A DNA stretch of 62,532 nucleotides, counting the filler, from Globobulimina sp. (Eukaryota): NCBI GenBank assembly GCA_003354225.1. It is 35 parts of 35 records of this genome, joined end to end, with 100 filler letters (N's around TTAATTAATTAA, not from the genome) between each part and the next. Parts side by side here need not be neighbours in the genome. Positions count along the whole stretch, not along the records: positions 53,693 to 55,380 come from PIVH01013096.1; 34 more parts are not named here. The stretch is one strand, 5' to 3'. The notes under the pieces are model-generated. The model saw only the letters and a list, made by a program, of their open reading frames with translations, was not told the DNA's origin and searched no databases. The first letter of the stretch is position 1, and every line of letters begins with the position of its first letter. The position numbers and the translations under genes are program-made. This document shows positions 1-62,532 of this stretch, one piece after another.

Positions 1-272
1 TGACGATTTTTTTTTTTGAACAGGGGGGGAAACGCTCTTAGCTAACTTTTAAATAAATTTTAAACACTTGTATTCAGGTCAACAGCCGTGTACATCCTTT
101 TCACGATGATAAATTGCTAAAAAGCAATATAGGACGATCCTCAACCTTAAGTTGACCCAAACACACAAATAAAAACAAAAAACAAAGCAATACATATTAT
201 TCAACGTAAAAAAGCTTACGTTAAGTAATTAATGCTCATATTATTTAAACAAATTTATTTTATTTTCTTTTC

Positions 273-1691
273 TTAATCTTCAACTTCAATCCTCTCTGTA
301 TTCAATACAAAATCGCATAATTTCTTTAATATATCAATACGCAAAGTTAAATACATAAGTTTGTCTCTTGGATTCCTGTTAATGTCCGGCTTCATCAATT
401 CATCTTGATATGGAAACAATAAATTGTATAACAACTTACTTTAATCCGACTCAAATATATTCTCATAAAATTCATCAATTTCATTTATCTCTCTTCTCAT
501 AATACTACGTTGATTATCATATTTCTCACATATCCAAATGAAATGTTCAACGCTCTCAATGGTTTGTATACGTTTATTTGTTTGGCAGTAATCACAGTTT
601 TTTGTTTTGTAGCCATATTTTCTTTGTCCGTTCAGCGCAATGTGTCCAGATCTTAGTTGTGCGATGAATTTCCATTGCCATTTTTTCAAAGGCGTTGTCC
701 CAACTTGTAGAATTCTACAACATTTCATGTACAAGACTTGTGCATGACTTGTAAACATGGCAACTTGTAGACTGTGGATAACAATATCCACTGTTTCTTT
801 CAAATCTGACGGTGTGCATGTTGAGACAACTGCGAAACTACCTTTCAAATTCTACAAGTTGGGACAACGCCTTTTTCATTTCAAATTTATACGCATCAAT
901 ATATTTCACGTCCCACTCAATCAAGTTCTTAATAAAAATAGCATCCGTATTCTTTTTCTTTTTTCTCACTTTTTTATAATTCTGCCAATTATCCAATGTG
1001 TTATAAAACGACTTTCTTTTATTCTCTTTTTTTACTGCTTGATAACTATAACTATTCCATTCTTGATTTGTATATTCTTTCTCAATCTCATTCCAGTTAT
1101 TCGATCTGAATATATCAAACATTCCTGCTTTGGCCATATCGTCCGCTATTTCGTTCCCTGTCTCGTTATTATGCGCTTTCACCCATATTATATGTACATC
1201 GATATCGAAATCACTTAAGTCGACAATTAAATTGTGCAATGTCTTTATTTTTTGATAAATTATCACATTTTCAATTTCATAACAACCCGCAATCCACTTT
1301 ACCACCGTCTCATTATCAATAATCAAACAGAGATGTTCGGACGTCAGATTTTCGTCTTTTTCGTAGATTTCGTAGCAATATCGATACGTACTGCTAAGAC
1401 CATTGATAGCTGCATCTAATTCGCAGTGATCAATAGAGCTTCTTAGCGCCGTTGAGGCTGCTCCATAAAAGTAGTCACTGTGGCCGTTATCGTACGTTCC
1501 TTCAGTTTGTCGTTTCTTTTCCTTAATTCATCCAAATTGGCTCTCGTCAAATAATAATCCAGATTACAGGACCAAAAGCCTGCACCTCCGAAACCGTCCT
1601 TATTTGAGCCATCTGAAAAAAGTAACTGTATACTTTTTTGATTTACTTGTTTGATATCTGTCGGATCAAAATCATAATAAAATAGGTTATC
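273..1691 (-). mobile_element. Degenerate non-LTR retrotransposon ORF2 3' end: RNase H plus CCHC zinc knuckle
   Basis: Minus-strand motifs FSDGS..GGAG, HCELDAA, IIDNE, WVKAH..GNEIADDMAK, then QLRSGH, CDYC..ESVEHFIWIC and LLFP. Frameshift near 1500, in-frame TAA at 441-443, and interrupted by the insertion at 691-871. Confidence 0.85.
691..871. mobile_element. 181-bp MITE with perfect 24-bp terminal inverted repeats, inserted at AAA|TTT with no TSD (Spy-like)
   Basis: GGCGTTGTCCCAACTTGTAGAATT (691-714) and its reverse complement (848-871); flanks are AAA and TTT; removal restores the host frame (FEMKNLKKWQWKFIAQLRSGH). Confidence 0.8.
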
Positions 1692-1791
1692 NNNNNNNNN
1701 NNNNNNNNNNNNNNNNNNNNNNNNNNNNNNNNNNNTTAATTAATTAANNNNNNNNNNNNNNNNNNNNNNNNNNNNNNNNNNNNNNNNNNNN
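1692..1791. other. Artificial contig spacer N44-TTAATTAATTAA-N44 (first of 34 copies, about every 1.79 kb)
   Basis: Identical 100-bp linker with stop codons in all six frames separates contigs of steadily decreasing length (1691 to 1688 bp). Confidence 0.99.
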
Positions 1792-3126
1792 GGAAGAAAT
1801 AAAGAAATGATTGAAAAAATAAATGAAGAGAAATTAAATTTTATTTATGACAATAAAGTTTTATTTAAATGGAATAGTATTTGTGTAAAGAGATGGATGG
1901 TGGAGAATAGATTGGTTTTGTTATTACCATTTGTGGACAGGTTATTATTTGATGGATTACACTTATTATCGTTTAATATACACAGAGCAGAGAATATATT
2001 ATCAAATGAAGAACTTTTATTGTTTAAGGAAGCGGATTTCTTTAATCTTTTAATAAAATTAAAAATAGGATGCAAACAATTATTAAAAGGTATAGTTAAT
2101 AATTATGTGGATGATTTTATGCTATTTCTCCCACCATCTCAAGTTTTTGCAGAAGAAATATTCGTTGATTTCTGCAAATTTATTAAAAAAGCGGGTTTTG
2201 TTGAAAAGGAGAAAAAGAGGGAGGGTCCAGGAGATTTTTTGGATTTAATTGGTTATGATATTGATACAAATGAAATGTTGGTAAAAATGAAGGAAATTAA
2301 AATTAAAAAGATTGAAGAACTATTAAATGAATTATTAATACATCAAGTGGTTGATTTAGAGACATATGAGTCAATTATTGGCAAATTGCAGGATTTTTCG
2401 TGCCTAAAATGGCCGGGAAAGGCCTTTTTGAAGAGACTTAGAGACAAATTATATAAATATATTAAATTATATGGAAGAAAGAATGTAATTATTATATTGG
2501 AGAGATGGGAGATGTTGGATTTTTTATGGTGGAGGAAATATATTAAAATCATAAATAAAGCATCCATTTTTGATATATGTGATCCGATGTATCCTGAGGA
2601 TGAGATACATTTTGATGCGGCGACTAATGGAAGTCGTGAGTTAGGTTGGTGTCCGGCGATCGGTTGTTGGTATAAAGGCAATTGGTTTGCAATTCCATTG
2701 CCAAATGAATATACAAATATGTATAGATCGTTGAGAACGGAGTATGTTAAGGAATTTGCCATTGCGCACTTTGAAATGTTGGCAATCATCATAGGATTGT
2801 ATACATTTAGACACTTAATCAGAGCGCATACAAAAATATTATTAAAAACCGACAATAAGCACGTTGAGGCCGTCATAATTAATAAAAATTCAGATGACGA
2901 ATTCTTACAAGATGGAGTTCGTTGGTTATGTATGTTCGCTGTGGAGGAATCAATAAATTTGTATATTGATTTTATTAATTCAAAAGCAAATAAAATCCCT
3001 GACTTAGCATCGAGGTTCGACATAAAAGCGTTATTAAAAGTGGCAAAGAAAAAATGTAGAAGAAATGGGTGGAAATTGACTAATTTTTCAAAAAATTGCA
3101 AGTTTCCAAACATACATGAATGGTAA
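1792..3126 (+). mobile_element. DIRS-like (tyrosine-recombinase) retrotransposon RT-RNase H ORF, 5' partial
   Basis: YVDD; LDLIGYDIDT; SIIGKL; RNase H motifs FDAA, IAHFEMLAI, TDNKHV, SKANKIPDLASR resembling DIRS1-type RNase H. Confidence 0.8.
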
Positions 3127-3582
3127 TATCAATTTGTCGCGTTTTTTGAGTCGGGATTTGCAGCAATAATTGTGAATATATTCAATATCACATTAATATC
3201 CATTTATTTATAATAAATATATCAATTCGTAATATGTTATATAGTTTTGATGTTTTTAGGATGCATTTAATATGTTGATAATAGATATTATTATAATAAA
3301 TGAATTGTAATTAATGTATTATTAAATTCTGTGCAGCAATGGTTTGTATATAAAGAGGGGAACTTTGTGTGTTTAATCGACGTTGTTTGCGATGGCAAAG
3401 AACGGATTGACTTAGCAATGACATAAAATGTGTTTATAATTTGTTAATATGTCATGAATAAAATAGTTTCTATGTAATGACANNNNNNNNNNNNNNNNNN
3501 NNNNNNNNNNNNNNNNNNNNNNNNNNTTAATTAATTAANNNNNNNNNNNNNNNNNNNNNNNNNNNNNNNNNNNNNNNNNNNN

Positions 3583-5073
3583 ATAATATCGATATCCTCT
3601 AGCTCTTCTATAGCTATTTCCATTTCTTCCTCTCCCCCTTCCTCTTCCTCTTCCTCTTAATCCTCTTCCCCTTCCTCTAAATCTGTGATTATTTGAATAT
3701 CGATGATAATTATTTCCATTATAATTATTGCCATAATAATCGAGAGACTCATTTCTTTGATATCGATGTTGATGCATATTATAATTATTATAATTATTGC
3801 AATTATTTGCCTCCAATTCATGTCTTCGATATTTAATTAATTTAACAATATGATGATGATTGTTTTCTGCAGCAATTCGTTGCGCAGTTTTATTGAATTC
3901 GTCTCTTAATAGCAATTGCTTCAAATCATATTTATTTATTAATATGGTACAGCAATCAGCATAGTTCTTAATAGCGCAAATATGTAAAGGTGTTTGTTTC
4001 CACACATTTTGCGCCGCATAATCCAAACCATTATTTATTAATAAATTTAAAATTTGCGTATTCCCAGAAATGCAACAACAATGAATTGGACTCCATTGAT
4101 TATCATATTTCATATTATCATTAAAATTATCAATGGATGCGGATTGTAACATTATTTTTATAGTTTCAATATTTGATCGCATGCAAGCTATCTCCATTGG
4201 CGTTTCTTTTGTTGTTTTCTTTTTGAAAATGTCTGCTCCATTTTGGATCAATAAATTTACAATCTCATAATGATTATGTATGGATGCTTCAAATAAGCTG
4301 GTACTGCCTCTTCGATCTCGCGAATCACAATAAACGCCGGCAAGTAATAATTCATTCACATATCGCGTATCACCGTCACTGCAACAAATATGAAGCGCAG
4401 TCTGTCCAAACTCATTTGTTGCCAAATCAATCACATATTGGATGCCTATCGCAATGTCATTATTTTTAAATGTTGCAAACAAATTATTTAAACCGCCATA
4501 TTTCAATGGATATGTTGATAAATCCAATATGTTCATATTTGCTCCATAATATTTGTGCATTAAGTATAAAAATATTAATCTGGCAATCGATAAGCCATCA
4601 AAATGAATATCTGTGAAACTTTCTTCTTTATATTTATACAATTTCTCTAAAGTGATATTTTGTGGCGCATAAAAACTTAATTCAATCACTTTTAAACCAT
4701 TTTTATCCAATTTATCAATGATTGAAAATGTTGATGATAATGTTTGAATTAATGCCGCTATTTTAGTCGCTGATGATAATGGATCGTTATTTTGGATCCC
4801 TGAAATATTGACATATTCATTAAGATCATTATCCATTTCATTCCTTTCTTTTTTTAATTGTTTTTCAACAGAATGTAATACATTAAATATTGAATCCACA
4901 TTAAACAACAAATGCTTTAATCTTTTATCAAATATATTGGAGCCGCCCAAAAATAAATGTTTTAAATGTTTGAAGTGAGTAAGAAATGTCAATGGAATGG
5001 TATATAATATGCTATTTATAATACCCAATGTTTGTAGATTTGAAAAACGTTTTACGAATACGGCGCAATGCAT
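3583..5073 (-). CDS. LRR-like N-terminus plus ankyrin repeats plus RG-rich tail (partial; upstream part appears disrupted)
   Basis: Ankyrin motifs GQTALHIC, GSTSLFEAS, ETPMEIAC, WSPIHCCC, QTPLHICA; C-terminal RGRGRG. Confidence 0.8.
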
Positions 5074-5373
5074 TTCTTTAAACGACTGTCTGTCTAAAAA
5101 TAAACTGTTTAAATTACTAAATGCGGCCTTCTTATTATTAATAATAATATCGGTTTATTCCGGTAATTTGGAACATTTCGCTAACGCTAATTTTGAGCAT
5201 TTAAGTTGATCTAAATTGCTTAACCAATTTAAATTATTTGTAATGTGTCGACATTCTCGTAAATAAATAATTTNNNNNNNNNNNNNNNNNNNNNNNNNNN
5301 NNNNNNNNNNNNNNNNNTTAATTAATTAANNNNNNNNNNNNNNNNNNNNNNNNNNNNNNNNNNNNNNNNNNNN

Positions 5374-6524
5374 ATCGCGTTTCTGCATATACCCAGAACG
5401 TAATTCGCTTTTCAATAATTGCAAAGTGGCCCCATTCCATTTCTTGCCAGCTTCTGAGCCTTGATTCGCAATTATAAAATGTCGTATTTCTAACTCCGTT
5501 TCTATATCGTGATGGTAATAAAATATGCCATGACCAATATCATTGACTTTCTGTCCCTTGTATGGTGTGATAATGTCACGTTGAATATGTTGGTCAATAA
5601 TATCGTTATCAATGATGCGGAGATAATTATGCACCACAAGCAATTTTTTTGGTGCCACCGAACCGCGGTTTAATGTCGCCACTCTTTCAATTAATTTTTT
5701 TAAGTTTATCTGTGAGTCGGCATCTAATTCCTTGACGATATAGATTATGATGTCACTGATTTCAGGAATTAATTCTTCCACAAATAAGTCAGTCATAGAC
5801 CTGTCCTGTAGTTTGCTCTCAGGAACGGGTCTTTTTTTGCCTTCGGTATCAATGAATATATATTTATCGTTTTCATTTTGTGGCAACACGAAACATATTC
5901 CTTTTGTTTCAGTGTCGTAATCCAAACCAGAAGGAAGGTTATAACCTGTGATTTGATTTAATAGCCAGGTCTTACCATTATTAAATTCTGATGATATTAT
6001 ACCAATATATCTATGTATAATTACATATATATTATTATGTCCACATAAGATGAACACATAAGTGAATTACTGTCTTATTACCTATATGATGTGTCTTTAC
6101 TTAATGGAATAATTGTGGTCCAATCTTCCAACATTTCATCTGAACTCATTTCGATCTGTGTTGGGCATGATTTGTTTTTGTTGGCATTTATTTGGATTTT
6201 CCAGCCTTTATCACCGATGTCACTCAAATATAATGAATCTGGATTCAGAATCATAGGGTAATCATCGAATTTCTGTTGGTTTTTTCCGTTGGTAATGCCA
6301 AGCGATTGCATGTATGGAGTGTAGCATACTGGCATGATTTCTTGGTAATTACCTTTCGATGTTTGCTCAACAACACACAATGCTAATTTAGCATATGCAC
6401 CATTGGGAGAATACCATACTAATAGAAAATAAGCAATAAATAGCACACATAAAGATGTTAGACTTAATATAGAATGCTTTTTTAGTGCTTCTAATATAAA
6501 ATGATTTCTTACTACGTTCAACAT
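5374..6524 (-). CDS. Membrane-anchored P-loop GTPase-like protein, 3' partial; intron 6011-6081
   Basis: N-terminal TM helix; splicing a 71-bp GT-AG intron gives SYR-YIGIISSEFNNGKTWLLN; later LPSG, TKG and DTEG (G1/G2/G3-like motifs). Confidence 0.7.
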
Positions 6525-6599
6525 GACAGAATGTGATGGCTATGATTTGGCAAACATTTAGAGAGGAAAACTGTTTTTTTTTGTTGAAACGCCGTCAAC

Positions 6600-7064
6600 A
6601 TGCTTGCAGTCAAAAGTGAATTCGAAGATTGTGGAATGTGTTTAGATACATTAGATGAAGCCGTTAATTCTGTTCGATATATATTTAGCAGTCTAAATGC
6701 GTATAAAAAGAAGACACAATTTATGCAAATGGAAAGACACAAAAATTTAAAAAAATCAGTGATTGAATTATTTCAAAATACATTGGAGGATACTAATTAT
6801 ATAAATAATATAAATGAATTATTTGCGAAACAACGTTTATTATTGGACGATATAAATAAAAAAGAAAATAATAATATTAATGAATTATACAACTCATTCT
6901 TTCCTAATACTAACAATGATGCCTCATCAAATGAAATGGATATTATAAAACCCGAAGAAGATCCTTATTCCCGCAATAGTAACAATTCAAGACCAGAAAT
7001 GGAAATATATATAAATATTAACGATCATAATAATGATATGAGTGATGAAGAAACAGAGAGTGAA
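6600..7064 (+). CDS. Hypothetical coiled-coil protein, 3' partial
   Basis: ATG-initiated ORF open to the contig end, divergent from the GTPase gene. Confidence 0.45.
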
Positions 7065-7164
7065 NNNNNNNNNNNNNNNNNNNNNNNNNNNNNNNNNNNN
7101 NNNNNNNNTTAATTAATTAANNNNNNNNNNNNNNNNNNNNNNNNNNNNNNNNNNNNNNNNNNNN

Positions 7165-7629
7165 GAAATAAGAAATTGCCAGTCATGCGACAGTGCATCG
7201 ATCAGTTTGTGGAATATTAACGAAATCGAGAATAAGTTGGTGTGCTGCTTTAAGTTCAATAAAATCGGTAATAATGTATGCGGTGCGTGGATGGAGGAAT
7301 TGTTTGTTGTTTGTGAGGTCATTGTGAAACCATTTGAGAGTGACCAATCGATGGAAGCTTCCATTAATTCGTCACATAATGCTTTGTTCCGCAATGTCGC
7401 TGCACGTATTTTGGAATATGAATGGTGTGTAATGGCCTCGTGTTCAGTATACGTAGATTTGGTCTCTTCTGTTTCATCATCATTGTTTCTCTCTAGATCT
7501 ATTTTTTGAATTAAACAAAAAACAAAATTATAGCATTACAGCATTGCGAAGCTGTAGCAATATAAATATACCATTGAGGTATTCCAAGAGATTGGATATT
7601 AATTCAACAGCTTTAGCTCTTCCGGACAT
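7165..7629 (-). CDS. GSS: Eukaryotic glutathione synthetase, N-terminal part; intron 7499-7571
   Basis: DWSLSNG..HAPHTLLP..FHKLIDALSHDWQFL matches the GSS N-terminus; a 73-bp GT-AG intron joins exon MSGRAK..YLN in frame. Confidence 0.75.
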
Positions 7630-7703
7630 GGTCTTTAGTCTCGGAAAGTTAGTTAAAACTTTAGATTTAAAATTAAGTGAATTAAGAAAAAAGATTAATT
7701 TTA

Positions 7704-8855
7704 TTATCGTTTGGCAATAATCCATCCAATTACAGGTGCCACACATTGTGTTTCTTGTTGCTGTGCCATGCCCACAATACCTCCATACATTCCACAATCA
7801 ATGTTCTTTCCGCAATAAGTCCATTTCATAGGGCACATGGAATATGTCGCAGGAAAATCGCCGGGACTCACATGCGGCCAACCTCCCCTTTTCCAATCTA
7901 ACTCCGTATTTTTTCTGTTCATTACTCCAATATACGGAAATAATGATTTTGCCCATCCAGTTACGCTTGAACCACCAGACATACTTTGAAAGCTATAAAT
8001 ACTGTCCCAAAATTCGATTAATTCGTCTTTTAATTTGCTCCCTTCACTCAATACACGTACGCTCTCAATCAGATTCTCAATAATTGGCATTAAATGCGCC
8101 AACCAAAAATCTAAACCAATATCCATTTTCTCAATGTCTTTACATTTCGTCTGTATTTTTTCCCAATCAGCGACGCATCCAATCAATGTAACATTTGGTA
8201 TTCCACTTCGTGTCATGGTTCGAAAACTAATAAATTCACTCAATGCTTTAAACAAAACACATTGTGATGCTGCTGCAGCAGTACTCGTTGTTGTGCTAAA
8301 ATCGCAAGTAATAATATCCACAATTTTATCATTGCATAAATCTCGACAGCCTTTCAAGTAATCATTGCTTACATTTATGACGCAAATCATAGGATTTTGC
8401 TTGCAATCATGGAGCTGTGCAGCTGTGCAGCATTTTCAGTCAAGTGAAAAAAACAAAAAAACTTTACTAAATTTTATTTGCAATATACAAATGTAACAAG
8501 TGTAAGCAATGATAAATGGTCCACCTTTTTCAAATTGATTTAATACAAACGACCAATCGTTAGTTTTACTGCCAATGTTCAATGAATCGTCAATGACAAC
8601 AATTTCTTTCTTGCCATCAAATGACACACATTTTTCACGTAACTTTTCTGCGTTTTGTGTGATATGGGTTGCAATTCCCTGTGCTATAATAATCCAAATG
8701 TCATCTGGACGCAATTGAAGAGGCCAATGATTCATAAAACAAGCATGTAATGCTGAAATAAAATTATTTTTAATGCCACGTAACGAAAAATCGACTGCCG
8801 CAAATCCTTCTTTTTTATCAAAAATATCAATACCATATCCATACACATTTTTATA
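7704..8855 (-). CDS. DUF4419 family protein, 5' partial; intron 8351-8524
   Basis: LRPDDIW..IAQG..NAEKLR, DFSTTT, GIPNVTLIG..DWEKI, VTGW, PVIGW; the intron joins FEK-G-CRD in frame. Confidence 0.8.
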
Positions 8856-8955
8856 NNNNNNNNNNNNNNNNNNNNNNNNNNNNNNNNNNNNNNNNNNNNT
8901 TAATTAATTAANNNNNNNNNNNNNNNNNNNNNNNNNNNNNNNNNNNNNNNNNNNN

Positions 8956-9845
8956 AGGCTCTCGAGTGAGCGTAAGTGTTGCTCCACAGTGTCAAAAAAT
9001 AGACGCAGTTTGACATGACTACTTCCAGCAGTAGGCAAATCTTCTAATGCCGTGTAATGTGCCTCAATAATTGATTGATTTTTGCCAAAACGACCGTTCA
9101 GTAAATCAACAGCAACTTGATAGTTTTCTGCAGTGAATTGAAGGCCAGCCACTGTTTTCAAAGCATCTCCGGTTAATTGAGCTTTCAAATAATGAAATTT
9201 GTTAATTGCCGACATTGCTGCTACATTATGAACTGCTGATGAGAACTCGTCCCAAAAGCCTTTCCATTTGATAATGTTGCCGGAGAATTTCTGCATTTCA
9301 AATTTAGGTAGCTTGACATGTAATGGAGCTTGTGCAGCTGGAGCAGCAGGAGCAGGCATGTGAACCGGAGCAGGTGGTTGTTGTGCCATTGCAGCAACAA
9401 CTGCGGCTGTTACCATCTGAACCAACTGAGCTGGATCTTGTTCGACCTTCACAGGTGGAGGAGGAGCTCTAGGTGGCTGCAGATTAGAAATTCGTTGTTG
9501 AATAGCAGTATGGTAACGACGAATGCTAATCGAAGAATCTTTGAAGTATGAGATGTCATCATCTTCATCTTCAATTTCCTTCTGTAATTCTGCTTGACCC
9601 GCGTTATCTTTCGCAGCAATATAGCACTTATTGACATTTTCGGTTTGAAGCTCGAACTTATTCAACCTATCCTGCAATGTAGCCCAGAGATCGCCTACTT
9701 GAGCTTCGAGTGCGTTTAAATCCCGAGGACGAGCATCTTGAAGAAGCAACCGTTGATCGATGACTGTATTGAGTTCGTTGCGAAGTTTAAAAAGATCCTT
9801 TTTTGCCTTCGTACGAGCAGCCTTGTATCCACCTAATTGTGACAT
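8956..9845 (-). mobile_element. BEL/Pao LTR retrotransposon gag (DUF1759), 3' partial
   Basis: KLPKFEMQKFSGN..W..FWDEF..VH..KFHYLKAQLTGDA..NY..A..LL..RFG. Confidence 0.85.
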
Positions 9846-9869
9846 GATGAATGCAAGAAAATTGCTGGA

Positions 9870-9962
9870 TTCGAAAATTTACCAATAGAAGGAAAAAATC
9901 GAAAATTTCGAAAATTTCGAAAATTGCAAAAAATTTCCGAAATTTTTTGGAAAATCGAATTT
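9870..9962. repeat. Degenerate tandem AAAATTTCG repeats upstream of the BEL/Pao gag
   Basis: Repeated cgaaaattt units visible in the sequence. Confidence 0.6.
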
Positions 9963-10745
9963 TTATAGACCGCAGTATTTTCAATGAAAAGAAAACGACT
10001 TGGAGTTTGAGCAGTGTGTGTTAACTTATTTGGGGATTTCACCAAACAGAAACTTTGTGTAATACTTATTTGGGTTATCACCAAACAGTATTTTTTGCAG
10101 CAATGTAATTACTTTTACAAAATTGTACACAACACTACTATACAAGTATACAATGAATGAATGTTTTACCTGAACTTGGGTAAATTCGGTTGACTCCACT
10201 TTGAATGTTGATCCAAAACCTTGATTGATGGAATTGAAACAACTTGATGTGATCAATTTTGACTACACAAAAATGATTTGTTGTCCTCTCGAGAATCTGC
10301 AATATAAAAATTGAGAAAAAATAAAAAAAATAAAAAATTTTGTACCGGACCGTGAATTGTAAAATTCAAGGACCGTAAATTAAGGACCGTCAATTGTACA
10401 CCAACCGAGTGGACCGTAATTTACCATCCTGACAGACTGTGAATTCAACAATTTGGTACACTGTTGCCTTCTCTCAATCTTTCTGTCAACTCAAAAAGGG
10501 TTTCTAAGTTATTAACTAGCCAACTATTTTTTGTAAAAAATTCAGCTCTTGCTCAGAGAGACAGAATCAATCTCCAGCTTAATTAAAGCAAAAATAGAAG
10601 ACTTATCTGATAGTTGTTTTTCTTTAGAGTTGACTGGACAACCAGNNNNNNNNNNNNNNNNNNNNNNNNNNNNNNNNNNNNNNNNNNNNTTAATTAATTA
10701 ANNNNNNNNNNNNNNNNNNNNNNNNNNNNNNNNNNNNNNNNNNNN

Positions 10746-12049
10746 AAACCGTCAATGCAAAACATTGTTGCATTTGTTTCAAACTGATAAATGTAACACT
10801 GTTCACTATCTGTATTTCATTCCTTTTAATCATAGCATACGGCATTGAATATTACTTTGATTCACCCATTCAACAATCACAGCCATTGAATTATTCCATC
10901 AATTTTATCTATATTTTAATCGTTGCTATTGAATTGATAGCATGCATTATAAGTTGTATTGCTGTTTGTTTTCATTTACGACGAATCATTAAGTACTCTT
11001 TATATTGGACAATTATCCATACACTTGTCATTTCCATTATATTCTGGTTATCGAAGCTATTTGTATCTCCATTCAATATCGACTTTGGATTTTATACATA
11101 TATCACATGGAGTGCCCTGCAAATATTATTGTTATATCTGCTGTGGAAATATAAATTATTGCTTAAAATGGTATATGATTGGGATGAAGAAGTGGAGGAA
11201 GAGGAAGACCAACAACCACAACCACACCAAGAAGAAATAAAAACAAACTCACCAAATAGCAATAACTTCGCCAGAACAACGCGAGTGAACAGTAATGGAA
11301 CAAACGTGAATGTGTCAATTAATTTAACTCAACAGCATAAACCATATGTGATGCATCCACAGTATCCTCAAATCTCTTCATTTCAACGCATTCCAAACAA
11401 ATCCATGTCATTACCGGCCTCAAATATTAAGCCAAACATTGAAGATGAAGAAAATAAACAGGTTGTTATTAAAATTGAGAAACAGAATAAAGCAAAAAAA
11501 AAGAAGAAAAAGGTGCGAGATTATGATAAAATACCAACAGACGATTTGGAATTGGAATTATCCGAAGAATTTAAGCAAAATGAATCAACTGATTATGATT
11601 CCGATAGTTTGTACCAAGAAACAAATAATCAAACAAAGCAAACACCGACAATGGATCGTATTGATACGTTGGATTTATTGGTTGCTGTTTCTGATCCTTT
11701 GCCTGAAGAACAGTCTGATGATGGAATTGACATCGAAAATGATTTTGGAACCGAAGGGAGTGAGGGTGTTGACATTGATTTTAATAATTGGATTATTCAA
11801 ACCTTACAAAATTGTGCACCAATAAACAATGAATGGAAAAAATATTGGAAGAATTTTAAAAAGAATAATATTACAAAAGAGACTTTGATGAGTTTAAGTT
11901 GTGATAAGCAAAGAAATGAATGGAACCAATTAATCCCCAAAATGGGTCCGAGAATACAATTTCAACAATCAGTGGACAGACATTTATTGGAACGAAAGGA
12001 GTCACATTTTTATCCCAGCCCCACAGGGCCCACACCTATGGCTAATTGA
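10746..12049 (+). CDS. Multi-pass membrane protein with low-complexity cytosolic tail and C-terminal SAM-like domain (5' end uncertain)
   Basis: At least 3 hydrophobic helices; C-terminal W..KYWKNFKKNNITKETLMSL..W.QLIPKMGPRIQF resembles a SAM domain. Confidence 0.6.
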
Positions 12050-12370
12050 TGCAATAATATATGTTAAATATGTTTCATTTTTTAGTTTGTTGGATTTTGC
12101 ATATAAACTTTCCTAGTTTTTGTGCTCATCATGGCAACTTGTTCAGTGTTTAAGTATTAGATAATTGAACAGATCCCGGCTCTCTTTATTTTGGGCCAGT
12201 GGTTGGCAGAGGTCCTCGGAGATTTAGTGGTGGTTGTAACTGTACAGAGGAATACTATCGAGATGTGATAGAAGAAAATGGCAGTATCCGAAGAGTATTG
12301 TAATAACAATATCTGCTTATCCAGTTTACTCAAGTTGAGTTTAAAAGTAATTGTTTCCAATATATGGCAC

Positions 12371-12396
12371 TGGATACCCGCCTTCGCGGGAATGAC
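12371..12396 (-). repeat. Bacterial-type short palindromic repeat GTCATTCCCGCGAAGGCGGGTATCCA
   Basis: GC-rich hairpin translating as VIPAKAGI, the well-known REP/RPE/dRS3-like bacterial element. Confidence 0.75.
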
Positions 12397-12535
12397 ATAA
12401 CCTTTATTCATCATTAAAGAATCGACGGTCGTCATNNNNNNNNNNNNNNNNNNNNNNNNNNNNNNNNNNNNNNNNNNNNTTAATTAATTAANNNNNNNNN
12501 NNNNNNNNNNNNNNNNNNNNNNNNNNNNNNNNNNN

Positions 12536-13737
12536 AAACATGGAAATGGAAACTAGCAAAACGAAGAGCTTCAAAAAGAATAAAATTAATTCAAAATACA
12601 AAATTGGAGGCAAAATATGAAACATTTACTAATGTAATTAATGAAACAGATATCCATCACATTCCTGTTTGGAAATGTCAAAGTTGCTCATATATAAATG
12701 TTGAAAGATTATCATTTTGTTCAGTCTGCCATTCATCGATAAGATATTATGACCACAGTGCCAAACAACAAAACACTGGAAACACTGGAATAGGAAACAT
12801 CAGCTTTGTTGAAAAAAATAGCAATCATAAAAGATATAGAAAGAAAAACAGAAAAAATGAGATCAAACAAAAACATACATTTGCTAAATATTGGCAGGAA
12901 ATGCAGGCTCATCAGCAACAACTCAAAAAGCACAAAATCAAACAAAGGAAAACACAAAACAAAGTACCATCATTATTTATTTCTAATTCACCCAGAAAAG
13001 CAGTTAAAACAGAGTCAAAACCAAACGTTCGGATGGAAATATTTCTGAAAAAATCAAAATGTAATGGCAATGATAAAGATATTGCAGCGGCACAGTGTAT
13101 GCTGAAGTTATATAACTCGCAACATCCTTACCATTATAATATTAAAATGACAAACTGGATATTTTCCGAATGTTATTTTAAAATATTGGACAATACAAAT
13201 GACTCATATCATATAACAGCATCAGATAAGAATATGAATATATCCATTGTGACATCTCCATTTGGCACCGGTCTGAGAGATACCTTTAAGTCAATTAAGA
13301 AAATTGAATGTTGCATTTATGAATTTGCGCGTAAATGTGTGGATGCGGTGTATATAAATAATATTAGTAAACCACATTGTGACTTGAGATTAGATGAATG
13401 TCACTCTCCGCATTATAATTTATTGCCATTATCATGCAATATGTCACGTGTTTTGTATCAATTTATTCCATCAATGGATATTTTACATACTATTTTGGTT
13501 CCATATGTTGGATATAATACTATTTATTATGTTGTTATGGATGCATCAGTTGATTTGGATGCGGTACTAAAGCACAATGGAAATGAAATTGTAATCCCAG
13601 ACAATAATCATATTGAAATTGAATCGTCCATTGCAAGCTCGTCGTGGGAACGATGTCCTTATTGTAACAGAAGAATGGGTCTATTTGGTTGTTATTGTGA
13701 TTCGAGTGATGACAGCAGTGATAGTGATAGTGATTGA
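12536..13737 (+). CDS. RanBP2-type zinc finger protein, 5' partial
   Basis: WKCQSCSYIN...CSVC; C-terminal CPYC..GCYC and acidic tail; frame open from the contig start. Confidence 0.65.
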
Positions 13738-14325
13738 CACGTCAGAATGAAATTATTGTTGCCAGTCTATAAATATAAATTGAATTAATTATTGTTTGTC
13801 GTCTGTTTGTCTGTTTATCATCAAACGGAAGGAATGACATCAAAGTGGACCATCACAGGCACAACCAAAGCTGCTGCTTTTTCATAGCAAATCCAAGCGT
13901 TTTAATTCTTTTCTAAAGAGAATCAGGTTTTCAACGTCAGGTTATTTTTGGAGTATTGATGACTCGGACAGTCGGACAGACTCGGACTTGCTTGGGATGA
14001 TCACCTCAATGTGTTGGCATCGAATGTGCATTAAATTTAGCTGTATAGAATTGGATCAAAAATTGGCATTGACAATATCCACCACCGTTGAACTTATTGG
14101 TCTTTGCATTAGGGTTTTTGCTTTTAGTTCATTTCTTCAATGAACGCTTTGATAATTGAAGAAAAAAAAACTTTTGTCATTTAGAAACATAACATTTTGC
14201 TTTCGTCATGGCACTCAGCGAATTANNNNNNNNNNNNNNNNNNNNNNNNNNNNNNNNNNNNNNNNNNNNTTAATTAATTAANNNNNNNNNNNNNNNNNNN
14301 NNNNNNNNNNNNNNNNNNNNNNNNN

Positions 14326-15218
14326 GCGCGGTGTCAGTGATCGGTTTAATTTCCGAGGTGTGCGCGGTGTCTGTGGCGAGCGTGGTGTGCGCGGTGAGCG
14401 GGGCGATTTGGGTCTGGGTCTGCGAATGCGTGGAGATTTGGGCGATGATAACACAAATTTAGGTGTTGCTGGTTTGTTGCTTGATTTTTTACTCGTTTTT
14501 GAGGCTCGGGCGGATTTGGGGCGACGGTATGGTTTGTATTTCTTGCTGCGGTTTGAGTGGTTGCTACGGTTTGAATGGTTACTGAGTTTAGGATCTAATT
14601 TTAAAGTGAAATTATCGTGTTTGGGTTTGTGTTGTTTGTGTTTATAGATTGGATTTGGTGATGGTGTGTGTGATAGGGAGGAGTCAGAGGATCGGGATAT
14701 GGATCGATTGCTTTTATGACTGCGCGGACTGCGCGAGTCTGATAAGGTTTTGCTTTGCGGCAATAAGGGCAGAGCGCCATGTTTGCGTAATTTGCAAGCA
14801 TCGATGGATTCGATTCGAATGGGATCTAATTTGGTTTTGATGGCATATAAGCGAACAAAAATGCCGCGTCTGTCTTTGCAGATGAAATATCTGTTTGGTT
14901 GACGTTTAGTTTGTGTATTGGTTTGATGTTAATGTGGTGTTTGGGTACAAAATATTCACAGATTACGTACCGTTTGCCATGTTCGGAACCATCATTTGGA
15001 CCTTGACCTCTCGTTAATGCAATTCCATACCAACAACCATGATGGAATTCTCTCTGTTTATATGGAGATTTTTTAATATGCAAACTGTTGTTACAAATAA
15101 AATGTAAATATAACCAAACTTTGCCAATATAACGAATGTAACCCTCACGATTCTTTAATGTTACGTAATCACCCACTTGATAGTGCTGGTTTCTTGGTCG
15201 GAAGTTGCTAACAGCCAT
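14326..15218 (-). CDS. CAP-Gly domain protein with basic SP/TP-rich tail, 3' partial; introns 15054-15119 and 14891-14970
   Basis: Spliced product VGDYV..GYIRYIGKREF..GCWYGIAL..GPNDGSEHGKRYFIC..GIFVR matches the CAP-Gly consensus. Confidence 0.85.
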
Positions 15219-15268
15219 TATCACGACTCTTGATAAAAATATCAAGTAACAGTTTTTTTTAGTTAAGT

Positions 15269-15290
15269 TTGCACGCAACTTGCACGCAAC
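15269..15290. promoter_or_regulatory. 2 x TTGCACGCAAC tandem repeat in the 88-bp divergent intergenic region
   Basis: Exact 11-bp direct repeat between two head-to-head ATGs; a regulatory role is inferred. Confidence 0.35.
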
Positions 15291-15306
15291 TTAGGTTCAT
15301 TACTTA

Positions 15307-15942
15307 ATGACTTCTCTGTTAAAGTCGCTTAAACCATCTAAACATCTATACACTGCTAATGTATCCACTAAGTGTTCAACACCATGTAAAGAATTAAAAG
15401 CAATCAAAATCAAATATAAAATTATATTTGAAGAAACAAATGAAATCAAAAAATCAAAAAATTTAGAAACGCTTCATAGAGAATTACAAAATTATGAAGA
15501 AACAATAATTGAAAGATATGGCTGGTGTCCTAAAATGCAAAGTAGAATGGCATCAGATCATAATGCAGTTCTTTTAGGATTTGCCATAACAGAACAAAAT
15601 GACGTTGCGGGATTAATCTGTATTTTACCAATTGATAATGATAAATTGAAAGAATTACAAAATGAAAATATTTGGAATGTTAATAATTATATGGATGCTT
15701 TGTTAGCGGAGCAAGATGACATCAAGCAATACGCAGATAATTATGAAATTGCAATTACAGTGTTGCCAAAATATCAACGATGTGGTATCGGAATGAAATT
15801 AATTAAAAAAGCATGGGAGAGATTCGGAAAAGACTCAACAAGATTAAGATGTGTTGCTATTGTTCAAAGTAAAAAATCAAAAAGATTTGTGCATAAATTT
15901 CAAAAAATGATAGCAAATTTACCTGTGCTGATCATTAGCTAG
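15307..15942 (+). CDS. GNAT-family acetyltransferase
   Basis: Motif A IAITVLPKYQRCGIGMKLI. Confidence 0.75.
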   Translation: MTSLLKSLKPSKHLYTANVSTKCSTPCKELKAIKIKYKIIFEETNEIKKSKNLETLHRELQNYEETIIERYGWCPKMQSRMASDHNAVLLGFAITEQNDVAGLICILPIDNDKLKELQNENIWNVNNYMDALLAEQDDIKQYADNYEIAITVLPKYQRCGIGMKLIKKAWERFGKDSTRLRCVAIVQSKKSKRFVHKFQKMIANLPVLIIS

Positions 15943-16115
15943 TTATGTTTCTTAAATTAAAAGCACTTCAGAATTCAGATTAGTTATGCGTTAAAATTCA
16001 ATCAGGACGTAAGTCNNNNNNNNNNNNNNNNNNNNNNNNNNNNNNNNNNNNNNNNNNNNTTAATTAATTAANNNNNNNNNNNNNNNNNNNNNNNNNNNNN
16101 NNNNNNNNNNNNNNN

Positions 16116-17776
16116 ACCACCCATGCTTTAATATTAATAATCCGCTCTATGCGGCCAAATTCAATGAATTATATGCCACAGAGAGCATAAATACGGCCCA
16201 TATCGACATACCAGTTAATATGATAAGTTTCGACGTTGTATCTCCATTCGATGCGAAGCTGACTGCCGTAGCTGACGGTGGCTCCAATATCCAATGCATA
16301 AACTTTAAGACGGGCCTAAAATATAAGAAATATGTATTAAGGGATAAAAGAAAAACAAGGGTACGTACCGGTAGCGGCTATACCACAGTCCACGAATACA
16401 TACCATTTAAAATCAAGTGCGCCAATCGAGTGATAAATACCAAATTTTATATTCTCAACCAACTGCCCGATGATATCAATTATCTCATTGGCCGCTCATT
16501 AATCCACGCATTGGGATACAAATTGACGAAAACCAATACGTCATTTGAGCATAAATCGCACCCTGAATACTACGACGATGAATTTGATGACATGTCGTGT
16601 GAGCTATACCCGTTGGCGACCGACGCAGCACAAATCCACAACTTTGATATTATTATTCATGACGATGCAGCGCGCAAACCTATACTCGATCTGATCCATT
16701 CGTACGCGGACAATATCTCGAAAGGTGGCAGTGGCGCGGACATCGGAAGGATCTCAGGCGAAAAATTCAAAATCATACTGCGCGATGACATAAATGTGGA
16801 CCCAATCGTAAATCCGACGTATTATATAAGCCCGAAATACTATGATAACTTAAAAAAACAGATACAAAACCTATTGGACGATAAACGCATTGAGCCGAGC
16901 TGCAGTCATTGGCGTTCGAGCTTGTTTGGACGCCCTAAGAAGACCGGCGATGTCCGGATCGTATTCGACTTCCGGCGCTTGAATCACTTAACGAAGCCCG
17001 ATCAATTTCCCATACCTAACATACAGAAATTATTACAAAGGTTTAGAGGGAAAAGATACATAACTTCGTTGGATATGAAGGCCGGTTATTGGCATATCCC
17101 ATTGGATGATGACACCAAACCTCTGACTGCATTCGAGTTCGACGGCCAGTTATATCAATGGACCGTAATGCCGATGGGCCTGAAAAATGCGCCAGCTACG
17201 TTTCAGAGAGTGATGACGAAAATATTTGCGGATTTAGACTTTGTGGTGGTGTATATCGACGATATCGCCATTTTGAGCGATAATCTGCCGGAGCACCTAA
17301 AGCATATTCAAACGGTTTTTGAACGCATCAAAAAGCATAATATAAAGCTACGGATTGATAAATGTTTGTTTGCGGCGCAGGAAACTGAGTATTTGGGATA
17401 CTATGTTGACAAATATGGCTATCGCCCAACAGACAAATATAAAAAAAAGGTAATAAACGTACCTGAGCCACGTAGCAGAGCGCAAATGCAGGTCTTCCTC
17501 GGTTTGGTTGCATATTTACACAAATTTATACCTGATTTGCACCAAATTGCGAAGCCATTGTATAAATTATTAGAGACCAACGAGGCATTTGAGATGACGA
17601 CAGTGCGTAGGAAGGCTTTTGAAACATTAAAATTAATGATTCAAAAGGCCGACATATTAATTCATCCGGACCCGAATCGCGAATTACATCTATTTTGTGA
17701 TGCGTCCATTAATGGCATTGGTGGCGTGGTGGGTCAGTACGACGATGACAAAGTATTCCATCCCATCGCGTTTAAT
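16116..17776 (+). mobile_element. Ty3/Gypsy LTR retrotransposon pol (protease-RT-RNase H start)
   Basis: VADGGS protease; RIVFDFRRLN, LDMKAGYWHI, MPMGLKNAPATFQ, YIDD; LFCDAS RNase H; open frame. Confidence 0.93.
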
Positions 17777-18048
17777 ATGATAAGTTTCGACATTGTATCT
17801 CCATTNNNNNNNNNNNNNNNNNNNNNNNNNNNNNNNNNNNNNNNNNNNNTTAATTAATTAANNNNNNNNNNNNNNNNNNNNNNNNNNNNNNNNNNNNNNN
17901 NNNNNTACAGTTTTTTACAGATTATTCAAAATAAAAACATTGAAAGTCAAAATTGAATTGTTAAAGGTTGTGTTTCATCGGGAACCATTAACATTTTATT
18001 ATTAACCTATTTTCCTTCCAAAACTTTACTATTCATTATTTTAGGACA

Positions 18049-19310
18049 ATGCCGCGATCAAACCGATCAAAGGCGAAGAACCACATGAAAAGATGGACTG
18101 AGGCGGAATATCTGAAAGCATGGTATTTGTACGAAGCTCACAATTGCTGGGACGAAATCGGAAAACAATTAGGACGATCACCAGGTTCAATAGTACTCAA
18201 AATAAAGGCATTAACGAAGCGGGACAATTTCCCTCCAAATGAAGGTAATCAATGGTCGCATGCGGAAGATAATGAAATTACAAAATTGCATGAAAGCAAC
18301 AATTCCAATTTGAAAATCGCTATGAAATTAAAGAGAAGAACGAGTTCAATTTCAGAAAGAATAAAAAGAATATGTACAATTAATACAAATGAGAACACAA
18401 AGAATAGGACAAATATACATAAATATAATACGAGATTAAATCGAAAACATCGAAGAGATAATAAATACAATAAAAATAATAAAAACAAGAACACAAAGAA
18501 GAGCATAAACAGACATAAATATAATACCAGAAATAATCGAAAAAATAACAAATATAATTTTGTTGTGTATGATTTGGAAACATCTGAATCCGAATCAGAA
18601 CCAGAACCAGAAACAGATTCATTTTCTGAATCTGAATCTGAATTAGATTCAGAAAAAGAATCAGAACAAATACATCAACCACCACAACAGCCACCGATAC
18701 CACCACCACCACCACCACAACAACAACAGCATGCAAATAGCAAAGAAAATAGATTCGATGATAATAACATTGGAGAATAAGTGGTTTATTAGCAGTGAAT
18801 CTTAATAACAAGGATGTGATTGCTATATCATCTGATTCTGAACAGGAGAACGAAGAAAAGGAAGAAGAAGAGGATGATGATATAATTATATTAAATGTAA
18901 AAAAACCCAAATATTCAAACAAAAAAGAAAAGGAGGAAGAAGATGATGATATAATTATATTAAATACAAAAAAAGCAAAATATTCAAATAAAAAAAGGAA
19001 AATAAAAATGGAAACTAAGATAGAAGTAAAAAGATTTAAATTCGACAATAATTATAATAACCGACATCATAAACCACCACCAATTGTTCCATACACATTT
19101 GAAGAGGTTTTAACATATTTCTATTTGATTGGTTATGGGCGCTATGTGTCTGTAATAGAGAAAGGATTGGATTACAATGGCATTTATAATGTACGCGAAC
19201 TTAAATCATTGGATGTAGATATTTTAAGGAAATGTGGCATACAAAGTTATGCGGACCGTAAAGATATTGTGGCGAAAATAGAAACACATTTTCCACATTG
19301 CTATACTTGA
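18049..19310 (+). CDS. Tandem Myb/HTH-like repeats plus low complexity plus C-terminal SAM domain; split into two frames near 18780
   Basis: RWTEAE..W.EIGKQLGRS and WSHAED..IAMKLKR; C-terminal SAM-like GYGRY..NGI..LKSLD..LRKCGI..RKDI; probable frameshift between the ORFs. Confidence 0.55.
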
Positions 19311-19695
19311 CGTACACATCTTAACTATTTTTTATTTACAACTTTTGTACAACTTTTGACTTTTAGGCATGTCATGTGTTTACTCATCGTTTGGCTCATG
19401 TTGTGTTTGATTGGCGGTTGCTTGTTATGAGTTTTTATTTTAAACTCACCGTTTCTATTTTGGTGAACATTTATTCAGTAAAAACTTCACTAAATTTTCC
19501 TGTTTCTAGTTAATTCCATCATCAAAGGCGGACAGTTTCAAGAATACTAGTATATCCTACCAGAAATTGACGCTACACCACAATGACTTTAGTAGNNNNN
19601 NNNNNNNNNNNNNNNNNNNNNNNNNNNNNNNNNNNNNNNTTAATTAATTAANNNNNNNNNNNNNNNNNNNNNNNNNNNNNNNNNNNNNNNNNNNN

Positions 19696-20909
19696 GTGTT
19701 TTGTTATGACCAACATACTGATTCCAATGAACAGTTACAAGCATCCAAGCAAATATTATTAATAAAAGAGAAGAAAACCAACAAGGAATATTATCACATG
19801 ATTGTGTTGATACATTGCCATCGGAATTACTTAGTGAATGTGCCTCATATTTAAATTATAAACAATATTTTCGATTTGCTAAATGCAACAGACAAACATA
19901 TATTGCATGCTATGCTTTTCCATCAATACAAGAATTAAACTTATCCATCATTCGGAAAACAAATCGTGAATCTTTGAATTTATCTGCATTTAAAAATATC
20001 GGGGCATTACGTATGGGCCTCAAACAATTCAATGCTTTATCAATATCAAATAAGTCGACATGGTCTAATAATCACTCATTACGCACATTGGCATTAAATA
20101 ATTGGAATGGCAATGAAGATGATATAATATCATTTATTAATTGTCAACATTCAATTAATTATCAGAATGTTATAAAATTAAGACTTATATAGGTATTTTA
20201 AATCACAATTAATTTATAATATAGCTTCAAAATTTAGACAACTTCAAAATTTAACACTTGACTGCATCCAATTCGATAATAATTCAATTGATAATTCTAA
20301 AAATGAAATAAAAAAATGGTTTATGAATATAAAAATCTTAGAGGTATCTGATGTAAATACCGGTTTTGTGAGTGATATTATTGAAGCATCACATAATGAA
20401 TTACAATCTTTATCTCTTAGTGGTCCTCACGCAATTCCATCAAATACAACATTTCCTAAATTACAAACATTAGAATTAAGTTATCCATTGCCACCAAATG
20501 TAGATATATTAAAGAACTCACAAACCCTAAAATGTGTTACACTTTTCTCCAGCAACGAAGATGTAACACATACATTTATTGAGAATGCAATATGTAAACA
20601 ATTGGCATTGGAGAATATTACTATTATTGCAGAAATACTAATTCTTTTTCCATTTTACAGACAATCGAATCAATATTGGCAAAAACCAGAAATATTAAAA
20701 GAAAATGCAAAACATTTTGTATTGATCTTACATTTGATTCTATCGATCCTTATACTGCTGATAAAAAATTATTTGGATTACAAATATTTCGAGTTATTAA
20801 TGTATTAAAAGTGTTAAATATTAATGATTGGTGTTTAAAAATAGAACATTATGGTCATGATTTTGATAAAGAATTTTTGTGGAGTATGAAATTACTAAAT
20901 CTGATCTGA
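19696..20909 (+). pseudogene. F-box/LRR-like gene with stops and frameshifts
   Basis: DTLPSELLSECASYL F-box-like start; LRR-like L..L.L units spread over three frames with premature stops. Confidence 0.55.
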
Positions 20910-21485
20910 ATATTATTATTTCCAACACCAAATAAATGATGAAAGTGGTATTCTGTGCTTTGGAATCCACAAATTCCACACATTTTGTTTATTATTTACT
21001 AAATTAATCAGCAATGCGTTGTTAATCAGCATGTTTGGAATTTATGTTTTAAATTTTAAAAAAACATCAACTTTACCATCAATTTATCCTGGCATAATAT
21101 TTTCTTGCATGGATTCTTTTGTTAACTGACATTCTAATTTCCTTTTTTGTTCCGCGTACCGTTTTTTATTTATCCAACTGATAAAAATCATGAAAGTACT
21201 AAAGAATTAAATGATTATTAGTAGTAGTGGGGTAAAATTCAATCAGGCCTGAGGTCTGATTCCAGGCTCACAGATTGCTCAAACATCCCTGTGAGATTTT
21301 GTATGGATCCAAAGGAGGATCGATTAAATGATTATTAAGAGGTCGGGTGGGGGTTTTTGGGCAAAATTCAATCAGGCGTTTTTTTNNNNNNNNNNNNNNN
21401 NNNNNNNNNNNNNNNNNNNNNNNNNNNNNTTAATTAATTAANNNNNNNNNNNNNNNNNNNNNNNNNNNNNNNNNNNNNNNNNNNN

Positions 21486-22109
21486 CAATTCATGATCTGA
21501 CAGTGTACCAACAGCGACAACGGGCTCTGTGGACCATCGTAGATGATATGCTGCAGCACAAACATCAAAGTGTTGCTTCCTATCCGTACAAGCTTTGACC
21601 AATCGGTGTATTGTATCTATATTTAACACAATATCCGAGTCCACAAAAAGGACGCCATCCCGCTGTTGTTGCTTGGCATCATTAATTATTACGTTTCTTT
21701 TGAAACCAATCATATCCATATTATGTCTTTCTTGATTGGGATTATCGTAATCCGGAACCGAAGAACATTTCACATCGTAGATTGTATATTTAATGATTTC
21801 ATCACACAAAAATATATCTGTTTCTTTTGAGACGACACGAATTCTTACATCCGATAGTTGTGAATGTTCAATGCTTTGTGTCATTTGTTTCATCACTGCA
21901 GGGATATATTTTGCATCTCGTTTAATAATTAAATAACCAATATCTAAACGAAAATAATCAATCTGACTTTGAACACTATTGTTAATGATAAAGATCAATA
22001 ATATGATGCATGTTAGCGTTGGAACGATACAGCTGATCCCTAAACATATTATAAACCGATGATTAGACGTAAAATTATTACGCTTGTTCTTGAGGACATT
22101 TAGTAACAT
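21486..22109 (-). CDS. Type II membrane GT-A fold glycosyltransferase, 3' partial
   Basis: N-terminal TM helix; KRN..I..A and VLFVDSD (DxD) motifs. Confidence 0.65.
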
Positions 22110-22160
22110 TCACTAAGCTCTAATTTTTAGTACAGTGTCAAAAAACTTTTTCTACTAAGC

Positions 22161-23175
22161 ATGTCAAATAAAGTTGATAGCAAAATCCAGGATGCGACAA
22201 ACGATGATGTAAAAGAAAACAATACAATCCAATTGGATTTTGCAGCCGTGATTGGTGCGGGCAAATTAGGCGCAAGAATTGCAGTTGAACTCGCATTATG
22301 TAATGTGAATGTATTTCTGTATGATCCAATTGAATCAAATAACTCCGTTCAAATTAAAATCCAACAAATTCTGAAACAAACCATCGCAAACGTTAAACAT
22401 GTATTATTTGATAATAATTCTAACAACAAAATGAATGACAAATTAGATCAACATATTGAACAAATATTTGATGAAACAATGAAAAGAATATATTTTGTTA
22501 ACAATATAATAATGGCTGTAAATCATCCAAATTTACAGATTATTTTTGAAGCAATTATTGAAAAATTAGATATTAAAATCAATTTATTTCAGCAAATGGA
22601 GAAATATATTGTTAACAAATCATGCATATTATCTTCAAATACTTTGTCATTTCCAATCATTGAAATAAGCAATAAATTAAATCAAGAGACACAGAAACAA
22701 TTTAAATATAAATTGATTGGTATCCGATGGTTATGGCCAGCAATTTTTATACCATTTATTGAAATTACATATGGTAATCATGACAATGCGGAGTATAATG
22801 AAACTGTGTTAACAGTGAATGCGTTGTTGGAATCAATCAAAAAAAGTGTATTTTTGTGTCCCATCAAAGAAAATGAATGGAATTCAAAAACCTTTGTTCA
22901 AATTAATAGACAAAGACTAAGATTGACACCGGTCGAATATAAAAAACATCAAAAACATCAAATAAGAAAATATTTTTTGTATGGGATGAAGGATAATGCC
23001 AACGATAAAAAGGAGAATGATGAGGAGGAAATGGAATGTATTGTTTGTTTGGATAAAAAAGCAAATACAGTTTCGATAAATTGTGGACATAATGTAATGT
23101 GTGGTAAGTGTGCCAAATTATTGCTGGTGGAAACAACTCGGTGTCCTGTATGTCGTGAACCGTCCAGAGCCATTT
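22161..23175 (+). CDS. 3-hydroxyacyl-CoA dehydrogenase-like NAD-binding domain fused to a C3HC4 RING
   Basis: VIGAGKLG, FEAIIEKLDIK, SSNT; C-terminal CIVC..CGH..CGKC..CPVCR in one intronless ORF. Confidence 0.8.
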
Positions 23176-23275
23176 NNNNNNNNNNNNNNNNNNNNNNNNN
23201 NNNNNNNNNNNNNNNNNNNTTAATTAATTAANNNNNNNNNNNNNNNNNNNNNNNNNNNNNNNNNNNNNNNNNNNN

Positions 23276-24965
23276 AGAATCGAAGTGCCTTTGAAATGTG
23301 GCAAGAATCGTTTGTCTGTGATATTGGATCATGTTATTTGACGGCGCGAAGTAATCGAAATAAATCATTAATGGGCAAAGCAAATAATAAACGAAAAGCG
23401 ATATTTTTTGCGACTGGAATGGAAAACGATGAATCTGTAAAAAGTATTATTATGCAACAAATATTGGACACATTACATTTTTGGGTGTTTCATAGTTTGA
23501 AATTTGATATCACACAATATTTAAATACAAATACAAATAATGAGAACAAAGAAGATATGAATGATTATAGTGATTTTAATGAACTATGTTTTGATTTATC
23601 CATGAAAAAATTAGATGAAATTTTAAATAAAAAAATAAATTCATCGTCAAGATATCGAAAAAATAACGAAAGATATTCAAAAAATAATAATAAATTTATC
23701 ACGAAAACAATCGCTGAAACAACAAATACAAATATAAATAATAATAATTTGAATAACGAATCTGTTGTTAATGAGAAAGAAATGGCCATTTATCAATCGA
23801 TAGTGTATGGTAATAATAATTTACTTTTATCCCAACAAAAACAAGCAAAAAAAGAGAAAGTAAGTGCTAATAAATCATGGTTGGATGACTTATTTGGAGC
23901 AATGAATCGATACAAATTAAATCAAAAATTAATTTCTGATTTTTATGAATTTATTGAAAATGAAGAATATGACTCAGAATCAATTTATATCGATGTTCGA
24001 AATGGTTTACAATCGAATTTATTTTACCAATTTACGCAAAATAATAATAATAAATTAAATAAATTATTGAGAATGGTGTTGTTCGAAACAGATCGAGATA
24101 GAAACGTTTACGCGGAGGGTTTTAGATATTTTTATTGGGCGTATTATAAATATAATGATAATGAATGGAATGTATTATATAAACTATCAGGAACTGGTCA
24201 ACAAATATTGGAAGGTAATGGCGGTTATAAATTGAAAGATTGGTACATTGGGAATAAATATAATAACTTTAAGCAAGAGCTATTACATAATATATTTGCG
24301 GCATTCTCTTACGAACAATATCAAGATACATTACAAACTGCAAAAGAAAAACGACAAAATTGGTTAAATGATCCAAATGTAAAAAAATTAGAATGTACAA
24401 CTGGAATTTGGCGAAAATTATATGGTATTTCGGGTTATGATTTAATAAAAATCGAGCATTTGATGGCAGTGATATTTTATTGTAATTATTCAAATCATTG
24501 CTCTTTATTCTCAGCAACTTTTCGAAGGAATAATATCTATGAAACCAATGAATTACTTAAACAACGCCACTCTGAATTTTATTTCTGGGGCAAATATTTG
24601 CGAGAATGTGTCGAATGTTTTGGTAATTATATGCAAGGGAGTTCAATTCCAATTTTTTATCACGGCGTATCACAAACAATGCTATTTAATTCAACAGAGA
24701 TCCGTTTACATTGTCCGGTGTCCACCACACGAGGTTTTGTTTTATTTTCTACCATATCCTTGCACTCATTATTTGTATATACACATATTTTATGTGATAC
24801 AAAGATTTTATAATTGCTTGGAGTGTATTCGGATCACAAGGCGTAGTCTTAGATATTGAGAATACGAATAGTGGAGCAATATATTTTAATTGTAATTTTT
24901 GGTCATCGTTCACGAATGAAGACGAAAGATTGTTTGTTTCAGGTTTAGCTGCATTACAATTTGCA
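23276..24965 (+). CDS. Large protein with putative C-terminal ADP-ribosyltransferase-like domain (partial); intron 24734-24804
   Basis: After splicing: FYHGV...PVSTTRDF..GVVL..WSSFTNEDERLF, spaced like the ARTC R-STS-ExE triad. Confidence 0.55.
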
Positions 24966-25065
24966 NNNNNNNNNNNNNNNNNNNNNNNNNNNNNNNNNNN
25001 NNNNNNNNNTTAATTAATTAANNNNNNNNNNNNNNNNNNNNNNNNNNNNNNNNNNNNNNNNNNNN

Positions 25066-25551
25066 AGAGAATTATGTAAATATTTACAAGAGATTGAACA
25101 TTATAAACAGAAATGTGATATGTTACAAACGGAGATTAGCGGACATATTAATAATTTATGTGAGGAAAAGTTTAAATGTTGGTTGTGTGGAGTGGTGGGA
25201 TTGAAAGGATATTTATCAGTATTTGTAGAGAATGAATATAATGATATCACAATGGTTGAATACATTGACGACGATGTAATTGTAAATGAATTGGGGATCA
25301 CTAATAAAATGCATATACAATTATTATTGAGGCAGGTCGAGGAATTTAAAGATATGAGACAAGAATTTGGTGCATTAATGGCAGGAAATAAAATTTTAAA
25401 ACAATTTGAACAAAACTTGAATGAAAATGGGATATTAACAATCAATGATTTAAAGAAAGATATAACCACTAAAGCCGATGCAAAGAGAATATTGAAAATA
25501 AATAATCCAAAAGAGATACAACAAATTTTAAGAATGATTAAACTGATTTGA
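25066..25551 (+). CDS. 3' end of a coiled-coil plus SAM domain gene (upstream repeat unit)
   Basis: KCWL..VGLKGYLSVFVENEY..ELGI..MHIQLLL SAM consensus, followed by a second SAM-like block. Confidence 0.65.
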   Translation, partial: RELCKYLQEIEHYKQKCDMLQTEISGHINNLCEEKFKCWLCGVVGLKGYLSVFVENEYNDITMVEYIDDDVIVNELGITNKMHIQLLLRQVEEFKDMRQEFGALMAGNKILKQFEQNLNENGILTINDLKKDITTKADAKRILKINNPKEIQQILRMIKLI

Positions 25552-25976
25552 ATCGTCAAATGTGAATGATAACAAGTATTAAATGTTGTATATTTATTAT
25601 ACTGTCGTAGTCTGTCGCATTATATTGTATTTAGTTTTTGCTTTTGCGTTTGTATATAGTATCAGATATTGCATCGTGTATTAGGATGTTGTGTACCGGT
25701 GTTTTAGCGTTGAATACATGCCCTAGTTCTATTCTGCCAATAAATGATATTCCATTGTATATCGATTGTCAAATGCTAATTATAATATAATCATTATGCT
25801 CTGGACCGACCTGAAACTCTGAGACGGTAAGCGACCAATATGTTCCTCCTCAGTATATTTATCATATATACTTTTTTTTACTACGTGTACTCAATTCAAC
25901 AAATTTAAATAAGGATAAAAAAACTCTAAATACTAACAGGTTCTGACAATACAACGTTTCCCAAAATCTGAGTTTA

Positions 25977-26755
25977 ATGCTCTGCCAAAAATGGCCATGG
26001 CCATCTGAAGGTGCATGGACGAAGAAACGACATCCAAACGCAGAAGAGTGGAATGCGCTGTTAAAAGCACGAAGAAAGAGATTATTACAAAATGTAATTG
26101 TTGATACTCCGCATGGCTCCAATTTGACAGTTGAATGTCTAACAAAAATTAGATTGTGGGATAAATATAAATGTCTTATATTCATTAGATTTAGATTTTC
26201 AAATTGTATGGCTAAATTAGCATCAAATTCAAAAGAATGGTTTGGTAAATTTGGTAATATCAGAAATATTCGTGTGCTTAGCAAGGGAAAATGTGTAGAA
26301 ATAGAATTCGAAAATGAACATTCAACATTGAACGCGATTTATTATTGCAATAATTATTGGAGTACAATGTTCAAAGCACGCTATCAAATAAGTAATTATT
26401 GTTGGCGTTTTTTAATGCCATATGCAAACTGGAAATGTAGCATTGGAAATGTGAACAGCGTTGGAAATGTCGTGGAATACATTCATGGCAAACTCCAGAT
26501 GACGTTGTAACGTTAACGAAACAACAAGTGCTACAAATTGATAATATATATGACGTTGAATATAGGGATGAACGTAAAACTGTTATTGGAAATTATGCAA
26601 AGCAATCGGAGCCACTGCAGGAAATAATGCATTTAAAAAGAGAATTATGTAAATATTTGCAAGAGATTGAACATTATAAACAGAAATGTGATATGTTACA
26701 AACGGAGATTAGCGGACATATTAATAATTTATGTGAGGAAAAGTTTAAATGTTGG
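25977..26755 (+). CDS. Not4/CNOT4-like RRM plus CCCH-type finger plus coiled coil; frameshift near 26447; continues into the SAM part of the next repeat unit
   Basis: EWFGKFGNIRNI..VEIEF..AI..KARY..NYCWRFL..C; a frame change gives CEQRWKCRGIHSW, in frame with ORF 26528. Confidence 0.55.
26639..26755 (+). repeat. 117-bp direct repeat of the contig start (25066-25182), period 1573 bp
   Basis: Identical except one A/G mismatch (25086 vs 26659). Confidence 0.95.
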
Positions 26756-26855
26756 NNNNNNNNNNNNNNNNNNNNNNNNNNNNNNNNNNNNNNNNNNNNT
26801 TAATTAATTAANNNNNNNNNNNNNNNNNNNNNNNNNNNNNNNNNNNNNNNNNNNN

Positions 26856-28545
26856 GCCAAAAATATTCAAAAAATTAAAAAAATATTACCCGACACCATG
26901 GAAATACTCACAAAATAAACCAAAAAACCCTCACAAAAAATATACTCAACCAGAAGGAGCATTCTTATCACTCCTATTAACAAGAATCGAAGCTCACATA
27001 CTACAAATAATAATCCAAGCAGTCAATGCAACCTTCAAAACTCCTAAAATAAACAAATTGCAGTACTATGCTTTGATGGCATTATGCTCCCAAAAAAACC
27101 TGGAAAACTGAAAAAGAACGTGACCAATTTATCAAATTCCTTGAACAAATTATTACCAAAAAATTAGGTATACAAATCAACCTCATCAATAAACCATTAA
27201 ACCACACATTATTAGACAAAATAAAAAAATACCATCAAAATAACCCCAATCTAAATATAGAAAAAACACTAACCACAACAACCACTACCATAACCAACTT
27301 AGTGAAAAAATGGAAATTGATGAATATAATTCACTCAACAACCTTAATAAATAGTACAAATGATCAACCACAACATATAGACATCATAATGCGAGACCTA
27401 ACACAGGAACAATTAGAAACCAACCCTCCAATAACACAAAAAGAATTTCAAGCATATATTATCAAAAAAATAAATACACATAACCTCCAACAACTAATCA
27501 ACTAATTGATCCACATAACCTCCGCAACATCCACTTCAAATAATCAACTAATTGATGAAACAGCCACAAAAACCTCAATAAAAATCACACACCTCCGACA
27601 ATACAGAAAACTATTTTACAATTTTGGAAACCTAGCAAAACATATGAAACAACAAAATACATGTAATTTATCCACATCTCAACAAACTCCGTAAACGATA
27701 TTGGATACAAGCACACAATGAACTAGCCAAAATAAGTAACAAACTGAACCACACCCATCAAACCAGATTTGCACAACACACACTAAAAACAATTCGCACA
27801 TTCAATAGAGGTAAATATAAAGAATTTTGGAAATTAGCATGGTATGATAAAAAAACTCACATGGTATGATAAAAAAAGACAACAACAAAAACAAGAACAA
27901 CACACCCACCATTTTTACACAAAATTAATATCAAAACTTGCAGAATGGTACCACATCACACATCGAATAATATTAGACCATTATAAAAATAATCCACAGA
28001 AAACCACAGTAACAACAAAATTAAATAAATATAAACAAACTAAATATAACTATACATACCATGCATGGTGCCCAAAATAAAAAACAAAATAAAATTACAC
28101 AAAATGACATAATTATAGCAACAGATGGAAGTGGCAAAGATAAAAAAGCAGGATATGGAATATATATTAAACATAAATATAGAAAATACTACTTTGCACA
28201 AGCACTAGGAACTGAAACAAACAATGTAGCTGAAACCACAGCAATAATGAAAATCAAACAATTACTTAAAAAACTTTGCATACAAACTAAAAACAAAAGA
28301 ATATTTATCATAACTGATTCTGCATAAAACATATACAACAAATAAAGAAAATATTCAACTACATATAAAATTACATCAAGAACTTTGGACCATAAATAAA
28401 AATCCAGAATTTCACCCAATCCTTATAAAAAATGGCTACCAATAATTGAAGAAAACTATAAAGCAGACAAGTTAGCAGGTGACGCTGCTGATTATAGTAT
28501 AAGTCATCCCCACTTACAAAACCATACATTAACAGGGTGGCAGTG
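26856..28545 (+). mobile_element. Highly degenerate retroelement remnant with RNase H
   Basis: IATDGSG..GYG, NNVAETTAI, IITDS, ENYKADKLA; many stops; A/C-rich and G-poor strand. Confidence 0.65.
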
Positions 28546-28645
28546 NNNNNNNNNNNNNNNNNNNNNNNNNNNNNNNNNNNNNNNNNNNNTTAATTAATTA
28601 ANNNNNNNNNNNNNNNNNNNNNNNNNNNNNNNNNNNNNNNNNNNN

Positions 28646-30335
28646 TATCACAATTGGACTGATATTACATTACGATCGCATTGGATCATTCATATAAGAA
28701 AACCATCCACAAAGGACAAGGAAAGAGAGAAAAAATTATTAGCATTACAGAAACAGCAACAACAACAACAACATACAGCAACAGCAACATTACAGCTTCA
28801 TAGCCAGCAAAATAAAAAGAAACACAGCAAGATCAAAAGCCAAGCTTCCAAGCCCCAAATGCAACCAAGTAACAGCTTAAAAGCGCTAAATCCCATCAAT
28901 AACAACGATAATGGCCCATACCAGGCAGAGTCGTCAGGCATTCATTTATCGCCGCACGGCACCCACAACAACAACAGTTACAACAACAAACTCATCGACT
29001 CGCACGGCATCAAAGTGGATGAGACCATCGCCATCCATAACCACATCAGGTATTACGCGGCGGTGACCGAGAGCTGGTTTGTTAAGAATCGGCCCAAATA
29101 TGGCTCCATCAATAAGGTCCTGAGCAAATTGTTCACGTTGTACATGATCTCCATTTGTTTGGTGATATTCGTGTCTGTGATGGAGGCGTATTACCAGGAA
29201 ATTATATTTTGGACCATCTTCCAAGGCGTTATCCGATTGTTATTGTTGTGCATTCCATGTATGGCGATTGTGTATCTCTGGTACAATACGCCGAAACACG
29301 TCAATGATTCCTTTTTTTTCAGTTAAGTTAATTCCCAAATCAAATCACTGCACAGTTTCTGTACATTTTCTTTACATTTTTGTATCCTCGCACCCCTCAA
29401 TAACACCCACATATACACAACACGGCTACGTAGGAGACGAGATGCGCAAAATCAAGAATGTGATCATCATCACTTGCGGGTTGTACTCGGTGTTGATTCT
29501 ATACACCATTTTCCATAAAATTACTGTCATGCGCCATCAACGTATATTGCATGTGATTGAGCACATTGTCAACGAGATTTGCGTGATTTACACCTGTGTC
29601 AATATGGTGTATTACCAGACAGATTGGGTGTTATCGAGCATTGAGAGCCGCGAGAAAGCGTTGAATTGTAAATTGTATAATATGCCCATCAAATATAGAC
29701 CCAATCCGCAATTAGCTACGTATACAAACGGTGCGATGAACCCATACAACGGCTCTACGATGAACCCGCCGACGTCGACCGGTACCTCGACGCAAGTGAC
29801 GCTGTCGCCTGATTTTGGCGTCAACCCCAAACCTGTGCAGATTCTGATGGCCGAGATTCGCGAGGATGAGCCGACGGAGATCAATAATAACCCAAGCAAC
29901 GAATCGACGCATTATGAGTACGACGTGAAACAAACTGAATCGCCCATCACAGCCACGCCGAACTCGAATGCCATCGCCGTCGACGATGAATACAACGATG
30001 CCAACTTACGGCAGAATTTCAAGCTCATTTTTGACGTCTTGCAGGAGTTTAAATTATTTGACGAGTTTACGCGCCATTTGGCGTCTGAATTGTGTATGGA
30101 ATGTTCGTTGGCATTCATCGAGTTCACGCAGTTTAAGAGCTTATTAGAGCGCGACACCACGTTCATGCAAAGCGTGAATACCAATAACTCGTACTATAAT
30201 TGCATGACTCCGATGAATATGAACTTGAATGACGAAGTGGCGCATAATGGCTGGTCCTCCTTTGTGCACATTAAGTTGCCGACAAATATCTCGCGTTCGA
30301 GCATTGTGCACAATAAAAAATACGCGCGCATGTTG
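28646..30335 (+). CDS. Multi-TM protein with C-terminal RGS domain (partial); intron 29322-29433
   Basis: Several TM helices; spliced NDSFFFRDEMRK; VLQ..LFDEFTRHLASELCMECSLAFIEFTQFK resembles the RGS helices. Confidence 0.7.
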
Positions 30336-30435
30336 NNNNNNNNNNNNNNNNNNNNNNNNNNNNNNNNNNNNNNNNNNNNTTAATTAATTAANNNNNNNNN
30401 NNNNNNNNNNNNNNNNNNNNNNNNNNNNNNNNNNN

Positions 30436-30823
30436 TGGGATGATTGGAGGAATGGGCGGTATGATGAGAGGAATGGGCGGGAATAATAATATGAATGCGA
30501 ATACAAGTATGAACAGTGTGAATAGTGTGAATAGTGCGAATAGTACGAATATTAATACAATGATTAATGCAAAGATAATGTCATCTGATTTGGGAATGGA
30601 TCCAGATGTGGGAAATGATACCGATACTTTTCATGAGAACTTAGCAACTGAAATTGCTAAAGAAGATGATACAAATTTTAATTCTGCATTTAATTCTTTA
30701 TATGGAAATCAACAGCCACCGAAACAGAAACAGCAACAGCAACCGAAACAACAACAACAGACATCCAGTCCTTTTGGATATGATAGTACGGTAATGGGTG
30801 GATTTGGTAATATCAAAATGTAA
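30436..30823 (+). CDS. C-terminal low-complexity (G/M/N/Q-rich) fragment of an unknown protein
   Basis: Open frame from the contig start to TAA. Confidence 0.5.
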
Positions 30824-30949
30824 ATTAAATACTATGTTAATAATTATTACAATTTGTTATATATATACCTCACATTCTATGTGCTGTGAATGTGTTTTTT
30901 TTTGTTTGAGTTTAATTTAGAGTTTAGTTGGTCCCTAAATTAATATTAA

Positions 30950-32125
30950 ATGGCGCGTAGCGAAAAGCTAGAAAACATTGTTGTTTCGCGATCTGTACTA
31001 AAATGTGATGAATGCAATCGAATATGCCATCACGATCGCAAATATTCCATATTGTCCGATGTTGATGATTCACGTTCTCTGCTATTTAAGCGGAATGAAA
31101 ATAATAAGTGTTTCATGTGTTATCATTCCGAACAACATCATTCCAGATTAATCAATCCAAAAATTATTAAACAATTATTTATTGATTCGAAAGAAAATGC
31201 AAATACAAAGGATATATGCCAACGCATCAAATATTTAGGAGGTAAAAAACATCACAAGCAAATAGTTAATGTGTTATCGGATCAATCAGAAGCACCATAT
31301 ATTTGGATGAATATATTATGGAAAAGTGCAATGTACACAAGTACGCAACAAAAAATGTATTTCCTTAAAATGTTAGAAAACGAATTTGAACCTGATTATA
31401 CAATGCAAAATAACAAAGGTTTGACAGTGATCCACATTTTGTGTCTGGATGACAATATAATTGACGCTGAAACATCTCAATTATTGCTGCTATATTTCAG
31501 AGAAGAAAGCAAATATATTAAAAAAGATATATTCCGATCTGTGTGTCTTTCAAAACGAACGCCATTGCATTATGCAGTGGAATCTGGGAAAATAGAAAGT
31601 ATTAAAATATTAATTGCTTTATACGATAACAAAACTCTGCTATTGAAAGATAATAAAAAACAGACTGTAATGGATATTGCACGACAGCAGAAACATACCA
31701 ATATCATCGAATATTTGCAACAGTATAAACTTGATGGTTATGATGAGAAAAAAGAGGATTTATATCATGAGAAACAAGAATGGGAAATGTGTTTATTGCA
31801 TGCAATTAATTCATTGTTGCAAAAGAAAGAGTATACATCGCAACAATTGAATGAAATATGTAAACAAATGGCGCCGGATAAAATAATAAATCCTCATAAG
31901 TCAATATTTCAAACTGGTAACTATGATGCAAATGTTTTGATGATGGCATTAAATAAAATTAATATTGATGTTCAATGGTTTGATGCAAGAAAAGTTAATG
32001 AATTGGATTTAAGAAATCAGGCATTTTTACAACCTGATAATAAATGCAAATTTATTGGATTTATCTTGAATAATCCACAAAAGACAATGTTTTTTATTAA
32101 TCGTCGACATTGGTTAACAATAAAA
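30950..32125 (+). CDS. Ankyrin-repeat plus Josephin (JOSD-like) deubiquitinase, 3' partial
   Basis: GLTVIHIL, RTPLHYAV, QTVMDIA; YHEKQ..CLLHAINSLLQ, NPHKS..GNYDANV, RRHWLTIK. Confidence 0.88.
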
Positions 32126-32225
32126 NNNNNNNNNNNNNNNNNNNNNNNNNNNNNNNNNNNNNNNNNNNNTTAATTAATTAANNNNNNNNNNNNNNNNNNN
32201 NNNNNNNNNNNNNNNNNNNNNNNNN

Positions 32226-33497
32226 GTTTATAAATCCATTGTGATAAAAAAAACCTTAAACCCAAGTTTCAAATCTTTCCAAATCGAATCGCAGAAACTC
32301 TGTAACTGTGATCCATTCCGCCCCATAATACTAACTGTTTATGACTGGGACAAATCCAGCAACGATGATGTCATCGGTTCTGTACAAACGAACTTAAACG
32401 AACTCCGTAGCAAACCACAGGGATTAACTATTACACGTCACAAGAAAAAAAACAAAACCTATGGTCAGATTAGTGTTACTGGCTTTAGCTCGAAGTCACT
32501 TGCAAGTTTTTTAGATTACATGCAAGGCGGAGCGGAGATCTCGTTATGCGTCGCCATTGACTTTACCGGAAGTAATGGGCATCCTCGCGATGCGCAGAGT
32601 TTGCATAATATTTACAGTGAGCAACCCTCGCAGTATCAAAATGCGGTTCGCCAAATCGGAAACATAGTCTCCGTTTATGATTTTGATAAGAAATTCCCAG
32701 TGTGGGGCTTTGGGGCGTTTATGAACGGCCGGGTGCACCATGATTTTGCTCTGAATTGGAATGATAATAACCCGGAGGTACAGGGGATATTTGGTATTGA
32801 GGAGATATATTTGAATGGGATACGGAGTGACAAGTTTCAGCTCAGTGGACCGACGTTGTTTGAGCCTATTTTGAAGAAAGCAAAGGCTTTGGCACAGATT
32901 GCGCATAAAAATGACGGTTTAAACTATTTGATTTTGTTGATTTTGAGCGATGGGATTATTAATGATATGCGGCAGACAAAGAATGAAATTGTAGAGATGT
33001 CGAATGCGAATCTACCAATCAGTATTATTATCATTGGATTGGGGAATGCGGATTTTCGTGGAATGAAAGAGTTGGACGGGGATGAACAGGGTTTGATGGA
33101 TAGTAAGGGACAGTATGCAAAGCGGGATATTGTGCAATTTGTGCAGATGAATGTCTATAATGATTTAAATTCATTATCGAAGGAAACGTTGATGGAAATA
33201 CCGAAGCAATTGTTGTCGTATACGGCTGTGCATGATATTAAAGCTGGGGAGAAACCAAAAGTTGACATGAATGTTCATGAGAATTTGTTTGCGATGAATG
33301 ATGAAGAGATGAAACAAGAACAGGAACAAGAATTGGAAGTGCTTGAGTCGGATTATAATGAAGCACAGGATATGTATTCTAATGCACCGCTACCATCAGG
33401 TTGGGAGAAGGGATATGATGAAACAAGTGGGAGACCGTATTATGTCAATAATATTAATCAAACGACACAGTGGGAACATCCATCTGCTACGCAATAA
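32226..33497 (+). CDS. Copine (C2B plus vWA) with C-terminal WW domain, 5' partial
   Basis: KKTLNP, VYDWD, AIDFTGSNG, FPVWGFGA, LSGPT, SDG.I.D, RDIVQFV; LPSGWEK..GRPYYVN..TTQWEHP. Confidence 0.92.
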   Translation, partial: VYKSIVIKKTLNPSFKSFQIESQKLCNCDPFRPIILTVYDWDKSSNDDVIGSVQTNLNELRSKPQGLTITRHKKKNKTYGQISVTGFSSKSLASFLDYMQGGAEISLCVAIDFTGSNGHPRDAQSLHNIYSEQPSQYQNAVRQIGNIVSVYDFDKKFPVWGFGAFMNGRVHHDFALNWNDNNPEVQGIFGIEEIYLNGIRSDKFQLSGPTLFEPILKKAKALAQIAHKNDGLNYLILLILSDGIINDMRQTKNEIVEMSNANLPISIIIIGLGNADFRGMKELDGDEQGLMDSKGQYAKRDIVQFVQMNVYNDLNSLSKETLMEIPKQLLSYTAVHDIKAGEKPKVDMNVHENLFAMNDEEMKQEQEQELEVLESDYNEAQDMYSNAPLPSGWEKGYDETSGRPYYVNNINQTTQWEHPSATQ

Positions 33498-34014
33498 GTA
33501 ATGATAGCGTTGTTTAATTTGTATACCTGCAATTTATATGTTTACTTTTTTTATACAGCAACGTACGGCATAGTTCAGTTGAAAATAAGAAATGCGACAT
33601 TTCCGCAAGTTTGTAAACTAAACTAGAACATGTTTACAGCTACGGATCTAGAAATAAAAAGTTGCGTTTTGTACGTACATGATATGCATTGTTTTCTTTA
33701 AAATAATAAGAATATAAATTTAATCTCCTTTCAAATATTTGCGTGAAGGAGAATGTTGTATCAATTGAGTAAAATTTGTGTTAAAACGTATATCCCAATA
33801 TTTTGAAAAATGTTGAGGATCTCCGTTCAATTTATGTCTCATAAATTTAAGTTGATTTCGAGATTCGCGTAAATGTGATTTTGTAACATCTGGCAAAATT
33901 AATGCTGGATAAATNNNNNNNNNNNNNNNNNNNNNNNNNNNNNNNNNNNNNNNNNNNNTTAATTAATTAANNNNNNNNNNNNNNNNNNNNNNNNNNNNNN
34001 NNNNNNNNNNNNNN

Positions 34015-34212
34015 CAGGAAAGAAAGTCCGTGACTGACTGGAAAGTGCTGTTACATTTCGTGCAATTGTACAGAGAGAAAGTGATGGATTTATTGGAGCC
34101 AAACAAAGGAATCCCACTTAAAATAAGATATGATCCTCAAACAGATTCGCCGTATGTTGCAAATTTAAAATCCAAGTCGTCGCGATCTCATATGATTATG
34201 ACAAGGAATTAA
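34015..34212 (+). pseudogene. Kinesin motor fragment with apparent internal deletion
   Basis: FVQLYREKVMDLL..LKIRYD..YVANL followed almost directly by SSRSH (switch I), then a stop. Confidence 0.65.
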
Positions 34213-34389
34213 GTAAAGCACAGCTCATGGCATTGGTGAAAAAGCTACACACTGAAAACAAGAAACTAAGAAAGACAACTTTAACAAACACAAATGTCGA
34301 GTTACAGTTGTCACAGCAAATGCAATTAAAGAATAGGTACCAATCAAGAGTTGACAATAAAGGTGAAGGAAATATTTAAGGAATTTATT

Positions 34390-34453
34390 GTGATTATAGC
34401 TCATTGAGAGCATCTTATTAAATAAGATTTGGGTTCAAATCCCAAGCATCACA
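34390..34453 (+). ncRNA. Compact tRNA-like element (tRNA pseudogene or tRNA-derived Pol III unit)
   Basis: A-box-like TAGCTCA, D stem GCTC/GAGC, stem TCTTA/TAAGA, T arm TTGGG-TTCAAAT-CCCAA, ends GTGAT/ATCAC, T6 run at 34454-34459. Confidence 0.65.
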
Positions 34454-35052
34454 TTTTTTATTTTATTTTATGATTCCGTACAATTAAGTTGTGTTTTTCG
34501 TTTCTATTTTACTCTCTAGGGCATGACCGGAAAACAGGTCCTATTCTAAAGTAAATATAGAGATGATAGATGTTAAGAAATAGAAACGGATGAACCAACT
34601 CCGTCACCAACAGGAACTGAAACTGCATCACCAATCAACCACAGACATATAAAAGATTTATATTTGTTTGCATTGTCAAATTAAATATACAGCGAAGAAG
34701 CACTGCCTCAAAGTGTGATTGTTTAATATTATCATCATAGGAATATGTTGCAATGGGTTGAGCAGAACAATCAAAATATAATTTTCTTAATTCATCAATA
34801 TTATCTTTGTTGGATAATTGGCATACATCACAGCGCCAGGACATGACTTGTTGGCCAGGACATGCAAAGTAAAAAAAGCATTTCCTATCAACGTTGTTTC
34901 GGATTGGTAAATCGTTAACAATCTCACAAGTCACAACAAAAGAGCTCTTATATTGTATATATCTTTAGTTAATTAATTAATATATAATATATTTGTTTCG
35001 AAAGGGGAGTAATATTACATTTACAATATATAATAAATTTACATGAGCATAA

Positions 35053-35580
35053 TCAGTCAATATCTAACATCAGATCAACATCATCATAACTAAGTAATCC
35101 ACCATGCACCAATGGTGATGGTGTGATAGATAACGATGAAATCGATATTGTTGATAAAGAGGTCGTGTTCAAGAGTGACATTGGTGAGATAGGAGAAACA
35201 GGAGAAATGGGAGAAATAGGTGATAATGGACGTTTGCTATTTTTGGTCGCATATTTGGTGACAATCTTTTTTTTCTTTTTTCCAGATGATGTTTTCCTTA
35301 ATTTCGGATTGATTTTACAACCAATCTTCTTTGCAGATTTACTGGATGAAAATGCTAGTTTTGGTAGTAACCAATCAGAATCATCAGGCGAATGTTTATA
35401 TTTAATTGGAGTCCATTTTTCTTGTACTCCAATAAATCGCTTTACTCCACTTTTTATCGGTTTCAACGCACATATAACTTCAGAGTCGTCAAACGTTGAT
35501 AACATTGAGTCTTTTCGTGATAGATCAGGGCTAAGAGATGGTAGCCATTCAGGTCCATAAACGTTACATTTGAGCTCCAT
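35053..35580 (-). CDS. Hypothetical Ser/Pro/Lys-rich protein (SPI repeats), 5' end uncertain
   Basis: 175-aa ORF containing SPISPISPVSPISPMS. Confidence 0.5.
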   Translation of the reverse strand: MELKCNVYGPEWLPSLSPDLSRKDSMLSTFDDSEVICALKPIKSGVKRFIGVQEKWTPIKYKHSPDDSDWLLPKLAFSSSKSAKKIGCKINPKLRKTSSGKKKKKIVTKYATKNSKRPLSPISPISPVSPISPMSLLNTTSLSTISISSLSITPSPLVHGGLLSYDDVDLMLDID

Positions 35581-35803
35581 GCAAACTGCGCAGCGTTGAA
35601 AATAGTTTAATAAATTATCCTCGTATCAAATCATGGGAAATTCAAATAAAACAACATCGCAGAATGCTCCTCTTCCAAATCGTACGAAAACAAAGTTATC
35701 TACNNNNNNNNNNNNNNNNNNNNNNNNNNNNNNNNNNNNNNNNNNNNTTAATTAATTAANNNNNNNNNNNNNNNNNNNNNNNNNNNNNNNNNNNNNNNNN
35801 NNN

Positions 35804-36680
35804 GCTGCATCCATCGCAAACTTGCTTCTAAAATCCCCAATTTATCACCAAATGTTTTATTATATTCATCAATGGCGGTTTCAATAATTTTAACCGCTTC
35901 AAATTTGGAATTCTGCCAATATCGATATCGATAATTACCACCAGCACTCCCTTTAAATCTCCCAATTTGTATGCTATCCGCTGTCATATCTTTAAATTTG
36001 TGTTTTCCAGACAACACTCCACCGGCAATAATATTATATGCATAAAAGGAAATGTTAAACCTCTTTAAGCAAAATAATAATTCGCGTTCAACATCGCGAG
36101 TGATCGCATTGTACATTCCTTGATACACGGATGGTTTTACATAATTATATTTGTCGCATAAATATACAATTTCTGTCACCTGCCATGATGCAAAATTACT
36201 TAATCCAAAACGTTTGATTTTTTTCTCCAAATATAAAGCATTTATGACTTTTAAGGTTGACAGCAATGAGTTTGATGGATCGGGCAAATGTAAATATAAA
36301 ATATCGACACAGTCTGTCTTTAATCTCCGTAATGATTCGTGAAATTGCTGTAATATTCCTTTTGGAGAGAAACCGAATTTTGTGGCTTTTGTCCCAGGGA
36401 AGATCTTGGTTGATATTAATGCGTTGTTTGGAAGTAAAATATCATTACGCATTTTTCCAAGCAGTTTCTCTGATTTTCCATTTGAATAAACCTTTGCCAT
36501 TGGTATTCATTGTAGTATCATAGAAAATGTATAAACTGAATGCTTAACATATGCTGTGTCAATTTCACGAAAATTATGTTTCAAGAAATCAAGTGTCATT
36601 TTACGTGCTTCAGTGTCCGGTAAACGACGACCATGTTCCATGGCTCCTAATATTATGTTTGGTATCCCGTAACTTGCCAT
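35804..36680 (-). CDS. Aldo-keto reductase, AKR7/aflatoxin aldehyde reductase-like, 3' partial; intron 36492-36548
   Basis: Spliced EIDTAY-VYSNGKSE; ISTK, DILYLH.PD, GLSNF, YQGMYNAITR. Confidence 0.9.
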
Positions 36681-36821
36681 GTTCAATAAAGTTAGTTTCA
36701 AGTAGGATTAATCCTTATGGAACTATTCTGCTAAATCTTAATTTTAGTTTGTTCGGAGTGGATTAAATATATTGTGTGCACACAGTGAAAGGATTCGTTT
36801 TTTTTATTTGTGAACTACTAA

Positions 36822-37492
36822 ATGGCGAGTATGGTTTCAAAGTGACTGACTTTAAGGTTTTTTAGTGTATATATATATTTGGAGAATGAACAGACTGAAA
36901 TCACTGTTGAGACCGTTGCGATTGATTCATTCGAATTATGTCGAGATATCAAGTAACAAACCATATGTGACTGCAATGATAACCGGAGCAACGATTCTCA
37001 CAATATCCGATGTCACGGCACAGACGATGTCCTCCAGATTTGTGGAGAATTATAAATTCGATTGGATACGCACGCTCGCTTTGTGCACATTTGGCACGTT
37101 TTATTACGGACTCATTGCAAGAAAGATATATTTTGTATATGAATTATTATTGGGAGGAGGCAAGCCTGTGCTGAAAGCAACCATCGATTGTGCTGTGCAT
37201 ACACCATTTTTACTGATTCCATGCTTTTATTTGATGACAGGAAGCATCAAAGGGCAATCAATCCCAGAAATTGGAACCCAACTAAAAAATGAATGGTTTA
37301 CTTCATCGACAGCTTCTGTGGCGTATTGGTTGCCGATGATGTATGTCAATTTCAAGTATTGCACACCTCAAACACGGATATTCTTCATTTGCACTTTGAG
37401 CTATGCACATAAATCTGCTCTGTCGTGGTATTCGAATCGGAATAGAGTCAAGCAACGTTCCCTTGAAATGGAATTAAAGAACAAAGTTATTT
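36822..37492 (+). CDS. Mpv17/PMP22 family membrane protein (possible first exon 36822-36841; otherwise ATG at 36886)
   Basis: PYVT.MITG...SDVTAQ, FDWIRT, W.P..YVNF..P.TR. Confidence 0.8.
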
Positions 37493-37728
37493 NNNNNNNN
37501 NNNNNNNNNNNNNNNNNNNNNNNNNNNNNNNNNNNNTTAATTAATTAANNNNNNNNNNNNNNNNNNNNNNNNNNNNNNNNNNNNNNNNNNNNAATATGCA
37601 ATATGTAATATGTAATAATGCAATAAGTAATACATAGCATAATTTTATTTTTGTTTTTTATTAATATTAGCTCATTCTACATATGATAACGAGTGCTCAG
37701 TGTTAATTTGGGAGGCTGGGCAATCTGA

Positions 37729-37853
37729 TTAGTTACCAAATAGTTTCTAAATAGTAACTAATTAGTTGCATTTTCGTTTTTGGATACTAAATAGTTACTA
37801 AATAGTTACGTAGTAATTATTTCAAAACAAAAACGATAATGCGTAACTATTTA
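37729..37853. repeat. Cluster of direct and inverted TAAATAGTTAC-like repeats
   Basis: aaatagttac units and reverse-complement gtaactattt visible. Confidence 0.5.
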
Positions 37854-37961
37854 GACATTTTTAGTTTTTGTAATAATTAGTTGTACAGTACATATAAGTT
37901 TGCGCGAAACAAAGAGCATTCCCCAGATCGTCGATGCGAAAAAACGTTTTTTAAGTGAAGA

Positions 37962-38924
37962 ATGGCGCAGAAAACACAAGCTATAATGTCTCGCATGACC
38001 GAGTGTATATCGCTTAGCCGTGATTCATTTGCAGATGGATTTACCAAACAAGTTATTTCAAAAATTGAACTGCGTAATCTGATCGAAAACACAAATTAAA
38101 AAACACAGAAAACAGCCAAATATGCGGCAGAGTTGATTGGAACTGCCTGGTTAGTATTATTAATCAAATTATCTGTCCCTAATTTCGAAAACCCATCGAT
38201 TACAATAGGTTTAGGTCTCGCATGCATCATATATACATATGGATATATATCAAAAGCTCACTATAACCCATCCATAACATTGGCATTTACCATTCGAAAC
38301 AGCGAGGAATGGCCAAGCTCGGATATTTGCCAAATTATAATGTATTATATCATGGAGTATGTGGGAGCTATCATTGGAGGACTACTTGGCTGGTTAATTG
38401 GCGGCAGAGAATCCGCATTGGTTTATCCCACAACGATCAGTGATGGCTCTTCAGCATCGATACTATTTCGAGCATTTATGGCTGAATTAATATTTACATT
38501 CATTTTAGCTGCTGTGATATTACATGTTGCCACTGATAAAAGACAAGCAAACAATCAATTTTATGGTGTGAGTATTGGTGGGACGGTTACTGCCTCGATT
38601 ATGTGCATTGGTAAAATCTCCGGCAGCTGTTTAAATTCTGCAGTATGGCTTGGCTGTGTAGTGCCTGCTTTATTGGTGTCTTTGGCGGATAATTCCGATA
38701 TTGATTTATCGGATGCGTGGATTTATTGGACTGCGCCGTTTATTGGCGCTGCATTATCTGCATTGATATTCAATTTGATATTTAGAGAAGCTGTTAGTTG
38801 TGCAGCTATTGATGGTGATGATAAGAAACCGGTACCTGAATCACCTCAATGTGTCAGCTCTTCATCGGTAACGCCTAATGATACTGCTATCAATGGAGTG
38901 AGTTGTAATGCAAATGAAACATAG
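37962..38924 (+). CDS. Aquaporin/MIP channel with NPS and NSA motifs; intron 38074-38115
   Basis: Spliced PKYAAELIGT; ISKAHYNPSIT, AELIFTF, ISGSCLNSA, WIYWTAPFIGA. Confidence 0.9.
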
Positions 38925-39381
38925 CGTTTTTTATAAACGAGTGTTTCACAGATTGAAGATGTTTTTGTTTTGTGTATTAATTTTATTATTGTTGTGTGAA
39001 TGTGAAAATCTTTGTAGTTCGTTTTTTGTTACACTTTACATTTTTATTCAACTTTTCTCCGTTCCACCCGCCCAACTGTTTTCTTTTTGTTGTTTTGTGT
39101 TTGTGTGTTTTTTATGGTTTAGGATGTATTTTGGTATCTATGGTGATACCAACTATTGTTTTTATGGTGTATTTAATAATTTAAAGTATTTGGTGAATCA
39201 AAAAAGATTCAATTTTTTTTTTCTTGCAATCTAAGAATCAATTAAAGATTCCACCTTATACTCAAGCAAGGAACACTAAATNNNNNNNNNNNNNNNNNNN
39301 NNNNNNNNNNNNNNNNNNNNNNNNNTTAATTAATTAANNNNNNNNNNNNNNNNNNNNNNNNNNNNNNNNNNNNNNNNNNNN

Positions 39382-39830
39382 TACAAAAGTTTTTATTTGA
39401 TGGTATTGAATATTTATCCATTGCTAATAATCAGTTTACGCGGTTAGATGAGGAAACATTTGGTCTGCCATTCGCTTTGAAGGAGGTTGATATTTCTAAT
39501 AATCCAATCCAGGGAGTTATTGATTTCAAGGCATGCAATGCTACTCTTGCAATGACAGAGGACTTTATTATGGCAGAATGTAAATCCGTAACAAGACTGG
39601 TAAACATACCCAATACATTACAATATCTTTACATTTTCAATTCAGGGATTACATCGCCAAATCAATTAGAACTTGTGAATGGAATGGGATTAACATCAAT
39701 TACAACCAATCGTAATCAAACAAAAGAGTGGGAAACGTTTTTGCGTCAAAATAACAGAGAATTGCCTGTCATACTAACAGAGAGTAGTTTAGATGCTGAT
39801 GAAGTAACTATTGATATTAATCTATGTTGA
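39382..39830 (+). CDS. LRR protein C-terminal fragment
   Basis: YLSIANNQF, LKEVDISNNPI, LQYLYIFNSGI. Confidence 0.55.
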
Positions 39831-40025
39831 TAACATTTGTTGTAATTGAACTTGTTTTTTATGAGTAATCACAGTAAATAAAAGCATCCGGTTTTCAGCG
39901 TCATATTTTTTTTTGGGCAACAGTCAAAGCAAACCGTTTCTGGTGGCCGACAAAGGTTCATTCTGATGTAAAACACCTCCCGCATTTCAACTAAAAAAAA
40001 CTTTAACAAACTCTTCTAAGTTGTA

Positions 40026-41002
40026 ATGGCCTGCTGGACAGGTTGTTGTAGCTGGATTGGTAAATTGAAAGTATATATATTAACAATACTGATATTAATA
40101 TTGACATTTACCATAGCTTTGACCACAACAATTCTTTCTGCGCAACAAGCTGGAAATCATGCAGATTTTCCGTGCGGCACTCCATTAAAAGAATGTGATT
40201 GGAAAAGAGATATTTGTGACAATGACATAATGACATTCGTGTCGCCATTTCGCTTCGACGTAAAAAGTGCGCTTTTGCCCGGCATAAACCAGTGTGGCTG
40301 GTCGCGAATGAATTCTTTGTTCAGAATCTCAGTCTGTTCAATAATTCTATTAAGTTGCTGCTGTTCCTTTGTATTTGTAACCTGTCTCAAAGTATATAAT
40401 GGAGCGCATAAATGTGAATGGAAGACCCTGACCATTGTATATTTATTATTATTATGCTTAATATTCACCGCATTGGTATACCACTTACATAATACATACG
40501 TTTCTATACACATTGCCTTCGCATTGTCACCGTGTAAAAGGTGTTGGACTGTCAGTCCCTACGCAATGGATATCAATCCTGCAAGAATCACTTTGAAATC
40601 TTCAATCAACCGATATTCAGCCAATATACCATCGATAATTGCTATCTTAGCCCTTATATTTATGTCATTATTTGTGATATTGGCACTGTGCTATTCTGTG
40701 CATTTACGTTTTTGTTGCATCGGTTGGTGCCTTTCAGCGCCAGTTATGGCACTGAAAAAGATGATGATTATATGTCGATAAATAGTGTGGACGGCGACGA
40801 GAATTCGAAAATCGTCGTGAAGGATACTGAGATATCCGGGAGTTACAATGCAATGGCAACAGAGGAGAAGGCGCCAATAGCAGATGCGCCACGGGATGGC
40901 GGTGCCGCCACTCCCACAGACTCTTCGGGCGTTGGCCACATGGGGAGCTCTTGGCGAGAAGCGACGACGAACCTCTTGAGCGGAATTCCAAGGACCTCAT
41001 AG
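40026..41002 (+). CDS. About 4-TM Cys-rich membrane protein; intron 40476-40540
   Basis: A 65-bp GT-AG intron joins TAL-VLDCQ in frame; hydrophobic helices. Confidence 0.65.
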
Positions 41003-41170
41003 GCATATCTTGAACAAGTGAAACCAACTGTTTTCCCGAAAATCAGGATTATCACGGCGTTTTCGAGTTCNNNNNNNNNNNNNNNNNNNNNNNNNNNNNN
41101 NNNNNNNNNNNNNNTTAATTAATTAANNNNNNNNNNNNNNNNNNNNNNNNNNNNNNNNNNNNNNNNNNNN

Positions 41171-41760
41171 CTCCTTTTGTTTTTATTATGTTTACAAATA
41201 CCACCACCTTTGCACGCTTTACAAAAATGCTTATTTATGCCATGTTGGCATATACCAACTCCTCCACATTCCTTACATTTACTTTTTTGTTTTTATGTCG
41301 ACATAAAGCATTCCCACCACACTCTTTGCAGCTTCTTCGTTGTATACCATGTTGGCAGAATGCAGCGCCACCACAATCCTTGCAAAAATATCTATTTTTG
41401 CCATGCGAACATACGCCACTTCCGCCACAATCCTTACACGTCGACCTTTGCCGTTCATGTTCACATAAATTACTCCCACCACATTCCCTGCACAGTACTC
41501 TTTGTTTACCATGTTTACATTTTTTTGATTGATGGAAACAAATTTTACATTTTCCCTGATTATTATAAAATTCTTTAATGGATTTACGTTGATGACATGC
41601 GTTAAATTACATGTTTTGTATTGTTCTATGGATAGCAATATTGTTAAAATCATTATTTTTAGATAAAAAGAGCTAATATCTTCTTTTTTGCATTCCATGT
41701 TCACATTTTGATGCTTGATAGCAACATTTTGCACATTTCTTCACTTGGACCTTATTTTGA
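41171..41760 (-). pseudogene. Cys/His-rich tandem repeat protein (CxHxxxRxxCxxCGG), frameshifted
   Basis: Unlisted minus frame reads CKHGKQRVLCRECGGSNLCEHERQRSTCKDCGGSGVCSHGKNRYFCKDCGG; frameshifts near 41285 and 41605. Confidence 0.75.
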
Positions 41761-42063
41761 ATTTAGTAAAGTAGGATTGCCTGGATTGGCTAATCGAGGA
41801 TAATGAAAATAGACATACCATCACGAATATTGCATTTTATGCAAAATAACTTTTACTACCAATCTTAGAATATTTTTCTGTTGGTTTGAGTATATTATCG
41901 ATCATTCTCGATTCTAGCTATTTTTGAAAACTTTAATTCTAACTCACATCTTTCCTTCCTTTCACCATCCTCCCTTCTCAGGTACGGTCTGTGTTATGTA
42001 TCAATTCATTTTTCGGTTTATTTCAACCGTACTCGATACTAAACACAAAATACCACGAACGAG

Positions 42064-42172
42064 CACCATCGCCCAATTCGCCACCATCGCCACGTCGACC
42101 AATTCCACCACGTAACAATCAACAATGACCAATTCGCCAATTCGCCACCATTCGCCACGTCGACCAATTCCA
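42064..42172. repeat. Degenerate CCAATTCGCCACC repeats
   Basis: Multiple caattcgcc and gccacgtcgaccaattcca copies. Confidence 0.6.
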
Positions 42173-42668
42173 ATCATTTTACAATTAGCTCGCAACGGGT
42201 ATTGACGGCACATATTAAAGCAAAAGCGACCAACAATGAACAATGTAAATAATTTAAACAATTTCGCCGTGGTTAAACCACAACATCAGGCATAATAACA
42301 CAGCAATTCAAGCGAGGTCATTTATCCTTGCACGACAATCGCCGCCTTAATGTATACCATCGTATGACAAAGCTCATGCAGTTACACCTGAACCCGTTTA
42401 TCGGTTGCATTCATTGTACTGCTTTGTAGCGAGCTCTACGTTGTGTTTTGAGTGCGTGCGACCCCCTGTCGCTTGGTGATGACTCTCCTTAATTGCATGC
42501 CGAAATGTCACCAATTTAAGGGGCCATGTACTGCGCAACTCATCAGTACAACCCTCACATCGACCTGCCTCGAGTTACACTCTGATATAGTGAGCTCCCG
42601 TGATATTTTTAGTAAATTCTATCATATTCCATGCAAATTTTTCAATCTCAATCATATCCAATCTCCAA

Positions 42669-42757
42669 TCTCAATCACTCAACATTCAACATTCAAAAAT
42701 CAACATTCAACACTCAATCACTCAAAAACCTCACTCAATCACTCAAAAACCTCAAAA
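42669..42757. repeat. Short tandem repeats (ACTCAATCACTCAAAAACCTC x2, CAACATT)
   Basis: Direct repeats visible in the sequence. Confidence 0.6.
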
Positions 42758-42959
42758 ACAAGGACTGCGATCACCAATCTCGTAAAAAATGGACGCGAAG
42801 ATAACATGGAGACAAGCATGCCATGGCAAAAAAGCAAATTGGTCGGCTGCCAAAGCGAANNNNNNNNNNNNNNNNNNNNNNNNNNNNNNNNNNNNNNNNN
42901 NNNTTAATTAATTAANNNNNNNNNNNNNNNNNNNNNNNNNNNNNNNNNNNNNNNNNNNN

Positions 42960-43632
42960 GAAATCAAAACTTGACCGATTGAAATTCGTACCACAGGATG
43001 TAAGAGAGTGTGTGTTTGGATATATTCATGAAGCACAATGTTTATTGCCAACCAATAATTCATATTACAATATACCTTCATTAGCTATATACATTTGTAT
43101 TGATTATTTTTATGATGAAGAACACTTTGATGTTAAACATGGTGAAAATATGACATTAAATGATACAAAAGATATTGTATCAAAACATAAATCAGGAACG
43201 TATGATAACATATACGGTGTAATAACAACAGATGCTGAGATTGATTGTATTTATAAATGGGAGTTAAAAATAATTGAGAATGGAATGATTGGCATTGGAA
43301 TGTGTCATATCGATGATGGGTGCAAATACAATGAATGTTATATGGATGGAAACGATTGTGTTGCATATTGGACTGGAGGTACCATTGAAGGACCGGGATT
43401 TGTATTCGCTGAAAATTCAGGATGCAAATTCAAAACGAATGATATTTTAACCATGGAAATCAATACGAAACAACAAACATTAAAATTCTGTACAAATGAT
43501 ATCGATCTTGGTATTGTTGAATTTAAAGAGAACAATTATGTTATTGACTGGACCAAATCCTACAATTTAGCAGTATCAATTTATAAAAATGGAAAGGTTC
43601 AATTAGTATCTTTCATGCAAGCATTTCTATAA
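42960..43632 (+). CDS. B30.2/SPRY-like domain protein, 5' partial
   Basis: VFGYIH..NIP.LAIYIC..YF leader; YKWELKI..IGIG..FKTNDILTMEINTK..TLKF. Confidence 0.65.
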
Positions 43633-43840
43633 CTTTACCCGATTTAATTTTTTTTGAAAGCATTTACTTTTATCTTTTATGTTTGGTGGTTTGTTTCGAT
43701 GTAAATTACTGTAAAGAGTAGTCAGTTTAGAACCCAAAGGATAAAATAAAACTTTTGGTAAGTAGGATATGCAAAATCTTCTTAGCTTCGTAAACTGAAT
43801 GAGCATTGTAGAGACAGTGAGATATATCTCCAGATAGATT

Positions 43841-44275
43841 ATGGTTTCATCGAGCATTATCGATCCAAATCAACCGTTGTTTGCCTCTCAAATTAGCAAT
43901 GATTTCATTCGGTTGTTTGTTATTATCATTTTGATGGTATTGTTGATCGTAATTGTAATATGCTGTTGTTGTATTTTGATTTTATCCACTGATCCTAAAT
44001 TAAAACAATTGAAATCAAACGTATTCAATACTTTCAAGCGTCATCATAATAAAGAATCTGAAAATGGAAATATTAATGCAACGAACGTATCAGTATCACA
44101 AACAGTAAAATTTGAAGTTCGACAAAGAAATAAATCTCTATTTAAAAATAATTCAATTGAAAATAAAGATAAAAACGAAAATGAAATTAACAGTTTGGAA
44201 TTGCAAAGCTTAAAAACGAATAAAATTGATATCGGAAATCAAGCAATTGCTCCGATCACAGATGATGAACAATAA
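43841..44275 (+). CDS. Single-pass membrane hypothetical protein
   Basis: Hydrophobic helix with a CCCC juxtamembrane cluster. Confidence 0.5.
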   Translation: MVSSSIIDPNQPLFASQISNDFIRLFVIIILMVLLIVIVICCCCILILSTDPKLKQLKSNVFNTFKRHHNKESENGNINATNVSVSQTVKFEVRQRNKSLFKNNSIENKDKNENEINSLELQSLKTNKIDIGNQAIAPITDDEQ

Positions 44276-44748
44276 AAGGCAGTGATGAATACAAAAATGA
44301 AGGCGTTGATGATTTTTATGGATGACAAAAAAAATAACTTTTCTCAAACAAAAAATTATTTTTATAAAACCTCAAATTGGTGAAAATGTAATAATTGTTT
44401 ATACCATCACTCCGTGTGACGATTTTTTTTTGGCAACCAATTGGTAGGCTAATTATTTATGTGCTGTTTGAAGGGGGCGTTTCTGTAAACGCGCCCTGCA
44501 AAAAAACAGAGAGATGGCTCGTTTATGTTAAATATAACCTGCTATAAATAGGGCTCTCCGATTAGTACTGATTTTTTGAAAAACTTTTCGAACACCTCTC
44601 ATTTCTTCGTTCAGTTCGAAAAGTCAGCAGCATGACAAAAAGAAAAGGNNNNNNNNNNNNNNNNNNNNNNNNNNNNNNNNNNNNNNNNNNNNTTAATTAA
44701 TTAANNNNNNNNNNNNNNNNNNNNNNNNNNNNNNNNNNNNNNNNNNNN

Positions 44749-46381
44749 TGTTTCCTGTGGCAATGTGGGTGTAATATCATTGTGTACGGCGGGAGGGATA
44801 CATGGGACAGATAAAGGTACGGGTTTTTCATCAACAATTTGCGCTGGAATTACACCTAAATTATGCGTCTTTGCGCGTGGTATGTCCTCCCTATGCGATG
44901 GCATTGGTATATTGTACTCGCTTCTCGCCGGTGGGGGCATGCACGGTGCAGTTGGGACCATTGCTTGTGCGGAAATTTTGAGTTTGGAATTGAACCTAGG
45001 TTCATTTGGTAGGGATGGAAGGCGTGGGATGTTCGTAGGTCGTGGTGGCGGTAGAATGCGATTTGAATTTGAAAGTATTTTGGGCTGCATTGCTGATGAA
45101 AAACGCTTTGTTTTGGGCATTACCTCAGTTGGTAGACATGGCGCAGTGTCGCTGTGTGTGGGCATGGTCGGTGCAGGTAACGATGGCGTGATGTGTACAG
45201 CAGCGGGCATAGTGGGTAGGTGGTGCAATTTGGGTGCGGTGCGGCTGTGTGTTGGTGGTGGTAATGGTAGTGAGGGTTTTTGTGGTTGGTGTGGCTGGGA
45301 TGGAGGCAATGAGGGTGGAAAGGAAGGAGTGTGGCTGATTATGGGTGGAGGCAATGGTGGCGATTGCGGGAGCGATGGTTGTTGAGGGATAGATGGAGGG
45401 AGTGGTGGTGGGGGAGAAGGGTTGGTAGGTACAGACGGCACGGATATGGGGATATGTTGGAGTTGACTGGCTATTAATTCCGGAGTGGGTTCGCGAGGCA
45501 TGGCTGGTGGCGATATTCCGTCATCATCGCTTGGGAGTGGTTCTGCGGACCGTTCTTGTGGAAATTCAGGAGCTTCGGGCGAGTCTTCGTAGACTGGGTC
45601 TGGCGGAGGTTTGTGGATACCTGTTATATGCAAATTATTTCCAGTTTCAAACTGGATGAAATGGGAAAGTCCGATTTCAAACTGATTTTTTTTTCTGCAG
45701 AATTGGAATATTTTGTTTCAAATTTTGAGAATCAGTTTCAAACTGAATTGGGGTGATGCAGTACCTAGAAATTGTCGCGCATTGCTACACAAAGTGTATA
45801 TTTGTTGAATATCGGGAGCTTTCCTTAACAATCCGGTATTTTCTAAATAGTTCATGGTGGTTTTCAGATAAGATTTGGTCAAATCGACGTGTTTCTGCAT
45901 GCCCTCAATTTCATCCTTATAATTATCAATTTGTCGGTATAATAATCGAATTTGTTGCTTGCTGACCGACGACACATCGCTTCCATTCATGTTATTCCCT
46001 CCGGAAATGGACAACATTTTCAACTCGTTTTCCTGTATTTTCCTTTTCAAATTCTTAATGCCAGTCCCTCGTTTCTCGTAATTTATTTTCAATTTTGTAA
46101 ATTGGCTATGTAACTTTTGATATTTATGCTTCAAATTGCTATGTCCGTCCTTTTCCTCTGCCAACTCGCGCGATAAATCGTCGATAGTTTCGCCCGCATT
46201 CACGGAGATTTGTTCGTTGCGTGTCTCTAAAGTCTGGATCTCGATCCTTTGCCTCTCGCGCAATTGTTGTAAATGCCGAACATCGGACACACTGCGTTCT
46301 AACTGCTCTTGTAACACTACGCATTCTTCCTGGTACTTGCTCTTAGATTGCATATGACATCTTTTCTGATGGTGTAAATCC
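44749..46381 (-). CDS. Coiled-coil plus proline-rich protein (partial); intron 45621-45764
   Basis: The intron joins QFL-G-IHKPPP in frame. Confidence 0.7.
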
Positions 46382-46537
46382 CTAAAAAAATAAAATGTTT
46401 TTCAGCGAATTTGCGTCCATTTATAATATACTTATCCNNNNNNNNNNNNNNNNNNNNNNNNNNNNNNNNNNNNNNNNNNNNTTAATTAATTAANNNNNNN
46501 NNNNNNNNNNNNNNNNNNNNNNNNNNNNNNNNNNNNN

Positions 46538-48226
46538 TCTCTTGGCAGATGTTGCTGCTTTTTAGTTTTTCAATGTCCAATTTCTGTAAATGATTATCGC
46601 GGAATTGCATCATCATCATAACGTGCAATTTGGTCTCGTTGAATTTATCACGGATCACTCTCTCTGCGCATTCATAGTCATCCTGAGCTGCGTTGGATTC
46701 CTTCTTTGCGCGCGCCAATGATGGCAATTCGCGCTTAAATAAGGAGCGTTCCTGCGCAATTAATCTAAAATATAAATAAATAATAAAATAAAATAATTAA
46801 TACATGCAGTACATACCGAATCAACTCCTCCTTTTTGGTCCGCAACGCATCCACCTCATTGCTCAAATCTTCCTTACTCCGCCGCAGCTCATCCATCTCG
46901 GTACGATGCTTTTTCTGCGCTTGTTCCAGCCGCATCGACAATATCTTTATGTAGTCGTCGAAGGTGGAATAATCGTCAATGTACGTATCCAGCACTGCCG
47001 TCTGATAAATATCCACGATCTCGTCCTTCTCCTCGTCCTTATCGCAATAATACACAATCAACGGTGCTTCGCCTCGCATCCCCGCCTCAATCTTTTGCCG
47101 ATCCGACGCCGATTTAAAAAACTGCGTCACAAAATGGCCAGAACTAAAGCCGCGAGAATGCCGCATCGACAAATTGCCACTCAAGCTCTTGCGCGACAGC
47201 CTACTCTTACTCCCCCGCCGCATCTTGAAATTCTGCAAATCATTCTGCGATTTGGCCACAATGCGCTGCACAATCGAACTGGCCCTCCGCTTATGGAACA
47301 ATGTCCGATCCGCATCGCCGACAAAGTCTTCCAACGCATGTCCCGCCATAGTGACCCGGCCGGTTTTCGCCACCCCGACTCCGCCGATATCACCTACGAA
47401 TTCCAAGCGCTCTGCAATGCGATTGGTGGATAACTGCGAGCGATGTGTCATCATTATATTGCGCTCCATCTCCTCCTCTGAGTCCGTATATTCCTCCGCA
47501 TCCGAATCGGTCGTCAAATCGCCATCATCGTCAGTGTGATTCTGGCGAATACCAATCATCTCATTCGCTTCCATAATCCCATGCTCTAACTGCTCACTGA
47601 TGACCCCCGACATCACGTCGTGCATCGCTTCCTTTTGCATGCGCCGTTTGTCATACTTTTGTTTGCGAGCCATACGAATCTTGGCCTGTTCCTGGTTTCG
47701 AGCCTTGCCGAGTGTCATAGTCTTCTTGGTGTAGTTTTTGATTTTCTGCGCCAACATTTCTTTCTTCTTCCCGCGGTACACTCGAATGAACTTCTTACCG
47801 TCCTTAATCACGTACGATTGTCCTAATTCGAGCTTAGACTGAACGCGCAAATGCCGTCTCTTAGCCGATGAAATCTCATCCGATATTTCCGTTTCGCTGC
47901 GCATTTCTCGCCCATTATTTGGATTAAAGTCCATAATGTTTGGATCTTGAATCAAATGCATTGGGATAAAGCCTCCATTTTGCTTCAGCACTGCGCTGAT
48001 TTTAGCCACCAACTGAGTCACTGCGACATCCGCAACGTTGGAGCTATGCAATTTTATCTTGAGAAATGCGCCCAAATCGCTGGCATGCACAAGAGCATCA
48101 CCATCAATTTTATATTCGTACAATGCCGCAGCAATACTAGCATTACAATCAATATCAAGACCATGAATCCAATACATGAGCTCCACACAATCCATATACA
48201 ATACATGCTTACAAATCCGTTTAATT
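46538..48226 (-). CDS. Hypothetical protein with N-terminal SAM-like region and coiled coil (partial); intron 46765-46816
   Basis: ELMYWI..ALYEYKIDGDAL; the intron joins ELI-R-LIAQE in frame. Confidence 0.65.
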
Positions 48227-48326
48227 NNNNNNNNNNNNNNNNNNNNNNNNNNNNNNNNNNNNNNNNNNNNTTAATTAATTAANNNNNNNNNNNNNNNNNN
48301 NNNNNNNNNNNNNNNNNNNNNNNNNN

Positions 48327-49528
48327 TGACTTAACAAGTTTTGTGTCATTTCGATATAATGTCCATGGCGGCAATAATAGCAAAATGGTGGTAAGTGGTG
48401 GTGGTGTCAATAATGTATTTAATATGAATACAAATACACGCAATAATATATCGCAATGCGTGACCTCACTGCAAACCGGTCCATTGCAGTCCTCCTATGC
48501 CAGATTGGTACATGACACATCCACGGGACATATACAAGTCAGACAACCAGGTTATACAGAATTACATACAGCAAATTACTGAAAAGAGTTCAGATCAGCT
48601 ATGGCTATGTTTAATTTTTCAACGTCAGAACGTTTTCTATCTAAAAATCAAACATAGTCATACATCTTAACTGATTTTCATTCGCTGTTTTTTTCTGTGA
48701 AACTCATGAAAACAACACAATGTTGGCTGAAATGACAAGTTTCGTATATTGTATATTAACACAGGTGTTAGTAAATTGTCATCAATTACAAGATTGGCAC
48801 AAAAGCTAGGTCAGAATCACGCGATTGATCATATATTATGCATTGCTAATTTCTTATCGTTCGATGAAGAGATATTTGTTTATTTGAATGGATTACAAAA
48901 AGATGACAATAATTATGACAGCCATGGACTAAAACGTGTTCTTTCCGCCAATTCATTGGCAAAAATGTACCCATCGACGGATGTGGACCAAATGAAATAT
49001 TCGTCATCAAAGCATCAAACAACGTTATTATCAGAGCATTGCATTGTGGACACAATAAAAGTTGGTAGATTTGCGACGCGGGCAAAACATTACGTGAATG
49101 CCCCCAAAAAAGTGGAAGATATTTTATATAAATTATCAGAAACATTAATGAATGAAAGTGAACAGTTACAGGTGTCATCGCCGGTGGGTTGCGATCGCGA
49201 TCGGAGTTTAAGACAGGTTCAGAATTGGAGCGTTTCTTCAAATTTATCCATGTTAAATGATGATGGTACATTTGGGGCGGAATCACCTTCAAATATTAAC
49301 ATTGCTATTAATAATTATGATACACCGCCAAAAGGCGGGGACAAATTGTTTAGTTCAATGCATTCTGTACCAATCCCGCCGACAGCGCCCGGCGATGAGG
49401 AAAGCAGTGAGTATGGATCTTTTGATGATGAGGACACATTAAAATCAAAAAATAAACAAAAAACAAATGTAATTAATGTAAATGTAAATGTAGAGCTAAA
49501 TGATATCCAAACTATTGATATTGATTGA
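48327..49528 (+). CDS. Trehalose-6-phosphate synthase/phosphatase, C-terminal TPP-like domain (5' partial); intron 48551-48764
   Basis: Spliced LQTGP..IQVRQPGVSK..IDHILCIANFLSFDEEIF..IKVG..TRAKHYV..V..IL. Confidence 0.7.
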
Positions 49529-50187
49529 TATTATATAGCTGGCGAGTTTTACTTGCACTAATTTTATATTATAGTAGTCTTTTGAGTTCACGCACGATTT
49601 TATTGACTTAACGATCTATTCCATTCGATAACTGTCAGAGCCATATTTTCTTAATTCACAATAATGAATTTGTAGCACATCCTGTTCAAAAACTGCATTT
49701 ATAATTTGTTTGGCAAGTTTTGTTAATCATTTTAATGGTTTACATGTTGATCGATATGTTTGGTGATAATTGATCCTCCATTAAAGCTTTAATAAATACA
49801 CGCATTGGGTCAAAATTCATAATATTTACTTTTGAAAAAGCCTCGATTTTCACAAAATTGAATCCACAAATACATGCTCGCAGATATTACAGGCGTCATT
49901 TGGTGTATATATTGGACGAAGCTGTCATTCTCAAGATGTTTTGTACTAGCTATAGGGTAGATACTCTTGCCTGTATTTTAGTATTCTCGTAGCATTCTCT
50001 GTTTTTTTTTAAAAANNNNNNNNNNNNNNNNNNNNNNNNNNNNNNNNNNNNNNNNNNNNTTAATTAATTAANNNNNNNNNNNNNNNNNNNNNNNNNNNNN
50101 NNNNNNNNNNNNNNNTTACCAAAGTTTTTCTTGTTAGTGCAGTTTTTATTTTCATCACACTTAACTTTCTAACATTCCATAAACATC

Positions 50188-51456
50188 ATGTCCCAAATCA
50201 ACAACAACAACAACAATAATAAGCAAGCTAATAACAACAAAAGATATCGTAAAAGAAAAAACAAAAAGAAAAACAATGGCTGGAACAAACCAACAAAACC
50301 GTATCAAAATATGAATGTGAATACTTCAGGTTGCTGCAAAGACGAATACTGGAAACATCATAATAATAATAATAATAAAAAAAAGAAAGTGCAAATCTAT
50401 AAATCGCCATATAAAGAAGCATACTTTGACAGTCATTGCCATTTAGATTGGATATTATTTAAATCAGGCTATGGATTGCGTGATTTGCCAACTTTTGCGA
50501 ATCTTAATTTTCATGGCAATTTCGGTGGTGCAATAACCGTGGCCTGTGCTGCTGATATGATTCGACCCGTTTCTGAGTTGATAAATTCCACACATCTCTC
50601 AGCTAAAAATATCTATGGCAGTTTTGGATTACATCCACATAATGCCAAGGAATGGAATGACGACATCAAACAGCAAATTGTCTTCGCATTGAAAACCGGA
50701 AAATGGAGTTGCAATCAAACAAAACAAGAAACAGATAACACCAATGACACTTGGCTGTGTTTGTGCGGTCATAACAATCATTCAAATCATATATTTTGTG
50801 CGCAATGTGCATGGGAACCAAGTAAAGAATATTTGCATAATGTGGATCTATTAAACATTGTAAAGAATTTGACCAAAGATACTGAAAAGAAAAAAGAAAA
50901 TGAAGCGAACATTGAGGAGAAAGCAGTGCAAAATAACAAAGTTGTGGCAGTGGGCGAATGTGGATTAGATTTCCATTATAATCGATCGCCACAAGATTTG
51001 CAGAAGAAAGTGTTTATTGAACAGATCGAGATCTCAAAACAATTAAATTTACCCATTATTGTTCATGCGCGAGAAGCTGAAAAGGATACAATTGAAATAA
51101 TGCAGAAATATTGTCCTAGAAACAAACGTATTCATTTGCATTGTTTTGCAGATTCATTAAAATATGGAGAAATAATGTTAGCTGCATTTCCAAATTTATT
51201 TATTGGATTTACGGGTGCCATAACCTTTAGAAATGCAAATAATAATCGAAATACGGCCCGCAATATTCCATTAAGTCGGATCTTGTTAGAAACAGATGGC
51301 CCGTATATGTCACCTGAGCCTTATCGTGGCAAAATATCACATCCTGGCTATATCCCATTAGTGGCACAACAAATTGCACGATTGCATGGAATAAGTGATG
51401 TGAATAAAGTGTTAAAACAATGCAGATTGAATGTCACCAAAATGTATGGAGTTTAA
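50188..51456 (+). CDS. TATD: TatD family DNase with inserted zinc finger
   Basis: FDSHCHLD, GLHPH, AVGECGLDF, IVHARE, LHCF, LLETDGPY. Confidence 0.92.
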   Translation: MSQINNNNNNNKQANNNKRYRKRKNKKKNNGWNKPTKPYQNMNVNTSGCCKDEYWKHHNNNNNKKKKVQIYKSPYKEAYFDSHCHLDWILFKSGYGLRDLPTFANLNFHGNFGGAITVACAADMIRPVSELINSTHLSAKNIYGSFGLHPHNAKEWNDDIKQQIVFALKTGKWSCNQTKQETDNTNDTWLCLCGHNNHSNHIFCAQCAWEPSKEYLHNVDLLNIVKNLTKDTEKKKENEANIEEKAVQNNKVVAVGECGLDFHYNRSPQDLQKKVFIEQIEISKQLNLPIIVHAREAEKDTIEIMQKYCPRNKRIHLHCFADSLKYGEIMLAAFPNLFIGFTGAITFRNANNNRNTARNIPLSRILLETDGPYMSPEPYRGKISHPGYIPLVAQQIARLHGISDVNKVLKQCRLNVTKMYGV

Positions 51457-52108
51457 TTTGATTGTTTGTAAAAATCGTCACTTGTTATTAAAAATCGTTT
51501 TAATTAAAACAAACTCATAAATTGCTATTATTTTGTTAAATATAGTCATTGCGGTGCTTTGTGGTTAAAACGAGTGTATCTCATGAAACTTAATAGATTA
51601 AAACCAGCTTAAATGAATGATTTTGTCCTTGACTTGCATTAAAAGCTCCGACGACAAATAAATAAGGGCAGAAACGTTGCTGATCTCACTTTTAAATCAA
51701 TCATACACAAACAAACAAACACGCACAGTCATGGGATCACATTGGTTATTAAATCACAAGCACAATCCAACATATTTAATGGCACAACAAAACAATGGAT
51801 TTGTNNNNNNNNNNNNNNNNNNNNNNNNNNNNNNNNNNNNNNNNNNNNTTAATTAATTAANNNNNNNNNNNNNNNNNNNNNNNNNNNNNNNNNNNNNNNN
51901 NNNNCCGGATTCTCATTCTCCTTTATCGATTCAGGAAACATTTTTCGTGTGTCTACACCTGAGAATGATATATCTGACATAATATAGAATTGTGAATCAT
52001 TTCTAAATAAAGAAAAATTACCTGTGATGGACCCGCCAAACAGATCAAACCTGAAATAATCGAGTTCGGGTAAACTGCTGTCCATATTCAAATCTGCTTC
52101 AAAAAATC

Positions 52109-53592
52109 CAGCAACAGCGAGAAGTATTACCAAGTCACATCGCACCAAAACATTATTTTTTATCATATTCTTCCGTTGATCTCACGAAGGAATTTAAATT
52201 TAACGCTCGCGTTGAAATCGATTTAGAAATTAAACAAAACTCAAATGAAATAACATTGAATTCAGCAGACATTCAATATCAAACAATATCCGTCACGCAA
52301 GCCAATAACACACAAAATATTGATGTTGCCACCCTTGCGTATGATGAAAAGGTATGTTTTAATAAATACATATGAATTTTCTTGAATTTTCATATAAATC
52401 AACCCCACACAGACTGAACAAGCCACCATCCCATTAAATGCGCCCTTAGATGCCGGCGATGGTAAATTAATAATTGAATTTACTGGCAACTTAAATGACA
52501 AAATGAAAGGATTTTATCGATCCAAATACCAATTATCCGACGGCAGTGCAGGCTTTTGTGGGTGCACACAATTCGAAGTGACCGACGCTCGCCGAGCCTT
52601 TCCATGTTGGGACGAGCCAGCCTGTAAAGCCACATTCACCGTGGAAATAACCTGCGACAAAGCCTTGACAGTATTGTCCAATATGCCCATCATTGACTTG
52701 AAAGAGTGCGATGTGGAGAATAATATGATGAAAACCGTATTGTTCGATACAACGCCGATAATGAGCACCTATTTATTAGCTTGGGTGATTGGCGAATTTG
52801 AGTGCGTTGAAAGTAAGACCTCGCGCGACATTTTAGTCCGGGTCTGGACCACCATCGGTAACAAAAACAAGGGCGAGTTTGCCTGCGATGTCGGTTGCCG
52901 CTGTTTAGATTTCTACGAATCATACTTTGAGATCGAATATCCGCTGCCAAAGTGTGATATGATCGCATTGCCGGATTTTGCTGCGGGAGCTATGGAGAAT
53001 TGGGGCTTGGTCACGTACCGCGAAGTGGCTCTATTATGCGATAAAGAAAAGACGTCGTTACGCGCCAAGCAATATGTGTGCATTGTGGTGTGTCATGAAT
53101 TGGCACACCAATGGTTTGGCAACTTGGTCACTATGGAATGGTGGAGCCAGTTGTGGTTAAATGAAGGCTTTGCCTGCTTTATGGAGTACTTATCCGCGGC
53201 GGCGTTGTACCCAAAATGGAATATGTGGAATTTGTTTTTGTTGTCAGAGTATTCGCGCGCCTTTGAGCTCGATGGCATGTTAACTTCGCATCCCATTGAG
53301 GTGGAAGTCCACACCGCAGCGCAGGCGGAAGAAGTGTTTGATACCATCTCCTATTGTAAGGGCGCGTGCGTCATACGAATGTTGGAGTCTTTTTTAGGGA
53401 AAGATACGTTCCGTTTGGCGTTGAAAAAATATCTGAACAAATTCAAGTATAACAATGCAGTAACTACGGATTTGTGGCGGCATTTATCAGAGCAAAGCAA
53501 GAAATCGGTTGGGTTGATTATGCAAAATTGGACTCGGAACCAGGGCTTTCCATTGATTTCAGCGTCGAGGAATGCCAAAGGGGATAAATTAA
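52109..53592 (+). CDS. M1 puromycin-sensitive aminopeptidase-like (partial); intron 52352-52412
   Basis: LP..I.PKHY, GFYRSKY, TQFE..DARRAFPCWDEP, GAMENWG, HELAH..WLNEG, YCKGA. Confidence 0.93.
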
Positions 53593-53692
53593 NNNNNNNN
53601 NNNNNNNNNNNNNNNNNNNNNNNNNNNNNNNNNNNNTTAATTAATTAANNNNNNNNNNNNNNNNNNNNNNNNNNNNNNNNNNNNNNNNNNNN

Positions 53693-54206
53693 ATAACCTT
53701 GTGTGTGTCGAAGTGCCCCAGACTTGAATTCATCACCGAAATTCAGCAAGTTGCGTAAATAAGCCAACTGAGGATAATTGGCCATTTCATTGCCAACGGT
53801 GATGTGACCGAGGGTTAGCACGATCTTTGAAAATAATGAATCCATGAACCCTACAACAGGGGACACCTGAAACATATTTAACATGGAATCATTTGTCAAG
53901 AGAGAAATTCCAATAATATCCTACCTTCTCTTTGTCTGTATCATCCAGCTCCGTGTTATCTGCTCTGTAAACTTGCAACTGCACTTTCAAGTAGGCATTG
54001 GCCAAGTCAGTAAAAAACTCTTTAGCTTCTGGTATAGTGAATTTAATGGCCGTGTTAGCTGAGAGACTCCAATCTGAACCATACTCGAAATCTCTGGCTG
54101 CCACTATAGCGTTCTGTTCCACAGGTTTGGTGAAGAGGTCAAGTTCAGTTTTGCCTGTATTCTTGAGGGAAACTTCGGAATCGCTGGCCAACTTTGTACG
54201 CTTCAT
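53693..54206 (-). CDS. Polinton-type major capsid protein, N-terminal part; intron 53867-53924
   Basis: ELDLF..P..Q..I, IKFTI, DL..AYL.V, then after a 58-bp intron VSPV..MDSLFSKI..L..NYP.LAYL.NLLNF. Confidence 0.82.
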
Positions 54207-54208
54207 TT

Positions 54209-54490
54209 TCAGACAAATAGTTTAGGTTGAGATTTACGTGCTGCCTTAGACTTGACAAACAACCGCCTTTTGGTTTTCTTGGTTTTCTTGTTGGACCTTT
54301 TTCGCTTTCTGATTGTTTTCTTTGTTTTGTTGTTCTTTGATCGTTTTGAAGTGACCTTTTTCTTCTTCCTGCGACTTTGCTTTTTGGATGGTGGACGACG
54401 ACTTGAACTGTTGGTGCCAAGGGAATTTGTGGGGAAACGTTCAACTGCAGAAGATAATACTCCTCCAAAACCAGTCAATGCTGCTGACAT
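54209..54490 (-). CDS. Small K/R-rich putative DNA-condensing core protein
   Basis: MSAALTGFGG.. followed by a very basic tail; stop lies 2 bp before the capsid ATG; function inferred from composition and position. Confidence 0.55.
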   Translation of the reverse strand: MSAALTGFGGVLSSAVERFPTNSLGTNSSSRRPPSKKQSRRKKKKVTSKRSKNNKTKKTIRKRKRSNKKTKKTKRRLFVKSKAARKSQPKLFV

Positions 54491-54600
54491 CAGAGCAAAT
54501 ACAAGAACCGACCGTACGACACGGTTGCAAATGGTACAAATGGCGATTTTGACAAAATTTACAGATATATACAAGAAAGGCCGGCGGTGATTGGTCAATT

Positions 54601-55323
54601 TTACATAGTAGGCGTATACACTGTTTGATATTTTTCCAGAACATTTGTACGAACACGTAATTCTTTCTTGTTGGTAACAAGGTCAACCAGAACATAACCA
54701 TAAGGTTTGCGCATTTCCATGTCATAAGCAGATTGCAGAACACGTCTTAATCCTATTTGACCACCAAGAATGCCCACTTGCTGCAACATTTTTGGTGAAT
54801 TTAACAAGAAATAGTATCCAACGTTTTGGGCTATAATTCGTGCGGCAGGGGTCGGCGCAAAGATCACATGCCAAAACAACACCAGTGATACTCGATAGTG
54901 GCGGGCCACAGTGAACAGATGGGCCAGCTCTTTAGATGATGATGTCAGCATTGTAGAATCATCGATGGCAACAATCGTCTCCTCAGTACAATCACCGGCC
55001 ATACTTTTCAGTTGTTCTTCAGTCAAAACTGATGATTGAATAAACTCAACATCAATGCCTTTCTCGGCCAGCTTTTTCTTTGTGACAATATAGCTGTCTT
55101 GGTAACAATTGTATAGGAAAAATAGTCGCTTTGGTGGTGGATTGTAAACATGGTCAGCTTCATGGAGTGTCTTGAGAAACAGACTGGTCTTTCCCGACTG
55201 AAAGTATGAATTGAAAAGACTACTAGAACTAGGGAAAACTGTCACCTGTGTTGTACCACAAAACAATATATTTCGACTCAATTGTAATCTACCATCAAAT
55301 TCAAATGAATGTCGTGAAGGCAT
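54601..55323 (-). CDS. A32/FtsK-like DNA packaging ATPase; intron 55198-55245
   Basis: Spliced Walker A GTTQSGKT; Walker B VAIDD; LFT..RHY..S, PYGYVLVDL, LRVRTN. Confidence 0.88.
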   Translation of the reverse strand: MPSRHSFEFDGRLQLSRNILFCGTTQVTVFPSSSSLFNSYFQSGKTSLFLKTLHEADHVYNPPPKRLFFLYNCYQDSYIVTKKKLAEKGIDVEFIQSSVLTEEQLKSMAGDCTEETIVAIDDSTMLTSSSKELAHLFTVARHYRVSLVLFWHVIFAPTPAARIIAQNVGYYFLLNSPKMLQQVGILGGQIGLRRVLQSAYDMEMRKPYGYVLVDLVTNKKELRVRTNVLEKYQTVYTPTM

Positions 55324-55480
55324 GATGACCAACCGTTCGATAACACACAAGAAAGAAAGAATGATTTTATACTGATTTAANNNNNNNNNNNNNNNNNNNN
55401 NNNNNNNNNNNNNNNNNNNNNNNNTTAATTAATTAANNNNNNNNNNNNNNNNNNNNNNNNNNNNNNNNNNNNNNNNNNNN

Positions 55481-57168
55481 GATTGGACCGACGAGCTCAT
55501 GCTCAATAATTTAGAAAAATGGTTTGACCATAAACCCGGAACAGTTAATTCACATTTTATTTGTATATAATTGCTATAAATAGAATATACAATTTTGTTT
55601 TGTAGAAAATTGGTTTAAATGATTATAATTTTGATGTTGGCAACGTCAACGAAGACACATTTGAGCAGCAAATGAATAATGTGCGATGCAGAGAATCCGA
55701 AGGCGAGCGGCATGGCGTTGACCATAATTGCATTGCATGTAAACCGTGGCTGTTATCTGAATTCGAAGAAGAATATGAAACAAATGCGCATAACAAATAC
55801 GTTGTAAATAATAAGAAGAGTTGGTTGTGTTCGTTATGTCAAAAGTCCATACCCATTGATATTAAAACATGTATTTGTATATCGTATGAGAATAAAAAAA
55901 GAAACAAAAACAAGCACAAATTAGAAAACGGACACAAAAACAAAGATTGCTTGATTGTAATAAAAGAATTAGCGGAAACCCTGCATTCAACGATATCTTT
56001 TAACGAAATCCCGCAGGAATTCAAAACCAGTTCAAAACCATTCGAATATGAAATATGTTTTAATGGCGAAATCATAGCCAATGGCCATGGAAACAGTAAA
56101 CGCAAAGCACAGCGAAATGGGGCCCAAATAGCATTGGATTATTTATCCAAACAACGAGGCTGCGAAAGAAAAATCAATTTGCTGCAACGATTCGGCCGTA
56201 TTGGACATTCTGAAATCGATAGGAATTCGTACGTTGAAATCTGTAGAGATATTTCAGATGAAACAAATATTTATTCAGTGCTACCTGCACCGTATTCGAT
56301 AGCTAGTAGTAATCATGAAAATATATTTGAATATGTAACAATAAACGAATCGCCTGAAATTGTCGCGTATAAAACAAGAGTTTGTGAGATATCGCAGTTA
56401 GACGAGCCGTCAGTTTTAGGCTGTTTGGACGTTTGCGGCCCTCTTAAATTCTCATTGGTTGCTAGCATATTTCATATATCTGTGAATAACGGACGGTAAG
56501 GATACAAGTACTAGAAAAAGAATAAAAAAAATAATAAAAAAAAAAAGAAGAGAAAAAAAAGAAAGAGGAATAATAATAAATTAAGCGAAGATAAAGCGAT
56601 AAATACGAATATAAATCCGGATACAACGCATGTACGAAATAAACAGGCGATTGACAGGAATGAAAATATGTATTGTCATCCGTCCAAATATGAATATCAT
56701 GAGATTTACTGTGATGGAGACAGTCCGCAGTTACATAAACATAGCAAACGAAGGAGGAAAAAAAGAGAGAAGGAAAAAGAAAAAAAAAAGAATAATAAAT
56801 TAGCTGCGAATGTTGATGGTGTTTATATCTGTGATGAATGCGGCAAATATTATGCAGATGGTTTGAACGGTAAATGTTTATCGAAGAAATGGTTTTGTTT
56901 TGGTTGCAATAGAAAAATTAATGAAAAAAATCATAATAATCATTTAAATTCCTTTATCGAATCGGCTTTTTATACACAAAGAAAAAACAAAGATCAAATA
57001 AATCAGCCAACGCCACCTATGACTCCGCCAAGTTCTGACGATGACAATAACCCAAAACACAAAGAAATAGATGACATTCCATTGTATGGTCCGACTCCAT
57101 ATACACCGCCACCGCCACCGCCACCGCCTCCATCGATATCAATTAAAATGGAAAACATTAATAATGAA
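55481..57168 (+). CDS. dsRBD-containing protein with Cys motifs (partial; intron 55544-55605; in-frame stops at 56497-56514 unresolved)
   Basis: F...ICFNG..IANGHGNSKRKAQRNGAQIALDYL fits a dsRBD; the downstream ORF is in the same frame. Confidence 0.6.
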
Positions 57169-57268
57169 NNNNNNNNNNNNNNNNNNNNNNNNNNNNNNNN
57201 NNNNNNNNNNNNTTAATTAATTAANNNNNNNNNNNNNNNNNNNNNNNNNNNNNNNNNNNNNNNNNNNN

Positions 57269-58722
57269 TCTTTTCTTTGAAACAAAACAATGTTTGGGTA
57301 ACTCGCACAATTTGTTGCCTTTCAAAAGAAACAATCTCTCCGCTCTTTCTTGCAATGTTCCGCCGCATTTCAACCCATAAAATTCCAACTCATTTTTTAA
57401 TTTCTCCATTCCAAAACTTTTCAATTCATTCACATCCGCAATTGCATCCAATTCAACATCTCCTTCCACTCCTTTTCTATTCACAAACATCTCATTCTTA
57501 TCCGTCCCATTTACTTTTACGCTTTTTACAGTCTCCAAACCCAACAAATTCAATTTCTTCTCTTTCCGTTTGCGTTTCCGATCCATGCTCGACGAAAAGG
57601 ACTTGATTTGCATTGAATTTCGATCGCTTTGCTGTATCTGTTTCATTTCATTGCTTTCCGCATAATATGACTGCAAATGAGCATCCATTGGAATATTCAG
57701 ACATTTATCAAAGTCAATAAAGACGCAGTCATCACACAAATCAAAATCGCAATTCTTACAACAATGCCACGAGGCGCCTTGGTATTGTTTCATACAAAAA
57801 TCACAAATCACAAAATCACAGTCTTCGCGAATGATACATTTTAATTTATGCGCGTGAGATTTGTGTGAGATCTCTCGTATATTTACATCATTCTTTTTAT
57901 TTTTATTTTTATCCAAATCCATTTCCAAATCTTGCTCGGCTGCCACATCACTGCCAAATAATGCGATTACTTTCTTCTTTGTCTTTTTGTTTTTGCAGTG
58001 TTTTCCAGTGTGTTTTGCATTCATTTTTCCCATTAACAATGCATTCCGCATTTCAGTCTCCGTCTGGTGGTGCAATGGAGCAATTTGCTGCGCCTTTTCT
58101 TTATGTTTTGGTGTATTTGCGTTTGCATCCTCAGGATGTCTGAATTTGCAGTTCCATTTAGAACGGCAAGCAATGCCTCGATGACACATTCGTTTCTCTG
58201 GCAAAGTGCCGAATTCTTTGATGTGACGGAAATCATTTTGTATTTCATCCGCACCCATTGGCTTAGTGGATTTTTGCAGTTTTATCCATTCTCGTAATTC
58301 ATTCTCTTGCTCCACAAATCTGTGACGCCGACCACTTAAATCCCGCATGGCCGATTTGTTGGTGGTTTTGTTTAGTTTTCCCGCGGCACGAAGCATGGAA
58401 CCAAAACCTCCTTTGCCGCCACACAAAGACAACGATACTGATATTTCATGGTAGCAACACGCACTAAATTCAAACTGCGCATTGTTTGTTATTCGTTTGC
58501 CGTCTATGTGTTGGGTTAATTGTATATTATTTGTGAATTGTGACCTTGCGCTGTTTTAATATGAAGTATAAAGGAAACGTAACTGTACCACAATTGTTGA
58601 TGCAGGATAGGAATAGCACATTTTTCTTGAATGTCATGTTTGATGCAATCAAGTGATGGTTCGTCTATGTCCAATTTGTGGAGTTGATTGCATAGATCAC
58701 GAAGGTAAAAGTTTGACGCCAT
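57269..58722 (-). CDS. SDE2: SDE2 splicing/replication-stress regulator with extra zinc fingers; intron 58504-58583
   Basis: Ubiquitin-like N-terminus ending [21 protein letters not shown]-terminal [16 protein letters not shown]. Confidence 0.9.
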
Positions 58723-58743
58723 GACAAAAGGAAAAAGGTTTTT

Positions 58744-58956
58744 TCAATAATCATCAGAGTCTTCCAAATCTTGTGTACTGAGCACATCCAAATAATCTTT
58801 CTCTAAAAATGCCAAATCCTCTCTAGCTTCCGCTAATTCTCCTTCTTCCATGCCGTGACCGACCAAGTGGTGAACAAAAGCTCTTTGTGAATATAATAAG
58901 TCATATTTCTTTGTAGTTCTCTCCGATAGCACTCTCGAAAAAGCAGTATTATTTCC
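58744..58956 (-). CDS. TUBA: Divergent alpha-tubulin C-terminus (Retaria alpha2-like)
   Basis: [46 protein letters not shown]. Confidence 0.85.
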
Positions 58957-59380
58957 NNNNNNNNNNNNNNNNNNNNNNNNNNNNNNNNNNNNNNNNNNNN
59001 TTAATTAATTAANNNNNNNNNNNNNNNNNNNNNNNNNNNNNNNNNNNNNNNNNNNNTCCCAGAGACCCTTGACAATATCCAATAGGTCTAAACCCAGCCA
59101 AATGAGTGATGTTCCAAAATGCGTATTTTTCAAATAATTTCTGAATAACAAAAACTTCCATCCACTCCGATGATAATCTAATTGGGAAATTGCGAAAACT
59201 GTGATAAGCGCTGCAACGTCTAAAACTAATTCGTATGGTGACAACTAGCAATGAGTAGTGTGTAATTATTGTATTGGATCCGAGTTGAAAGTTGATCCGC
59301 GACCTGTACTGAGCTATTGACTTAGTGGAGTGAGTGACCTAATCTGTATTTTATTAGTAGTCATGCGTTTCCAACAAACT

Positions 59381-60613
59381 TGAACCGAGATAATGGTATA
59401 CAGGGGGGGTTATCTTTTTAATATCATCGTTAAGTTTAAAACCACTCTAGCTAACATAAAAACTTTGCTAATCGTTGAAACGAAACTACATGGCTAACTC
59501 GTATAAGAGGAAGAATTTCAAATGTATGACCATTCTATGACCATTGTATGACCACAAAAGTATGGACGAACTTTTCCAGGTAAATTTTGTATGATCAAAT
59601 GTACATCTCACACTTGTGAAATTTATCGAGATGTCACACTATCGATCTCCAACCAACGCCATAACCCAGTCCTCGCATCATATTTGTCAAGATTGAAGCA
59701 TTGAAATCAATGGTGTATACAATTGTATAAGAAAGTTACAGTTATGATAGTTAAAGCTGATCATAAAAAATTATCAAACTATCAAAAATTTGTCAAAATT
59801 ATCAAACAATCAAGTTTTTCAATTGAATTATTAAAAATTATCAAAATTTTCAGTCATTTTTTTCAAAGATTGTAATGTTCGAGTTGTTGCTAGTTATATT
59901 TAAAAACTTTAATCAACAAACACAAACACAGTTTTTTTCCTTAATTTTGAGAAAGCAGAGAGAAACGCTATAAAACATGTATTTTTGGTTGGGTTATTTT
60001 TGGTTGTTTTTTTCATTTTTGTCAAGCGTTGATGAGATATATTTCGATTGGAGGATTGTTTGTCACATACAGGCAGAACAAAAAATTCAGAAAATATGTT
60101 CGTAAATTTATGATGCTTCCATTGCTACCACTCAATCAATGCATTAAAGCCTGGAAGCAATTGAAGTTAATCCGCATTATGAAACTCAACACACCCAGCG
60201 CGACTGGTTATTGTATTTCGAAAATACTTGGATCCATGGTATGAACTTGGATCCACACATGCCCGCAAGCATAATGAACTAATATATCATATAATTAACA
60301 TTTCATATTTCATCATGCAACAAAAAAACTTTTTTAACATTCTTAATAAAATGTTATCTTTTAACATTTTATTTATAACCTATTTTCCTTCCCAGAAGAA
60401 CACACACACACACACGCAATGAAAGCAAATCATAACAAAATCAACATCTTAATAGTGACATTTCTAACAATGACAACAAATCAATAGCCGAATAATTATA
60501 TTTCTAACTCTCATCTGTATATATTTATTTACAGTTAATGTTTTCCGAACATGAACCGAGATAATGGTATACATCATGGCCTGGGGGTTATCTTTTTAAT
60601 GTTATCGTTAAGT
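59381..60613 (+). repeat. Pair of about 55-62 bp imperfect direct repeats (59381-59435 and 60552-60613)
   Basis: TGAACCGAGATAATGGTATACA..GGGGGTTATCTTTTTAAT..ATCGTTAAGT occurs twice. Confidence 0.85.
59943..60235 (+). mobile_element. Mutator/MULE transposase remnant
   Basis: NFEKAERNAIKHVF, GCFFHFCQALMR (CxxH), YR..FRKYVRKFMMLPLLP, YFENTW; frameshifted. Confidence 0.75.
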
Positions 60614-60844
60614 CTGTGAAACCTTTCAAGTAAAGTATAATTTAATTACAGTAAAAAAGCGACTCTGACTGTGCAGAAACTTAAATTAAATTATTTGAAA
60701 CAAAACAATCCATTCCAGGAAATTTTAAATTTTGGACCAAACAANNNNNNNNNNNNNNNNNNNNNNNNNNNNNNNNNNNNNNNNNNNNTTAATTAATTAA
60801 NNNNNNNNNNNNNNNNNNNNNNNNNNNNNNNNNNNNNNNNNNNN

Positions 60845-62002
60845 GTTTTGTATTCTCCAAATTTATGGTATATTATCCAAATAATCAGTGATTTTGCTCA
60901 ATATTTATTATGGCTTTTCTACACTGCAATTATTACCAAATTAAAATTGGAACATAAGATTGAAAACTCTCGGACTAAAGTAATGAATTATATTTTCTTG
61001 CTGATGGCTATAATCTCTCTCTGTATAATGACGTATAAAATGTTAGCCAAAGATTTAGGTTTCGAGGCATTAAGAAATCACGGCGTTCCTCAATTGGGTT
61101 TTGTGCAAATTATATTGGAATCAACGCTGTTGTTGGAATTACTGAGTATTGTGGTTGAAAATTTATTGCATATTTACTGCACTTGCTTTCATCATTCATA
61201 CCATCCCATCAATGATGCGCCGGATATCAGCCATTTATTAGGACATAGAAGAATAATATCTACTTTTCTGCTGTTTGGCTCATCCCAAATTGCATTGGGC
61301 ACTGCTAAGGCATTGCAAAATGACGAAAGTAGAATATGTTCAAACTTTACAGTATTATCACACGACTCCCTTTCAGATTGCAGTGGGTATTTTGGGATTG
61401 CTCAGTTATGCATAAATATGATATGTTTTGCGAGCATATCATCGTTAGTTCCATGCAGATTTCATATATTAAGTTTAGAATTATTGGTGTTTCCATTTAT
61501 TATTTTCATATTGATGATGCTTTGTGAATTTATGTTTGCGTTGACCAGTGGAAATATATTTTATTTTATTCAGATATTCATTGATATTACGGGTTATGCT
61601 GTGTTATTTTGCCACGGATTATATGCTTTGAGATTTTTTATGTATATCAATGTGCATTCTTCATGGATTGGTTTAAAGCGAGGAATGGATGATAATATTA
61701 AATATATGGTTGGTGGAGTAAACAATGCATTTAATGTGAAATTGGTATTGCTATTTACGGGATTGGTGCTGTGTTTGCTAGCGGCGATTGTGACTTTGAT
61801 ATTGAATTTTTATACGGATGTCGCTAAAATTGAAACCAGCGCAAGTTATCTGGCTTATGTCAACAATCAAGGCCAGGAATATCAAGTGGGCGTTGAGCAG
61901 TGGATGTTTTTACAGATTGTATTTGAGAACACATTGATTGTTGAATATATTCGTTTATTGGCAAAGTCAATTGATATACATTATATAATACATAATGATT
62001 GA
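60845..62002 (+). CDS. Polytopic membrane protein of unknown function, 5' partial
   Basis: About 8-9 hydrophobic segments in a 384-aa ORF. Confidence 0.65.
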   Translation, partial: VLYSPNLWYIIQIISDFAQYLLWLFYTAIITKLKLEHKIENSRTKVMNYIFLLMAIISLCIMTYKMLAKDLGFEALRNHGVPQLGFVQIILESTLLLELLSIVVENLLHIYCTCFHHSYHPINDAPDISHLLGHRRIISTFLLFGSSQIALGTAKALQNDESRICSNFTVLSHDSLSDCSGYFGIAQLCINMICFASISSLVPCRFHILSLELLVFPFIIFILMMLCEFMFALTSGNIFYFIQIFIDITGYAVLFCHGLYALRFFMYINVHSSWIGLKRGMDDNIKYMVGGVNNAFNVKLVLLFTGLVLCLLAAIVTLILNFYTDVAKIETSASYLAYVNNQGQEYQVGVEQWMFLQIVFENTLIVEYIRLLAKSIDIHYIIHND

Positions 62003-62126
62003 ATTATATTATTAGTATAACTTATTACTAACTCCATAACTAATGTCCATTTTTGTTTCGTTTTTCATTTTTGTTTTTTTCAAAAGAAAATTGAGCCAAT
62101 ATTACCGAAGTTGTGTCATTATTATA

Positions 62127-62532
62127 ATGGGCGCATTAATCAACGGTTGCCAAAGCAAACAAAATGAACCGGAATGCAAAGAAGGATGGATAGTAAAGAC
62201 ATATCATAGACCAAAAACTAAAAAACGAGTTACGAAACCAGTAAAAAAAATGTTGCAAGTATTATTAATTAACGGTTTTGTTAGAGATTGTATGCTAAAT
62301 AATAAACATTTAAATATTAAAATTGAGCAAAGAATATTATTATTTATGGATATTGAAAGTTTAAACAATGATAAAATGGAATATTATTTGGATAAAATGA
62401 ATAAAATATTGTTTGTAAATGATGATGAAGGAGGAATTGAAAAAATGAGTGAAATTATAAATAATTTTATATGGCTTGGAAATGACACAGATTCACAGAA
62501 TATGAATAAATTAAAATATTTCAAGATAAGTC
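62127..62532 (+). CDS. Probable dual-specificity phosphatase, N-terminal part
   Basis: ORF MGALING.. open to the window end; ends MSEIINNFIWLGN..SQN..KLKYFKIS, like the start of a DSP domain. Confidence 0.55.
   Translation, partial: MGALINGCQSKQNEPECKEGWIVKTYHRPKTKKRVTKPVKKMLQVLLINGFVRDCMLNNKHLNIKIEQRILLFMDIESLNNDKMEYYLDKMNKILFVNDDEGGIEKMSEIINNFIWLGNDTDSQNMNKLKYFKIS

Follow-up and report, generated by a model that had tools for sequence, protein, structure and literature searches.

We found that the 181-bp insert in the first contig of the window is one copy of a multicopy family of non-autonomous elements (MITEs), which enter an AAATTT target between AAA and TTT without duplicating it. Very probably these MITEs are internal-deletion derivatives of a long transposon and are moved in trans by its Spy-related, PHIS-type DDE transposase. 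The window, that is the whole stretch of 62,532 nucleotides analysed, consists of short contigs of the Globobulimina sp. assembly GCA_003354225.1 (genome G000) with 100-base spacers between them. In C13066, the first contig, the MITE sits in a broken minus-strand non-LTR retrotransposon. The features are listed in Table 1. Elsewhere in the window we noted an RT/RNase H-like frame without Pfam match (1744-3126), a DUF1759 retroelement piece (8904-9878) and an LTR-type RT retroelement piece (16064-17857), as well as near-identical direct repeats at both contig ends, once of 117 bases (25066-25182 and 26639-26755) and once of 34 bases (at 16215 and 17772).

Table 1. Features of the element and of its host retrotransposon, in window coordinates.
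Feature	Position	Strand	Remarks
181-bp non-autonomous TIR element (MITE)	691..871	+	perfect 24-bp TIRs; multicopy; full-length copies 113-217 bp
Left TIR, 24 bp, begins GGCGTTGTCCCA	691..714	+	also present in the long C4632 element
Right TIR, 24 bp, complementary to the left at every base	848..871	-	also present at the C5488 end
AAA of the host (left half of the target AAATTT)	688..690	+	42/44 ends; empty sites
TTT of the host (right half of the target AAATTT)	872..874	+	42/44 ends; empty sites
16-bp palindrome spanning the inner boundary of the left TIR	705..720	.	exact; shared by the majority of young copies; not perfect at the C4632 end
Subterminal zone of ~18-bp repeats re-using the TIR core ACTTGTAGA	730..775 (approximate bounds)	+	unit number differs among copies
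RNase H part of the host non-LTR retrotransposon, upstream of the MITE	872..1527	-	PF00075; 17 paralogues at 67-78% identity; copy with other breaks
Cys/His C-terminal part of the host retrotransposon, downstream of the MITE	273..690 (start approximate)	-	reading frame, paralogues

The initial annotation had described a 181-bp insert with perfect 24-bp TIRs between AAA and TTT, and both arms were verified, as was the exact 16-bp palindrome, which is formed at the junction of the left TIR end with the first inner bases. If the adjacent AAA and TTT are included, the inverted repeat of this copy reaches 27 bp. Compared position by position, the flanks past these 27 bp are 16% self-complementary, and because the 133-bp interior is only 26% self-complementary, the insert is confirmed as a real element and no fold-back. 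It is no chance repeat either, because a 21-base pattern from the TIR, taken without the AAA, has 34 exact matches on 30 contigs of the assembly, while the reversed control has 0. Excision of the 181 bp gives FEMKNLKKWQWKFIAQLRSGH on the minus strand and keeps the retrotransposon in frame, as had been claimed. The frame alone, however, does not settle the boundary of the element, because removal of 187 or 190 bp is in frame as well. We therefore did not accept the intact frame as proof of where the element ends; the paralogues settle this.

The family proposed earlier is indeed multicopy and non-autonomous. A DNA search of the assembly with the element gave matches on at least 40 contigs (40 of 47 candidates scored); the copy number is modest, in the tens as a lower bound. 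Its members are short, non-coding and bounded by TIRs whose ends are shared with a long element. Seven long-form copies differ from one another by 2-7% and carry varying numbers of ~18-bp subterminal units, according to which they measure 181, 198 or 217 bp; worn, more diverged copies are also present. The family appears to have been active recently, and the subterminal repeats are putative transposase binding sites. When the flanks were tabulated, AAA stood just outside 33 of the 34 exact TIR matches, the pattern itself being free of AAA. Over all loci, AAA or TTT was found in the expected orientation at 42 of the 44 scored ends, against 1.4 expected; an end was scored if 10 or more bases flanked it, which left out one end with a 1-base flank. 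Neither an AT target duplication, as in ISL2EU, nor a 3-bp TWA duplication, as in PIF/Harbinger, was seen in any of nine full copies. The exceptions to the target are a copy on C19737 that is flanked by TTTAAA on either side and two related copies with AAT instead of AAA. Two independent MITE insertions (L006 and L018) lie close to the 3' ends of genes from one high-copy family, which we ourselves read as RCC1-like. Directly to the right of a MITE copy, L045:597-743 is another element bounded by TIRs, whose ends resemble TAGCCCTTGGATATTCACGAAAA.

Alignment with uninterrupted copies revealed the state of the target before insertion. Twelve of the 17 paralogues of the window retroelement reach the site, and in 11 of these the codon spacing equals that of the window once the 181 bp are taken out; the remaining one is frameshifted at the insertion site. 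One paralogue (L048) has AAATTT at the very spot. For the insertion on C24321, AAA/TTT is present in 9 of 11 empty paralogues, a comparison that covers 11 of the 40 paralogues listed and 12 comparable left-flank bases. For that on C17911 it is present in 12 of 14 empty paralogues, selected by us from about 32, with both flanks alike. On C21529 the AAATTT is absent from all five paralogues reaching the site, although the spacing is equal, and the empty-site candidate for C21412 diverges after 5 bases. Insertion at AAA/TTT adds no target duplication, as the initial annotation had held: the empty paralogous sites of three copies lack it, and target bases are neither gained nor lost, apart from the exceptional C19737, C21529 and C5488.

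These empty sites also bear on two other ways of reading the element. It is extremely unlikely that the element itself includes AAA and TTT, which would make its TIRs 27 bp long and imply either a duplication of TTC or the deletion of 6 bp of target. The inverted repeat does extend to 27 bp in almost all copies, TTC stands on both sides of the window copy, and the missing AAATTT in the C21529 paralogues would fit; but AAATTT is already present at empty sites, the net insertion is 181 bp, and a 3-bp duplication outside the 27 bp occurs in just one of the nine full copies, since TTC flanks the window copy alone. The variant with a TTC duplication, which had been offered as an alternative, was accordingly dropped. 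That the MITE is an amplification fold-back or an assembly artefact is hardly conceivable. Several copies are cut short or continue into unrelated DNA, and such individual copies may be chimeras, but for the family an artefact is ruled out: the interior is not palindromic, it is conserved across many sequence contexts, and empty sites were found.

A transposase was detected behind a matching TIR. Contig C4632 has a PF13359 match (E 1e-6) and carries the left TIR of the MITE at 433, followed, in the order AAA, left TIR, three 18-bp units, by a 693-aa ORF (P0001) with an intact-looking DDE triad (D368, D484, E540). The contig stops at a probable intron (C4632:2730), and neither a right end for this element nor a SWIM part was found. 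Its empty site, C1658, is 96% identical to the C4632 flank over 309 bp, continues as AAA/TTT and appears to lie within a glycosyltransferase gene. Read run X1 has the same branch at C4632, with one unitig that links the repeats to the ORF, but it is probably the source of the assembly and hence lends no independent support; read runs X2 and X3 gave no coverage of C4632. Among the PF13359 loci fetched from the assembly, none but C4632 has the MITE TIR, and a TIR scan of JGI metagenomes gave 0 matches.

The opposite, right-type end is found on C5488, where USP and Ulp1 frames (L079, 266-2660) lie behind the TIR and are directed towards the end. The flank of C5488 is an interrupted host gene, and because the continuation of this gene is missing from the 2.56 kb behind the TIR, the proteases probably lie inside the insertion. 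At the junction there is one extra A relative to the empty sites. C4632 and C5488 are different insertions, and the search for a second copy, a middle contig or opposite ends that would join them returned none; a model of the full element takes its left part from C4632 and its right part from C5488. The same USP and Ulp1 domain pair occurs on C19834 (L221), and another Spy-type transposase, P0050, carries an Ulp1 tail.

In the mechanism that we propose, internal deletion of a long cut-and-paste transposon would have given rise to the MITE family. The C4632-type transposase would bind the 24-bp TIRs, probably also the 18-bp subterminal repeats, select an AAATTT target and, at its central A^T, join the two ends with no stagger. 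Nothing would be duplicated because of this unstaggered joining at the centre of AAATTT. We infer mobilisation by a P0001-type enzyme, while the blunt-joining chemistry is borrowed from the Spy literature and would apply here by analogy.

From its sequence, P0001 is predicted to be a PHIS-type DDE transposase distantly related to animal Spy. The proteins most similar to it are unnamed metagenomic sequences from ENA and JGI (31-48% identity), and no P0002 locus was confirmed in metagenomes. Relatives with a name come from bivalves and insects, three of the species being among the Spy carriers tabulated in PMC11304231, and their motifs match Spy-1_CGi by eye. Against one bivalve protein, the identity is 26%. 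We calculated an IQ-TREE phylogeny from 73 sequences and 181 columns, the sequences being chosen by us from a 146-sequence FastTree set and the supports read from the raw Newick. It separates Spy-like proteins from bacterial ISL2 and Harbinger-like proteins (100/100), with references that include no eukaryotic ISL2EU. The Harbinger-like proteins of the assembly fall in the outgroup; several such divergent genes are present (L064-L077), and C17270 (L063) has a canonical HARBI1-like transposase with two stops and a GC of 0.39. P0001 and five unnamed proteins form a branch (99/100) outside the animal-containing clade (99.3/100), the support at the basal branching of the Spy-like tree being weak (1.8/55, 39.8/68). 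Eukaryotic ISL2EU proteins were sought via PF13613 in the assembly, which gave one Spy-like gene only, and via longer proteins from bacterial ISL2, which gave 54 proteins, none recognisable as ISL2EU; the accessible part of the PMC4482050 supplements had no match to an ISL2EU protein motif.

Of the 59 residues that are invariant in nine named animal proteins, P0001 keeps 32 and the outgroups 12-24; for the animal-specific invariant residues, our proxy for the published Spy-specific positions, it keeps 13 of 32. The D-D and D-E spacings of P0001 are 115 and 55, compared with the published Spy pattern D(79-80)D(44-62)E, and the same count gave 82 and 47-48 in two animal proteins. P0001 has no PF13613 match for an N-terminal HTH; its helical N-terminal region aligns with homologues that match PF13613 weakly. 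The structure model, of good confidence (pLDDT 85.6), gave no match at E <= 0.001 in a fold search, the best hits being Tn5 and other transposases, all of them weak (E 0.006 or worse). In the ESM Atlas, DDE_Tnp_4 look-alikes appear in diatom and arthropod clusters (0.90-0.91), which we take as a lead only. The MITE ends have the terminal motif GGCGTTGT in place of the published Spy motif GGANNNNG, from which the Spy-3 and Spy-7_BMo ends also deviate in the available text of PMC4122938. The initial assignment to Spy stands for the target, for the lack of duplication and for the related transposase, but not for the terminal motif and the D-D spacing. Because of these two departures we file the element as a Spy-related variant, Spy-like in behaviour and kinship, and not as a strict Spy.

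The same genome contains sister transposases. C1127 (L085) and C430 (L086) encode Spy-like DDE, SWIM-like and USP (PF00443) parts and branch closer to animal Spy than P0001 does (94.9/95). Their families have ACAGAAC...GTTCTGT ends with variable flanks, and AAA/TTT is present at 1 of 13 ends at most, a TTT at the end of C430 itself; no full copy was found among the loci scanned. Membership in the Spy-like clade does not imply an AAATTT target, because these sister enzymes have ACAGAAC ends largely without AAA/TTT; they are unlikely movers of the MITEs. A blunt A^T insertion is possible for these families too. In L085, L086 and L227-L243 the DDE domain of the Spy-like transposase gene is split by an intron and a USP domain stands at the C-terminus, and inverted arms of 151 bp (76%) in a transposase intron (L086:446-860) are perhaps another small element.

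According to the available text of PMC4122938 and PMC11304231, Spy belongs to the PHIS superfamily and inserts at AAA/TTT without duplication. In the accessible parts of both papers and of PMC9179366 it is confined to invertebrates, the first survey (PMC4122938) cautioning that a homology search could miss other taxa. The excerpts of PMC12730594 place Spy under ISL2EU in Repbase; we also drew on the available parts of PMC10045372, PMC13746701 and bioRxiv 2021.09.26.461848. Our family shares with Spy the target, the mostly non-autonomous copies, TIRs that begin with GG and resemble silkworm Spy ends (8 of the first 12 bases equal Spy-7_BMo), and, with Spy-1_CGi, a DDE_Tnp_4 transposase with QKS..QR, NG.NND and ANESR motifs. 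It differs in its rhizarian host, the probable intron in the C4632 gene, and the USP and Ulp1 region within a right end that has the same TIR. ISL2EU, the sister group of Spy, has AT duplications and a YqaJ ORF in the available parts of PMC4482050 and PMC9179366. It has the GG termini, the DDE_Tnp_4 domain and the AT-rich target in common with our family, but no YqaJ was found in the contig pieces analysed here. PIF/Harbinger elements with their Tourist MITEs show the same Pfam domain and the same pairing of a MITE with an autonomous partner, but have a Myb ORF besides the TWA duplication. Mutator and Zisupton are DNA transposons with captured Ulp1 proteases. Like these, our cut-and-paste element probably carries cysteine-protease cargo, but here a USP (PF00443) is also present, in C1127 and C430 downstream of SWIM-like parts, an arrangement for which a literature search gave no report.

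Host markers in the assembly point to Retaria. In all five polyubiquitin contigs that were fetched, the junction between monomers contains an additional Ala, a rhizarian mark in the available text of PMC3014934. Among 64 Tubulin_C matches are alpha and beta paralogues ~53% identical to the canonical proteins, and retarian alpha2 and beta2 tubulins diverge comparably in the accessible part of PMC5455982; the ESM Atlas gave no lineage for the tubulin. Foraminifera rather than Radiolaria would be our guess. The idea of a protist host is borne out by these markers. The GC of the MITE loci (median 0.33) is like that of the polyubiquitin contigs (0.32-0.35).

Two further readings concern where the transposase and the family come from. 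The transposase may form a PHIS lineage of its own that branches off before Spy, or before Spy and ISL2EU together, with AAA/TTT insertion ancestral or convergent. We regard this as unlikely, but give it real weight: the separate branch of P0001, the 13 of 32 residues kept, a ~33-aa insertion common to P0001 and P0002 and the other ends of the sister families speak for it, while the likeness to animal Spy-type proteins extends past the DDE core, the named matches are Spy-type, and target, lack of duplication and GG ends are as in Spy. Very unlikely is an origin of the family from animal DNA, be it prey or contaminant, or by a recent horizontal transfer from an invertebrate donor. Parts of the assembly are mixed, with an alpha-tubulin contig of GC 0.46 (C30729, L124) and a bacterial-looking reductase frame, by our own reading, fused to a transposase contig (C19602, L090, 1-412), both of which we read as chimeric or foreign pieces, and no single contig carries the MITE together with a lineage marker. 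But the identity of just 26%, the deep branch of P0001 and the agreement in GC all argue against an animal source, and the copies lie within multicopy families of this genome.

In summary, we prefer the reading of a MITE family moved by a Spy-related enzyme in a rhizarian. Spy has been described as the sole eukaryotic cut-and-paste transposon that leaves no duplication, and our searches of the accessible literature gave no report of it from a protist; Repbase, subscription papers and supplements could hold non-animal families. A Spy-type family with empty sites in a rhizarian, together with a transposase of 26% identity, moves the trait across supergroups. Tentatively, and with somewhat less than even confidence, we suggest that Spy-type blunt insertion is old and reaches beyond animals, that the full element of this Retaria lineage combines transposase, USP and Ulp1, and that sister families switched ends and target. 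The divergent enzyme, a minimal substrate of 113-217 bp and sister enzymes with other ends offer material to test the blunt joint, and cgSpy is already under development for gene transfer. The MITE copies interrupt host genes whose empty versions coexist, and if an old non-animal Spy lineage is indeed present, this genome would lend itself naturally to comparing what determines the recognition of AAATTT and the joining of ends without stagger.

Follow-up and report, generated by a model that had tools for sequence, protein, structure and literature searches.

A probable Polinton/Maverick-type morphogenesis module whose ATPase and capsid genes each appear to carry a spliceosomal intron

We analysed a 62,532-nucleotide stretch of DNA from the Globobulimina sp. 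assembly GCA_003354225.1 (hereafter the window), in which one 1688-bp contig probably represents a fragment of the morphogenesis module of a Polinton/Maverick-type dsDNA element of a eukaryote, with one putative spliceosomal intron in its ATPase gene and another in its capsid gene. Polintons/Mavericks are thought to be ancestral to several groups of eukaryotic dsDNA viruses. The element would follow a virion-forming life style, in which an A32-like ATPase of the FtsK/HerA superfamily would drive packaging of the linear genome into capsids, a strongly basic protein of 93 aa would probably condense or accompany the DNA in the core, and a double-jelly-roll major capsid protein would form the shell. 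Since introns interrupt the ATPase and capsid genes, functional proteins could be made only from nuclear Pol II transcripts that the host has spliced. Furthermore, with its P-loop divided by the intron, the unspliced ATPase would be catalytically dead, and splicing could act as an on/off switch for packaging activity, which would make the gene a simple test system.

Gene content and layout of the contig

The window consists of 35 unlinked contigs (1688-1691 bp) joined by N...TTAATTAATTAA...N linkers; physical linkage for the virus module is limited to positions 53693-55380, and the rest of the window is made up of unrelated contigs. Three genes fill this contig, all co-oriented on the minus strand as the original prediction had described them: an ATPase gene (ATG at 55323, stop at 54603-54601), a basic ORF (54490-54212, stop at 54211-54209) and the 5' part of a capsid-like gene (ATG at 54206), which is open to the contig end at 53693 and of which the first 152 residues are present. 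The virion genes are tightly packed, with intergenic spacings of 113 nt and then 5 nt, and no pPolB, integrase, protease, penton, TIR or host flank is present on the contig. Such a span, ending within the capsid gene, does not support the original description of an intact, endogenous virus. Re-reading of the sequence confirmed every coordinate that had been proposed, as well as the absence of other lesions, no stop or frameshift being found in the 1688 bp beyond two GT..AG segments. The features of the contig are given below.

53693-55380, minus strand: whole contig, 1688 bp, probable fragment of a Polinton/Maverick-type morphogenesis module (bounds from the N linkers)
55365-55371, minus strand: TATAAAA, 48 nt ahead of the ATPase start codon, putative promoter motif
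55246-55323, minus strand: ATPase exon 1, 26 codons, ending ...FCGTTQ, the first half of Walker A
55198-55245, minus strand: putative ATPase intron, 48 nt, phase 0, GTGACA...TTTCAG, in frame and stop-free
54601-55197, minus strand: ATPase exon 2, from SGKT... to the stop, with Walker B IVAIDD
54566-54594, minus strand: CCAAT (54590-54594) and TATATA (54566-54571), 104 and 81 nt ahead of the basic ORF, putative promoter motifs
54209-54490, minus strand: basic protein, 93 aa, with 34 K+R, 1 D+E and a pI of 12.0
53925-54206, minus strand: capsid exon 1, 94 codons, aligned to residues 1-95 of the homologue P0018 (E 2e-17, 36% identity)
53867-53924, minus strand: putative capsid intron, 58 nt, phase 0, GTAGGA...TTTCAG, GC 0.29, placed by homologue alignment
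53693-53866, minus strand: capsid exon 2, 58 codons, truncated by the contig end, aligned to P0018 residues 96-153 (E 1e-9, 29% identity)

The TATA and CCAAT motifs upstream of two of the genes may have a promoter role. The basic protein is probably a DNA-condensing core protein, a role suggested by its composition, and in the Polinton loci L001 and L002 a positional analogue, a small gene whose product has a basic tail, immediately precedes the capsid gene. Homology between the basic ORF and these pre-capsid genes was unconvincing (25-27% identity in low-complexity sequence), and a candidate adenain-like LxGx|G site at the N-terminus of the ORF was dropped on finding L replaced by S in a divergent copy.

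The ATPase and capsid genes and their interruptions

The 48-nt segment of the ATPase gene separates GTTQ from SGKT, and the pattern GxxxxGK[ST] is absent from the unspliced protein. That removal of this segment restores Walker A, as originally proposed, was confirmed by examining every GT..AG pair in the gene with a length of 20-300 nt, of which only 1 in 476 (55245..55198) gave both an open frame and a Walker A motif. Two uninterrupted homologues agree: the motif is contiguous in P0006 (GATNSGKT) and in the ATPase of L002 (GSTQTGKT), a 12.5-kb metagenomic relative, and in both alignments a gap of 16 residues coincides exactly with the 48-nt segment.

Seven homologues of the ATPase were obtained, with identities of 50-83%. 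Against the Pfam family Pox_A32 (PF04665; cut-off 22.8 bits), the unspliced window protein scored 17.9 bits and its exon 2 by itself 18.4 bits, both below the threshold, while P0006 reached 25.2 bits, above it; the Atlas clusters nearest to the window ATPase are likewise Pox_A32. The predicted structure of P0006 (core pLDDT ~85) matched the packaging NTPase B204 of STIV2 (Z 14.5, rmsd 3.1, 177 aligned), with further fold matches to VirB4, HerA and FtsK, and in BFVD it matched adenovirus IVa2 together with A32-like, mavirus, adintovirus and Sputnik V3 ATPases. Taken together, the homologues, the Pox_A32 score of P0006 and the packaging-ATPase fold of its model support the predicted identity of the gene product as an A32/FtsK-HerA-type packaging ATPase, with the fold assigned through this relative. 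A PDB sequence search with the ATPase profile gave no match, and the ATPase alignment found no related loci in viral_contigs, metagenome_contigs or genome_contigs.

The 58-nt segment of the capsid-like gene shifts the frame, and read-through meets a stop after 11 codons. A stop-free frame was obtained with 29 of the 296 GT..AG pairs in this gene; only the pair 53924..53867 renders the exons collinear and abutting, without gap or overlap, on P0018, an uninterrupted protein of 440 aa. The expected fusion of two ORFs upon removal of the segment was thereby verified, the exons abutting on P0018 residues 1-153. A profile search with capsid exon 1 matched 94 proteins, and a full-length capsid profile matches 93 of 96 collected members of the family; in the representative library, 74 of 93 capsid-family proteins are less than full length. 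The model of P0018 (pLDDT 85.6, pTM 0.84) is a double jelly roll that matches the capsid proteins of PBCV-1, SGIV, EhV, mavirus and Sputnik (E ~1e-16). Its best BFVD match was R9XLG5 of the Cotesia sesamiae Mombasa bracovirus (23% identity, E 2.1e-25; TM-score 0.36-0.40), presumably a Maverick-derived protein and only a distant relative; the next matches were proteins of adomaviruses, adintoviruses and MELD viruses.

The capsid family can be placed with Polintons/Mavericks because L002 carries it beside a protein-primed PolB (PF03175, E 2.9e-18) and an rve+chromo integrase (E 5.3e-11); an adenain-like protease and a penton were not identified in L002 by Pfam. The collinear alignment to P0018, the double-jelly-roll model of this protein and the presence of a family member in an element with pPolB and integrase thus support the proposal that the third gene encodes the N-terminus of a Polinton/Maverick double-jelly-roll capsid protein, the fold again being predicted from a relative. 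Pfam gave no match for the capsid exons or for full-length capsid-family proteins, PHROGs gave none for any of the four window pieces, and capsid exon 1 had no usable match in Atlas and no match in the 'longer' word search; in viral_contigs, no related loci were found for the exon-1 alignment or for P0018. In the PDB, a sequence search with the capsid-family profile returned only three adenovirus hexons, which were non-significant (E 0.06-0.4). A capsid match on a Fusobacterium chromosome in genome_contigs was weak (33% over 61 residues, E 9e-6 among candidates only) and was rejected as spurious.

Both interruptions have GT...AG termini with a pyrimidine-rich 3' end (GTGACA...ACTTTCAG in the ATPase gene and GTAGGA...TGTTTCAG in the capsid gene), and TTTCAG occurs only twice on the gene strand of the contig, at the two intron 3' ends. 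The GC content is 0.35 in the ATPase intron and 0.29 in the capsid intron, as opposed to 0.42-0.44 in the larger exons. Inspection by eye showed yUnAy-like words, TTCAT 11 nt and TTGAC 27 nt before the 3' ends, as candidate branch points, neither of them clear-cut. When set against uninterrupted homologues, the two segments behave as GT-AG introns, a conclusion supported at the level of sequence, from which splicing itself is predicted. No RNA runs were listed for the contig sequence. The joined, intron-less form was not found among the Logan contigs of the runs X1-X3, which covered most of the capsid intron poorly; X2 and X3 gave no matching contigs. One Logan contig of 394 nt extends ~330 nt beyond the left end of the contig.

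Conservation of the introns and alternative readings

In five relatives that are 41-84% identical to the window exon-1 reading frame (P0008, P0009, P0011, P0012 and P0013), as in the window itself, similarity is lost immediately past the K|V junction, and the frame ends 8-29 residues later. P0015, P0017, P0018, P0020, P0022, P0026 and P0028 are uninterrupted at this site, and P0010 and P0014 are ambiguous. Judging from the shortened ORF calls of relatives, the capsid intron seems to be common to the closest of them. Relative to the contig, the divergent copies in run X1 showed 12 synonymous and 5 conservative non-synonymous codons in the ATPase gene, and 5 synonymous and 1 non-synonymous changed codons were counted in the divergent X1 copy of the basic ORF. 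At least two lineages, ~80% identical, occur together in this single run, and several relatives are present in other assemblies; X1 may be the contig's own source, and it therefore does not confirm the contig independently. With the genes under purifying selection and the capsid intron seemingly shared, the introns look like features maintained in a living lineage rather than lesions of a dead copy. The wider possibility of a polintovirus-like clade with old, position-conserved and selectively kept introns in its capsid and ATPase core genes is a serious one, which we put forward tentatively.

The original prediction had also raised a co-sampled nematode or other animal, rather than the organism of the other contigs, as the source of the element on the grounds of the TTTCAG intron ends, which we now consider unlikely. 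The Atlas cluster nearest to the ATPase bears the label 'commonest Nematoda', drawn from three members of known phylum, and clusters of Arthropoda and Mollusca come next. Of the 35 contigs, this one has the most TTTCAG occurrences (4), and it lies at the GC-rich end of the window. However, the window as a whole shows no excess of TTTCAG (51 occurrences against 45.9 ± 6.9 expected), and a YAG preceded by pyrimidines is the general eukaryotic acceptor. The contig is no clear tetranucleotide outlier among the 35 contigs, a neighbouring contig seems by eye to hold a GT..AG intron of similar size (62 nt), and the contig offers no marker gene or linkage. Furthermore, the core genes of nematode Mavericks are described as intronless (10.1101/2022.07.12.499685), and this description, together with the unenriched motif and the unremarkable composition, speaks against the animal source. 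Rfam and tRNA scans of the window gave nothing informative on the host, and a brute-force GT..AG/ORF-joining scan of all contigs for the intron style of the host proved far too noisy.

Long residence in a nuclear genome is the usual interpretation of introns in genes of viral origin. The capsid and ATPase genes could accordingly have been domesticated by a host, gaining introns as resident nuclear genes rather than as parts of a mobile or infectious element, and the purifying selection would suit such genes, as would the gene order, which is ATPase-basic-MCP on the contig and ATPase...integrase...MCP in the Polinton L002. We regard domestication as distinctly improbable, given that three virion genes still lie 113 nt and 5 nt apart and that the ~80% identical lineages in one run, with relatives elsewhere, fit a multi-copy or circulating element better. 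It is very improbable that the contig is a dead, decaying endogenous copy, its genes inactivated by ordinary insertions or junk whose GT..AG ends are coincidental: although Maverick loci in vertebrate genomes are described as mostly degraded (PMC8097293), most capsid-family library proteins fall short of full length and an in-frame, stop-free 48-nt segment could arise by chance alone, the GT..AG ends are exact and share TTTCAG, their removal restores homology to the residue, other lesions are absent, the variation between copies is dominated by synonymous changes, and five relatives lose similarity at the same capsid position.

Comparison with known elements

As a Polinton/Maverick-type module, the contig resembles L002 in possessing the same capsid family (39% identity over exon 1 residues 19-87), a homologous ATPase (25% identity, E 2e-15) and co-oriented, tightly packed virion genes; in contrast, the capsid genes of L002 and of all 13 JGI loci are uninterrupted or simply decayed. 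Introns in core capsid and ATPase genes are unusual for Polinton-type elements, and the original claim that these genes are usually uninterrupted agrees with their treatment as intronless in the Maverick and survey literature, as far as the accounts cited here describe them. Intact vertebrate Mavericks are reported without introns (Barreat & Katzourakis 2021, PMC8097293), and genome surveys usually presume intron-free genes and employ prokaryote-style callers (Bellas et al. 2023; Chase et al. 2022). Nematode Mavericks are similarly virus-like elements with an FtsK-like ATPase, a double-jelly-roll capsid protein and intron-bearing genes inside; their core genes are described as 'intronless', with introns only in captured cargo genes (Widen et al., bioRxiv 10.1101/2022.07.12.499685), whereas on the contig it is the core capsid and ATPase genes that appear to bear them.

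Spliceosome-type introns in Polinton-like proviruses are already known from dinoflagellates, where eupolintoviral proviruses are reported to carry introners, only ~25% of which fall within coding sequence (Gozashti et al. 2025, PMC12166617). The contig shares with these proviruses the apparent presence of such introns inside a Polinton-like element, some of the introners, like the putative contig introns, interrupting coding sequence. According to the same report, the introners are copies of identifiable introner transposon families; the two contig introns are short (48 and 58 nt) and apparently unrelated, and the one in the capsid gene seems to be position-conserved across diverged relatives. 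If an intron-bearing lineage is real, intron-blind surveys would miss or fragment part of Polinton diversity, and the close relatives in protein databases are nearly all shortened ORF calls. Such a lineage would, in addition, provide a concrete example of intron gain in virus core genes, and expression of its virion genes would be bound to the nucleus and the spliceosome, rendering the making of virions spliceosome-dependent.

Adenoviruses have spliced late transcripts and basic core proteins, and their virion production depends on the host spliceosome. The contig is comparable to them in that the model of its ATPase relative matches IVa2, its expression would be nuclear and spliced, and a basic protein is encoded beside the capsid gene; no adenovirus-specific genes were seen on the contig. 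Unlike the adenovirus hexon, the capsid-family protein is much smaller (~440 aa) and is without hexon towers, and splicing in adenoviruses concerns leaders, whereas the putative introns of the contig lie inside coding sequences.

Gene layout and the two GT-AG segments

The window (1-62532) was put together artificially from 35 contigs of 1688-1691 bp each, set end to end in descending size order with N...TTAATTAATTAA...N linkers between them; side-by-side position in it is therefore meaningless, and neighbouring 'genes' have no linkage to the module at 53693-55380. The module occupies exactly one contig (1688 bp, GC 0.408), which carries three co-oriented genes, and the coordinates of the original prediction were exact upon re-examination of the contig sequence.

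Features of the contig at 53693-55380
ATG at 55323, stop at 54603-54601, minus strand: ATPase gene, frame open throughout
55245..55198, minus strand: putative ATPase intron, 48 nt, begins GTGACA, ends TTTCAG
54490-54212, minus strand: 93-codon basic ORF, the middle gene
ATG at 54206, still open at the contig end (53693), minus strand: capsid gene, starting 5 bases past the basic ORF stop
53924..53867, minus strand: putative capsid intron, 58 nt, begins GTAGGA, ends TTTCAG

The ATPase frame reads ...FCGTTQ-VTVFPSSSSLFNSYFQ-SGKTSLF, its middle part being encoded by the 48 nt, and the unspliced protein lacks a Walker A motif. All 476 GT..AG pairs of 20-300 nt in the ATPase gene were enumerated; a single one, the proposed pair, restored both Walker A and an open frame. 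Alignment with two intact homologues, whose P-loops are contiguous, placed a 16-residue gap exactly opposite the segment. Contiguous motifs are found in the ATPase relative P0006 (GATNSGKT; 265 aa, 50% identical to the contig ATPase) and in the ATPase of the metagenome locus L002 (GSTQTGKT; 25% identity, E 2e-15).

The capsid frame closes 11 codons past ...DDTDKEK, after which a second frame is open to the contig end. Since 29 of 296 GT..AG pairs in the capsid gene left a stop-free frame, openness alone is indecisive and homology decides: exon 1 (94 aa) and exon 2 (58 aa) were collinear and abutting on the uninterrupted 440-aa relative P0018, covering residues 1-95 (E 2e-17) and 96-153 (E 1e-9), respectively, with zero residues missing or duplicated at the junction. 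A frameshift or read-through in place of the capsid intron would put ~19 unconserved residues at a point where no uninterrupted homologue has any. Both segments are in phase 0, with a GC content of 0.35 (ATPase) and 0.29 (capsid) versus 0.42-0.44 in the larger exons, and the only two TTTCAG words on the gene strand are their 3′ ends. Spliceosomal introns, which the original prediction had placed in both genes, are the best explanation of the two interruptions and, judged from sequence, a likely one.

The ATPase and capsid frames of this packed virion module are thus restored only by removal of the two GT-AG segments. The ATPase ATG has a TATAAAA 48 nt upstream, and the basic ORF is preceded by CCAAT and TATATA, at 104 and 81 nt respectively. 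Pol II would transcribe the genes in the nucleus, and the host spliceosome would remove both introns. The ATPase would then package the genome, together with the basic protein, into double-jelly-roll capsids, while unspliced ATPase mRNA would yield an inactive protein with a disrupted P-loop. Access to the capsid ATG, 5 nt past the basic ORF stop, may depend on an internal promoter, reinitiation or alternative processing.

Identity of the ATPase, capsid and basic proteins

Against Pfam Pox_A32 (cut-off 22.8 bits), the unspliced contig ATPase scored 17.9 bits and exon 2 alone 18.4, both below the cut-off, while P0006 passed at 25.2 bits with a match spanning the P-loop. The AlphaFold model of P0006 (core pLDDT ~85) matched VirB4 (Z 14.8), HerA and FtsK among PDB representatives, as well as the STIV2 B204 genome-packaging NTPase (Z 14.5, rmsd 3.1, 177 residues). 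Matches among viral models were adenovirus IVa2, giant-virus A32-like packaging ATPases and the mavirus FtsK-HerA ATPase, as well as Sputnik V3 and an FtsK-like protein of a Drosophila-associated adintovirus; the proposed A32-like packaging ATPase is upheld through this relative. The P-loop of the model is flanked by strand 59-62 and helix 69-78, so the 16 extra residues of the contig, if unspliced, would fall inside the nucleotide-binding loop.

Searches of Pfam, PHROGs and Atlas with the capsid pieces gave zero matches. A profile of exon 1 and two close homologues retrieved 94 proteins from a 1.84-billion-protein library, some of them full-length at 417-458 aa, and of 96 family proteins collected, 93 matched a profile built from full-length members; the other three are repeat proteins (for example, a HYR-domain protein) and fall outside the capsid profile. 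The model of P0018 is a double jelly roll (pLDDT 85.6, pTM 0.84) whose top PDB matches were all double-jelly-roll capsid proteins (E ~1e-16, TM 0.5-0.64), among them PBCV-1 Vp54, SGIV, EhV-201, mavirus and Sputnik. In BFVD, a Cotesia sesamiae bracovirus protein matched best (23% identity, E 2e-25), ahead of giant-virus capsids, adomavirus LO7, adintovirus and MELD-virus proteins. Against PDB sequences, the capsid profile found only three adenovirus hexons, at non-significant levels (E 0.06-0.4). The contig capsid shares its MKR... N-terminus with P0018 and two further homologues (P0020 and P0022).

The exon-1 alignment, run against JGI metagenomes, yielded 13 loci. One of these, L002 (12.5 kb), encodes in the same orientation a protein-primed type B polymerase (PF03175, E 2.9e-18), an A32-like ATPase, an rve integrase with a chromodomain (E 5.3e-11) and a 441-aa capsid protein of the family; it is a textbook Polinton/Maverick, and the capsid family of the contig is therefore the Polinton capsid family, as proposed for the third gene. 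With 39% identity between exon 1 and L002, the contig's lineage is a distant branch of this family, and the contig is a Polinton/Maverick-type ATPase-core-capsid module. Its 1688 bp establish neither the 'intact' nor the 'endogenous' status that the original prediction gave the virus. None of the 13 JGI capsid genes carries the capsid intron, being uninterrupted or plainly decayed. L002 (1-12541), L003 and L004 are near-identical 7-12.5-kb Polintons from three different JGI metagenome records, with pPolB, the A32-like ATPase, the chromodomain-bearing rve integrase and the 441-aa capsid gene. The capsid genes of L006, L012 and L013 are decayed, with in-frame stops and early divergence; by contrast, the exon/intron structure of the contig is clean. 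A weak tblastn match to exon 1 in a Fusobacterium chromosome (L014, 10001-10183; 33% over 61 residues) is probably due to chance.

The 93-aa middle product has 34 K+R versus 1 D+E (pI 12.0), and its composition and position suggest a DNA-condensing core role. In L001 and L002, the gene directly upstream of the capsid gene codes for 134-163 aa and also has a basic tail at its C-terminus; its similarity to the contig ORF is unconvincing, which limits the claim to positional analogy. The L001 (405-806) and L002 (9117-9605) genes have YCCDA...QRGHGLG...LSGLF in common as an N-terminal motif, and KDIF(N/G) at the end of a poly-lysine/arginine tail; they had zero Pfam matches and, in animal-type Mavericks, may supply a core or cement protein.

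Selection and relatives with a similarity break at the capsid junction

The contig was found in one sequencing run (X1) at a depth of ~5.7; X1 is possibly the source sample and hence not independent support. X1 also contains short contigs that match parts of the contig (54429-54546 and 54641-54801) at 80-84% identity, a second co-occurring lineage. Their ATPase codons differ from the contig by 12 synonymous versus 5 conservative non-synonymous changes, all five replacements being residues of the homologue P0001, a pattern of purifying selection, rather than of decay, between lineages that co-occur. Compared with a divergent copy in X1, the first ten codons of the basic ORF showed 5 synonymous changes and 1 non-synonymous change, and the ORF is by this sequence comparison a real gene.

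At the capsid junction (...K|V, V being the donor's GTN), similarity ends immediately in the contig and in five homologues, P0008, P0009, P0011, P0012 and P0013 (84%, 64%, 46%, 45% and 41% identical to the exon-1 frame, respectively), and all six frames close 8-29 residues past it. Seven proteins read through (P0015, P0017, P0018, P0020, P0022, P0026 and P0028), and the alignment is ambiguous for P0010 and P0014. Similarity was lost at profile positions 80-99, the junction being at about 88/89, in 15 of 43 family proteins with an unaligned tail of at least 8 residues; this count is query-biased, and decay would give the same loss. From these frames we infer that the capsid intron is common to close relatives.

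Precedents and host

Core genes of Polintons/Mavericks are intronless in the literature, in the portions available, in line with the original statement that they are usually uninterrupted: the eight ORFs of intact vertebrate Mavericks lack introns, reported as agreeing with Kapitonov & Jurka 2006 (PMC8097293), and nematode Maverick core genes are intronless, with introns confined to cargo genes (Widen et al., bioRxiv 10.1101/2022.07.12.499685). Bellas et al. 2023 and Chase et al. 2022 base their use of prokaryote-style ORF calling on the premise that endogenous viral genes 'do not contain introns', and the available text of the adintovirus paper has no 'splic' passage and mentions introns only as a group II intron. 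The nearest precedent in the available sources is the introner-bearing eupolintoviral proviruses of dinoflagellates, with about 25% of introner transposons in coding regions (Gozashti et al. 2025, PMC12166617). Short introns at conserved positions in the capsid or ATPase genes of Polintons are undescribed in the titles and abstracts surveyed, a scope outside which Kapitonov & Jurka 2006 and a 2024 MMBR review lie. Intron gain by a nuclear, Pol II-transcribed element is plausible; intron-bearing core genes contradict the field's working assumption, and such a module points to diversity fragmented or missed by current surveys.

A nematode origin, proposed from the TTTCAG ends, is not supported: TTTCAG shows no enrichment across the window (51 observed versus 45.9 ± 6.9 expected), the contig is at the GC-rich end of a compositional continuum and no clear outlier, and nematode core genes are intronless in the passages cited. 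The Atlas label 'commonest Nematoda' for the ATPase is based on 3 members, and nothing observed requires a co-sampled animal. On the other contigs the ORFs are long and poor in introns, among them those of a retrotransposon RT and of ankyrin, copine and Josephin proteins; such typical eukaryotic proteins in long uninterrupted ORFs make the source organism look gene-dense and intron-poor.

Long uninterrupted ORFs on other contigs
3583-5154, minus strand: multi-ankyrin protein
16118-17803, plus strand: 562-aa open frame filling its contig, a retrotransposon pol fragment with RVT_1 (E 2e-37) and RT-associated RNase H
30950-32125, plus strand: ankyrin and Josephin protein
32226-33494, plus strand: C2-copine-WW protein

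An RNA-gene scan of the window found none. On the neighbouring contig, a candidate 62-nt phase-0 GT..AG intron (55544-55605, plus strand; GTTAAT...TTTTGTAG), spotted by eye, joins ORF 55433-55543 to ORF 55606-56499 and is close in size to the two segments of the module.
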